DNA of 63,517 bases, filler included, from Octopus bimaculoides (lineage: Eukaryota): assembly GCF_001194135.2 (NCBI RefSeq). It is 6 parts of 6 records of this genome, joined end to end, with 100 filler letters (N's around TTAATTAATTAA, not from the genome) between each part and the next. Parts side by side here need not be neighbours in the genome. Positions count along the whole stretch, not along the records: positions 54,022 to 59,583 come from NW_026357037.1; 5 more parts are not named here. The stretch is one strand, 5' to 3'. How positions within the stretch are numbered: the first letter of the stretch is position 1; each line of letters starts with the position of its first letter. A model generated the notes under the pieces. The model was not told the origin of the DNA. It was given only the letters and a program-made list of their open reading frames with translations, and ran no database searches. The translations under genes and the position numbers were made by a program. This document shows positions 1 through 63,517 of the stretch, piece by piece.

Positions 1-70
1 TATATATATATATATATATATATATGCTAGCATGGAAAGCAGACGTTAAACGAACGATATATATTTATAT

Positions 71-229
71 ACGACAGGCTTCTTTCAGTTTCCATCTACT
101 AAATCCACTCACAAGGCTTTGGTCAGCCCAAGGCTATTGTAGAAGACACTTGCTCAAGGTGCCATGCAGTGGGGCTGAACCTAGAACCATGTGGTTGAAA
201 GGTAAACTTCTTACCACACATCTGCACCT
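71..229 (-). mobile_element. tRNA-derived SINE, family A head (CORE-like, octopus OR-type)
   Basis: Reverse complement of the head GGAGTGGCTGTGTGGTAAG...GGCACCTTGGGCAAGTGTCTTCTACTATAGCC...GAAAGAAGCC, which recurs more than 10 times in the window; boundaries approximate. Confidence 0.8.
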
Positions 230-315
230 TTATCTCTTGTTTCAGTCAGTGTGGCCTACCTGGGGTACTGCCTTGAAAAACACTGATGCAAAGACATACA
301 CACATATATATGTAT

Positions 316-472
316 ACAACAGGCTTCTTTTAGTTTTCATCTTCCAAATCTATTCACAAGGCTCTGGTTGGTCCAAGGCTATAGAAGATACTTGCCCAGG
401 GTGCAACACAGTGGGAATGAACCCCAGACCATGTGGTTGGGAAGTAACCTTTTTTACCACACAGCTATGCCT
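316..472 (-). mobile_element. SINE family A head
   Basis: Second diverged copy of the same head, next to TA/CA microsatellite. Confidence 0.75.
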
Positions 473-605
473 GTTGAAAATTTCATTTAAAAATATCCAT
501 TTTTCAGAAAGTTAAGAGGAAACAAAAGTCATGTGAGGTGGGTGCACACTTGCTGCCATTACTACAAGATTGAGGCAGTAACTAATGAACAAACAATAAT
601 AATAT

Positions 606-990
606 TGTTGTTGTTGGCACTCCATCGCTTACGACTTCAAGGGTTCCAGTTGATCCGATCAACGGAACAGCCTGCTCGTGAAATTAACGTGCAAGTGGCT
701 GAACTCTCCACAGACACGTGTACCCTTAACGTAGTTCTCGGGGATATTCAGCGTGACACAGTCTGACAAGGTTGACCCTTTGAATTACAGGCACAACAGA
801 AACAGGAAGTAAGAGTGAGAGAAAGTTGTGGTGAAAGAGTACAGCAGGGCTCTACACCATCCCCTACCGGAGCCTCGTGGAGCTTTAGGTGTTTTCACTC
901 AATAAACACTCACAACGCCCAGTCTGGGAATCGAAACCGCGATCCTATGACCGTGTGTCCGCTGCCCTAACCACTGGGCCATTGCGCCTC
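606..990 (-). mobile_element. tRNA-derived SINE, family C (full length)
   Basis: Minus strand begins GGCGCAATGGCCCAGTGGTTAGGGCAGCGG (A box) ...GGTTTCGATTCCCAG (B box) and ends in an (AAC)n-type tail; partial copies at 13970-14081 and 17995-18178. Confidence 0.85.
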
Positions 991-1487
991 AACTAGAGAA
1001 AAGTACAAACCACTGAAAGAACACTTATCAGCAAAATTATGCAAAACTTTACTATCAGTGTAACAAGCAATTACATGAGAGAGTAATTGCTGCATGAACT
1101 GATAAAAAAATAAACTGACCAACCAAATGTTATCTATTGTGGACCAGACAACTAAAGAATAATTAGTAGATACTGAATATCTCTACTTTTGGACATTAAT
1201 TGTTCTGTTTTATTGTGTTGCTGTTACTATTCACCAACAGATGGGAGTAGCGGAGACAGATTGCAGTGAAAAGAAACAATCAAAATGGATTACCTCTTCA
1301 GACGCATATCAATAATTAGACAAGTGCAAAGTGAATAATAATTTCAGCAGTAACATTGATAGATTATCTAAAGTTTATCGGAACTGTCAACAAGAAACAT
1401 TCATGGGCGAGTCAGTTGCCCTTAAACAGGAATTACAAGTGGAAGGTGAATAGTTTTTTTAATAATGGTTTCAAATTTTGGCACAAG

Positions 1488-1679
1488 GCCGGCAATTTTG
1501 GGGAAGGAAGTAAGTCAATTAAATTGACACCAGTGTTCAACTGGTACTTATTTTATTAACCTTGAAAGTATAAAAGCAAAGTCAACCTATGCTGAATTTG
1601 AACTCAGTATGTAAAGATGGACGAAATACCACTAAGCATTTTGTCTGGTGTGCTAATGGTTCTGCCAGTTCATCACCTT
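1488..1679 (-). mobile_element. SINE family B (OK-type), degraded
   Basis: Similar to the reverse complement of the well-preserved copy at 56937-57160. Confidence 0.65.
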
Positions 1680-2509
1680 GAATTTTGTTCAAACCATTCA
1701 ACCCATGCCAGCATGGAAAATGGACATTAAATGTTGATGATGATGGTGATGAGAAAAAGGAAAGTAAACCTTTGAGAACAAAAAGCCATAAATTTCAAGT
1801 ATTATTAAATAAATCAGTGTACCATAGTGTGACAGGCCATATCCCCAGGGTTGTGAAAGCTCCTACTCTAGATAATCTAGAGTCCTTCTAGAAAGGGATT
1901 TGGAATGTAAACAACACAATCCTGATGCAAAGTGGTTAAACGAATCATAGAGTGAATACTGTGCAAATGTCTCTCTCCAAACTTCTATCAACTGAAACTC
2001 TCTAAACGGAGAGTTAAAAAAGGAAATCACTTGGGTGGAGTCTGATTATTTGTTATGGGTATAAAATGTCCATATTCTACAGGGCCAGCCCTCATTTACC
2101 TGTTCAAAAGAACAATGAATGCCAACATTGATTTTCTAGTTTACATTTGCTCCATGTGAAGTAAGGCTTGCTGTACTAACCTACTTAGACAGAAACTTGG
2201 AAGTGAATACTTGTCAAATCAGCTGAATGTTATGCATGGGTATATATATACGTCCCACAAGCTAGAAAATACCTGCTTCCAAATCCTGTTTTATTACTGA
2301 GTAAAAATGATCAAACTTTAAACTTCTGTAATGATTTTGTAAAATTTTTCTGGAACAAATGAATAGCAAAATTGGATTCAGTGTAAAAAATTACATCAAT
2401 ATACTAAATTTGGAAAAATTTCACTTAATTTTAAAATTTCAAAATCTGTGACAATAACAGAAGAGGCCCACAACTACCTCCCTTGGACCTGCAAATAAGT
2501 ACATCACAT

Positions 2510-2790
2510 CTCATCAAGAAGGCTACACTTTTGCTATCCAAGAACAGAAGGTATCTACTAAATGCCTGATTAGCAAAAGAGATAAGGATGTCTCTAAGTC
2601 TCCACACTGTGATAGTGTTGATTGTGCCTTACCAGCATGGAAGATACCACTTTTATCATTAGTAGCTGTTCAAAAATGTCCACAAGATATTACCTTTCCT
2701 TCAAATGTGACATTGTTGCTGAAGCAGTCTACAATGCTGCATGCAAAAAAGGATTGTCCTGAGAGCCATACCACACACAGGTACCTCAGA
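2510..2790 (+). mobile_element. Degenerate RLE-type (Dong/R4-like) LINE fragment, zinc-knuckle region
   Basis: Frameshifted translation TFAIQEQKVSTKCLISKR...CDS...KKDCP resembles the AAQEQ..T.Y...C..C..E...H....C region of the Dong fragments at 32-34 kb. Confidence 0.5.
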
Positions 2791-2873
2791 ACCAGAAAGT
2801 ACCCACACTTTTAAGAATAAAAGATATAGACGAAACATTCCAAAATAAAAAAAACATCAACTTGGTGTAAGCA

Positions 2874-3120
2874 CCACGAGGTTGTGAATTTGATTTCTGG
2901 ACTAGGCTGTATGTTGTGCTCTTGAGCAAGACACTTTATTTCATGTTGTTCCAGTTCACTCAGCTGTAGAAATGTGTTGCAATGTCTCTGGTACCAAGCT
3001 TATCAGCCTTTGCCTTTACTTTGGGCAACAACAGTGGAAAGGGGAAACTGGTAGGCATAGACAACTGCTGGCCTTTCATAAATAACCTTGCGTGGATTTG
3101 TGCCTCAGAGAAGAACTTTG
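2874..3120 (+). mobile_element. SINE family D, degraded
   Basis: TTGTGCTCTTGAGCAAGACACTTTATTTCATGTTGTTCCAGTTCACTCAGCTG, shared with 16443-16600 and 52960-53229. Confidence 0.65.
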
Positions 3121-3559
3121 TAGGTGTAATTCTAGGTGGTCCTTCATGACAAAAGAGGGTCTTTACCCTTTACTTTTATGAACATCAACACTTAAAGATG
3201 TATAGACAATATCTAGAGATGACCTATAGAAGTTTGTAATGGGAGTAAATGACAGTGTAAGTTCCTGTGGAATGGAAATGAATGTAAAGAAAATAAAATG
3301 AATGGTACTCAACAAGAAACAACAGTCTGTGAAAATAAATATTACAACTGAAGGACAAATGAATGAAAGAGAGACCAAAGATAATATAGCAAAGATAATA
3401 TAAGGAATGAGAAAATGGTAAATATGAAAGAGAAATCAAATGGATTGAAATAGCAAGAAAGTCATTAATATTGAAGCCAAAAAAAGATGATTAAAATGTT
3501 ATGTATAGTCCACTCTACTGTATAGAGAGTTGAAAAATGGACGCTAACAAAAGTATCAT

Positions 3560-3965
3560 GAAATAGATGACAGCATCCGAAAAGTTAGAAATATAGATGG
3601 CTTTTGAGAATATCATCATGGGCAAAGAATACTGTGGATATTTTTAATCAATGATAATTGAAAATGGTAAAAACTAAGAATATTTTCTTAGAAGACACCA
3701 TCAAAGGGAGAAAACTAAAATATTTTGGTCACTTAATTGGAAAGAAAATGGTTTTACAGAGAGACTGTTAATAGAAGGTATAATAAAAGGAAAAAAGAGG
3801 AAGACGAAAAACTGAGAATTATTTGAATGGATAATATAAAGAACTGGACGGACTTAAATATAGTGAATGTAGCTAGGGATAGAGCAAAATGGTAGAGATG
3901 GTGATTTATGATATTGGACCTGTTGAGAATGGAGGATAGGTGATGGAAGTGATGATGATGATGAC
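3560..3965 (+). mobile_element. RTE-clade LINE 3' remnant
   Basis: Frameshifted RKLKYFGHLI...TERLLIEGIIKGK...WMDNIKNWTDL...ARDRAKW followed by a (TGA)n tail. Confidence 0.7.
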
Positions 3966-4224
3966 GATAATGAAGAGGAGGGGGGATTCATCTATTGGCA
4001 TATTCTGTTCACTGTTTAATGTTAGGTTAATCAATAAAATATATTTAAATAAACTGTCAAACTTATAGATTACTAAGCAAATTATGAATAGATTCCATGA
4101 TAATGGTTTGAGTGCATTGAATAAGATATCACTATTCTTGGTATTATAAAGAAGAGATTTCAAGATCTAATCAAAGTCTGATTTGCACTAGTAGTCTAGA
4201 TGACTGTTGATGTGAGATTGTCAA

Positions 4225-4266
<42 letters not shown>

Positions 4267-4398
4267 TAAGAGTACGTCTGCAAATTCTAGATCACTGATT
4301 ACTCTCTTTCCCTCACATATAAGTACTCTTTGTATTAGTGTATTTCACTTTGAACTAAAATGTAAAGGATGTTCAATTGAATTTATATAGGCAGTTTA

Positions 4399-4550
4399 GG
4401 TGTGACTGTGGTAAGAAGTTTGCTTCCCACCCACATGGTTCCAGGTTCAGCCCCACTGCATGGTACCTTGGGCAAGTGTCTTCTATTATAGTCTTGGGCT
4501 GACCAAAGCTTTGTTAGTTTATTTGGTGGATGGAACTTGAAAGAAGCCTG

Positions 4551-4594
<44 letters not shown>

Positions 4595-4745
4595 ATATCA
4601 GACAAAGGAGACCAATAGAATAAGTACCAGGCTTTAAAAATGAAAAACTAGTGGTACTAGGGTTGATTTGCTTGACTAAAAACCCTTCAAAGCGGTGCTG
4701 CAGCTTGGCTGCGGTCTAATGACTGAAACAAGTAAAAGATAAAAG
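4399..4745 (+). mobile_element. SINE family A (head + (GT)n + 3' tail)
   Basis: Head and tail (GAGACCAATAGAATAAGTAC...GACTGAAACAAGTAAAAGAT) match other copies. Confidence 0.8.
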
Positions 4746-5210
4746 ATATCATCATCATCACCATTTAATGTCATGTCAGCTTTTGGCATAGTTTCTATGG
4801 CTGTTTGCCCCCCCCCCCAATGCCAACTACTTTGCTGTGTCTGTTAAGTGCTATTTTCAAGCTGCTGGCTCTAGCGAGGCTGTCAAGAAACTTGCACACA
4901 TCAGAAAAGAACAGGTAAAAACCCCTTCAGTTAAGTAGAGGGAAGAGTATTTGAGAGGGGAATGGTGGTTTTGTGCCTGGTGTATGATTGAGAGGGACAA
5001 GAACAAATGTTTTGCTATAGAGGAGATACACGGCTACCTCACTGATATAAGGACAGGTGAGAGTAACTGGAAAGATAAAGATGGTGGTGACAAGAAGCCA
5101 AAGCATCTCAATATATTGTATTTATTTATTTCTGTTTTAAAAATTGTATGTAAGAAGTGTCTCAAGATACAAAAAAGGTGAGTATAAGAGAAGATACAGA
5201 GAGTGGATTG

Positions 5211-7305
5211 GGCTATTTTTCCATAAAGACATAGGTGAAGTTTGTCTTCATTTTAGAATTTTTCTAGAATTTTTCTTCTAGTAATTCCATTGTTAAATTT
5301 AGTAGGGTCTATAAGCCTAACCAAAGGTTTTAATTCAGTTTGGTACGCAGATCCTTAAATGTAAAATGAGGAGGTGTTGGCAGAAGTAGTTCTGTGCAGT
5401 CACCAGTATTGTGTTTTGATTCAATCTTTTGGTATATGCTGCAGATTACGCAGGAGACAAGACAACTGTCTTTCTTTTATTCAGTTATATGAATTATTTA
5501 TTTGAATTCCCCAAATTTCTGTGAATTTAGTATCCAATGTAGATTGGATACATTTGATAGAATCACTTGTCTTCTGCATCAGATATTTAAGGATGAAGTT
5601 TCTTGGAAAGGTTGGTGCTTTATATCAATCATACCTTTATATCAATCATACCTTTATATCAATCATACCTTCAATGGCAAATTGGAAAACTAAAAAAAAA
5701 AAACTCTGGAAATCAGGGTGCCTTCAAAAGAAGTATTTTTAGGAGGTCAAGCACAATGGTATTAAAAGATTGCTAGAATAGTTTAGATGGGGAAAAAGGA
5801 AAAGACTATTGTTTGATTGCAAGTGAATGTAGTTAAGAGCATGTTTGGCTTGTGTAATGAGTAATATAAAGAAGTATCTGGGTCTAGGGTGACATCTAGG
5901 AAATCTGTGCATGTAAGGATGAATTTTATAGTCTTGTGTAATCTTTGATTCTTAAAAAAAAAATGCAAGTTTTTCCTTATAACTGTAACACAATTTTTGT
6001 CTTTGGGTAGCAACTGTTATTTCCTATTTGTTTACCCCTGGAAAGTATGAAAAATGGTTAATATTTCCTTCAAATTTTGGTTTTGTTACATCTATTCAAA
6101 CCCCAAAGAATCCCTCTCAACACATGGTTATGATGCTTCCCCCACTACTCCTGCTCATGATCAGAGATGCACATATTGCCAACCACTAAGGGAAATACTC
6201 AACTGGTTAATGTCAAGCAACTGACAAGCAAATCTGTGATATTGAACAGAATATTTGCTATAACAATATTTCAGCTTTGGCAACTCTGCTGTGAATCTGT
6301 CTGAAATGTAATGGAAAATAGGTCGATTTCAAAACATTGACGTCCAGATGACGAAAGCAAAGTTTGAAGGGAATGGTAGTGATTTCCTATGATTTTTAGA
6401 TTGAAGCAAATAAGAAATGACACTTTCTGACCAAAGACAAAAAAAAATTTTATTTTGTTACACAGTGTTATTAGTGATTTGTGGAATGCAATTTTGTAGC
6501 ATCAACAGACTGTCATCTCTTTATAATCATCCTTCATTTCTTGTGAAGTAAACTCTGAGGTTATGTAGTTAGTAACAACTGATGAAGTCATTAAACTTTG
6601 CAAAGTCATTGTCTTCCATTGTAATGTTGAAGTAGAAGCTGGAGCTTTTATTAATCCAAATCGAATTGTCATAATAAACTAGTGTCTTCCTTGCTTGGAG
6701 GATGATGTCTACATCCCAGGCAGTGATGGTTTATTATTGTTCTTGCAAAGTTGATTGTTTTTATGGTAAATGATTCAATTATAGCAGCATAATAAGTTTC
6801 AAGATTGAATTACAGGAATCTATTAGTTTTCTTACTTGATATGGACTGAAACCATTCTATTACTTCGAGGCTATTTTTCCATAAAGACATAGGTGAAGTT
6901 TGTCTTTCATGGAGTATACACCTGTCTAGAATTTTTCTTTCTAGTAATTCCATTGTTAAATTTAATAGTGTCTATAAGCCTAACGAAAGGTTTTAATTCG
7001 GTTTGGTACACAGATCCTTAAATGTAAAATGAGGAGGTGTTGGCAGAAGTAGTTTTGTGCAGTTATCAGTATTGTTTTGATTCAATCTTTTGGTATATGC
7101 TGCAGATTACACAGGAGACAAGACAACTGTCTTTCTTTTATTCAGTTATATGAATTATTTATTTGAATTCCAAATTTCTGTGAATTTGGTATCCAACGTA
7201 GATTGGATACATTTGATAGAATCACTTGTCTTCTGCACTTCTGCATCAGATATTTAAGGATGAAGTTTCTTGGAAAGGTTGGTGTTTTATATCAATCATA
7301 CCTTT
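5211..7305 (-). mobile_element. Degenerate Penelope-like element, partial-tandem arrangement with a ~440-bp direct repeat
   Basis: Minus-strand DFLDVTLDPDTSLYYSLHKPN (RT C-terminal motif, ~5850-5920) and GIY-YIG-side remnants NTSSF..YQTEL..HLCL(+1)MEKIA; 5211-5650 is repeated at 6869-7305. Confidence 0.7.
6090..6265 (+). repeat. Interspersed repeat family E, partial
   Basis: Matches the 3' half of the copies at 29905-30410 and 33105-33580. Confidence 0.7.
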
Positions 7306-7424
7306 GATCATGAAACTGGAAAAATGCTTAAAGAATACATAAAAAAAATAAGGGAACCAAAAGTTAAGGTAAAACACTCAATAAAACACACACACACATG
7401 CATAAAAAATATATATATATATGC

Positions 7425-7469
<45 letters not shown>

Positions 7470-7771
7470 NNNNNNNNNNNNNNNNNNNNNNNNNNNNNNN
7501 NNNNNNNNNNNNNNNNNNNNNNNNNNNNNNNNNNNNNNNNNNNNNNNNNNNNNNNNNNNNNNNNNNNNNNNNNNNNNNNNNNNNNNNNNNNNNNNNNNNN
7601 NNNNNNNNNNNNNNNNNNNNNNNNNNNNNNNNNNNNNNNNNNNNNNNNNNNNNNNNNNNNNNNNNNNNNNNNNNNNNNNNNNNNNNNNNNNNNNNNNNNN
7701 NNNNNNNNNNNNNNNNNNNNNNNNNNNNNNNNNNNNNNNNNNNNNNNNNNNNNNNNNNNNNNNNNNNNNNN

Positions 7772-7825
<54 letters not shown>

Positions 7826-8289
7826 ACACACACATATACATGCACATATATACATATATGTCAACATGTATGTATATATGTGTATACATATATGTATGCA
7901 TGTGTATGCATATATGTTTGTATATATGTGTATATATATGTTTGTACCTATATGTGTGTACATATGTATATGTATCTAGTCCATAGATAAGAATCAGATA
8001 TTCTCTATATAGAATACACTCAGTAGTGCTCAAGAAATTTAAACTTGAGTGGATAGAGACATAAATGTCGGCATAAGCAAGTTAGACAGATCAATACATA
8101 AAGTATATTATATATATGAAATACAAAAAAATGTATATATGTATACATACAAAAAGGTCTGACTTACACAGAGCAGAAATGATATAGAGAATTAAAGGGG
8201 TTGAAGAAAAGTTTTACAAATCCAACAGCTGTTTCTGGGGGCTGGGTGGTCCAAAATAAAGCTTGTAGATTGATTCCGTGGTCCGATGA

Positions 8290-8460
8290 GATGAGCCTCC
8301 ATCTTCAGGAAAAAGATCTTACATTTGAGATATTACAGGAAAGAAATTTTAACTTCTTTCCTTTAACATTCAAGAAACAACTTGACCTCCTGTTGTTTAA
8401 GGTCCCAGATGAGCATACACCTTCACAAGAAATGTCGGCTCCTACAGAACAGCCATATTG
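8290..8460 (+). mobile_element. CR1/L2-type LINE 3' remnant
   Basis: FKKQLDLLLFKVPDEHT resembles the FK..LD.FL..IPD.P C-terminus of CR1/L2 ORF2. Confidence 0.5.
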
Positions 8461-8519
8461 GTGTGGTGATAAACATTACTTCTCTATATATTAATATACA
8501 TGTGTGTGTGTGTGGGTGT

Positions 8520-9165
8520 ACAGGAGTGTCTGTGTGGCAAGAAGCTTGCTTCCCAACCACATAGTTCTGTGTTCAATCCCATTGCGTGGCACCTTGGGCA
8601 TGTGTCTTTTACTATAGCCTTGGGCCAACCAAAGCCTTGTGTGAAGATTTGGTAGACAGAAACTGAAAGAAGCCTATCATGTATATTTTGGGTTGGTGCA
8701 TAATTATTGCGGCATTTTTTCAATAAATTTTATTCAACAAAAACAATAACAATATTTAACAAAAACATCTTTAAATGACAGTCTGACCGTCTGCCAAGCA
8801 AATGGGAAGCAGTAATTGAAGTAGATGGTGAATATGCTCCGGAATAATGATTTAAAGATGTTTTTGTTACATGTTGTTATTGTTTTTGTTGAACAAAATT
8901 TGCTGAAAAGAAGCCGCAATAATTATGCACCAACCCAATATATATATACATACTTGTGTCTGTATTTGTCGCCCCTCCCACCATTGCTTGACAACCGATG
9001 CTGGTGTGTTTACGTCCCCGTAACCTAGCAGTTCAACAAAAGACACCAATAGAACAAGTACTAGGCTTACAAAGAATAAGTCCTGGGGCCTATTTGTTTG
9101 ATTAAAGGCAGTGCTCCAGCATGGCTGCAGTTAAATGACGGAAACATGTAAAAGGTAAAAGAAGA
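8520..9165 (+). mobile_element. SINE family A split by a mariner MITE
   Basis: Head 8520-8685 and tail ~8960-9165 flank the MITE. Confidence 0.75.
8686..8938. mobile_element. mariner-derived MITE (Made1/Hsmar-like ends)
   Basis: ~90-bp imperfect inverted arms starting TTGGGTTGGTGCATAATTATTGCGG; TA at 8684-85 and 8939-40. Confidence 0.85.
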
Positions 9166-9388
9166 TATATGTATATGTATTNNNNNNNNNNNNNNNNNNN
9201 NNNNNNNNNNNNNNNNNNNNNNNNNTTAATTAATTAANNNNNNNNNNNNNNNNNNNNNNNNNNNNNNNNNNNNNNNNNNNNCGTTATCGTTATCGTTATC
9301 GTTGTCGTTGTCGTTGTCGTTGTCATTGTTATTGTTATTGTTATTGTTATTGTTATTATTGCTGTTGTTGTTGTTGTTGTTGTTGTTA

Positions 9389-9573
9389 AGGCGGCAAGCT
9401 GGCGTTTTGTCTGTCGTTAACATTCAGAGCTCAAATCTCCTCCGAGGTCGGCTTTGCCTTTCAACCTTTCAGGGTCAATGAAATAAGTACCAGTTACACA
9501 CTGGGGCCCGATGTAATCAACTAGTCCTCCCTCCCCCAAAATTTCAGGCCTTGTGGCTATAGTAGAAAGGATT

Positions 9574-9575
<2 letters not shown>
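9389..9575 (+). mobile_element. SINE family B
   Basis: GGCGGCAAGCTGGC...CCGAGGTCGGCTTTGCCTTTCA...AAATAAGTACCAGTTAC, flanked by (TTG)n/(TTA)n. Confidence 0.75.
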
Positions 9576-9613
<38 letters not shown>

Positions 9614-10465
9614 GTATTATTATTGTTGTTGTTGTTGTTGTTATTTTATTATTGTTATGGTTATTTTTTTTTTTTTTTTTTTTTACATTTTTTTTTGTTA
9701 ACTAATAGTATTTGACTTTATTTTTCAGTGGCTACAGTGAAGACTTTTGGTATTTCAATCCATTTTATTTTCATCTCACTCATTGCATTGCACTTGTAGA
9801 ACTTGCTTTTTTTTCTCTCACACACTAGTAACAAATGCACCTTCTTTCCATCACTTTGCATAGAATCATCACATACACACACACACTCTCTCTCTCTCTC
9901 TCTCTCCCTCTGTTTCTCATTTCTTCTTTGTGATTCATTAGTCTTGCCACATACCAGACGACCACTCTAATGCTGGTGCACCCAATATATTCTGTTAAGT
10001 GGTTGGCATCAGGAAAGGGGTCTAGGCATCCAACCATAGAAACCATATCAAACCGGAGACCTTAGAACATGACACTATCATCCAATCTACCAGAATCTGT
10101 CAAACTGTCCAACATGTATTTGTGTGTGTGTGTGTGTGACAGCATGTGACCCTGTGGTTAGAGTGTTACACTCATAACTGTTAGATCATGGGTTCGATTT
10201 CTAGTTTTGTGTGACTATCCATCAGACAGTTGTAATAATACATATACATGTTGCAGAAACTCTTTTGTAAGCACCATCAGTTAGAAATTTCATGTAGTTG
10301 CACTTTTTCAATAATGTAGTATTTCTCATGCTTGCACTCACTGTAGTATTTTTTTTTTTTTTAGAGGCCTTTAGACATCAGACTTAAATATGACTAAAAT
10401 AGTTCAATTGTCCTTTTTCCAATAATTCTGTATGTGTTTTTTTTTTTTTTTTCACAGTTTTAAAT

Positions 10466-10900
10466 AGGCATGACTGTATGGTAAGATGTTTGCTTCCCAA
10501 CCACATGGTTCTGGGTTTAGTTCCACTGTATGACGCCTTGGACAAGTTTCTTCTACTATAGCCTCAAGCCAGCCAAAGCCTTGTGAGTGTATTCGGTAGA
10601 CAGATACTAAAAGAAGTTCCAGCTTGTACATATATATGTGTGTGTGTGTGTGTGTAATTGTCTCCTTCCCTTGGCATCGTATAATAGCTGTATACGGATG
10701 GAATGACACTCTTAAGCAAGAGGTGTCTTTTGTTTCCTATCTTCTGTGAAAACATGTCTGGTCTTGGGAAAATTTTATCCATATTGGAAACTGATAAGGG
10801 TATGTGACAGGAAGGGCATCCAGCTGTACAAAATCCATCTCAACAAATTCCACCTGACCTATGTGAGCATGGAAAAGTGGACGTTAAAATAGTAACATCA
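10466..10900 (+). mobile_element. SINE family A head with an alternative (family F-like) 3' tail
   Basis: Head followed by AGGAAGGGCATCCAGCTGTA...GCATGGAAAAGTGGACGTTAAA. Confidence 0.7.
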
Positions 10901-10916
10901 ATGTTAGTGTGATTAC

Positions 10917-10977
<61 letters not shown>

Positions 10978-11130
10978 GGTGCAGGAGTGGCTGTGTGGTA
11001 AGTAGCTTGTTTACCACAGTCCCGCTGCGTGGCACCTTGGGCAAGTGTCTTCTACTATAGCCTCGGGCCAACCAGAGCCTTGTGAGTGGATTTGGTAGAT
11101 GGAAACTGAAAGAAGCCCATTGTATATATG

Positions 11131-11180
<50 letters not shown>

Positions 11181-11370
11181 TATGTGTGTCTGTGTTTGTC
11201 CCCCCAACATCGCTTGACAACCAATGCTGGTGTGTTTACATCTACGTAACTTAGCGGTTCGGCAAAAGAGACCGATAGAATAAGTCCTGGGGTCGATTTG
11301 CTCGACTAAAGGCGGTGCTCCAGCATGGCCACAGTCAAATGACTGAAACAAGTAAAAGAGTAAAAGAGTA
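10978..11370 (+). mobile_element. SINE family A, near full length, inserted at (TTA)n
   Basis: Head, TA/TG microsatellite and complete tail ending GTAAAAGAGTAAAAGAG. Confidence 0.85.
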
Positions 11371-11568
11371 ATCACATGATAGAAATCTCAAAGCTATGAA
11401 ATAATACATAATTAATTCAAAACAATGTGAATAAATAAGCATTGCATTCGATGGAGTAATTTAAATGCTAAAGGGTTATTATACAATGAATATCTTTACT
11501 TGTTCTGATTCTTCAGCACCAAAGTACAATCTAGAGACATGTCTTTCTTGATATCAAAGCATGTTTAA

Positions 11569-11790
11569 CCCTTTAGTGTTCGCATTATTCTGCCAAAGTT
11601 AATGCTTTTTTTATCCACATTGTCTTGAACTAATCATGCATTATCTTGTAGCTATTAGATTTTGATGAGGTAGCTGTTAATTTTTAAAACGATATTGTAG
11701 GGTTGGTGTGAGAGACCAGATCTGGCCAGTTTGAACATAAAACAGGCAGAATACTTTTGGCCGGATATGGCCAGTTTAAATGCTAAAGGG
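11569..11790. mobile_element. piggyBac-type MITE
   Basis: TTAA|CCCTTTAG ... CTAAAGGG|TTAA; an inverted partial copy of its left half lies at ~11395-11476. Confidence 0.8.
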
Positions 11791-13969
11791 TTAAATCAGT
11801 GACTGCTCTAACCTGGGGAGAGGTCTTCATTTTACCATTCTGAATCACAGTTTTTTTGACTCCTTCTTCAAATTTTTCATTCTGAATCACAGTTTTTGAC
11901 TCCTGCTTCAAATTACCCCACATCTCCTCCATTTTCCTTTCCATCTCTTTACCTTTGGAATGAGATCTTCTTAACACTTCTCTCTGTTTATGAGTTTGGT
12001 GATGGTTAATTCCTTACAGATCTACGTCTCTTGCTTGGCGTCTTCCTTCCTGACTGACTGCAGACCACATCAAAACGTAGCATGCAAGTGGGTTATCAGA
12101 ATTAAATCTGCTGTAATTAAATCTCCTACAGATACCAGCAGAACCCTCTGCATATTAATACCTATTCTTATCGGTATTAACAGTCATTCTCAGATTTTCT
12201 TTATCTCTGGATGAATATGATACCATTTCTTCCTTTGTCATCGTTTCTACAACCAATGAATACTAATAAGTTATTGCATTGTTATCTTATTAACACACAC
12301 ACCCCTCTCCTTCTCTCCCCCTCTCTCTCTCTTCCTTTCCTACTTCTCCACTGCCTCATCTTCTAATCTCTGTGATTTTTCTTAACTGACCTATAACTTG
12401 TTTGTAACGTACACCACCATCATCAACATCATCATCATTATCGTCATCTGTTTCATAATATTTTAAACCCTTTTTATTTTTATATAAAATTTATGTTAAT
12501 AAATGTATTTCTTGGCAGAATTCTTAAGATTTAAAAAAAAAATTTCCAATCTAAAATTACTTTCTTCAATGCATACACATGCATGTAATATAGACAACTA
12601 AATGGACGGATGGACTGATGGGCAGGTGGGTGGATGGATGGACATGGACAGGCCATGTCTCATGCGACCCACTTCTCCAAAAAGGTTTCCCATACCTGCT
12701 ATACATCATGTGTTGAGAAAGTAACATATTTATAATTTAAAAAATCCTTTTAATTCTTGCATGTGAAAACAGCCAAGTCACTGGTAAAAGGTTAAATCAA
12801 GTAATTTGAAATATAGTCATAGTTTTCTTTTCTCTCTTTTTTTTTTTTCTATTTTGGCTATTATCTATCAGGTAATTGGTTGATCTCTATAGTAAGGGAG
12901 AACATTGGCTTGCCAAGAAGTCATAATTTGTTTATTTACTTCCTTAGTGAAATGAAAGGAATAAAGTGTAGTAACTTTATTCATTTATTTGATTAAATTT
13001 TCTTTCTTTTCATCATGGAATCCTTGATATTCATATACAGCTGCCATTTCAATCTAGCTGGATCTCATCAGTGCAATGTGGTCAGGAATTTAGTAATTTA
13101 GTATCTGTTTACCATTGCATTTTATTAAATTAGATTAAGTTTACAGAAGGAGGAAAAGGGACAAGAAAGACATATAAATTAAGCCNNNNNNNNNNNNNNN
13201 NNNNNNNNNNNNNNNNNNNNNNNNNNNNNNNNNNNNNNNNNNNNNNNNNNNNNNNNNNNNNATATATATATAGTAGTGTGCTTAGTTTGAGATTTACACA
13301 CAGGTTAAAATATTATTCAGAATATTCCAAGTCATGTGTCCCCTGTAAATATTACTAATGTTGTCCTTTGTCTTTTTCACAATTAAAACTGCATGAGTAT
13401 CATAGGCACTTTTCAATTTTTAGATACTCTTTTACCAATTCCAGCCACTTAATATTCTGCTTGTACTTTATTATAGTCTTCTCTTTACATTTTATTGATA
13501 TCTCCAAAATTTTTCTTCAGATCTAGTCATCAGAAATGTCTAAGAATGATAGTCAATAAGATTTTTAGTTAGACCTATCTAATTTGGGAATAAATCAGTA
13601 ACTTTCTTTTTGCATGACACAGATTTTCAGAAGGCATAAAGACTCAAGTGAAATGCTGGGTAATGTCTGGGTACATTGAGTATAAAATATATTGTCTTTT
13701 TGTTTGTTTTTTATAGGAAGGAAATGGAAACTGTAATACCATTGAGAGACCTTGAGCCTACAATTAAATTTGAAGATGGTTCGTATCATTTGATTTACTT
13801 TTGCCATGTAGTTAGTTTATTATAAAGGAAGCTTAAATTTAAACAGATTTTTTAAAACCATCCCTCATTGTCTGAAAATCCATTTTATTAAAAAGAAAGC
13901 TTCACTTTAAACAGATTTTTTAAAGAGAGTATTGCAGTTCACTTAAAGCATTGTGTATTGTTTGTAAAG

Positions 13970-14183
<214 letters not shown>

Positions 14184-14419
14184 TGTACGTATGTACCATG
14201 CTGATAGTATGATAATAGGATGCTGCCTATTTGAATTTTTGAATATTCCTGAATATCATTTTGATCTATAATGCTTGAATTACAGGAATTTATGTTTTTA
14301 TGTGTAATGCTTTCAAGTAGTTCTGAAATTATTGGTTTTGGTAATATATAATTGGAAGTTTTTCTAACAACTCTCTGTGAAACATTTATCACAATTTTTT
14401 TTTTTTTTCTTTTTTCAAG

Positions 14420-14544
14420 GTCAGTCAACACCAACCAGGCATTCAATGATACATTTTAAACTTTGTAGGTCCAGAAGTACTAGCAATCATTCTGTAAATG
14501 TAGAAATGCGGAATCTACTTAGCAAGCAACAAACTTCAATGAAT
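14420..14544 (+). CDS. Penultimate coding exon, probable SLC9/NHE Na+/H+ exchanger cytoplasmic tail
   Basis: Long T-rich acceptor ending CAAG at 14419 (alternative acceptor ending 14468); open frame QSTPTRHSMIHFKLCRSRSTSNHSVNVEMRNLLSKQQTSMN; GTAAGT donor at 14545, phase 0, joins in frame to 16750. Confidence 0.7.
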
Positions 14545-14800
14545 GTAAGTTTATTTTGTTCACATTTCTTTCAAGCAACATAACCAGTTTGTTGTCTAAA
14601 ATAGTGCAGTGTTATCTGAAATAATGAGGGATGTTTGGCTTGCTATTTCTAGCAGTTCATTCAACCATGTACTTGATGAAATCTAGTTAAACAACAACAG
14701 CAATATACTCTGTAAAATGGAATCAACAAACTTTCACCATTATAAAGAATTAACCCTGAACTCATAAGAAAGCAACCAAGAGCAAGGGTACAAGTTTAGG

Positions 14801-14960
14801 CCATTCAAATTATTGTAAAGTCTGATTTGTACCTCTATAACACGGGTTGGCTGTACAGGTAGGGTTAAAAGCTATTCAAATTATTGTTAGTTCTAAATCA
14901 TAGCCCTATGATTGGGCTTTTCGTGTAAGCAGGGGCAAAGGGCTATTCAAATCATTGTAA
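14801..14960. repeat. Diverged 71-bp-period minisatellite
   Basis: C(C/T)ATTCAAAT(T/C)ATTGT(A/T)A motif at 14801, 14872 and 14943. Confidence 0.65.
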
Positions 14961-16009
14961 ACCCTATACCTTTTTCCTTGTTGTAAAGCAGTCTTTTGCC
15001 ACTGTTGAATCTATCTTTTGACAACGGTTGTTACTCTGACAGATATTGTTATGTTCCGAAGTCATTGAGAGAATATTTCTATCTGGCACTGTATGACCGC
15101 CAGTCATACAGTGTTCTTATCCTCAAAAGGTTGGAGCATTATAACATCCACTCAATATCACAGTATAATTACTATATCAGCATAGACACAACTATCAACA
15201 CAGTCTACACATACTCTCAACCTTCCCGACCTTCTTCTGTCGACCGGCTACTGGTCTATTTGTAATGGCTGGCTACTACCACTTTTTACCGGGAGGGCTG
15301 TACAGTTTCACTATACAACAGTCCAATACTTACTTCTTCAACAGTCCTATTGGTTGTTGCTTACATCACGTGAGTAGATTAGTAAGGACAGGTGACAGAA
15401 TCATCACAAAATCCATGGCATAGACACTGGTCTGTTTCACTCAGATCAAATTAGATTAATTGCTGAACTTTAACTGTAAACCTGTTTTAGATAATTAGGG
15501 AATATGGGCAAAGGTTTAGTACAGGAACAGCTGCCTACTACTTCCAACAACCAACACAATTTATTTTGTATACTGCTTACTCTCCTTGCCAACGCATTGC
15601 TTATTCTCCTTACTAATGAGATATAAATAGGTACCATGTATCTATGGTAACAGTTTCATTTCCCTGTGAAAGTTACCTCCTTACCTTTATGGAAAGTGTA
15701 TAGTTGCGCTGAAAGGATAAGAACTGTTAATCCCTTAGCTAGTAATCCAATACTTTATCAACTTAGTCAATAGGCACCTTGAACTGGAGATAAATAGCTC
15801 TCAAATTAGCTCTGAGAGAAGATAAAGCTCATCTGAGGAAGTTAAATTTTTTGGATTCACAGGGAAACGATAGGGAAATAAAGAAGGTGAAATACAAAAA
15901 AAAGTAATTGTAATTCAGGCGTTACTTTTTACTATCGGAGAATCTGTTCAAGGTGAAATACTCTTGCTAATTAGCATACCACGATGATAATCATTATCAA
16001 CAGCATTAA

Positions 16010-16082
<73 letters not shown>

Positions 16083-16139
16083 ATATATATGTATATATAT
16101 ATATGTGTATATATATATATGTATATATATGTGTACCCA

Positions 16140-16427
16140 TGGAAAACAAACCTCATCCAGCTATTCTGATTATATGTCTGTGCACACGTTTGAATGTGGT
16201 GTGTGCCAGAGGGTTTGCAAATCCAATGGGGGTCTTAAAAGACATGTTAGGATCCACAATGAGCAGAACTTACTTGCAGGTATTGGTAGTACAAACCAGA
16301 GGTGCAATCTGTGTGGGTGTTTTTTCAAAACACTGTCTGGTTTAAAAAGCCACATCAGACGCCATGAAAGGGCTAAGGTGTAGGTGCAGGAGGTGGTCAA
16401 ACTCTGTTTAAGGAGTAGACAACCACC
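16140..16427 (+). mobile_element. 5'-truncated LINE 3' end (probably RTE) encoding two C2H2 zinc fingers
   Basis: FECGVCQRVCKSNGGLKRHVRIH and CNLCGCFFKTLSGLKSHIRRH, stop, short UTR ending GTAGACAACCACC + (AT)n; second copy at 61626-61876. Confidence 0.7.
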
Positions 16428-16442
16428 ATATATATATATATG

Positions 16443-16600
16443 GAGGTGCATAGTCTAGTGGTTAGGGTGTTGGACTCACAATCGTAAGCTTGTGGTTTCA
16501 ATTCCTGGACTGGGTGACACATTGTGTTCTTGAGCAAAACTCTCCGTTTCACATTGAACCAGTCCACTCAGTTGTAGAAATGAGTTTAGCCTGGAGAGGC
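16443..16600 (+). mobile_element. SINE family D head
   Basis: tRNA-like CTAGTGGTTAGGGTG...GGTTTCAATTCC followed by TGTGTTCTTGAGCAAAAC. Confidence 0.75.
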
Positions 16601-16749
16601 ATGAGCTGCACCAGGCTTTCTCGCCCAAGATATGCTGAATGGCTGCAGTGCCCCAACGACCCCCTAGGAATTAAGGGACTTGCCAATTGTCAATATATAT
16701 ATGTGTGTGTGTGTGTGTATTTCTGATAAAGAGATGTTTCTTCCTTCAG

Positions 16750-17031
16750 CTTCTTCATCAAAAATATGACCGTAATTTGACTCGAGAAAGTAATCAAGAT
16801 TTAATGCATCAGCTACAACTGAAGAGACAAACAACAATCAATTTAGCGAACCTGAAGCAAAAGCACAGTGAATCTTCAGAATCTTATTCGGCATTCTTCG
16901 ATAACCAAACTCCAAGGAGAAGCGAGGATGATGAGGAGAAAGAGACTCCGCGAAATCGACCCCCCTTGAAGAAGGACAAACCTTTTGATCATTCCCCGTC
17001 GGAAGAGAAACGTGATGACGATATGGTATAA
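16750..17031 (+). CDS. Terminal coding exon, probable SLC9/NHE C-terminus
   Basis: Acceptor TTTCTTCCTTCAG; 93 aa LLHQKYDRNLTRESNQDLMHQLQLKRQ...SEEKRDDDMV* with protein-like composition. LHQKY.xNL is recalled from invertebrate NHE tails; family call unverified. Confidence 0.75.
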   Translation, partial: LLHQKYDRNLTRESNQDLMHQLQLKRQTTINLANLKQKHSESSESYSAFFDNQTPRRSEDDEEKETPRNRPPLKKDKPFDHSPSEEKRDDDMV

Positions 17032-17414
17032 AGAAAAGAAAGAGGAAGCCAAAGATATTTCTAACGTTGTTTATTATTGTTTAAGAATCTTTTTTTGTGA
17101 AAAAAAACAAAAAAACATTTATTTTTTACATTTATTATTATTTATAAAAAAAAAATCAGGACAAAAAAGAACAAAGAACTGAGGAAAAGAAAAAAACATT
17201 CTATCTTATCCTTGCTCTAATTACTGGTACCAAATTGATAAATGACAAGTATGTGATACATGTTAATTATAAAAGAAATTTTGCCGCTTTTTCAATGTTT
17301 GTGAAAGCTTTCTCAAACACCTTCCGTTTCTTACCATTAATGATCTTCAGTAATAAGGCCTTACCACAGTAAGTATCATCAGGTTTAATATTTTTGTACA
17401 AAAATTGTATTTAG

Positions 17415-17436
17415 AATAAAAAGAATAAGAAATAAA
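17415..17436 (+). terminator. Candidate polyadenylation signals
   Basis: AATAAA at 17415 and 17431, ~390 nt after the stop, followed by GT-rich sequence. Confidence 0.45.
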
Positions 17437-17994
17437 TCTTGTTGAATCATAAATATGCATATACAACATGTGTGTGTGTCTATGTGAATGACCTTCCATG
17501 TTTGTTTTCATTCAGTTTCCTTGTATGTCTCCACTGTCATGTTTTTGTTCCCAATTTTGACCCTCCATAAATCCTAAATTTTATTTTAGAATTTATGGGA
17601 GCAACTGTCTTTGAAGACTCACATTGTCGTTGAATGCTTGAAATGAGGAATAGATGAGAGACAACCGACAACTGATGAAAGGTCCTTTTTCTGTGTTTGC
17701 TTGTCCTGTTTTCCATTTTTTCTCTTTGTTTATGTATTTAACTCGTTTATTTATGTATTTCATGCTATTTGCACCATTGGTGACGTCCTGTACCCATAGA
17801 TGCATATATATTTATATATATATAAATTTAAATCATAAGGGTGAAAAATTTAATATTAATTTGATTAATATCAATTTAAAACCAGTGGCCTAGCATATTG
17901 AAAAAATGTGAAGATTAAGAAAAATTATATTACACACATATAAGAGGGATGACCACTAAGTGGACATCCAATATGCTAGATGAAGACCCCATAG

Positions 17995-18178
17995 TAGTAC
18001 CTGCATTTCGAGGGGCCGGTCTTGTCACACTTTGTGTCATGCTGAATCTCCCTGAGAACTATGTTAAGGGAACACTTGTCTGTGGAGTGCTCAGCCACTT
18101 GCATGTTAATTTCACGAGCAGGCTGTTCTGTTGATCGTATCAGATGGGACCCTTGTCGTCATAACTGACTGAGTGCTC
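17995..18178 (+). mobile_element. SINE family C 3' part
   Basis: Matches the reverse complement of 606-800. Confidence 0.8.
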
Positions 18179-18344
18179 CTTCCTTCCTTTCCAGATGCAT
18201 ACAGTGAATTATATAGGAGTCCTGATAGAAGGATCTCCCAAAAGGACTCAGACAGTTCCAAATGTCTGGCAAGTAGTATCTCGATTTCCAAAATGTACCA
18301 ATGGAAACTTGAATAAACTACCCCGGGTAGTCTAGTGTATCTTT

Positions 18345-18730
18345 TATCTTCTATTCCTTTACTTGCTTCAGTCATTTGGCTGCGGCTATGCTGAAGCACT
18401 GCCTTGAAGAATTTTAGTCGAACAAATCAATCACAATACTTTTTTTTTATATCGGTCTCTTTTGTTGAATTGCTATGTTAAAGGGACGTAAACACACCAA
18501 CACCGGTTGTCAATCAGTAAGTGGAGACGAATACAGACACAAAGACACATACATATATATGTATATACATGACAGGCTTCTTTCAGTTTTCGTCTACCAA
18601 ATCCACAAGGCATTGATCAGCCCGGGACTATATAGTAGAAGACATTTATCTGCCAAAAGTGGTGCACGATGGGACTGAACCTGAAACCACCTGCTTACAA
18701 AGTTAACTTTTTAACCGCCCAGCTATGCCT
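18345..18730 (-). mobile_element. SINE family A (head + tail)
   Basis: Reverse complement of the family A consensus. Confidence 0.75.
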
Positions 18731-18857
18731 GTGTTTGGTTTCTTTACTCTAAAGCTATTCTGTCACATACTCAGAAATAGTATTCAGTGTTTAGGCACCG
18801 CCTTATAGGGACAAATACATAATATAACACGAACCAAACAGTCTACTTTTACAACAG

Positions 18858-18950
18858 GTTTTGTAACAATTTGTCACGCAGCTACTGTTGAGAAGATATT
18901 AACATTAGCTATGTTCCCAGTTCTCCAAGAACCTCAACAAGTCATCAAGT
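18858..18950 (+). CDS. Candidate internal exon, gene unassigned
   Basis: CTACTTTTACAACAG acceptor, GTGAGT donor, 93 nt phase 1-1, single open frame FVTICHAATVEKILTLAMFPVLQEPQQVIK. Confidence 0.3.
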
Positions 18951-19288
18951 GTGAGTGCGGTTAGATTTGTCATATCTCTGCTTCATCTGTGACCTGGTTT
19001 CAATTTTCGGTCAGGTCAGGTCAGGTCAGGTCGGGTCATTATCATGCCACTTTTGTCAGTAATACCTGTTAACTAACGCAATGTCATTTCACCCACCATC
19101 ACCTCCACCTCTTCCGTTATACATCAGAAGTATTTTGTCTGTGTAAAAAAAAAAAATAAATTAATTAAACATCTTCACTTGTTAATTCGAAGTCAGATGT
19201 TGACTCAGATCAACTGATAACGAAAGGAGTGATGTTTTGAACAACCACTTATCTTAGCCAGGGAACACAATCATTGTAAAATCTTTCA

Positions 19289-19766
19289 TCTACAGGACAT
19301 ATTTATAAGCTTTGTCCTTGCGCGTTGTACAAGGCGACTGAAAGAGTTGAATGCAGGTAGGACATCCGGTCACAACATACAACCTTAGAAAACCCAACCA
19401 ATACATACCGGCCTGGAAAAGTGAACGTTTTATATCTATATATACAAAAATGTGGACGTTATCTGTAATATATGTGTGTACTGTATGTGAATGTATACGT
19501 ATGTGTATGCATATATGTATACGTATGTGTGTGTATGTATGCATATATATGTATATATACACATATATGTATGTGTGTATGTATGCATGTATATATATAT
19601 ATCTATAATATAAATTGAAGTTGGCCGACCATTGTATTCTTTCTTGTCTTGAGGTTCACGGCCAAACGACTGGGTGGATTCGATTAAAACAACCTGCGTG
19701 CATGCATGTATGTGAATGTGTGCCACATCATTCAAACTGACCGGGTGAAACCGGGTTTAGCTGCTA

Positions 19767-19767
<1 letters not shown>
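19289..19767 (+). mobile_element. Probable non-autonomous Helitron
   Basis: A|TC at 19288/19289; 3' GC hairpin CCGGGTGAAACCGG then CTAG|T at 19764-19768. Confidence 0.5.
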
Positions 19768-19820
<53 letters not shown>

Positions 19821-20356
19821 NNNNNNNNNNNNNNNNNNNNNNNNNNNNNNNNNNNNNNNNNNNNNNNNNNNNNNNNNNNNNNNNNNNNNNNNNNNNNNNN
19901 NNNNNNNNNNNNNNNNNNNNNNNNNNNNNNNNNNNNNNNNNNNNNNNNNNNNNNNNNNNNNNNNNNNNNNNNNNNNNNNNNNNNNNNNNNNNNNNNNNNN
20001 NNNNNNNNNNNNNNNNNNNNNNNNNNNNNNNNNNNNNNNNNNNNNNNNNNNNNNNNNNNNNNNNNNNNNNNNNNNNNNNNNNNNNNNNNNNNNNNNNNNN
20101 NNNNNNNNNNNNNNNNNNNNNNNNNNNNNNNNNNNNNNNNNNNNNNNNNNNNNNNNNNNNNNNNNNNNNNNNNNNNNNNNNNNNNNNNNNNNNNNNNNNN
20201 NNNNNNNNNNNNNNNNNNNNNNNNNNNNNNNNNNNNNNNNNNNNNNNNNNNNNNNNNNNNNNNNNNNNNNNNNNNNNNNNNNNNNNNNNNNNNNNNNNNN
20301 NNNNNNNNNNNNNNNNNNNNNNNNNNNNNNNNNNNNNNNNNNNNNNNNNNNNNNNN

Positions 20357-20424
<68 letters not shown>

Positions 20425-21524
20425 TTATATATATATATACATATATATATACATATGTATATATATATACATATATATATACATATGTATATATTTATAC
20501 ACATATATATACCAATTATCAATAGTGTACCATAGCAGGATATCGTTATGGCTTGGGTTTTTGATCGCGTTCTACTGTTAAGATAACAATGCTCAAGATA
20601 GAGAAGGTGACAAGTGTATAACAACGAATATAGTGTTCAAAGATGTTCTCTTCTAAGACTGCACTTTCAGTTCTACCTCTGTGGACTTCATACAATCTCA
20701 AAAATTAAACACCTCAGACAACATATAATTTCAAAACAATTTTTGTATTTCATGGTTCTCTGTAAACTTCTAACAATCGTATATTTTTATAATTAAATAT
20801 TATTAGGATCTTTTCTGTTATTTGGTGTAATGATGTAGTTTTGTATGCTAATCATTGACATGAAATTCATTTTCGCCATAAATCAATAAATAATAGCTTA
20901 ACATCAATGAAACCAAATTTTAAAAATTTCAGTACACTTTGAAATTTCCACAGGTGCGACCAAACCGAAAATATCCAAAAAAATTGTTAAAATATTTTGT
21001 GCACCGTAAAAGTATAACCGATTTATTACACACAAATTTCAACAGCTAAATCTTATATAGACACCCAAATGTCTTGTGAACCCCGGTTGAGAATCACTAC
21101 CCTAAACAAACAGAACAGTCTCGGCTGAAATGCTTTTCATCATAAGTGTAGAGCAACGCAACAATTATACTCTCAGATATTTACAATTCCAATAGAAATT
21201 GATATTTCAATAGACATTTACAATTTCAATATGAATATCTTGACCAAACTCTATTTTAGAACAGTCTTATTCTTCTTCATTGTTTAAAACGGGATGGACC
21301 TGTTACTAACAGGTGCCTTCTAACGGTTATCGTCTGCATGGTCTTATGACACTCGAAAACAAACAGCAAACTTCACGTCTGCTGGGAACAGGCATCAAAT
21401 ATTTAAAATGACGTTATGGCCAAACTTGTTTGGGGAGGTAATTGTTTGAGAATAGATTGCTATCAATGGATTGAGGTAGAACTGGTTTAAATACATTATA
21501 CACACACATACATACACACATATA

Positions 21525-21618
<94 letters not shown>

Positions 21619-21738
21619 CATTCAAATATATCTGTGGGGGTGTATGTGTATATATGTACATATATATATATATGTATGTATGCATGTATGTATATATGTA
21701 TATGTATATATATGTGTGTGTGAGTATATATATATATA

Positions 21739-22554
21739 CAGGGTGCGGTAAATAAACTGTCGTCAAAATTACGCAAAAATTAAAATAACACAGACATCTC
21801 ATTTTAACAGATATATTTACCAAAATTACATCAAAATATCTTGAAATACTAAAGAGTTAATTTATTCTATAAAATCGCCATTGGCTTCAACCACGGCCTC
21901 CAGACGACTTCTCCAACTCTTCTGGGCGGTCTCCTTCTTTAAGCTGGTGAATGCTGCCATAACCCTTGCCTTCAGTTCATCTTTGATGTTAAAAGGGGTT
22001 TTGTTGGTCTCTCGCTCAACTGTACCCCATACATAATAATCAAGGGGGCTGCAGTCCAGGGAGTTAAGTGGCCAGATGTTAGGGATGATGTGGTCACAGA
22101 AGTTGTCTGACAGCCATGACTTGTGTGGTATGGTGCTCAGTCTTGTTGCCAGACATAGGGTCTTCCAGCAGCCACGCTCTTGGCCCAGGGCAGCTCTACC
22201 TTCTCCAGGTACTCCATGTTGAGTCTGAGGCCGTGTGGGAAGATGAATGGAGGCATAACGTCACCATCGCTATCGATCACTTCAAACACCGTGATGTTGA
22301 CTGGATGTTTGATCTTTATGACTCTCGGTACATGTCCTCAGATTGACACCTAAACACTCTGAAATGTTCGTATTGGAGCTTCCGGCGCGAATGCCAAGCA
22401 ATACAGCATGTTATTTTCAAATTTCTGGTAGAGTGAATTGCGTCATGGTGCTGTTTTTTCTCACAGACAGTGCCCAACTGACCCTATTATACTGTGTAGT
22501 TGACAAAATCAAAAACAATGCGCACAATGGCGACAATTTACCCATCGCACTCTG
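21739..22554 (-). mobile_element. Internally deleted Tc1/mariner-superfamily (maT/DD37D-like) transposon
   Basis: TA|CAGGGTGCG... and ...CGCACTCTG|TA imperfect TIRs; minus-strand start MTQFTLPEI..LGIRAG; catalytic remnants YVWQQD*AP and WPLNSLDCSPLDYYVWG with stops and deletions. Confidence 0.85.
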
Positions 22555-23599
22555 TATGTGTATGTTTGCGTGCGTGTGTATATAAATATGTGTGTGTGTG
22601 TGTATGTGTATATATATATATATATATATATACTTGTATGTATGAATGAATATATCTACACGCATACATACATATATTAACGTGTGTGTTTGTCAGACTG
22701 TAAGTGTGCTTATTCATATTATTAAACAATATATAAATAGTAAGAGAAGCGTGTGCAAAAGCAATTTTAAATGAAGTGTGTTTACCTAATGGGTAAACCA
22801 GACAATCGTATTTGTCTACGTGTGGGCCGGGATTTTTTATTTTGTTCAACTGTTGTGTTTTTTTATATCTACTTCGATGACTCACCGTTTGTATAACAGA
22901 TTCAACAAAAGTTAACTGTACCTTTTTCATTAACCCCACAACCGATATATCAACTACTTGTCATATACCAGATTTGAATCACTCGTCTTTTGTCTCTTTG
23001 AAATGGTGGCTTATGTCTAAAATACGTATTATAAATAGGACGAGGAAGTCCTTTTTTATAATACGTTTCCCTCTGATAATTGTAAAGAAATTATACCTTA
23101 AGTTTTATCTAAATGAAAAAATATTTTGAAATCAGGAAGTAAAATAAAATTTCTAATCTTAACACCTGGACTAATTCATAATCTTGAACGGTTTTTTTGG
23201 GGTTTTTTTTTGTGGTGGGGTGCTGTTCCTAATAACAACAGATAATGTTGAACTGTTATCTTGTTTTCGGCTATTTTTTGCTCCATTACTGTTTTAATAA
23301 TCGATGAACTATTCAAATAAATAAATAAATGTTATTTTATTTCATTCCTCCTTAAGCTGTTCATAGTTATTAATGAGAAATTTTACGTTAGCTTGGATGG
23401 AATAAAACAAAATTCCAGGATTTTAACAGGTTTGAGATCAGTGAAAATACATGATTGATGGTTGAGAGCGATCAATTTCAGCAAATGTCAGATCTCTTCA
23501 CTGAAACATTTCAGTGAATTCAGATACAACAAAGTAAATAATTCTAAAAAAAAAATCTTTGAAAATTAGATGAAAATAACAATGGCTAAAGTTTCAAAA

Positions 23600-24170
23600 T
23601 TCTATTCTAAAAGGTACGCTGAAAGTGTAATGCGTCGTTTGCAGACGAACAGTGTCAACCGCTTGTCTCTCTCCTGCACTGCTTTTGGTGGGTCGCTTTT
23701 CAGTAGACCAGAGTTTTCACCCAGTTGATCGATATATGACCTGGCAAGACGACCCTTAGGCCGTTTTCCGAGTATTGATTCTCACATCTATCTCACTATT
23801 TCATCCTTACTACGAAAGCAGTGTCCACAAAATCTCAGTCTTGGTGGATGTAGCTCTTAAAAAGATTACCATAAAGACTCAGATTCATTATATGGGACTG
23901 CCATTTGATGTCAAGCGATGCTCTCGGAAGTCTTGTACACGTCTCATCTAGTTTTCTTTTCAATTCCTTTGTTAGAGTCCATATTTTTATTGCAAGTTGG
24001 GCATTGTACTTTACAGATTAGCTTACATACAAACAAAGACACAATAGATATATATATATAAATAGATACGAAAAAGTTGATAATTTCTTATATCTGGACT
24101 CCTGGGTTGATACAAGCGTGTGAGAAGGATCAGCCTGCTTTAAGACGGATGCTGTTTGGAGATCAAATCC

Positions 24171-24211
<41 letters not shown>

Positions 24212-24268
24212 ATAAAATTAGCTTCTTTCAAGCAATAATAGAAACCGTGCTTTTACATGGCTTCACTG
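23600..24268. mobile_element. RTE LINE fragment with an inverted 5' segment
   Basis: Plus 24070-24268: EKVDNFLYLDSWVDT..WRSNPKR(GA)n..KISFFQAIIETVLLHG. Minus from ~23985 leftwards: WTLTKELKRKLDE..RASLDIKWQSH..LYGNL. Confidence 0.7.
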
Positions 24269-24519
24269 TTAGAATCTCTTAACTGATCTATTTTCTTAAG
24301 TTTTGATGCCAATAAAATGAATAATTCCCAAGATATTTGACACTAAGTCAATATAAAGAAGAATTTGTAGTAGATTAAAAAAACAAGTGAAACATTGGTA
24401 AAATGAAGTGAGAAAAATCTAGAGTTTTTATCTTCTTTTTTTTTTCAATTCTGATGCATAACAAGGACAGGTCCGAACTGGTAATTAAGGTAAAAAAATT
24501 TCTAAAAATGTGTGCATGT

Positions 24520-24725
24520 ACAGCCAACGAGTTTCCGCAGTTTCCGTTTACCAAACTTTATTCGCAATAACCTTGGGTCTTGCACCATATACCTTGGATC
24601 AACCAAGGTTTTGCTTGATCCCAGGTTACGGTGTAAGACATTTACCTAAAGTGCTGCGCAGTGAAATCGAACTGAGAAATACGTCATTGCGAAGCGTATT
24701 TCTTAACCAGACAGCCATGCCTGGA
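24520..24725 (-). mobile_element. SINE family A head, old copy
   Basis: Degenerate match to the family A head. Confidence 0.5.
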
Positions 24726-25268
24726 CGTGTCGGTTTTTCTCTATATTTAGACAATCCGTCTACAGAAAATACCGAATCGTTTTATCATAAATATGAGTGC
24801 TTGTTTGAACAAGTATTACTGTGAGTAAACGATGTTATTTAACCTGACTTGGAAGTAGGTTTTGATTAGCGGAGATCTATGAATGGCCTGCTTTAAGATG
24901 TATATTTTATAGTTTGAAATGCTCAAAATTCTGTGAATTCCAAAAATTGCTTCGAAGAATATTGGCATCAAATTATTCACTCTCACGTTCTCTATCTCTC
25001 CCTCCCTCCCTCTCTCTCTCCCCCGTCTCTCCCTCCTCTCTCCCACCCATCTCTCCCTCCCCCTCTCTCTCCCTGTCTCTTCCTCCTCTCTCTCTTCGTC
25101 TTTCCCTCGTCTCTCTCCTTGTCTCTCTTTCTCCCTCTCTCTGCTCATACACAAACATACGTGTATACACACACATATATATATATTCATACATACATAC
25201 ATACATGCTTATACACACACACATATATATATACACACAAACACACTCACACATTCTCATGCGCGTAG

Positions 25269-25310
<42 letters not shown>

Positions 25311-25647
25311 TAGTGTACTGTTGTCGAGTTTAAAGGAAAATGAATTATAAAGACGACGACGGCGGGGCCCGAATTCAGCTGTCATCACCATCCCGCAGAA
25401 CAATGCAGCCACTGATAAAATTCATCTGGGAATTCTTCAAGATTAACGAAAGAACATAAACACGAGTTGGTTGACACCGTTTAGAAATAAATCAAGATAT
25501 TGTGAACTTTACTTTGGCACGTATGCTGAACGCAGTGCGTAACTAAGGAGGTTTAACAAAACCGAAGAATGACAGGAGTTGCTGCCCGTCATTGTCTTGA
25601 TCGAATTAAATTAATATTAGTCTTTGAATAAATGCTTTGTTGTTTAT

Positions 25648-25830
25648 TGACAACCGATGCTGGTGTGTTTACGTCCCCGTAACGTAGCGGTTCGGCAACG
25701 GAGAACCGATGGAATAAGTACTAGGCTTACAAAGAATAAGTCGTTGGGGTCGATTTGCTCGACTAAAGGCAGTGCTCCAGCATGGCCGCAGTCAAGTGAC
25801 TGAAATAAATAAAAGTAAAATATAAAAGAA
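25648..25830 (+). mobile_element. SINE family A 3' tail
   Basis: TTGACAACCGATGCTGGTGTGTTTACGTCCCCG...GACTGAAAT. Confidence 0.8.
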
Positions 25831-27547
25831 TATCTGAATATTCAGACCTCACACCGTTATTTTCTTTTTTTAAAGCTTTATTCATACAACGTTTTCTGTG
25901 GTGAAGTCACGATAGGTAATAGTTCGGATGGCGGGGTAGGAATGGAATAAAATCCTTGCCCAGTTTGAAATTTGTGACCTGTCTGTGAAGCAGACGTATC
26001 TACTATTATATATGTTATGCACCTCGGGGCTTGTCGAATGGAATTTTAACGTATAAGTTATATTAATCCTTGTTGTCACACATTGAAATACCTGAGACTT
26101 CACCGATTTACTTTCAGATAAAAGCATTGTTATGCAATAAGTTTAATTGTTTCTTTTCGTGAAAGAGACAAAGGTTAAGGCTTCAACATAGTCGGACGAT
26201 CTGTTAGAAATAGAAGCTAAATTACACCTAAAGCTCTTTTTAAAAACGGAAAAGGATGCAATAGATTATGTAGACAAGGGCCATCTTAGCAGCATTATAT
26301 GCCCCTTCACCGCCCCGGCTAAATCAATGAACCGAGTCTTATAATATTTATTTATTGACAACGAACCAAAACATACATCGGTCAGAATTGGGCTTCTAGA
26401 CACCCGACACCCCCGGGGGCAACGTATGTGTCCATATTTATAACAGCACTGATGTAATCCTAGATACACATGTCTAGTGTCAAGGCATGATAATCACGGC
26501 TGGAAGGTCTTGAGCTGCTTTAATCTCTGAGTTCTTAAGGTTTAAAGGGTGATGGTTAAAACAAGATACTTTCCTTCGCAATGTTACCGCCAAGAAGGTG
26601 ACCAGTCAGAGTTTACTCTCGATTAAAAAGTGAAAGAGAAGAACATACATACATACATACATACATACATACATACCAGAGGCGACTCCAGGTCATCAAC
26701 GTCACTCGGGCTCATCAGTGATTTCGCATAACACACATGTATAAAAGAAAGTAAGAGACGTGATGCACACCGCAGACTTACATATGCACGGATAATCTAA
26801 CAGTAAGCAAGTTTGCTGCTTTTAACGAAAGATTGCCTCACGTTTTTCCGCAATATTTCTAGCCCCAAATGGCTTATTTTTTTATAACTAGCACAATGTC
26901 TTTCTCCGTTTCTAAGTTAAGGGTAAAGATAAGGCAAGCATGCAAAACACAACTNNNNNNNNNNNNNNNNNNNNNNNNNNNNNNNNNNNNNNNNNNNNNN
27001 NNNNNNNNNNNNNNNNNNNNNNNNNNNNNNNNNNNNNNNNNNNNNNNNNNNNNNNNNNNNNNNNNNNNNNNNNNNNNNNNNNNNNNNNNNNNNNNNNNNN
27101 NNNNNNNNNNNNNNNNNNNNNNNNNNNNNNNNNNNNNNNNNNNNNNNNNNNNNNNNNNNNNNNNNNNNNNNNNNNNNNNNNNNNNNNNNNNNNNNNNNNN
27201 NNNNNNNNNNNNNNNNNNNNNNNNNNNNNNNNNNNNNNNNNNNNNNNNNNNNNNNNNNNNNNNNNNNNNNNNNNNNNNNNNNNNNNNNNNNNNNNNNNNN
27301 NNNNNNNNNNNNNNNNNNNNNNNNNNNNNNNNNNNNNNNNNNNNNNNNNNNNNNNNNNNNNNNNNNNNNNNNNNNNNNNNNNNNNNNNNNNNNNNNNNNN
27401 NNNNNNNNNNNNNNNNNNNNNNNNNNNNNNNNNNNNNNNNNNNNNNNNNNNNNNNNNNNNNNNNNNNNNNNNNNNNNNNNNNNNNNNNNNNNNNNNNNNN
27501 NNNNNNNNNNNNNNNNNNNNNNNNNNNNNNNNNNNNNNNNNNNNNNN

Positions 27548-27587
<40 letters not shown>

Positions 27588-27964
27588 CTTGCTTGTCCTT
27601 ACATTTACTCCTCTACCTGTTCAAGTTCAAATCTCTTGAGCACAACCAAGTGTATTCTCTACAGAAAATGTGTGAAAAACAAAATAGGAATTTTGAAAGA
27701 TGTTTCTACAGACATCGAATGGCTATGGGGATCCACCAGAATAAAATAGTAATTAAAGGGGTTCCATAGATTTTTTTTAATGGTTGAGAAACCCTGGTCA
27801 ATGATGACGAGCTTTGTAATCGAAACCGGACTCTCCTGGCTGCGAAATAGATCTCTTATTTGAAACATCTGTTGTCATTTGAAACAAATAACACACACCC
27901 AATTTCCCTTCTTCTTCTCCCTCTCCCTTCTCTCTGCCTCTCCTCTCCCCTCTCTTTCCTTCCC

Positions 27965-27995
<31 letters not shown>

Positions 27996-29229
27996 TTATA
28001 TATATAAACTGTCATTGAAATTACAAGGCGTTGGTTTCCTTCAATGGTTTCCGAACGATTAAAGTCTCTTGTTGATGCTTCAAGTGATTAACCGACAATC
28101 ACTCATTACAAATTAGTCGTCACTCAAACTTCAACTCTCATAATGAACTCATTAAGAGTCTCTTTAAGTGGTGCGTGGTTTTTAGATAGGATGGTGAGAA
28201 CCTCTGGATAACATTCCCGCCCTGTTGTTGACACGCTTGTACGTATGTAGGACTATCGCCTATTGTGATAAAATGCTCAGTATAATGACTACAGTAGTTG
28301 TGGTGGTGATGGTGGTAGTTGTGGTGGTGATGGTGGTAGTTGTGGTGGTGATGGTGGTAGTCGTGTGGCAAAGAGCTGCTTTTCTTTAAATGTGTGTATT
28401 AAATATGACAGTGTTTCATGTCTAACGAAGTTCAGCCTGTATGTTTTGCAACTTTGTATTTCAAATCCGAGTCCTATATACTACAGGAACATAAAAACAA
28501 AATAGATTTCACAAGTTGAATGTTCTACAAACAAGTTTATGTTAAAAAAAATTTTTTTTTAAATTAGTGACTTGGAAATATATGCGAATCACTTTTATTT
28601 ATTTATCCAATAATATAATTATGACATATTTATCCAATAATATAATTATGACAAACTGTGTCACATAACACTTTAAACAGAGTTGCTCAACCATTTGTTA
28701 TTATTTATTTATTTATTTATTTATCCCATTTAAATTTCCAGAAGAAAAGAAAAAAAACGTGCGTCCCGTCTTAAGCGGACAAAATTTAGTGATTTAATCC
28801 AAGGTGGAGTCGAATACCGATATTTCATGTAGCAGGCTTTGACAATTGTTAAGGGGTTTCTCCCTTAACATGAAACTAGTGGTAGCCTTAACCTATAAAT
28901 AGAGAATTTTTATCCACCAATGCGGTGTACAGGTAATGTTGATTTGATGGAGCGAGTGAGCTTATGCGAACTCTAACATTTGATCACCATAAACAAATCA
29001 TTTATGTATGTATGTATTATGTATGCATGTACGTATGTATGTATATATATGTGCATGTATGTACGTATATATATATATATATATATATACATGTTACGCA
29101 TGTATGTATGTATGTATATATATATATTTNNNNNNNNNNNNNNNNNNNNNNNNNNNNNNNNNNNNNNNNNNNNTTAATTAATTAANNNNNNNNNNNNNNN
29201 NNNNNNNNNNNNNNNNNNNNNNNNNNNNN

Positions 29230-29275
<46 letters not shown>

Positions 29276-29283
29276 CATTATTA

Positions 29284-29346
<63 letters not shown>

Positions 29347-29347
<1 letters not shown>

Positions 29348-29890
29348 GGCGTGTGATGGACAAAATGCTTAGCTGTAATTCGCCCGTCGCTACGTTCTGA
29401 GTTGAAATTCCGTCGAGGTCGACTTTACCTTTCATCCTTTCGGGGGGTCGATAAATTAAGTACCAGTTGAGTACAGGGGTTAATGCAATCGACTATCCCC
29501 TCACCCAAATTTCAGGTCTTGTACCTATAATAGAAAGGAGCGGCGAGCTGGCTGAATCGTTAACACCCCAGACAAAATGCCTCGCTGAGCTTGACTTTGT
29601 CTTTCATCGTTTCGGACTCGATAAAATTCATACCAGTGGAGTACTGGGGTCGATGCAATCAACTAATCATTCCACTAGATTTGAGACTTTGTGCCTATAG
29701 TATAAAAGATTATTATGGCGGTGAGCGGCATTTCGTCCGCTTTTACATTCAGAGTTCAAATTCTGCCGAGGTCAACTTTGCCTCTCATCCTTTCGGGGTC
29801 GATAAAATAAATACCAGTTCATCATTGGGGTTGATGTAATCGACTTAAACCCCAGCCCCCGAAATTGCTGGTCTTGTGCCAAAATTTGAA
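29347..29890 (+). mobile_element. Tandem/nested SINE family B copies
   Basis: Copies at ~29347-29540, ~29540-29700 and ~29716-29890 share GAGGTCGACTTTGCCTTTCATCCTTTCGGGGTCGATAAA. Confidence 0.75.
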
Positions 29891-29904
29891 ACCATTATTA
29901 TTAT

Positions 29905-30410
29905 TGTTGAGTGAGAAAGTAATGCATGCCATCAAATTGACATCGGAGTATAAATATACTAAGCCCAATATATCAACCATGACTACCCGTTAGATAAGGG
30001 TACATCAGGCACATACATAACAACCATATGCCCGCGACATGATTACCTTGTATCAAGATGGACAGCGCATGACCTTCCAGGTAGAGCTCAGTTAAAATTT
30101 CGTAATCAAGTAGCCCATGTCACCAAAAAGGTCCCTGAATAAAGTTTGTTTAAGGATATTGAACGAAACACCCATATTTTCAGAGGTGAATTATTCAAAG
30201 AATTCCTTTCAACACACGGCTGTGATGCTCCTCCACTACTCTTGCTCGCGATCAGAGATGTACATGTTGTCAGCCACTAAGGGACATACAACCGACAAGC
30301 AAATCTGTGGTATTGAGCAGAATATTTGCTGTAGCACATCTTTTATACCAAGACAAAACAGGTACATGATGACACTTCCAGTTAGTCAAGATGAGAAGCA
30401 ATGAGAGTCA
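29905..30410 (+). repeat. Interspersed repeat family E (~500 bp)
   Basis: Aligns along its length with 33105-33580. Confidence 0.8.
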
Positions 30411-30824
30411 TTGTAATTATTAGTATTATCATTATCATCTTTTTTCAATTATGTTCCCATTTCCCTGTTTCCATGGCAGGGAAACTCACGGTATACATTG
30501 GTAGGCCATTAATATAAACACACCAGAGTGATCATTTACAAAGTCATGTGATAGAAAAAAAAGAAGAAAGACAGAGAACAAAAGAAAAAAAGAAAAAATG
30601 AAAAATTCAAAGAAAATAAAGGAGAAAAAAAGAAAGAAAATTCAGAGCGACAATGCTCTTCTCAGTACCTGTGCGCTGTGCCCAATAAGGCTGCTTTTTG
30701 CAAGGCATCAATCTTGCATGGGATTTCCAGTTACCTTAAGAACAGTTCTATATTTAAGAGATGAGGTATTATGTACTTTATTCACATTATTTACATTTGA
30801 CGGTTATTTATCCTCATCTTTGTT

Positions 30825-30872
30825 GTTAGCACACAGTTTCGGCTGATATACCCTCCAGCCTTCATCAGGTCT
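30825..30872 (-). ncRNA. Degenerate type I hammerhead ribozyme motif
   Basis: Minus: CTGATGA A GGCTG gagggtatat CAGCC GAAAC; the GTT cleavage triplet of the sister copy is altered. Confidence 0.55.
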
Positions 30873-30921
30873 ATTGGGGGAAATTTCGAACAAGGGTTCT
30901 CATTCCTAAGGTATTTTTCGA

Positions 30922-30997
<76 letters not shown>

Positions 30998-31388
30998 NNN
31001 NNNNNNNNNNNNNNNNNNNNNNNNNNNNNNNNNNNNNNNNNNNNNNNNNNNNNNNNNNNNNNNNNNNNNNNNNNNNNNNNNNNNNNNNNNNNNNNNNNNN
31101 NNNNNNNNNNNNNNNNNNNNNNNNNNNNNNNNNNNNNNNNNNNNNNNNNNNNNNNNNNNNNNNNNNNNNNNNNNNNNNNNNNNNNNNNNNNNNNNNNNNN
31201 NNNNNNNNNNNNNNNNNNNNNNNNNNNNNNNNNNNNNNNNNNNNNNNNNNNNNNNNNNNNNNNNNNNNNNNNNNNNNNNNNNNNNNNNNNNNNNNNNNNN
31301 NNNNNNNNNNNNNNNNNNNNNNNNNNNNNNNNNNNNNNNNNNNNNNNNNNNNNNNNNNNNNNNNNNNNNNNNNNNNNNNNNNNNNNNN

Positions 31389-31534
31389 ACTGGGTACTGC
31401 ACACATTCTACGCAAAACACTTTCAATACAGTAAACATAAGAGCACCCCAGCAAACCACCTCACATACCCAAGGCGCACAGAGCTGCGCTCGGTAGTGAA
31501 GTGAAAGCACGTTATAAAAATAAAACTACTGAAC
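31389..31534 (+). mobile_element. Dong/R4 3' end inserted in (AAT)n
   Basis: LGTAHILRKTLSIQ* + UTR + (AAT)n; same subfamily as 37969-38193. Confidence 0.8.
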
Positions 31535-31615
31535 AATAATAATAATAATGATAATAATAATAATAACATCGAAAAATACTTTAGGAATGAGAACCCAGGT
31601 TCGAAATTTCCCCAC

Positions 31616-31660
31616 GACACCTGATGAAGGCTGGAGGGTATATCAGCCGAAACGTTGAGG
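31616..31660 (+). ncRNA. Type I hammerhead ribozyme core (Penelope-type minimal HHR), stem I damaged
   Basis: GACAC CTGATGA(31621-27) A GGCTG-loop-CAGCC GAAAC(31649-53) GTT; palindromic AACGTT stem III; a deletion after GTT removes the stem I partner. Confidence 0.65.
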
Positions 31661-32211
31661 ACAAATATCCGTCAAATGTAAATAATACAAATAATTGCCT
31701 TAAGAAGTCTTGAAGTTTCAATGGGATTAAGCCCAACGTTCCGATCATAGCTGGTATCACTTTTACATTACCCTCTCGCATTCCGTACAATCTTGCAATT
31801 TCCACTTTCAATTCGGAATAATTGCTGATTTTTTCAACCTTTTTACTCACAACATTCATGTCATTTGGTATGGCTACATCAATGATCTGACAGTATTTGT
31901 GTCTCTTATTCAATATGACAATATCCGGCCGACAGTGTTCGATTACACGATCCGCCTGAAAATCCCAGAGTATCGTTTACTTTTCCATCCTCCTGCATAA
32001 CTTTACTTAGTACATGCTCATATCAGTTCTCTGTTACTTCATATTGGTATTTACGGCGTAAGAGCCAATGAAGATACACACTCTTTATCGTGGCGGCGCT
32101 TGTTTTGTTTTTGTGCAAAGCTCACACATCCACTTACCAAGTGGGTCATATTTTCCACACTCTTCTCACAGTCAGTTATCCTCCTCCACCTCCTCCTCCT
32201 CCTCCTCCTCC

Positions 32212-32250
<39 letters not shown>

Positions 32251-32251
<1 letters not shown>

Positions 32252-33035
32252 TTAAGACGTCGCACACTATCGAATATCGTGACTGAAGATATTGTGTCTA
32301 CCGGGGGTTTGTATCGTCTGTCAAGGACATCAGACAGACAGTACTTTACGCAATACGCGTGCAGTTCCAAGTAATGCCGATTTTTGCTATGCACCTAGAT
32401 TGTAGGTTATTTCTAAAGTTTCCAGATGTTTCTTCAGGTTGAGTGGTATTGAACCCAATGCTCCGATGGCAACAAGGACAACCTTTGACTCGTGTAGCTA
32501 CCAGATCTTGGCGATCTCAATTCGCAGGTCTCCGTATTTATCAATCTCTTCTCTTCCTTTCATGGTAATATGTTGATCTTCTGGCGCTACCACGTCGATT
32601 ATTACACTCTTGTTTGTCCCTGTTAAAGGTTACTATAGCCAGCCTTCGGCACTCTAATACCTCGTCTGTCTGGAAGTAAAAGTGCCTATAGACATTTGCC
32701 TTCCCATTTTCGTCCATTACATTTCCGGTGTATGTTGGTGCCAAGCAGCTGTTACCTCGTATCCATACTTCCAGCATAGTAGTAGCCAGTGAAAGTTTTG
32801 GGCTACCTTGTGTCTGTGCTTGTACTCTATCTGCGAAAGACTTACACAAGCACTAACAATGTGAGTTATGTTTTCGACCCTCTTCCCACACATTCTACAG
32901 AGGTTCCTTGCGCTTGTGTGGTATATTTATATATCCCTTCTCCCTGAGTTGGTATACAAAGCCTGATCCTGGGCAGCGATGATTAGGATTTCAGTCTTCG
33001 TTTTTAGTTCACCCTTGCTGAGCCATCTCCCTGAT
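32251..33035 (-). mobile_element. Dong/R4 RLE LINE 3' fragment
   Basis: WLSKGELK..LIIAAQDQAL..CRMCGKRVENITHIVSAC (CCHC)..FYFQTDEVLECRR..IGALGSIP..QKSALLGTARVLRKVL; (ATG)n tail. Confidence 0.85.
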
Positions 33036-33104
33036 ACTTCCTGGTTTTTTAATTAATTAATTAATTGTTATTATTATTATTATTATTATTATTGTTATTA
33101 TTAT

Positions 33105-33578
33105 CGAGTGAGAGAGCAGTGCATACCATGAAAGTGACACTGGGGTAAAATATACGAAACCCATTATACCCATCATAACTACCCGTCTGATAAGGGTACA
33201 CCAGGCACATGCATCACAACCATATGTGCGTGACATGGTGATCTCATATCAAGATAAACAGCGCATGACCCCGCAGGTGGGGGCCCAGTTAGAATTTTCC
33301 TCAGATCGAGTAGCCCATCCAGCTCAAAAGGTTCCTGAATAAGGTTTGTTTAAGAATGCTGAGCAAAACACTCATGTTTCCAAAGGTGAATAATTCAAAT
33401 CCCAAAGAATTCCTCTCAACACATGGCCACAATGCTCCCCCCTACTTCTGCTCATGATCAGAGATGCACACATCGTCAGCCACCAAGGGACATGCTCAAT
33501 TGGTCAAGGCCAAACAACCGAAAGCAAATCTGTGGTATTAAGCAGAATATTTGCTGTAGCCCATCTTTTATAGCAAGA

Positions 33579-33580
<2 letters not shown>
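33105..33580 (+). repeat. Interspersed repeat family E
   Basis: Flanked by (TTA)n on both sides; matches 29905-30410. Confidence 0.8.
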
Positions 33581-33627
<47 letters not shown>

Positions 33628-34775
33628 GCTTTGCACAGCTTCTAGTGCTGGAGATGTATTACAGTGTCAGCTGTTCACTACCAGTGAACTAAAGTGACAC
33701 TTCTTATTTTTTGAGCACCTTCCAGAGTATTCGAGCGGTTCCAAGCAGTGCTGTTTTCTGCAAGTGCTCCACCCTTATTGCAGCCCCTATTTGTTCCACG
33801 TACTTGTCGAGATTTTTGCTCACTGTTCCCAGGGATCCGACAGTTATTGGCACTACTGATAACTTTTTCATCGACCACAACTGCTCAACTTCCCAAGCTA
33901 ACCTGTAATATCACTTGACTTTTCTTTCTTCTTTATCACATACCTTGTTGTCACCTGGGCATGCTATATCTATGAGCCAGCAGAGTTTGTTTTCTTTCTC
34001 AATTAAGACTATGTCCGGCTTCCTATTCTCTATCTCATGGTCGCACCGAATCATAAAATCCTAAAGGATCTTTGCATTTCCATTTTCGACGATACCTCCA
34101 GGTTTGTGGTCGTACCAACTTTTTGCCTTGTCAAGTCCATACTTGTTGCAAAGTGTCCAATGGACAAGCCTGGCTATATCGTCGTGATTTCTCTTATATT
34201 CCTTTTGGGCTAGTGGCGTACATTGGTTGGTAATATGCCATACGGTTTCACTGTTTTGTCCACAGATTCTGCACTTATCACTTTCTGCTGTGTTGTCTAT
34301 ACCGCATTTTATGTAGTTTGTCCTTAGTGCCTGCTCTTAGGCAGCACAGATTAGATCATCCGTTTCCGGTTTTAAATCACTTTTTGTCATCCACAGCCAT
34401 CTTTTTTCTCTGTCTGTCTTATCTTCAACAATCATTGACCATGCATTCTTTTCTTTACCCACCTATTTTCAGTTTCATTCGTTTTCAATTTCTTGTATAG
34501 TGCTTTATCTTTGCAATCTTTCATCTTACACAAGCCTGACCTTCTTACTTCTAATAATAGCGGTTCTGTGGCATTCTTACATACCATGCTATGTTGTTTT
34601 CTTCTGCTCTAATGCTGTGTTTGCATCCAATAAGTCCTCTTCCCCCTCTTTTTCTTGGTACATTCAGTCTGTCTGTGTCACTTTTTGGGCGCAGTGACCC
34701 ATATCTAGTTAGCAACTTCCTTGTCTGTCTGTCTAAGCTGTTTAGTTCGTCTACTGTCTATGCGAGTACCTCTAT
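33628..34775 (-). mobile_element. Dong/R4 RLE LINE, RT end through endonuclease, (TAA)n tail
   Basis: LDRQTRKLLTRYGSLRPKSDTDRLNVPRKRGGRGL..EQALRTNYIKC..CRICGQNSETVWHITNQC..RKPDIVLIEKENKLCWLIDIACP..LQKTALLGTARIL, with stops. Confidence 0.9.
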
Positions 34776-34793
34776 TATTATTATTATTACTGT

Positions 34794-34826
<33 letters not shown>

Positions 34827-35645
34827 TATTGATATTTTTTATTACTATTGTTATTATTATATATATATTTTTCATTGTTGCTTTATTATAAACACCATAT
34901 TCCGTTTGCTCCCTGCTATACTGGCGCTTCGATACCATCCTCGCACACACAATACAATTACACCTGCACACTAAACTCCTATACTGCCGCGAACCTACGC
35001 TTCCTTATTCTCAAACTTGCATAACTCTATACATTTATATACACTCCCCCAAAACATCCTTCACACGTCTCCCCTATTCTCACCTCAATACACAGATGCA
35101 CTCATATATACGCACCCAGTCCGACATCCCTTCTAAACTACAGCATAGAACCGCATTCCACCGGTCCTTAACTCTCTTTTTCTGTCTTCCTCTGACCATA
35201 TTATTTCTTTCACTCCTTTATTTTTCTTTTCTATCTTTCTTCAGAGGAAGGACTAAAATTTGAAGAGTCAAGAATCTTTAAGCGTTAAACTACCACAAAT
35301 TTCGTCAAAATTGTCCCTCTCATGTTATTTTCTTCTTTTTATGATAACCACCTTCCAGTGTGCGAGCTTGTGTCTGCATCTGGGTGTGTGATTATGTTTT
35401 TTTTGTTCTGGTTTGTCCATATTTGTGTAATACTTTTAAATACGTTGGTGTCTATAAAGAAATGTAATCTTTGGATAAACAGAGTTCAATAAAATGATAT
35501 ATTCTTTCAGAATTGATAAAAATATTAGGTTAATACCTTAAACGCAATTCCCAACATGGTCGTAGTCCAATCACTGAAATAAGTAAAAGAAAGAAAAATG
35601 CATATATTGTATATATGTATGTATGCGCATATGTATGTAAGTATA

Positions 35646-35703
<58 letters not shown>

Positions 35704-36005
35704 NNNNNNNNNNTGTGTATGTGTGTAGTGTGTGTGTGTGTGTAGAAAAATAATAAAAAGAAAATGTGTGGTGTCGTATTTAAAGGTTTATAGGACATAC
35801 AAGTGTTTCAATAAAATGACGAAATACATAACAACAGTAGAAATGATGCATCTCGCTTCATCAGTGTCCCACCTTAAATAAGTAACATTTTCTTTGATTA
35901 TTCCAAATATACATCGATTATGATTATAGTTTGAATAATATTTAATTATAATTATTTTTATTTGTATTTCGCAATCATGTTTTAATATATTCTTTTCTCT
36001 TACAG

Positions 36006-36476
36006 AATGCTTCGATGGCAATCGGCGCGATACCAATGTCATCTAAGAAAGAAATGATTGTTTCATCATCTTATAGTATTCTAACTTCGAAAACAAGCAT
36101 TTTAATTCATCGTCCAAAGAGTGAGCCACAATTCTTCCAGTTTCTCTCTCCATTTTCCGAGAATCTGTGGTATTCTCTTGTACTGTTTATGTTAGTTGTC
36201 ACTTTGGCGTTGTTTCTTATGTCTCGGTACGATCAAACGCAAGAAAAGACGAATTTCAATTTGAAAGAAAGTTTATGGTATTCCTTAAATGTTTTACTGA
36301 ACAATGGAACTGAATATTCTCCACAGACAACATCAACACGCACCATCATAGCGTTCTACTGGTTTTGTATTCTTATTATAAATGCAGCCTATACAGCGAA
36401 CCTAACAGCTTTCCTGACAAAACAACGGTCCGACCAGAGCATCAAAACTATTAGACAGCTAGTTGATCAGTCACAG
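36006..36476 (+). CDS. Internal exon of a divergent ionotropic glutamate receptor (iGluR/IR-like): end S1, M1, M2 pore loop, M3, start S2
   Basis: Acceptor TTCTTTTCTCTTACAG, donor CAG|GTAATG, 471 nt phase 0-0; FQFLSPFSENLW (pre-M1), SLWYSLNVLLNNGTEYSP (M2), YWFCILIINAAYTANLTAFLT (SYTANLAAF motif), IKTIRQLVDQ (S2 start). Confidence 0.93.
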
Positions 36477-36772
36477 GTAATGTTTAAATGAACATTGACA
36501 CCCTAAAAATATAGTTAATTATAGTTACAAAATGACAAAAACCATTTNNNNNNNNNNNNNNNNNNNNNNNNNNNNNNNNNNNNNNNNNNNNNNNNNNNNN
36601 NNNNNNNNNNNNNNNNNNNNNNNNNNNNNNNNNNNNNNNNNNNNNNNNNNNNNNNNNNNNNNNNNNNNNNNNNNNNNNNNNNNNNNNNATATATAAATAT
36701 ATATAAACAATATTATATATTTATTCTATTCATATATATGGATATATTATACATGTGTATACATATCTATCC

Positions 36773-36855
<83 letters not shown>

Positions 36856-37735
36856 CATAGCCATGTATGTAACTTTTTGTATATAATCTTGTGCTAAAAT
36901 TTGATATTAATGCATTTGATTTTTACCAATTTCAAAGTCATAATATTTTTATAAACAAAATATATAGTTGAGTAGCTTTGACAGTATATCGTAACACTTC
37001 AGCATGAGCAAGGCGGATATTGAACATTACAAATTTAGAATATGACGAATATCTTACATTATTTACTTTCATTGTTCTCAGTTTCAGGTTGCGGCCACCT
37101 TTGTGTCTGTCGCGTCTCTTTTCCTCACGCTAATATCGAATGCCACTCTTTCAGTTTTTTAAAAATTATTTACAATGATCGATAAAATACTTGTTAATAT
37201 TAAACTGGGCGCCATTCAGTAGATTATATAGTTTCCTTACAAATTATAACTCTTGTGAGTAGTGAAAATATATCAATAATTTGTCCACACATCGTTCTAA
37301 TTCAATTATTTTAGAAAACCGGACTTAATTATTCCCTCAGGAATGAAAATCTATGACCGTCTATAGAGACTCTAATTCATGATGAAACAGCATACTTTCG
37401 TATTATTTCAAATTATACAAAACCTAATAATTGCAAGGAAGACAATCTACAGTAATGGACGTCTGCAATAATGTTAGGCGGTGAAATATCGTAATACAAA
37501 GATAAAATATATAAAGTAAAACAATGAATCCATCGTAATCTGTGACTTTGAAAAGTTTGAAATATAATATCCAATGAATTATTTCTTTAAATAATAATAC
37601 AAAGTAGATGGAATTATAATTCAAGGGATAAAAGTACGACTTCACTAAATAATAAAATTATATGTTTGGTACTTTTTCGAACAGTGCAAAACGTGTGTAT
37701 ACAAAATCCGAACATACACACGCGTTCATGCATAC

Positions 37736-37807
<72 letters not shown>

Positions 37808-37890
37808 GCATAAACACGCACACACGTATATTTAACACATACGCACATGAACTAGAATGGAATATTTTATTATTGTTGATCTTGTTGCGA

Positions 37891-37958
<68 letters not shown>

Positions 37959-37968
37959 CATTATTATT

Positions 37969-38193
37969 CAGTAGTTTTATTTTTATAGCGTGCTTTCATT
38001 TCACTACCGAGCGCAGCTCTGTGTGCCTTGGGTATGTGCTGTGGTTTGCTGTGATGCTCTTATGGGTACTGTATTGAATGTGTTTTGCGTAGGATGTGTG
38101 CAGTGCCCAGTAGTGCAATTTTCAGTATGTTATATATACTTGTAAGTCCTGGGATTTTTGTTATGTATTTGTCTGAATATTTTTTTATCATAC
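37969..38193 (-). mobile_element. Dong/R4 3' end with (TAA)n tail
   Basis: KIALLGTAHILRKTHSIQ; (TTA)n at 37893-37968 on the + strand. Confidence 0.85.
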
Positions 38194-38989
38194 NNNNNNN
38201 NNNNNNNNNNNNNNNNNNNNNNNNNNNNNNNNNNNNNNNNNNNNNNNNNNNNNNNNNNNNNNNNNNNNNNNNNNNNNNNNNNNNNNNNNNNNNNNNNNNN
38301 NNNNNNNNNNNNNNNNNNNNNNNNNNNNNNNNNNNNNNNNNNNNNNNNNNNNNNNNNNNNNNNNNNNNNNNNNNNNNNNNNNNNNNNNNNNNNNNNNNNN
38401 NNNNNNNNNNNNNNNNNNNNNNNNNNNNNNNNNNNNNNNNNNNNNNNNNNNNNNNNNNNNNNNNNNNNNNNNNNNNNNNNNNNNNNNNNNNNNNNNNNNN
38501 NNNNNNNNNNNNNNNNNNNNNNNNNNNNNNNNNNNNNNNNNNNNNNNNNNNNNNNNNNNNNNNNNNNNNNNNNNNNNNNNNNNNNNNNNNNNNNNNNNNN
38601 NNNNNNNNNNNNNNNNNNNNNNNNNNNNNNNNNNNNNNNNNNNNNNNNNNNNNNNNNNNNNNNNNNNNNNNNNNNNNNNNNNNNNNNNNNNNNNNNNNNN
38701 NNNNNNNNNNNNNNNNNNNNNNNNNNNNNNNNNNNNNNNNNNNNNNNNNNNNNNNNNNNNNNNNNNNNNNNNNNNNNNNNNNNNNNNNNNNNNNNNNNNN
38801 NNNNNNNNNNNNNNNNNNNNNNNNNNNNNNNNNNNNNNNNNNNNNNNNNNNNNNNNNNNNNNNNNNNNNNNNNNNNNNNNNNNNNNNNNNNNNNNTTCTT
38901 CTTCTTCTTCTTCTTCTTCTTCTTCTTCTTCTTCTTCTTCTTCTTCTTCTTCTTCTTCATATTTGTTAGGTAGTATGATTTCTTGTTTG

Positions 38990-39950
38990 TATTTGTCAGC
39001 TTAATACTTTACTTCCTTTTGCATCAGGTATCAGTTCCCGATGCTGCCCACTCTGTTTCCCCCAAAAGACACCGTCTATTTAATTGAAACAATCTATTCT
39101 GTTCAAAATCTTTGCATCTAACATAATGTCTTTTCAATTCGGCCTTAACGCTGTCACCCTTTATGTCAATTCTTCGTTTTCCCCTTTCTTCTAATCCGTG
39201 CTGTCCATTCAATTTTCTGATTACTATCTCATTCTTCAGTTCTCTTATTATCCTATTTAATTGCCCCAGTTCTTTCCTTATCTTTTCGAACTTCATTCAT
39301 ATTCTCTTCATTCATATTCTCTTTCCTTCCCTTCCCTTTCCGTTCTTCAACAGTGTTCCGCTTGTATCCTATAATGTCAGCTACGTTAGCAACAGTAATA
39401 ATTAGTTGGTTTGTTTCACTATTGTTCTTTGTTTTAACCAAGCTCAAAGCGCCATTTACTTTACTTGTGGCCCTCCTTACTTTTCCTTTGTCCATATGCC
39501 TTGCATTTGGTGGCACTTCATTGTTCACACTACAATCTTTATCTCGCAGCATTTATAGAACCTCTTTCTCTTCATCGTTCAAGTGTTGTGCCATATTTAC
39601 TGTCATTTGTCCAGCTAGAACATATTCAGTATTTATTTCATATTTATTTCATCAGTATTCACAGGCACATAATGATTTCCTTATTTTTCATTTTTCCTTC
39701 ATTACCACTTTCTGCTACTGCCCACACTTTTCTTGTTCATGTTTTATCCTTCTCTGAATTTCTTCAAACTTCAATCCCGCAAGCCAATCATTTATACGAA
39801 TTGCCCTTGCGTGGTCTATCAATCGTTAGGTGGAAGCTTTAAAGGCTCCTTTTTCATCCCCAATTCTCTTAATTTTTTTCATGAAATCTCTTGTATTAGG
39901 CTTACTTCATAGTCAGAATTCAATCACAATCTTGTTTACCTCTTTTTCCC
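38990..39950 (-). mobile_element. Dong/R4 ORF N-terminal (pre-RT) fragment
   Basis: KVNGALSLVKTKNNSETNQLII..LKRHYVRCKDFEQNRLFQLNRR resembles the Dong pre-RT region (T.N.TETN.LIY; QNRLF..NQK). Confidence 0.7.
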
Positions 39951-40078
39951 ATTTCACTTTTCTCCCTTTGCGCTACTAATAAACAGTGGACTGAAACATT
40001 CAGTTATGTCACTCAGCGAGGTACGCAGTTCAGGCCAGCCCCACAGAGACGTCGAAATACGTCGTCATAATGCGAGAC

Positions 40079-40252
40079 ATAACAGTGGCGACGAGGATTC
40101 GTAGGTCACACAGCCACTGATATGTAGTAGCGGGATATAACAGTAGTGACAAAGATTCGTAGCTCACACAGGCACTGATATGTAGTAGCGGGTCATAACA
40201 GTGGCGACGAGGATTCATAGCTCACACAGCCACTGATATATAGTAGCGGGAC
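40079..40252. repeat. 58-bp tandem repeat x3
   Basis: ATAACAGTGGCGACGAGGATTCGTAGCTCACACAGCCACTGATATGTAGTAGCGGGAC units start at 40079, 40137 and 40195. Confidence 0.9.
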
Positions 40253-40522
40253 ATAACGGGGTCATTATAACAATGGTAACGAGGTTACGAACGCTCGCAA
40301 GAGAGTCGAAATGGAAGACCTACGTTCAAGAACAATAAAAGTTTGAAGGATTCGAACTCTAACACAGAATTGAACTTCACACAGTGAAAAGTAATACTCA
40401 CACACTGATATATATATATATANNNNNNNNNNNNNNNNNNNNNNNNNNNNNNNNNNNNNNNNNNNNTTAATTAATTAANNNNNNNNNNNNNNNNNNNNNN
40501 NNNNNNNNNNNNNNNNNNNNNN

Positions 40523-40766
40523 ATATATATATACATACAGATAGATATATATATATACATACAGATAGATATATATATATACATACAGATAGATATATAT
40601 ATACATACAGATAGATATATATATACATACAGATAGATATATATATATATACATACAGATAGATATATATATACATACAGATAGATATATATATACATAC
40701 AGATAGATATATATATACATACAGATAGATAGATATATACATACAGATAGATAGATATATACATAC

Positions 40767-40815
<49 letters not shown>

Positions 40816-40828
40816 TATAGATAGATAG
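40523..40828. repeat. Compound ~20-bp (ATATATATACATACAGATAG)n / (GATA)n repeat
   Basis: Direct reading. Confidence 0.9.
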
Positions 40829-42572
40829 TACGTCGTCATTACACATACACATACTTCAACGAAATGAATACCAGTGTTGCATTTCGTGCGAAGAAGTAAT
40901 AAAATGTACTGTGTGTATAAGTTATTGGATCTAAATTGATTTACCTCTCTTAAAAGAGCGTTAGCAATAACAAGTTTGCCTCAATTTAATAATCTGTATG
41001 CATACAATGTTTAAAGTATTAGGGCAGCAGAATAAATATAAGGGACAAAACCATTAACATGAAATTTAGGTTTCAACGATATTGTATGTAAATGATGAGA
41101 ATGAAATTAAAATATTCACGTGAGAAACTGTATTAAAATAGGATATGAAATTTTCAAAACTCATAAAATATTATACTTGGTTAACTATGAAAAGACCGAC
41201 TATTCACGTAGTCATCAAATTTAGAATATATATTGTGTGTGAGCTATGAATTTTGTGGTAGATAATGTTATTTCACAAAATTTAATTGCATGACTTTCTG
41301 AAACTCTTAACGTTGATTTTGATGAGTAAGTGTATATTGCCTAAATTATTTTATCGATATTAAATTTTTTTCAGTTCGCCTGTTGTGTCACATTATGTAG
41401 CGTACTTCAACCAGACCAAAAAGAGAGGGCGTTTATAAGTGTTTTTCATTGACCTTTTTGTATAATCTTAAGAGAGTTCAAGCCGGTCGCTAAAGACACA
41501 AGACTTCGGGGATTTAGAGAGTTCACGGTGTTTGTAAATATGAGTTTGATTTGGTGTCTTGGATTCAAATGCAGCAATATTTGAATCAGACTATGTTATA
41601 TTCTAAAAGTTTACGTGACGCAATTTCAAAAATATTGGGTGGATTTTTTTACCCATTCCTTCTTTTATTTAGTTTCCTAAGAGCCGAGATATTTGCTGTG
41701 AATATTGACAATAAATTACTATTTACGTTATTTTCAATAACAAAACCGTCAAGCTTGTTTGTTTGAAAACAATACACTCGAAGAATTATGAAAAGCAATG
41801 GAGGAGGTTCATACACACCTGGCGAAAATCAAAGCCGCAATTATAGTAAACATAAATGGAAAGAAATATACTGCAGCCTCTATTTGTAGAGAATATCTAG
41901 TAGTTAAAAGACGAAGAGAAAAAATAAGGGTGAAACCCACAGAAAACATTGTAGACTTGGGAATGAGGTTAAATAGCACGAAAGGAGATTTTGGAAAAGC
42001 AAATGCTATTATATAATGAAGATAGCGAACAAAAAGAAAAGATAAATCTCCAAAGGAAAGCATAACATCAGACACAAATGTTTACAGACTGCTTAAGAAG
42101 AGATAAGAAAACAATCTAAGACAAATTTTAGTCAATAAACCTAGACACCAACGAAATCTTAATCAGTATCAGAAAAGTCAGATTCTTCAGAAGAATGAAA
42201 GGAAATTTGAGCCACAGCTGAGCAATGGGAATGAAAATGAAATGAATGAGATACTAAATGCTGACGGGGCTATTACTTTTGATGATGTAGTTTAGGACAA
42301 AAGTGTTCAAAACAACAATGAAGTAGCGTCAGAGTTTTTCAGATACTATCGATTGGAATGCTTTCAAAATACGGACAGAAATGTAGCTCTCCATATGTCT
42401 TGAGTTATTCACTTAGCAAATATTTTCCACCGTTCTAGTTTAGCCGATGAAATCTCTAGTATTAGACAGATACTTCGCTTTTTTTGGGACACTGGAAAGA
42501 TAAAACATATAATTGACAACGAGCGGATTAATATATAGTGATAGAAATGACAAAAGGGATCTTCTCTGAATC

Positions 42573-45001
42573 TGTAGCGGAAGTAATTTCTACTGTCATT
42601 ATCGGCGAGTTTTTTTCGTTGAGTCATCTAAGCCTAAGTACCGGGATATCGGCTCCACAGGCCTTTTTGCTCCAACAGATAACATGACCTTGTGATTAGC
42701 CGAATTTGTTGTTCGTATTGGTCGGTTTCCTGTCTTCCAATCGTGTTGGCGCAACAGTATCATTTCGCATACGCCGAAAATTATTCAGCAGCCGTGGAAG
42801 CCTTTTGATCTCTATGAGAACGGCAGTTCTCGATTGTGCTAGGTCTTTGGCACACGCCACTGACTACACGTAACTAATCTCTGGCAACGATGTATCTGAC
42901 ACCAGCCAGTCTCCACTTTCATCTCCACAAGACGCTTTCTTACAACATGGCAGTATGAACACCACCACACGACCAACAGACCGACAGCTGCCTGTACACA
43001 CCACCGAACAGTACATCAGTTTTGTCTACAGGATCAACAGTCAAGCCTGACCACGAAGTTTCTTACTCATCTATGTTGTAACCTGTTATATTAAATTATT
43101 GCCTTTATGGCAATGATTGTATTTATAACGGAGAATAAATCGTGGCTTACCAATACATTTTTATCTCACGTCGTATGTGATTTTTTTTTACATGTTCCTT
43201 ACCTCCCACCTTCGTTAAAATTGGTGACCCGCGACGTGATTTTGCGACGTTCAAAATTATGATTGTCTCTACCTTATCAGTTCTATACATGTGAAAAACT
43301 CAGAATTTTTTTGTGCGGTTAACTTATCCATTTTGTCAATGACTTGCGGGGCCTATAACTATTGACCTCTTTGCGGCGAAGGCCTTTTCAGTTGTTCAGG
43401 TAAAAACTTGACGTCTATAACATCCTACCAACATTTTGGCAGTTCTCGGCATGTTTCATTGTATGTTACCTCATTGTTACTTAGCGTTATCTACTTCCTG
43501 AAAATAGCAGTCAAATTCCCGATAACATTCTCAGTAAGTGCGTAACATTTCGTGATGCTTTCTCATACCAAGATCAGCAATTTTCGTCACGTCCCTGCTT
43601 CTCTCGACCGGAGAATGGGGGTACTCTGACTTATCTTCAATTGCACGGCACCTTTCAGCCACTCTTGCTCCCGACTCCGACTACGCTTGCCATTAGCTTG
43701 CATGATAGCGTATTTAAGCAATGACAATCAGCAGCACCTCTCTTCGACTAGACGCCTTGTTACAACTGCCGTCACCCCGTTTGCATTCTTCAAACTGCAT
43801 TCCATCCTTCGGAATTTTCACTGCGCCCCCTGCAATGAACACTTTTCTTCTACTGTGCCATTTTGTATTCTGCCATCTTCTTAACATGTCGCTTGTAGAG
43901 TAATTCTTTGCCATTTATTAAATTATTTACTAACAACTTAAAGGGGACTCTCCGAAAAGAATAAAAGTTTTGCGTGTTGGTACTTTCGAAAGAATGCCTT
44001 TACAAATTCTTCGCATGTTTTCACTTTTCACGACCCCTATTTCACATTGTTCTTGTTTTGGATTGTTAAATATTTTATTCATACATTTTTCACTGTCCAA
44101 TATTTCTTGTTAAACGTTCATACATACATGCTTTCTGCCTCGTGCTCTCCACATCAATACTGAGCGTTAAATTTTGCATTTGATGACTGAAATGTTTACT
44201 TTCCATTCCTTTTCTTCTGCTTCAACAGATTTTGCACAATTATTTTGTCAATTGTTTTCAACTGTTTCTATACATGTTTGTACCTTTGTACCTTCAGCTA
44301 CCTGTTTTCTTCTTTTTTTTCTCATCTGTTACCGGCGTCTTAACGCATATCACACATTTGTCTATGACAAATATTCTCGCAGGGGAGTAACTCTAGCAGC
44401 AGTGATTAATACTGTCATTATATGTGAGATGTTTTCGTTGCGAGTCTTTTAGGCTTAAATACCGGGATATCGTCTCCAGAGGCCTTTTCGTTTCAGCAGG
44501 TAACATGACCTTGTGAATAGCTGAATTTGTTGTTCGTATTGATCTGTTTCCAACCGTCCAATCTTTTTGTTGCAACAGTTCGTTTTTCCTTCCGCAGAAA
44601 ATTAATCACCAGCCTTGGAAGCCTCCTGATCTCAATAAGAACGGCAGTTTTCGACTGCGCTAGGTCTTTGGCACACGCCACTGACTACACGCAACTGGTT
44701 TCTGGCAACAATGTATCTGACACCGGCCAGTCTCCGCGTTCGTCGTATGAACACCACACGACCAATAGAGCGATAGCTCCCTCTACGCATCACCAAACAT
44801 TACGTCAACTTTGTCTACAAGGTCAACAGTCTAGCCTGACCACGAAGTCTTTCACATTTTTGTTGTAACCTGTTATATTAATTTATTTCCTTTGTGGCGA
44901 TCATTGTATTTTATAACGGAGAATAAATCGTCGCTTACTAATTCATTTTCATCTCACGTCGTATAGAATTTTTATAATTCCCTTATTTCCCATATTTTAG
45001 A
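42573..45001 (+). mobile_element. Two-LTR retroelement, internally deleted/non-autonomous (Gypsy-like)
   Basis: LTRs ~42573-43220 and ~44392-45001 align end to end; PBS TGGTGACCC(G)CGACGTGATT at 43222 is complementary to the tRNA-Trp 3' end; PPT AGGGGAG at 44381-87; ~1.17-kb interior with no recognisable pol. Confidence 0.85.
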
Positions 45002-45349
45002 CCAATAGTTCCAAAATTCTTCACAGTGGTAACAAAACCCTTTTGTTTAAATGAATTATCCTACAGACCCCTTTGGATATGCTTATCATTATGCATAATA
45101 TATTAATGAAGTTTGGAATTTAGTCTACAGACCTTCCAGTACGACATTTGTGGAACACCCGAAGTCCGCATGTCCCAGGTTGGGACCCACGGTTTTAGAC
45201 CATAATAGAATTATAATGTTGCAAGGGAAAAAAATATTGCAAAGAGATGAAGGATATTTCATTACCTACATGTAACGTACTGAAAACCACTTTCATATTC
45301 ATAAATATCTACCTCTCAATTTACTCATCGTACTTGGTTGGTCTGTCTG

Positions 45350-45384
<35 letters not shown>

Positions 45385-46246
45385 NNNNNNNNNNNNNNNN
45401 NNNNNNNNNNNNNNNNNNNNNNNNNNNNNNNNNNNNNNNNNNNNNNNNNNNNNNNNNNNNNNNNNNNNNNNNNNNNNNNNNNNNNNNNNNNNNNNNNNNN
45501 NNNNNNNNNNNNNTATATATATATATATATATATATGGTTTGTGTGTGTGTGTATATGTGTATATATGTGGGGAGGGGGGTAAGTTTTTCTGTTTGCATA
45601 TATAGAGCTCTGAAATAAATCTAGCAGAAGTAATGCAGGATTGCTAGAGGCTTGGATTTGGATAAAAAAAAGAACAACTGCTTATTCAATACCACACATA
45701 AATAAAAAGGAGTATATATTTATGAATCATTTTTTTCTTTAAGATAAAATAAATGGTCGCCTAGAGGAAATCCTAACCGATTGTCAATGAGGATAAGAGA
45801 TAGCTTGAAACAATAGAAAACGTTCGGAATCAGCATTCGGTGAAAGAAAGCCGATATAACAGATTTCATACTTTCCCTCAATCGAGATAGAGAGGAGTTT
45901 ATGCAAAATATTTCTGAAAATTATGCGTTTAGTGTGTGTTGTACTTTTTTTGTGTGCGTAAGTGTATATTCATTTTTCATAATATACACCAACATCCGCA
46001 CGTATGTCTGTTATGAATTTCCGATGATGAAGACGATATATTTTATTTTCATATTAATGAATGTCATAAATATTAATATAGCTCGCCTCATATTTCGGAA
46101 ATAAAATATGATTGAAGTTGACAATTACCTGTTAAAATAAGGGCAAAAAGTATTTGCTCAGAATCTTTTCTAATTGTTGTATAGAGCCTGAAATTTTGCC
46201 GGAATCGTAGTCTATTGCATTTCCCCAGAACATTAATGATACTTAA

Positions 46247-46522
46247 CCCATTAGCTCCCATAATTTTATTAACTGGAATTTCTTATGGAAGTTTGATTTC
46301 TAGTATAAAACAGCCTTAGAAACACGCTGGGATGATGAATATAACATTTTAAATAGAAATAAGCGAGATATTGGGTGAAAAATTAGTAAACGTCATTTTA
46401 ATATTAGAGAAATATATCTTGTAGATATAGCAAAAAGGTTAGATATGTGTAAATATTGACAGATAATTACGAAATTTGTAATTTTTAAGTGATCTCATAT
46501 GAGATCACCGGTAGGTAATGGG
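46247..46522. mobile_element. piggyBac-type MITE
   Basis: TTAA|CCCATTAGCTCCC ... GGTAGGTAATGGG|TTAA. Confidence 0.8.
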
Positions 46523-46954
46523 TTAATTTATCGACAGTGAAACATGGAGAGTAATTTAAACTACGGCTGAGTTAGAACACGAAACGTAAAATCAGAGGAA
46601 ATGCCACACTTTTGCCTGATGTGCTGACGATTCCGCCCACACATTGCTTTCTGTTTCTCTAAATATAATACACGCAGAAAGTACTTGTAAATTCAGACAA
46701 ATTATATATATATATATATATATCTTTTTTCCTGCTTTTTCTTCGTTTTTCTTTTCTGTGATATATAGGTTATTTGTGTCTAGGTTAAAGTAGGCATAAT
46801 AAAATACTTCTGTTCGTTTCTCAGTACTTTTATGATACCGAACAGCTGTTCCTGAACATAAAGTATTGTGAGAATTTTGGATAACCAATAATCATCCAGA
46901 ATTTTATTTTTTTTCATATTTATGTATCTACTTTTATTTTTTCTCAAGCATATA

Positions 46955-47078
46955 GGAGCAGGGGTGACTGTGTGGTAAGTAGCTTGCTTACCAACCACAC
47001 GGTCCCGGGTTCAGTCCCACTGCGTGGCACCTTGGACAAATGTCTTCTGCTATATACTCGGGCCGACAAAAACCTATA

Positions 47079-47109
<31 letters not shown>

Positions 47110-47133
47110 NNNNNNNNNNNNNNNNNNNNNNNN

Positions 47134-47173
<40 letters not shown>

Positions 47174-47375
47174 TTTGAATGTGTTTGTCCCCCACCCACC
47201 ATCAGTTAATAGCCGATGTTGGCATGTTTACGTCTCTGTAAATTAGCGGTTCGGCAAAAGGGATCGGAAAGAATAAGTACTCGATCTACAAAGAATAAGT
47301 CGATTTGTTTAACTTAAAGGGGTGCTCCATCATGGCCGCAGTCAAAATGACTGAAACAAATAAAAGAAAAAAAGA
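46955..47375 (+). mobile_element. SINE family A, full length
   Basis: Head, microsatellite/gap, tail. Confidence 0.85.
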
Positions 47376-47896
47376 ATATCAATGTTCACACATGGTAGGT
47401 TTCCTAAACTATCAAACGCACGAGTCTTTTCGTGTTAGTGAGTTCGATACCATCTGCTTACATTTCCACTTATTAATTTTCTTTTATAACTGTGATGTTT
47501 CTTAATTGTTACGGATTACGGTGTTCTTTCTTGAAGTTCTTAATCGAACAAATCGTCCCAGTATATATATTTAAGTGGGTACATACTTTATCTGCCTCTT
47601 TTAGTGTACCACTAAATTATTTTAGAATTTATCGATTATCACCAGAGAGAAAGGTTTTTTGCTATGACACTAAAAAAAATTTTAACTGCGACCCATATGA
47701 ACACACGTATAAGCGTCTGCGTGAATTGTAAGTCAAATTCAACAACACCGAAAAATAACGTCAGTAAAATTAATTTAAAATTAATTAGCTACTCCTGAAA
47801 TAGGAAATATAATATAGATAATATTTTTGTTTTCGGAACACTCCAAAAATATAATAGTGCAAACAGATATTTTGGATAAAAAAAATTCAAACTTAC

Positions 47897-47915
47897 CGCC
47901 ACTTTGTTCCAACAT
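47897..47915 (-). CDS. Candidate short coding exon (MLEQSG, phase-1 donor)
   Basis: GCG|GTAAGT donor; ATG in GAAATG context; TCACGTGA E-box ~100 nt upstream on the minus strand. Alternatively a 24-nt phase 1-1 micro-exon 47897-47920. Confidence 0.3.
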
Positions 47916-48329
47916 TTCAGCTAGCTAACTCAGGAATAATGGGATTGCTCTTGTTCGTGTCAGAAAGTGGAACGAGGCTAGCAACAATTCTACACTAACA
48001 AAGAGACAGAGAGGGGGTGTCACGTGATCTTCTCAAAGCAGAAGTACGAGACACTGAGAGGGGGGAATGGGAGGAGAATTAGATATGAAATACGAAGATA
48101 TGTTCTGTATTAGAAAGTATTGTCAGAGGTTCGATATTACTGCGTTAAAGACTTAGTAGGAATTCATTAACTATTTAGCAAATACATAGAATTTCCTGAA
48201 ATTGAAAGGGGTCTATACAGGACTGATGCACTTTTCACCAAGGGAAATATATGGAATCTAGAAATAGAGAGGCTCTGGAAACGACTTTGAACACTGGGAC
48301 TTTCCATGTCAACAAAGCAGGAACATAAC

Positions 48330-48470
48330 TCTTTCAACTTTCTTGATGTTACTTCAGATTTAAATGCTAGGATATATAAGCGTTATAACAATTTAAATAC
48401 GAACGTTAGATACATAAATAAAAAAAAATAATAGTTACCCTAGATGTATAACACAATCAGTAATGAGAAC
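48330..48470 (+). mobile_element. Penelope-like RT remnant
   Basis: FNFLDVTSDLNARIYKRYNNLNTNVRYINKK, the same motif as at 5850-5920. Confidence 0.6.
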
Positions 48471-50319
48471 TTTTCTACGCGCATTTATAGCCTGTAAACA
48501 AAACGAGAACTTTTATAATTTATCCCTGGAAAAGGCAGGGGATATAGGGAGAAATTAAAATCCTACAACAAGAAGAAATGAATCAATAAATGGAGTAAGA
48601 AGGCCAATCATAACAATAAAGGTAGTATACTATATGACTGGAAAACATGACTAATAGCCAAGTAAGGACAAAGTATAGTTCTAAGGATAGGAATTTTTAG
48701 CATTTGGAAAATAACCGTAGAATACGAACTAATTTGTAGGTAGGTAGGAATATTGAAGAATTAGTGCCACATCAGGTATCAAGAAACTCAGATAGTAATC
48801 GAAACATACCTCACACATCTAAAGGAGTTTACCACTATGAGCACCAGCTTAGAAGAACTAACAAATAATTAAGCCATACCAAAAATGTCTCTACTAAAAA
48901 TATCTCTAGTAATGTGGAGTGGTGTATAATTCCATTCGGACAGCAAATTCTTTTCCCTGCTTCCATGTTTTTTCCGGCAAATACTTGCCAGGGATTAATA
49001 AACATAGCAAAGACTTCCAACTAAAGTAAACAATGTGAGACTCGCATTTTTTAACAACGTAAACCTCGCACAAATCATCACACCACACAACGTGAATAAG
49101 CTCAGTAATTTACACGAGAAATATATATATATATATAGTGTGCCTGTGGAAGTGTGTTTTGTATTTGTCACCTCCACCCCTTATAAAGTAACGTTGCTTT
49201 GTTTATGTTCCTATAACTTACAGGTTCGACAATAGTGACCGATTAAATAAGAGTAACCCACGTAAAATTACGACCTAAGTACATGAGTGAATTTCCACTA
49301 AACACTTTAAGGTGGGGCATCTATACGACCACAATCCAATTCATGAAACAAGTAAAAAAAAATTAAACTTAGCGACTTGAATATACATCCAGTTTACGTG
49401 TATCCAGAGTAATTGGTATGTACATGTTTATGTATTCCTCCACTTTCTCAGTAGACGGGTACAATTTATATATCTCTTAGAAATGATGTTTCAATTTGAC
49501 CTACGTCTTATCACGAGGAATATTTATCACATCCACTTAACCCTACACAATCAAAACACTTGAAAAATGTATTAAAACGACGTATTTTTTTTTTCTGTAT
49601 ATTTATGAAATAAGATCATGCAATTATAGATATGCTATGTAATTTCATTTATGCATCAGATAATATTAGAATCTGAAACGTGTTTTGATATGAATGCGGC
49701 GTACTATGTGTAGAGCGTAGTAAAGATAGGGGAATGGTTTTTATGCAACAACTTTTTATTGCAATAACTGAAAATTTAGAGTGACATTGCAAACGGAAAC
49801 TGATTGACAGATGAGATTATTGTTTACATTACTTGTCAAATGAAAGTAATGTACATTTGAAAACGAAGCTGTAAAGTACAATATCAATGACCTGAAGGAT
49901 GTCAATATGATTTTATTTCTTTAACACTAGACGTGATCATAATTCATATGAACCATACTTTCAAGTATGATTTTAGAGGCTGTTACAAGTAGTTCACATA
50001 TCACATGTTTCAAATTTCACTCTAAATGAATGTAGCAAAACAATGAATTCTCTTGAAATATAGCTTGGAAGATATAATGAATAAATAACATATTTTAGCT
50101 GTGATCCGCATACATATTGAACTTATATAAAAGATTCACTGCTCAAGACGGTTAAGGTTGTGAATGAAGTGTTTCCTGTATGACTAATGAATTATATATG
50201 ACAAGATTGACATCACATCAAATAGCAATCCTAAGACCAATACATAACCAAATAAACAATAACCAACAACAATTTTCGCAGCACTTTCACATTTTCATTA
50301 CAAGTAATATCGAAGTCAA

Positions 50320-50450
50320 ATTTTGGCAGAAGGCCAGCGTCTTCGTAGAGAAAGGCAAGTCAATTACATTGAACCCAGTTACCTGCTGGTACTTAATTTA
50401 TCGACCCCTACATGATCAAATGCAAAGTGAACAGCGGCGGAACTTTAATT
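50320..50450 (-). mobile_element. SINE family B remnant
   Basis: CTGGTACTTAATTTATCGACCCC matches family B. Confidence 0.55.
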
Positions 50451-51496
50451 TAAAACGTGAAGACAGACGAAATAGGGTTATTATCAACGCATCAGAAATA
50501 AACATTGTATTCTTTATGATTTCGAAAATTAGCTTCCGCTTTATAAGCATAAGGCGTGTTAAATCCCTCCTCTCGTTAACTACTGACTCTATTACATTGT
50601 TCTTATATATCTGATTGTGGGTAAGAGGCCGCAATATTAAGGGATATTTTTTTAGAGATAAAGAATTCTAAATTTTCGTTACCATGTTATAGGCGATACA
50701 ATACTTTATTTTTTTCTTCGCCATGAACGATTATTTTTCTGCAAACATTTTAGTTACGTTGATAATAAGCAATAATGAATTACTTTACAACTCAAGTTCT
50801 GCAAACTACTTCCAAAACAAACAAAAAAGATTTTAAATGAATATAAGATAATAATCTGCAACGCCAAATTGTCTCTTACTAGTGGATAATGTGATTGCTT
50901 GTATTATTTTATAAGATTATACATCCCCACTTCAATTACAAGTAACGTTTAGATCAATCGCTTTTTTTTTTTATATACGAGTAAAATTATCTAGATAAAT
51001 AATAAAAAGTTGTTTTACAAACATGTAACAAAAATGTATGAGCATAATATTAAGTCGTCTCGTTTATAATCTAAATAGAAAAGGCGTTTAATTAACCCAA
51101 TAAATGTTTTGAAATAATCCAATAGTAGACTATATATATAGTATTTTAATGAACATATTTCGAATGTTATAACATATACCAAGTACAAACATATATATGA
51201 GAAGGAGAATTTAGTGAGAATTACGATGACATAAAACTACAGCGACTTTTTGAAATGTTATTTCTCTCATACAGACTAATCTACTGAACACTACCATGCG
51301 GAGAAAAAGTTCTCTGGCTGTTTCTTCCTTGTCAATGCTTGCTGAATAGATATGTGATATTGCGAGGGGTGGTATTATAGATATATGGGGGTGGTATTAT
51401 AGATATATAGGGGTGCCTTTCAATTTGCATAATGTAACGAACTAAAATGAAATTTTGAGATTTATATTAATGATGTGCTAACACATAGAGGTATCT

Positions 51497-51536
<40 letters not shown>

Positions 51537-51830
51537 NNNNNNNNNNNNNNNNNNNNNNNNNNNNNNNNNNNNNNNNNNNNNNNNNNNNNNNNNNNNNNNN
51601 NNNNNNNNNNNNNNNNNNNNNNNNNNNNNNNNNNNNNNNNNNNNNNNNNNNNNNNNNNNNNNNNNNNNNNNNNNNNNNNNNNNNNNNNNNNNNNNNNNNN
51701 NNNNNNNNNNNNNNNNNNNNNNNNNNNNNNNNNNNNNNNNNNNNNNNNNNNNNNNNNNNNNNNNNNNNNNNNNNNNNNNNNNNNNNNNNNNNNNNNNNNN
51801 NNNNNNNNNNNNNNNNNNNNNNNNNNNNNN

Positions 51831-51905
<75 letters not shown>

Positions 51906-52813
51906 GTGCGTGTGTGTGTGTATGTGTGTGTGTGTGTGTGTGTACATACATATGTATATATAGGCGTGTGTGTGTGCATATATCTATATATAAATATAGA
52001 AGTCCAAACGTGTATATTTTTAAATACGTATATACATATATATTTACATACATATGTGTATTTGCATGTGTGTGCGTGTTTGAGTATCTGTGTACAGTAG
52101 TAAAAGTATATTTGGAAAGTTAGTCGTCATATTCAACAAGAACAAAATATTTGTACCTGTTATTTTTGGTGAACGTTACAAGTGAATGAATACTGCCTCA
52201 CCATAAGCAAAGATGACCCGTTCTCGTGTACAGACTGCTTGTGTCTGAGAATGACGCCAAATTAAATAATTAGATAAAATAATATAATTTATATGAACAT
52301 ATATGAATCACTGCAATATTAAAGTATAAGTGCTTTTTTTTTTCCTTTCATATGAATGGCAGCATTACAATGAAACAATATACTTATAATGTGGTTTACA
52401 GAAAGGCAAACATACGAGAATAGGTAGATAACCATTATAAACGTGGCAATCACTTCTAAAATACAATAATGACTTAGATTTACACAAGGTATAATTATTG
52501 AAACAGTCGCAGATATTACATAAACTTGAGCTAACATTGTATTCATGTTATATATTGGTCTCTAGATATGTCTGTAATTTAACATTACCACCTTAGAACC
52601 ACGTGAGAAATAAAAGATGATGTGGCTGCGATGTATTAATAATCGATAGAAGGACGTTGTTTTTATGTCATAACCACAAGAAAAAAAGAGTAGCTATTGT
52701 ATACTACCGGATAATTATAAGTGATCTGAACGAAACGAAAATACAGTAAAATGTTATAAAATGATCAAATTGACTGACCAATAGTTGGCGAGGAGCATTC
52801 GCCACTGAAATGA

Positions 52814-52941
52814 CTAACAACAAAGAAATAATTGCAAAACAATCCGAAAGGGTGGCTGGTGTGCTGGAATTATCAGACGAATTATAGCACATATTTCAGT
52901 GGTTTCTTCTGAGAAATTAAAACATTGAATAATGACGAGAT
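52814..52941 (-). CDS. Candidate terminal exon of the minus-strand secreted-protein gene
   Basis: Acceptor TATCGTCTTTCCTTGCAG; phase-1 frame open: DLVIIQCFNFSEETTEICAIIRLIIPAHQPPFRIVLQLFLCC*. Confidence 0.3.
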
Positions 52942-52959
52942 CTGCAAGGAAAGACGATA

Positions 52960-53229
52960 ATAAAAATAATAATAATAATAAATGCGCCCTTTTAAAGCCT
53001 AGCCAGGTTCATGGGCCCGGTTTCCCGATTTCTATGGCGTATGTGTTCCCCAGCTGGACGGGACTCCAGTCCATTGCAGCGTTCCTCAATTTTGTCAGCT
53101 GAGTGAACTGGAGCAACGTGAAATGAAGTGTTTTGCTCAAGAACACAACGCGTCGTCCGGCCCAGGAATCGAAACCACAATCTTACGATCATGATGCTGA
53201 CACCCTAACCGCTAAGCCACGCGCCCCCA
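52960..53229 (-). mobile_element. SINE family D, full length, 18-bp TSD
   Basis: GGCGCGTGGCTTAGCGGTTAGGG head, (TTA)n tail; CTGCAAGGAAAGACGATA at 52942-59 and 53230-47. Confidence 0.92.
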
Positions 53230-53429
53230 CTGCAAGGAAAGACGATAGCTACAAAAAATACAAACTTCAAGATTCTACAATATCAATGTAAGTTGAAAAT
53301 TAGGAGCTAATGAGTGAAAAATATGAATATAAGGTATGTATTTTTAAAAATTAAGTACAGTAGTACAAATAAATAAAACAATATTCTTTAAAAGGGAGCC
53401 GAGGTCAAATTGGATTGAAAAGAAAATAC

Positions 53430-53477
53430 CTTGGGAATGTAATTCGTGTAGTTTGAACATTCCAAACATAATTAAAT
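53430..53477 (-). CDS. Candidate 48-nt symmetric exon of the same gene
   Basis: TTCTGTTGTTTTATTAG acceptor, AAG|GTATTT donor; phase-1 frame DLIMFGMFKLHELHSQ is open. Confidence 0.4.
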
Positions 53478-53771
53478 CTAATAAAACAACAGAACGCACG
53501 TTTTGTTTCAGTAAATCTAACGGATATTGAAGTGTGAATAATTAAGGAATCTAAGCAAATATACGAAATAGAAACAAAATGCGTAACCATTCAATGAGAT
53601 TTGATCTGGTCAGAATATATATAAAAAACTGATACACGTTTCTAAATAATACGGTCTAAAATCTCGTAAGTAAACACATAGAAATATTTTCAGTATACAT
53701 ATAGAAGAAAACGGCAATGGTAACAGAGATATTTAAATATAATGATATAATATATTTAGATGTCAGCCTAG

Positions 53772-53820
<49 letters not shown>

Positions 53821-54188
53821 TATATATAAATAATTGCAAATGGATAAGAGCATCAATTTAATAGTCATTATTAAGGAATCACATTAAATAATCATTTATA
53901 TACACATAGATATATGGATATNNNNNNNNNNNNNNNNNNNNNNNNNNNNNNNNNNNNNNNNNNNNTTAATTAATTAANNNNNNNNNNNNNNNNNNNNNNN
54001 NNNNNNNNNNNNNNNNNNNNNTTTAATTTAAACCTTTAGTATAGCATTTACAGTCCCCACCTCCCATTATAACTCTATGTAAACCAGCGTTCTTATTTCT
54101 AACGGTCACTTACTTGGCCATGTAATATTATAATATTATAACTCGTAAGCTACCTCATCATTTCGCATTTGTCTTGCTTCTATATGTT

Positions 54189-54279
54189 GGTTCCCTGACG
54201 ATGAATATGTGTGCAATTCCAGCAGCTCTTATTTCTTTGGAGTAGAGTACACATATATTTTGAAACATGTGTAGGAATT
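54189..54279 (+). ncRNA. Type I hammerhead ribozyme candidate
   Basis: Stem I GGTTCC/GGAATT; core CTGACGA 54195-201 plus an extra T; stem II GAATAT-GTGTGC/GTACAC-(AT)-ATATTT; GAAA 54262-65; palindromic ACATGT; GTA triplet 54271-73. Confidence 0.6.
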
Positions 54280-54575
54280 AAAGGAACTTTTATTTATATG
54301 CGTTTTGCTCCATTTATTGTTATTATTCATATCTACTCAAAATGCATCACTTTAACTTGATATCTCTACCTATAACACGTGTGTGATATCCTGGGTTTTT
54401 TTTGTGTGATTTTTGCTACCCATGGTAACTATTAACATATTTACATTGTCAAGGATTTTTAAAATGAGATAATATTAATATATACATAAACTAATATATA
54501 TGTATATAAGAGAGAGAAAGAGAGTCACAGATAGAGACAAACATTAGAATGCAGGTGAAATAAATGGTAACTTAC

Positions 54576-54611
54576 CAAGGTAAGGTTCTGCTTTGCTACT
54601 TCCTGGCTCAG
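54576..54611 (-). CDS. Coding exon 3 (36 nt, phase 1-1) of an unknown secreted protein
   Basis: CTATTATTTTGTTCTTTCAG acceptor, TTG|GTAAGT donor; AEPGSSKAEPYL. Confidence 0.8.
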
Positions 54612-54769
54612 CTGAAAGAACAAAATAATAGTATTTATATAGATATATATAAATAATAGTTATACATGTATACATATACGTGTGTATATTTGTATATGTA
54701 TATTTATGTATATATACTTTTATATACATGTGTATATATGTGTGTGTGTGNNNNNNNNNNCCCTGGACT

Positions 54770-55048
54770 GGCTCTTGTGTGGGTGGCACGTAAAATACAC
54801 CATTTTGAGCTTGACCATTGCCAGTACCTCCTGACTGGTTTTCGTGCTGGTGGCACGTAAAAGCACCCACAACACTCTCTGAGTGGTTGGCGTTAGGAAG
54901 GGCATCCAGCTGTAGAAACTCTGCCAGATCAGATTGGAGCCTGGTGCAGCCATCTGGTTTTCACCAGTCCTCAGTCAAATCGTCCAACCCATGCTAGCAT
55001 AGAAAGCGGACGTTAAACGACAATGATGATGATGATGATGATGATGAT
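54770..55048 (+). mobile_element. SINE-like family F 3' part, (GAT)n tail
   Basis: GGTTGGCGTTAGGAAGGGCATCCAGCTGTAGAAAC...GCTAGCATAGAAAGCGGACGTTAAACG; copies at 55620-56170, 57700-57805 and on the minus strand at 58755-58935. Confidence 0.8.
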
Positions 55049-55173
55049 ATATATATGTATATATATATTTATATGATGTTGTGCAATATATAAATGAAAA
55101 CTTAGCGAGTTTGGTCATGGAAATATTTAGAAAGTACAGAAAAAAATAAAATGGAAAGGAAAAAGAAACTTAC

Positions 55174-55218
55174 CTGCAGGTGAATCCGTAGCCGGACGAC
55201 CACAACTTAATCCAATGA
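55174..55218 (-). CDS. Coding exon 2 (45 nt, phase 1-1) of the unknown secreted protein
   Basis: TTTTTTGCATTTCTCTCCCAG acceptor, CAG|GTAAGT donor; (L)IGLSCGRPATDSPA. Confidence 0.85.
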
Positions 55219-55460
55219 CTGGGAGAGAAATGCAAAAAATTATATATCATATCAATATCTTTATATACATGTGTGTATACATATATAGTAAAATAGCCTT
55301 ACGCGCATTAAAGTGAAAAATATATATATCTATGAGTATATAAACATATCTATACACATTTACATTTACAAAAATCATGTGTGTATGTATATATATATAC
55401 ATTATTATTATTATTATAATAAAGTATTTGCAATGGATCAGTTTTGAGCTCTATTTAAAG

Positions 55461-55502
<42 letters not shown>

Positions 55503-55619
55503 AAAACTCAATTGTGAGTATTTTGCTAAGTTTGTTAACAAATACTATATTCTTTTGCCTAATTTTTGGTATACAAAAATATATATAAACACACACACAC
55601 GCGTGAGAAGACCCGGCAA

Positions 55620-56170
55620 GCCAAGTAAGATCGTTGCCAGTGCCCCTGGACTGGTTCTTGTGCGGGTGGCACATGAGATGCACCATTTTGAGTGTGGCCG
55701 TTGCCAGTACAGCCTGACTGGCTCCCGTAGGATTTTCGAGCGAGATCGTTGCCAGTGCCCCTGGACTGGCTTGTGCGGGTGGCACATAGAAGNNNNNNNN
55801 NNNNNNNNNNNNNNNNNNNNNNNNNNNNNNNNNNNNNNNNNNNNNNNNNNNNNNNNNNNNNNNNNNNNNNNNNNNNNNNNNNNNNNNNNNNNNNNNNNNN
55901 NNNNNNNNNNNNNNNNNNNNNNNNNNNNNNNNNNNNNNNNNNNNNNNNNNNNNNNNNNNNNNNNNNNNNNNNNNNNNNNNNNNNNNACACATAAAAGCAC
56001 CCACTACACTCTCTGAGTGGTTGGCGTTAGGAAGGGCATCCAGCTGTAGAAACTCTGCCAAATTAGACTGGAGCCTGGTGTTGCCATCCGGTTTCACCAG
56101 TCCTCAGTCAAATCGTCCAACCCATGCTAGCATGGAGAGCGGACGTTAAACGATGATGATGATGATGATA
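55620..56170 (+). mobile_element. SINE-like family F with internal tandem units
   Basis: Repeated GTTGCCAGTGCCCCTGGACTGG..GTGCGGGTGGCAC units, gap, then the family F tail. Confidence 0.8.
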
Positions 56171-56204
56171 TATATATTGCCTGTGGATAATACAGGTAGT
56201 ACAG

Positions 56205-56385
56205 GTGTTTGTCTCCCACCATTGCTTGACAACCGATGCTGGTGTGTTTACGCCCCCGTAAGCTAGCCGTTCGGCAAAAGAGACCGATAGAATAAGTACT
56301 AGGCTTACAAAGAATAAGTCCTGGGGGTCGATTTGCTTGACTATAAAGGCGGTGCTGAAACATGTAAAGAGAGAGTAAAAGAGAG
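56205..56385 (+). mobile_element. SINE family A tail
   Basis: Matches the family A tail. Confidence 0.8.
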
Positions 56386-56413
56386 AATATATAATGGTAT
56401 AAAGATGACTTAC

Positions 56414-56453
56414 GAGCACTCAAAGCTATGGCAACGATAAATCGCAATGCCAT
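56414..56453 (-). CDS. First coding exon (signal peptide) of the unknown secreted protein
   Basis: Exon 56414-56462: CTCTTCTTTCTCTATTTCCAG acceptor, AAAATG start, CTC|GTAAGT phase-1 donor; MALRFIVAIALSA+C joins exon 2 in frame. Confidence 0.87.
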
Positions 56454-56499
56454 TTTTCGAACCTGGAAATAGAGAAAGAAGAGAACTTATATAAGATAT

Positions 56500-56935
56500 C
56501 AGCATACAAATGCATAAGTATATATGTTATACACACACACACACACACACACACGTGCATACATACATATACACTCACATTCATATATACACACATACAT
56601 ACACACGTGCACAATCACACAAAAACACACTCATATATACATACATACACACACATACACACACACATATACACACATACGTACACACACACACATGCAC
56701 ACTCACACATACATACACACACACGCATATATACACACGTACTCACATATGCACACATACATACACACACACATACACACTCACACATACACACACATGC
56801 ACGCTCACATATACACGTATATACACTCACCCACACACACACACAAAGACACTCACATACACACACATGCATACACACACACACATATACACATACATAC
56901 ACCTCTCACATATACACATATACACACACACATTA
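56500..56935. repeat. Compound (CA)/(TA)/(CATA) microsatellite
   Basis: Direct reading; source of the His/Thr-rich pseudo-ORFs. Confidence 0.95.
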
Positions 56936-56936
56936 A

Positions 56937-57160
56937 GGCAGTGAGCTGGCAGAAACGTTAGCACGCCGGGCGAAATGCTTAGCGGTATTTCGTCTGCCGC
57001 TACGTTCTGAGTTCAAATTCCGCCGAGGTCGATTTTGCCTTTCATCCTTTAGGGGTCGATTAAAAAAGTACCAGTTACGCACTGGGGTCGATATAATCGA
57101 CTTAATCCGTTTGTCTGTCCTTGTTTGTCCCCCTCTGTGTGTAGCCCCTTGTGGGCAGTA
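56937..57160 (+). mobile_element. SINE family B (OK-type), well preserved
   Basis: GGCAGTGAGCTGGCAGAAACGTTAGC...GAGTTCAAATTCC (B box). Confidence 0.88.
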
Positions 57161-58062
57161 AAAAAAAATAACACACNNNNNNNNNNNNNNNNNNNNNNNN
57201 NNNNNNNNNNNNNNNNNNNNNNNNNNNNNNNNNNNNNNNNNNNNNNNNNNNNNNNNNNNNNNNNNNNNNNNNNNNNNNNNNNNNNNNNNNNNNNNNNNNN
57301 NNNNNNNNNNNNNNNNNNNNNNNNNNNNNNNNNNNNNNNNNNNNNNNNNNNNNNNNNNNNNNNNNNNNNNNNNNNNNNNNNNNNNNNNNNNNNNNNNNNN
57401 NNNNNNNNNNNNNNNNNNNNNNNNNNNNNNNNNNNNNNNNNNNNNNNNNNNNNNNNNNNNNNNNNNNNNNNNNNNNNNNNNNNNNNNNNNNNNNNNNNNN
57501 NNNNNNNNNNNNNNNNNNNNNNNNNNNNNNNNNNNNNNNNNNNNNNNNNNNNNNNNNNNNNNNNNNNNNNNNNNNNNNNNNNNGGATGTTGAGTCTGCCA
57601 GAAGCGATGACAAGTAACCGAAAGAATTCTGGTGATTTTCTCTGCTCGAGAAGACAAGTGAAGCTCTGTGAAATTGTTGACGTCATCATCAGTGCCAGCG
57701 ACACACACGAAAGGCACCCCAGGCTGGTGGCACATAAAAGGCACCGGGTACACTCTGTAGAGTGGTTGGCAATAGGAAGGTCATCCAGCTGTAGAAACCC
57801 AGCCAAAACACACACACACACACACACACTTATGTGTGTGTGTGTGTGTGCATGCATGTGTGTGTGCATGCATGTGTGTGTGCATGCATGTGTGTGTGCA
57901 TGCATGCATGTGTGTGTGTGTGTATGTGTACGCATATATATTTGTGTGTGTGCATGTGTGTGTATGTATGTATGTGTATATATATATATGTATAGAGAAA
58001 GCGAGATATCTATCTACNNNNNNNNNNAGAGAGAGAGAGCGAGATGTTTATCTATCTATCTA

Positions 58063-58101
<39 letters not shown>

Positions 58102-58625
58102 GTGTGTGCAAATAGATATAGATATGAACACATTCAAACAGACACACAAACACAGATGCTCTCTCTCTCTCTCTCTCTCTCTCCCTTCTCTTTCTCCTCT
58201 CTCTTTCCCCCTTTCCTCTCTCCCCACTCTCTCTGTTTTTCTCTCCCCCTCTCCCTCTCTGTCTTTCTCCCTCCCTCCCTCTCTCTCTCTCCTTCATACA
58301 CACAGGTAATTCTTTGGCGTCACCACATTTGTGAATTCATTAAATATACTAATTAAATGTAATCATTTCATAAAGTAATTGTAAAGACCCATCTTTCCCT
58401 TTTATCCAACCTCAACGTGAATAATAAAACAACTGCTTCGTTAACCAAACATAAGGCATCTTTATAGATGTCACGTCCATCTAGTTAATTTAATTAATTA
58501 ATTCAATTAATTGATGATTATAGCCACTAATAAGATCCTTGTGTATACCACAAAGTAAACTTTAAAATGGAGAAGTCAAAACTTTACTGGTTTGTATGCA
58601 ATCTATTCTAAGCAATAGTATAAGA

Positions 58626-59170
58626 CATGTGGCTGTGTGGTAAGAAGTTTGCTTCCCAGCTACTTGGTTCTGGGTTCAGTCCCACCTTGGGCAAAAATAT
58701 CTTCTGCAGTAAGTAGCCCTGGATTGAACAAAGCTTTGTGAGGTGGATTCAGTAGACATTTAACGTCCACTTTCCATGCTAGCATGGGTTGGACGATTTG
58801 ACTGGAAACTGACGAACCAGGATGGCTACACCAGGTTCCAATCTGATTTGGCAGGGTTTCTACAGCTGGATGCCTTTACTAACGCCAACCACTCCAAGAG
58901 TGTAGTGGGTGCTTTTTACGTGCCACCGACACGAGGGTGTGTGTGTGCATGTGTGTGTGTGTTTGTGTCTTTGTGCCGTTGTCTCCACCACTACTTAACA
59001 ACTAGGGCTGGGTTTTTTTTTTTATGTCACCATAACTTAGCTGTTCAGCAAAAGCACTCGATACAATAGGTACCAGACTTATAGATTATAAGTACTGGTG
59101 TTGATTTGTTCAACTGAAAGTCCTCCAAGACAGTGCCCCAACATGGTAACAGTCCAATGACCAAAATAAG
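58626..59170 (+). mobile_element. Old SINE family A interrupted by a minus-strand family F tail
   Basis: Head 58626-58755, family F reverse complement ~58755-58935, A tail to ~59170. Confidence 0.7.
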
Positions 59171-59370
59171 TACAGAACAAAAAAATATAACGTGCAGTTT
59201 AATTTCAGCAGTGCATGCTCAAGAAAAATTGTCTCCAGTGCATTAAAGGGGCTTCACTATTCTGTCTATCATGGCCCATAAAAGTGCCAGTTTAGCGCCA
59301 CACAGAAGCACCCACAAGTGGTGCCATGTAAAAGCACCTAACACACTCTGTAAGGTGGTTCCAAGACAAA

Positions 59371-59583
59371 AGATGTTCTTCCATCAGGATAATGCTTGGC
59401 CACATACAGTGAGGATGACATTCCAAAGGCTGGAGCAGTTTGAAAGGGAAATGATGCCCCACCCACTAAATTCGACGGACCTAGCCCCCATCTGATTATC
59501 ATTTATTCCGCAGTCTTCAGAATCATTATGGACAGAAAAAATATGAATTCTGTAGATGAGGTGTGAACAGTCCTGGAGGAATA
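59371..59583 (+). mobile_element. mariner (DD34D) transposase remnant
   Basis: FFHQDNAWPHT...PHPLNSTDLAP(+1)SDYHLFRSLQNH; 34 residues between the second and third Asp after correcting one frameshift. Confidence 0.85.
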
Positions 59584-59744
59584 NNNNNNNNNNNNNNNNN
59601 NNNNNNNNNNNNNNNNNNNNNNNNNNNTTAATTAATTAANNNNNNNNNNNNNNNNNNNNNNNNNNNNNNNNNNNNNNNNNNNNGAAAAGAGGCTAAGTTG
59701 ACCTTGGCAGTTGAGCCTGGGATTAACAAAATACATACCTATTT

Positions 59745-59975
59745 CGTTATTGCCCACAAGGGGCTAAACATAGAGGGAACAAACAAGAACAGACGAACGG
59801 ATTAAGTCGATTACATCGACCCCCAGTGCGTAACTGGTACTTAATTTATCAACCCCGAAAGGATGAAAGGCAAAGTCGACCTCGGCGGAATTTGAACTGA
59901 GAATGTAATGGCGGACGAAATACCGCTAAGCATTTCACCCGGCGTGCTAACGTTTCTGCCAGCTCACCACCTTTA
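59745..59975 (-). mobile_element. SINE family B
   Basis: Reverse complement of 56937-57160. Confidence 0.88.
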
Positions 59976-60234
59976 ACAAAATACATACCAGTTGAGCAAT
60001 GGGGCTGATACAATCAATTGACTACCCCAGCCCCCACCCCCGCAAATTCTCAAACCTTGTGTTTTTAGTAGAAAAAATTATTATTATTATTAAGAAGCCT
60101 CACCAAAAACAAAAACAAAAAAACAGTGCACTAGACTAGTTTTGGGGCAGTCATACAACACACATATATACACACACACATGTATACACGTGTGTATGCA
60201 TACATACATGTATATATACATGTCTGTATGAGTA

Positions 60235-60625
60235 TATTCTTTTACTCTTTTACTTGTTCCAGTCTGTGACTGTGTCCATGCTGGAGCACCGCGACCCCAG
60301 GACTTATTCTTTGTAAGCCCAGTACTTATTCTATCGGTCTCTTTTTGCCGAAACGCTAAGTTACAGGGACGTAAACACACCAGCATCGATTGTCAAGCGA
60401 TGTTGGAGGGACAAACACAGACACACAAATATATAAACATACATATACATATATATATACATATATACGACAGGCTTCTTTCAGTTTCCGTCTACCAAAT
60501 CCACTCACAAGGCTTTGGTCGGCCCGAGGCTATAGTAGAAGTCTCTTGCCCAAGGTGCCACGCAGTGGCAATGAACCCGGAACCATGTGGTTGGTAAGCG
60601 AGCTACTTACCACACAGCCACTCCT
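60235..60625 (-). mobile_element. SINE family A, full length
   Basis: Well-preserved head and tail. Confidence 0.88.
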
Positions 60626-61625
60626 GCTGTATGTATACATGTATGTATGTATGTATGTATGTATGTATGTATTTATACACACACACACACACACATTCGT
60701 GATAGGTTTGATGGCAGTCACGGTCTCGTGCCAAGCCCTACACAGATTAGTAACTGTGAATAGATCACAGCACAAAAGAGCTCAAATAAGCCAATGTAGG
60801 AAGCAACGACTACAAGCAGAGATTGTCTCTCTCAATGACTCAGACACAATGACAAGACAAAGTTAATTCCGTTAATTGGCCAAATCTGAAAAGAAAAACC
60901 AAGAACCGCTTTGTTTTTGTCCTTCACGCTTTATTCATTCTTTTCTCTTTTTCTCTCTCTTTCGTTCTTTTTTTTTTTAACTTTTGTCAAAAAAAAAAAA
61001 GAAAGAAAAAGAAAAAAAAACCCCCAGCTCTTTGTGTTTTCTTTCAATTTACTTTTTTCCCCCCCTTTATTGGTTTTTGTTTCTGAGTTTATTTCTGAAG
61101 AAAAGTGTGGTGAAAAGTGTTGGAGAGTTGGGGGTGGAGTAAGGAGAGAGGGGGATGATGTGGAGACAGGTTTGCAGGAGGAAGTGGTGGTGGTGGGTAT
61201 GAAAGACAAGACAGACATCCTCCACCGTGTGTATTTATACCTATGTGTCGTCTATATATAGATCAGGCATGGGCGACCGACCTTCTTCAAGAAGCAGGGC
61301 ACATGAGACATGCTTCATCAATTTGTCGGCTGAATTACTAAGAAAAATTCAAAGGAAATTCTAGTTAGGTGAGCCATTCAGAAAGTCCCATGGCATGCAG
61401 TTTGCTCATAACCGATATGTGTGTTTGTAGGTATGTAGGTTTGTAGGTATGTGTGTGTGCGTATATAGTTTAGTAGCGATCGAGAAGGTGAATCTTCGTG
61501 ACCCTTTTTGTGTGCACAGTTTGTGACAGACCATGCTTCTTCTTTTGCTGGGCTCAAATCTCATTCGTGGACCCATGAAAAAACGAACCTCCACCAACTA
61601 TTATTCTGCCTATATATATATATAT

Positions 61626-61876
61626 CTGAGCTCACCTTTCAATGCGGTGTATGCCGGTAAGGTCTGCAAATCCAACAGAGGGCCTCAAAAGACATTTTAA
61701 GATCCACAAAGATCAAAACTTAACTTACAGATTCTGGTGATCCATATCAGATATACAACCTATGTGGGTGTCTTTTCAGAACATTGTCCGATTTAAGAAG
61801 CCACATCAGATGCCATGATGGATCTAAGGTGTAGGTACAAGAGGTGGTCTGACTGTATAAAGCGTAGACAACCACC
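61626..61876 (+). mobile_element. Second, decayed copy of the C2H2-encoding LINE 3' end
   Basis: Aligns with 16170-16427 including the GTAGACAACCACC end; frameshifted. Confidence 0.75.
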
Positions 61877-63204
61877 GCATATTGTTCTACTTGGGGATGG
61901 TCATTTTCCGCTAATTAAACAAAAGCAGTACACTGTCGTGTTTGTGTTTAATTGTCAAAAGATGACCATCCCCAAGCATAACGATATCTATTTCAACACG
62001 TTTTCACACCCAAAAGAGCAGTACTATTTTAAAAGGATCCATGAAAAATAATTTGGCTTTAAATGTATTTATTGCAAAAAAAAAACACAGCTAGGTTCCT
62101 TTCTCTAATGCTTTACATAGTTCAACTGGGTTTCCAGCAACTGAAACATGTCCTCTCTCAAGAGAAAGCTTTTGCAAACCTATGTAAGTGATCAGATGAA
62201 AAACGAAGCAGGAATTTTGAAAGAAGTATCTATAAAACTAGTTTTTAAATGTTCAATAGCTATGGGGGTCCAACAGAATAAACCTGTAATCAAAGGAGTC
62301 CATAGGTGTAAAAATGGTCAAGAACCCCTAGTTTATAAGATTGGGCAAATATACTCTTATAAGATGGAAAGACAGGCCAGTAAGTCATTATAAAGAATTG
62401 AACTCTGTACTTTCTTGTACCTATTTGTTCATAAAAATGTGTGTGTGTGTGTGTGAAGACTTAACTGTAAAGTAGACACTAACATATCTGAAGTAATAAG
62501 CAAAATAATTCAATTAATTAAATTTGTGTTAATTATTGAAGTCTTTGAAGCTTACTCCAAACATAAACGATAATGTCCACTTTACTATCTCTTTAAACAA
62601 TACACACATACACACACATATATAAATATGTCTGTCTGTGCATGTATGTATACACACACACACACTTGTGTGTGTGTGTGTCTACACAAGCAGAAAGAGA
62701 AAAACAGACCAAAAGAGAAAGAAATATTGAAACAGAAACAACAGTCAGTGTTCCCCCACCACGCACACACACACACAGAAACACAGGCAATGAAGTGCTC
62801 AAAGATGTTTGACAAATAAAAGGTGTGACAATAGAATCCAGATGAGGCAACATGTGACTAACAGGGTGGCAGGGGTGGTGGCGATGGCGGTGGAAGAGTG
62901 TGCTTGTGGGGGGGGGAGAGGGAGGAAGAGTAGTGCGAGGTGGTGGTGGCAGTGAGGTTGGTCTTGATATCTGGGTGCATTAGTGATCAGTTAGTGGTAT
63001 ATAGCTCACACACTCTCTTCGCGCACCCCACCCCATCTCATTCGGTGGGTTGCTGTGCTAGTAGCAGAATGATGATGATGATGACAATAACAACAACAAC
63101 AATGATGATGATGATGACAATGATATGATTATAGAGGACATGTCCTCCTAGGTTGGGCTTTTGTTGTGCTCTTTGCCAAGTCTCTATTATGATAACAGAT
63201 TTCG

Positions 63205-63517
63205 CTTACCAACCACATGGTTCTGGGTTCAGTCCCACTGCGTGGCACCTTGGGCAAGTGTCTTCTACTATATAGCCTCTGCTTGACAAAATGCCTCGCC
63301 AGTGGATTTAGTGGAGGGAAACTAAAAGAAGCCCGTCACACACACGGGAGTGGCTGTGTGGTAAGTAGCTTGCTTACCAACCACATGGTTCTGGGTTCAG
63401 TCCCACTGCGTGGCACCTTGGGCAAGTGTCTTCTACTATAGCCTCGGGCCGACCAAAGCCTTGTGAGTGGATTTGGTAGACGGAAACTGAAAGAAGCCTG
63501 TCGTATATATGTATATA
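63205..63517 (+). mobile_element. Two tandem SINE family A heads
   Basis: 63205-63340 and 63347-63517. Confidence 0.85.

What the first reader, a model, noticed from the sequence alone, without database searches (positions are those of the whole stretch)
54576..56462. Unrecognised secreted protein built from very short symmetric phase-1 exons
Seen: three exons with textbook splice sites (40 coding, 45 and 36 nt) splice in frame to MALRFIVAIALSALIGLSCG-RPATDSPAAEPGSSKAEPYL, i.e. a basic/hydrophobic signal peptide with a likely cleavage after SCG. None of this is apparent from the ORF track. Further symmetric candidates are 53430-53477 and possibly 47897-47920, with a terminal candidate at 52814-52941. 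Known: schistosome micro-exon genes use a signal peptide plus skippable symmetric exons to diversify secreted proteins. Inference: a taxon-restricted cephalopod secreted peptide or precursor with combinatorial splicing potential.
Basis: partly seen in the sequence, partly recalled or inferred. Interest (0 to 1): 0.7.

Follow-up and report, generated by a model that had tools for sequence, protein, structure and literature searches.

The report
Probable secreted-protein gene start, three short exons
Three small exons on the minus strand join in frame to give a convincing secretion signal followed by a short Pro/Ala/Ser/Glu-rich stretch, so this is most likely the ordinary 5' end of a secreted-protein gene whose remainder lies beyond the piece; nothing shows it is a special "micro-exon" gene.

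Summary
On the minus strand, 56453-56414 (40 coding nt), 55218-55174 (45 nt) and 54611-54576 (36 nt) splice in frame to MALRFIVAIALSALIGLSCGRPATDSPAAEPGSSKAEPYL, leaving one base over (phase 1). All three donors are GTAAGT, and only four GTAAGT occur on that strand. The three acceptors rank 1st, 2nd and 4th of 265 AG sites. The same chain never appeared in 1000 dinucleotide shuffles or on the plus strand. The spliced N-terminus passes simple signal-peptide rules that 0.4% of random peptides pass. The exons are 43-51% GC against 17-37% in their flanks. Both assembly gaps lie inside introns, within or beside SINE copies. The flanks of the 194-N gap are colinear parts of one SINE, so the frame does not depend on the gaps.

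A secreted N-terminus is well supported by sequence alone. The micro-exon, combinatorial-splicing, taxon-restricted and cephalopod claims could not be tested. Two symmetric phase-1 exons after a signal peptide are the norm for secreted proteins. No fourth exon is credible within the piece. No homologue was found, but the databases evidently lack this genome, so that negative result carries little weight. There is no transcript or conservation evidence. Interest is low to moderate.

The parts
56486..56493 (-). TATATAAG, a TATA-like motif with its first T about 31 nt upstream of 56462. It is a possible core promoter if exon 1 is the first exon.
   Evidence: Read directly. Inference only, because AT-rich DNA gives many such motifs.
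56414..56462 (-). Exon 1 as bounded by the acceptor-like site ctctatttccag|G and the donor CTC|GTAAGT. The ATG is at 56453 in the context gaaaaATGg, giving 40 coding nt that encode MALRFIVAIALSA plus the first base of codon 14.
   Evidence: The acceptor score is 11.2, the best of 265 AG sites on the strand. A CTGAT branch-point-like motif lies 36-40 nt upstream.
55219..56413 (-). Intron 1, phase 1, nominally 1195 nt including the 194-N gap at 55793-55986. It holds one SINE copy (about 55600-56169) and a copy of a second repeat family (about 56215-56335).
55174..55218 (-). Exon 2, 45 nt, phase 1-1, encoding (L)IGLSCGRPATDSPA. It supplies the end of the signal peptide, the predicted cleavage site SCG|RP, and the start of the mature chain.
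   Evidence: Acceptor score 7.2 (rank 2) and donor CAG|GTAAGT score 8.6 (rank 1). GC is 0.51 against 0.27 in the flanks.
54612..55173 (-). Intron 2, phase 1, nominally 562 nt including the 10-N gap at 54751-54760. It holds a SINE copy (54761-55036) and a (TA/CA)n simple repeat.
54576..54611 (-). Exon 3, 36 nt, phase 1-1, encoding (A)EPGSSKAEPYL plus a leftover G.
   Evidence: Acceptor score 5.2 (rank 4, tie) and donor TTG|GTAAGT score 4.4. GC is 0.50 against 0.17-0.27 in the flanks.
54022..54575 (-). Start of intron 3, with the rest of the gene cut off by the piece edge. Alternatively, if the donor is not used, read-through gives ...EPYLGKLPFISPAF* (stop codon at 54544-54546).
   Evidence: One search found no acceptor with a positive score except 54194 (score 1.2), which would give GNQHIEARQMRNDEVAYEL*. 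The read-through ORF is listed.

Best explanation
This is the 5' end of a spliced protein-coding gene on the minus strand. It encodes a protein that enters the secretory pathway.

Exon 1 carries the start codon and the first 13 residues of a cleavable signal peptide. A phase-1 intron splits the hydrophobic core. Exon 2 completes the signal peptide, with predicted signal-peptidase cleavage after Ser-Cys-Gly20. Exons 2 and 3 then encode the first 20 residues of the mature protein or pro-protein, RPATDSPAAEPGSSKAEPYL. That segment is rich in Pro, Ala, Ser and Glu and is probably disordered, like an N-terminal linker or propeptide. The reading frame leaves exon 3 open in phase 1, so the functional part of the protein is encoded by exons beyond 54022, outside the piece.

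Shown: the sequence anatomy and its improbability by chance. Inferred: transcription, splicing, secretion and the cleavage site. It is undecided whether transcription starts just upstream (TATATAAG at about -30) or in an untranslated leader exon further upstream, as the very strong acceptor at 56462 would suggest.
For: - The exons and the translation are exact.
- Three of the only four GTAAGT on the strand terminate the three exons.
- The acceptors rank 1, 2 and 4 of 265 AG sites, and the exon-2 donor ranks 1 of 369 GT sites.
- There is one three-exon chain on the minus strand, none on the plus strand, and none in 1000 shuffles.
- The spliced N-terminus passes signal-peptide rules that 0 of 89 unspliced ATG-ORFs in the piece and 0.39% of random peptides pass. 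It passes only because exon 2 extends the hydrophobic core.
- Exon GC is 0.43-0.51 against 0.17-0.37 in the flanks.
- The start context gaaaaATGg has A at -3 and G at +4.
- The exons lie in unique sequence between repeats, not inside them.
- Phase-1 introns close to the signal sequence are typical of secreted proteins, including in a mollusc.
- The gap flanks are colinear within one SINE.
Against: - There is no transcript, junction-read or cross-species conservation evidence of any kind.
- No homologue was found and there is no literature match.
- The strict chain statistic used thresholds chosen after seeing the sites. The relaxed test gives only p of about 0.013 for a signal-peptide-like two-exon chain.
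- The exon-1 donor is weak on its exon side.
- Only 40 codons are visible and no downstream exon can be shown.
- My splice and signal-peptide scores are crude approximations from general knowledge, not trained models.
Confidence: 0.65

Rival explanations
1. It is a chance look-alike. Unique AT-rich intergenic or intronic DNA happens to carry three GTAAGT sites downstream of pyrimidine tracts, and no mRNA is made from it.
For: There is no expression or conservation evidence. The piece is otherwise all repeats, with SINEs, microsatellites and a mariner remnant. About 1.5 GTAAGT per strand are expected by composition. The relaxed test finds a signal-peptide-like chain in 1.3% of shuffles, and the first-stage reader scanned a great deal of sequence.
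Against: The joint pattern argues against chance. It combines top-ranked acceptors, three GTAAGT at 36-49 nt spacing, matching phases, an ATG in a good context, a hydrophobic core completed across the junction, and a GC rise in each exon. It was never reproduced in 1000 shuffles nor on the opposite strand.
Confidence: 0.15
2. Exon 1 is an internal exon of a larger gene, and the hydrophobic stretch is a transmembrane or signal-anchor segment rather than a cleaved N-terminal signal peptide. The frame is open from the acceptor (VRK-MALRF...), so coding could enter in phase 0 from an upstream exon.
For: The site at 56462 is the best acceptor on the strand (score 11.2) and has a branch-point-like CTGAT. 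The nine bases before the ATG are open in frame.
Against: The uncharged hydrophobic run is 13-16 residues, which is signal-peptide length and short for a membrane span. The ATG has a strong initiation context. No candidate coding exon was found upstream in the piece at the same thresholds. A strong acceptor fits an untranslated leader exon equally well.
Confidence: 0.08
3. It is a micro-exon-type gene: a signal peptide followed by many short symmetric cassette exons that can be skipped in combination to vary a secreted product.
For: Both internal exons are short, multiples of three, and phase 1-1, so skipping either keeps the frame. The exon-2-skipped product still passes the crude signal-peptide rules. 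The introns are 12-30 times longer than the exons.
Against: Only two such exons exist in the piece, and 36-45 nt is at the upper end of micro-exon size. Phase 1-1 exons are the default in secreted proteins. The post-signal motif of MEGs is absent.
Confidence: 0.07
4. It is a very small gene that ends here. The exon-3 donor is not used, and translation runs on to a stop, giving a 51-aa precursor MALRF...AEPYLGKLPFISPAF and a 31-residue secreted peptide.
For: The read-through frame is open for 11 more codons and then stops. AATAAA motifs lie at 54318 and 54294 on the minus strand.
Against: The exon-3 donor is TTG|GTAAGT. AATAAA is frequent by chance in DNA that is about 70% AT, and a strong unused donor 3 nt before the continuation would be unusual.
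Confidence: 0.05

Closest known systems
Generic metazoan (including molluscan) secreted-protein, neuropeptide or toxin precursor genes with a phase-1 intron next to the signal sequence
   Same: It has an N-terminal signal peptide and phase-1 introns at coding nt 40 and 85, inside or close to the 50-100 nt zone where secreted proteins, conotoxins and neuropeptides of Conus textile show a strong phase-1 bias. The same phase-1 excess around the cleavage site is seen in animals generally. A polar, acidic, Pro-rich segment follows the signal, as in many propeptides.
   Different: The first intron cuts the hydrophobic core at codon 14 rather than the cleavage region. No dibasic processing site, amidation signal or cysteine framework is visible in the 20 post-signal residues. 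There is no sequence similarity to anything searched.
Schistosome micro-exon genes (MEGs)
   Same: A signal peptide is followed by short exons whose lengths are multiples of three, separated by much longer introns. In-frame skipping is therefore possible.
   Different: MEGs have 10-20 micro-exons of 6-81 bp, mostly about 15 bp. They are restricted to Schistosomatidae and share a hydrophobic/aromatic motif just after the signal peptide. Here only two exons of 45 and 36 nt are seen, the post-signal sequence is RPATDSPAAEPG, and no alternative splicing has been shown.
Extracellular-matrix genes built of phase 1-1 cassette exons, such as vertebrate elastin (from my own knowledge, not tested here)
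   Same: Short exons all split the codon after its first base, so any exon can be skipped in frame. The encoded segments are rich in Pro, Ala and Gly. The leftover G at the end of exons 2 and 3 matches the split Gly/Ala codons common in such genes.
   Different: No repeat motif of a structural protein is visible in 20 residues, there is no homology, and the body of the gene is not available.

Membership tests
Classical secretory protein (cleavable N-terminal signal peptide) | A positively charged n-region, an uncharged hydrophobic h-region of about 7-15 residues, and small residues at -3 and -1 of the cleavage site | tested here: met
   The peptide reads MALR / FIVAIALSALIGL (mean hydropathy 2.78) / SCG|R. 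It passes crude rules that 0.39% of random peptides and 0 of 89 ORFs in the piece pass. SignalP was not available.
Classical secretory protein (cleavable N-terminal signal peptide) | The signal lies at the true N-terminus, so the ATG at 56453 is the initiator | tested here: inconclusive
   The initiation context gaaaaATGg is good, but the frame is open back to a very strong acceptor at 56462. No 5'-end data are available.
Classical secretory protein (cleavable N-terminal signal peptide) | Phase-1 intron bias near the signal sequence (a statistical hallmark, not a requirement) | tested here: met
   The introns after coding nt 40 and 85 are both phase 1. Compare.
Schistosome-type micro-exon gene (MEG) | Most of the coding sequence is made of many (10-20) very short exons, 6-81 bp and mostly about 15 bp | tested here: inconclusive
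   Only two short internal exons (45 and 36 nt) are visible. The remainder of the gene is cut off, and there is no further credible exon in 54575-54022.
Schistosome-type micro-exon gene (MEG) | Exon lengths are multiples of three, giving symmetric phases | tested here: met
   The exons are 45 and 36 nt, both phase 1-1.
Schistosome-type micro-exon gene (MEG) | A conserved hydrophobic/aromatic motif immediately after the signal peptide, with homology to the schistosome family | tested here: not met
   The post-signal sequence RPATDSPAAEPGSSKAEPYL has no such motif. No homologue was found.
Schistosome-type micro-exon gene (MEG) | Protein variation generated by alternative skipping of the micro-exons | not testable with these tools
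   No transcript data for this organism can be reached with these tools.
Neuropeptide or prohormone precursor | Mono- or dibasic cleavage sites flanking the peptides, often with Gly as amide donor | tested here: inconclusive
   There is no KR, RR or KK in the 20 visible post-signal residues, only a single Lys35. The leftover G after ...PYL could begin a Gly codon, but the next exon is missing.
Expressed, spliced protein-coding gene | Transcript evidence for the junctions, and conservation in related genomes | not testable with these tools
   The spliced peptide found no hit. Exact exon scans of metagenome contigs found none. The ORF look-up found none. The multi-copy mariner control found only relatives at 58% identity or less, so this genome is absent from the protein collection.

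The most novel reading that the evidence does not exclude
This is a lineage-restricted gene of micro-exon type, a convergent analogue of the schistosome MEGs in a mollusc. A signal-peptide exon is followed by a long series of short phase 1-1 cassette exons, whose combinatorial skipping diversifies a secreted peptide or protein.
Probability: 0.07. Interest if true: 0.6.

Novelty: new member of a known kind. Interest (0 to 1): 0.25.

Why it matters
If real, this is one more secreted protein or peptide precursor with no detectable relatives, and its short exons are invisible to ORF-based scanning. That makes it a small but concrete example of what annotation can miss in repeat-rich, AT-rich animal genomes. 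It would matter more only if full-length transcripts showed a long run of skippable micro-exons or a bioactive peptide. Nothing here shows either.

Tried and rejected
- The 40-aa product was searched against 5.8 billion proteins, and no candidate shared three 5-mers.
- As a control for database content, the mariner transposase remnant of the same piece found only relatives at 45-58% identity, from spider, ant and unnamed metagenome sources. A multi-copy transposon should hit near-identical copies if this genome were present. The negative result therefore carries little weight.
- Exact scans of JGI metagenome contigs for exon 2 and exon 1 found nothing.
- An exact look-up of the unspliced 108-aa ORF found nothing on record.
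- Pfam and PDB sequence searches found nothing. DUF5993 at E=0.067 on the unspliced ORF is noise.
- Full-text literature searches for fragments of the peptide and of the SINE found nothing, and neither did one supplement search.
- The Rfam hits (mir-297, mir-466, mir-3149 and others) all lie on TG/CA microsatellites, far below the gathering scores, and were rejected as artefacts. No tRNA was found.
- The fourth GTAAGT, at 54113, was tested as a donor for exon 4. Every acceptor entering in phase 1 meets a stop before it, so it was rejected.
- A 135-nt candidate exon at 56354-56220 inside intron 1 lies in a repeat and passes the site thresholds, but it is closed in the frame required after exon 1, so it was rejected as a coding cassette.

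Full report
**Scope.** Only places 54022-59583 are genome. The piece is 5562 bases, 621 of them N in four gaps: 54751-54760, 55793-55986, 57177-57583 and 58018-58027. GC is 0.395 overall.

**The observation.** Reading the minus strand shows the following.
- Exon 1: ctctatttccag|GTTCGAAAA ATG GCA ... GCT C|gtaagt. The ATG is at 56453 and the last exon base is 56414.
- Exon 2: ttctctcccag|TC ATT GGA ... GCA G|gtaagt, at 55218-55174 (45 nt).
- Exon 3: ttgttctttcag|CT GAG ... CTT G|gtaagt, at 54611-54576 (36 nt).

Joined, they translate without a stop to MALRFIVAIALSALIGLSCGRPATDSPAAEPGSSKAEPYL, with one base left over.

**The gaps, tested first.** Both gaps named in the finding lie inside introns, so their unknown lengths cannot alter the frame. 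Only contiguity and orientation matter.

An alignment of the SINE copies shows that the copy in intron 1 is colinear with the ungapped copy in intron 2 across the 194-N gap. The left flank stops at ...GGTGCTTTTATGTGT. The right flank resumes at CTTCTATGTGCCACC. That is the same point of the element, in the same orientation. The two flanks therefore belong to one SINE, the join is plausible, and the true gap is probably far shorter than 194.

At the 10-N gap the SINE body stops at CCAGTCCAGGG, and a (CA)n(TA)n repeat follows the gap. The other copy shows about 45 more bases of SINE tail and then (TG)n(TA)n. This is consistent with continuity but weaker evidence. In addition, the three contigs carry exons on one strand, in order, and with matching phases, which itself argues for correct scaffolding.

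**Is it more than chance?**
- GTAAGT occurs four times on the minus strand (56413, 55173, 54575, 54113) and once on the plus strand. Three of the four end the three exons.
- With a crude donor matrix and a pyrimidine-tract score, both approximations from general knowledge, the three acceptors rank 1st (11.2), 2nd (7.2, tie) and 4th (5.2, tie) of 265 AG sites on the strand. The exon-2 donor ranks 1st of 369 GT sites. The exon-1 donor is weak on its exon side, with a score of 2.2.
- I required acceptor score at least 5, donor score at least 2, length 15-200 nt and an open frame. The plus strand yields no candidate exon. In 1000 dinucleotide-preserving shuffles the mean was 0.24 candidates, and no chain appeared. 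These thresholds were chosen after seeing the sites.
- I therefore also ran a looser, more agnostic search for any ATG-started spliced chain whose product looks like a signal peptide. The plus strand gives none. Of 2000 shuffles, 26 give at least one.

**The signal peptide.** The n-region is MALR. The h-region is FIVAIALSALIGL, 13 residues with mean hydropathy 2.78. The c-region is SCG, with Ser at -3 and Gly at -1. The peptide passes simple rules that none of the 89 unspliced ATG-ORFs of the piece pass, and that 0.39% of 200,000 random peptides of the same base composition pass.

The unspliced reading (MALRFIVAIALSARKSS...) fails, because the hydrophobic core is completed only by exon 2. That gives independent support for the first junction.

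Each exon is also a GC island: 0.43, 0.51 and 0.50, against 0.17-0.37 in the 100 bases on either side. The start context is gaaaaATGg. The exons sit in unique sequence between repeats, not within them.

**What lies around it.**
- Upstream of exon 1 there is TATATAAG at 56493-56486, about 30 nt before 56462. There is also a CTGAT branch-point-like motif and the best pyrimidine tract plus CAG of the whole strand.
- Exon 1 is therefore either the first exon behind a TATA box or the second exon behind an untranslated leader. The sequence cannot decide between these.
- The nine bases before the ATG are open in frame (VRK). An upstream coding exon cannot be strictly excluded, but none was found in the piece, and a 13-16-residue hydrophobic run fits a signal peptide better than a membrane span.
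- Downstream of exon 3, none of the 32 AG sites in 54575-54022 has a good pyrimidine tract. The best is at 54194 (score 1.2) and would give GNQHIEARQMRNDEVAYEL*.
- The fourth GTAAGT, at 54113, cannot be reached in frame.
- Read-through of the exon-3 donor would end the protein as ...EPYLGKLPFISPAF*.
- The most likely reading is that the gene continues beyond the edge of the piece.

**External evidence.** None could be obtained.
- The 40-aa product has no candidate in the 5.8-billion-protein collection, none in PDB, no Pfam match and no literature match.
- Exact scans of metagenome contigs for exons 1 and 2 were empty.
- The unspliced ORF is not on record.
- These negatives are nearly uninformative. 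The mariner transposase remnant of the same piece is a multi-copy element, yet it found nothing closer than 58% identity and no cephalopod source. The collections evidently do not contain this genome or close relatives.
- For the same reason I could not verify that the organism is a cephalopod. The SINE family looks familiar to me from octopus genomes, but that is memory, not a test. Searches found no published copy of it.

**Interpretation.** The best-supported reading is the 5' end of an ordinary secreted-protein or peptide-precursor gene. A signal peptide is split by a phase-1 intron. It is followed by a short, probably disordered Pro/Ala/Ser/Glu-rich N-terminal segment on two small phase 1-1 exons, and the functional body of the protein lies off the piece.

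The phase pattern is not special. Phase-1 introns are the commonest class in proteins with signal peptides and cluster near the signal sequence. [quoted passage not shown] The introns here fall at coding nt 40 and 85.

The micro-exon-gene analogy rests on two exons of 45 and 36 nt. Schistosome MEGs have 10-20 micro-exons, mostly about 15 bp, are confined to Schistosomatidae, and share a hydrophobic/aromatic motif after the signal peptide. That motif is absent here. The architecture permits in-frame skipping of either exon, but nothing shows that it happens.

**Verdict.**
The secreted N-terminus is supported. The micro-exon, combinatorial-splicing and taxon-restricted claims are untested.
- I put 0.65 on a real secreted-protein gene start of the ordinary kind.
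- The rivals are a chance look-alike (0.15), an internal exon of a membrane protein (0.08), a true micro-exon-type gene (0.07) and a tiny gene that ends by read-through (0.05).
- Novelty is a new member of a known kind. Interest is 0.25.

Noticed in passing
window 59300-59583, + strand: This is a remnant of a mariner-type (Tc1/mariner, 'SETMAR'-annotated) transposase C-terminus: ...FFHQDNAWPHT...PHPLNSTDLAP / SDYHLFRSLQNH. It is broken by a frameshift near 59495, has stops upstream, and is cut by the edge of the piece. The best database relatives are 45-58% identical and carry PF01359/PF13358.
   Followed up: partly
window 54761-55036 (-), 55600-56169 (-), 58745-58916 (+), fragment 57700-57810 (-): Four copies or fragments of one SINE-like family are present, with a (CAT)n head followed by GTTTAACGTCCGCT..CATGCTAGCATGGGTTGGACG... 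Two copies sit in introns 1 and 2 in the same orientation as the gene and are 93-95% identical to each other. Both assembly gaps of the finding fall at these copies: the 194-N gap lies inside the intron-1 copy and the 10-N gap follows the body of the intron-2 copy.
   Followed up: partly
window 55793-55986: The 194-N gap is probably overestimated. Its two flanks stop and resume at the same position of the SINE consensus (TTTTATGTG / TTCTATGTGCCACC), as if the contig ends nearly abut or differ by one internal subrepeat.
   Followed up: partly
window 56215-56335 (-) and 58985-59108 (-): This is a second interspersed repeat family, about 75% identical over about 125 nt (CAAATCGACCCCCAGGACTTATT...TTGTCAAGCAATGGTGG). 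One copy starts only about 60 nt downstream of exon 1.
   Followed up: partly
window 56945-57176 (-): A third repeat-like element (GGGGCTACACACAGAGGGGGACAAACAAGGACAGACAAACGGATTAAGTCGATTATATCGACCCC...) abuts the 407-N gap. It is unrelated to the other two families in pairwise alignment, and ARAGORN found no tRNA in it.
   Followed up: no
window 56220-56354 (-): An acceptor (ctttacatgtttcag|C, score 5.2) and a donor bound a 135-nt open stretch inside the second-family repeat in intron 1. This is a possible transposon-derived cassette exon. It is closed in the frame required after exon 1, so including it would truncate the protein.
   Followed up: partly
window 56531-56932, 57832-57977, 58065-58108, 58159-58291: Long imperfect TG/CA, TGCA-interrupted and GA/CT microsatellites are present. 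The first (about 400 nt) lies only about 40 nt upstream of the TATA-like motif of exon 1. All Rfam 'miRNA' and 'snoRNA' matches in the piece fall on these and score far below the gathering thresholds.
   Followed up: yes
window 56453-56414 joined to 54611-54576 (-): Skipping exon 2 keeps the frame and gives MALRFIVAIALSAAEPGSSKAEPYL, which still passes my crude signal-peptide rules. This is an in-silico curiosity only.
   Followed up: no
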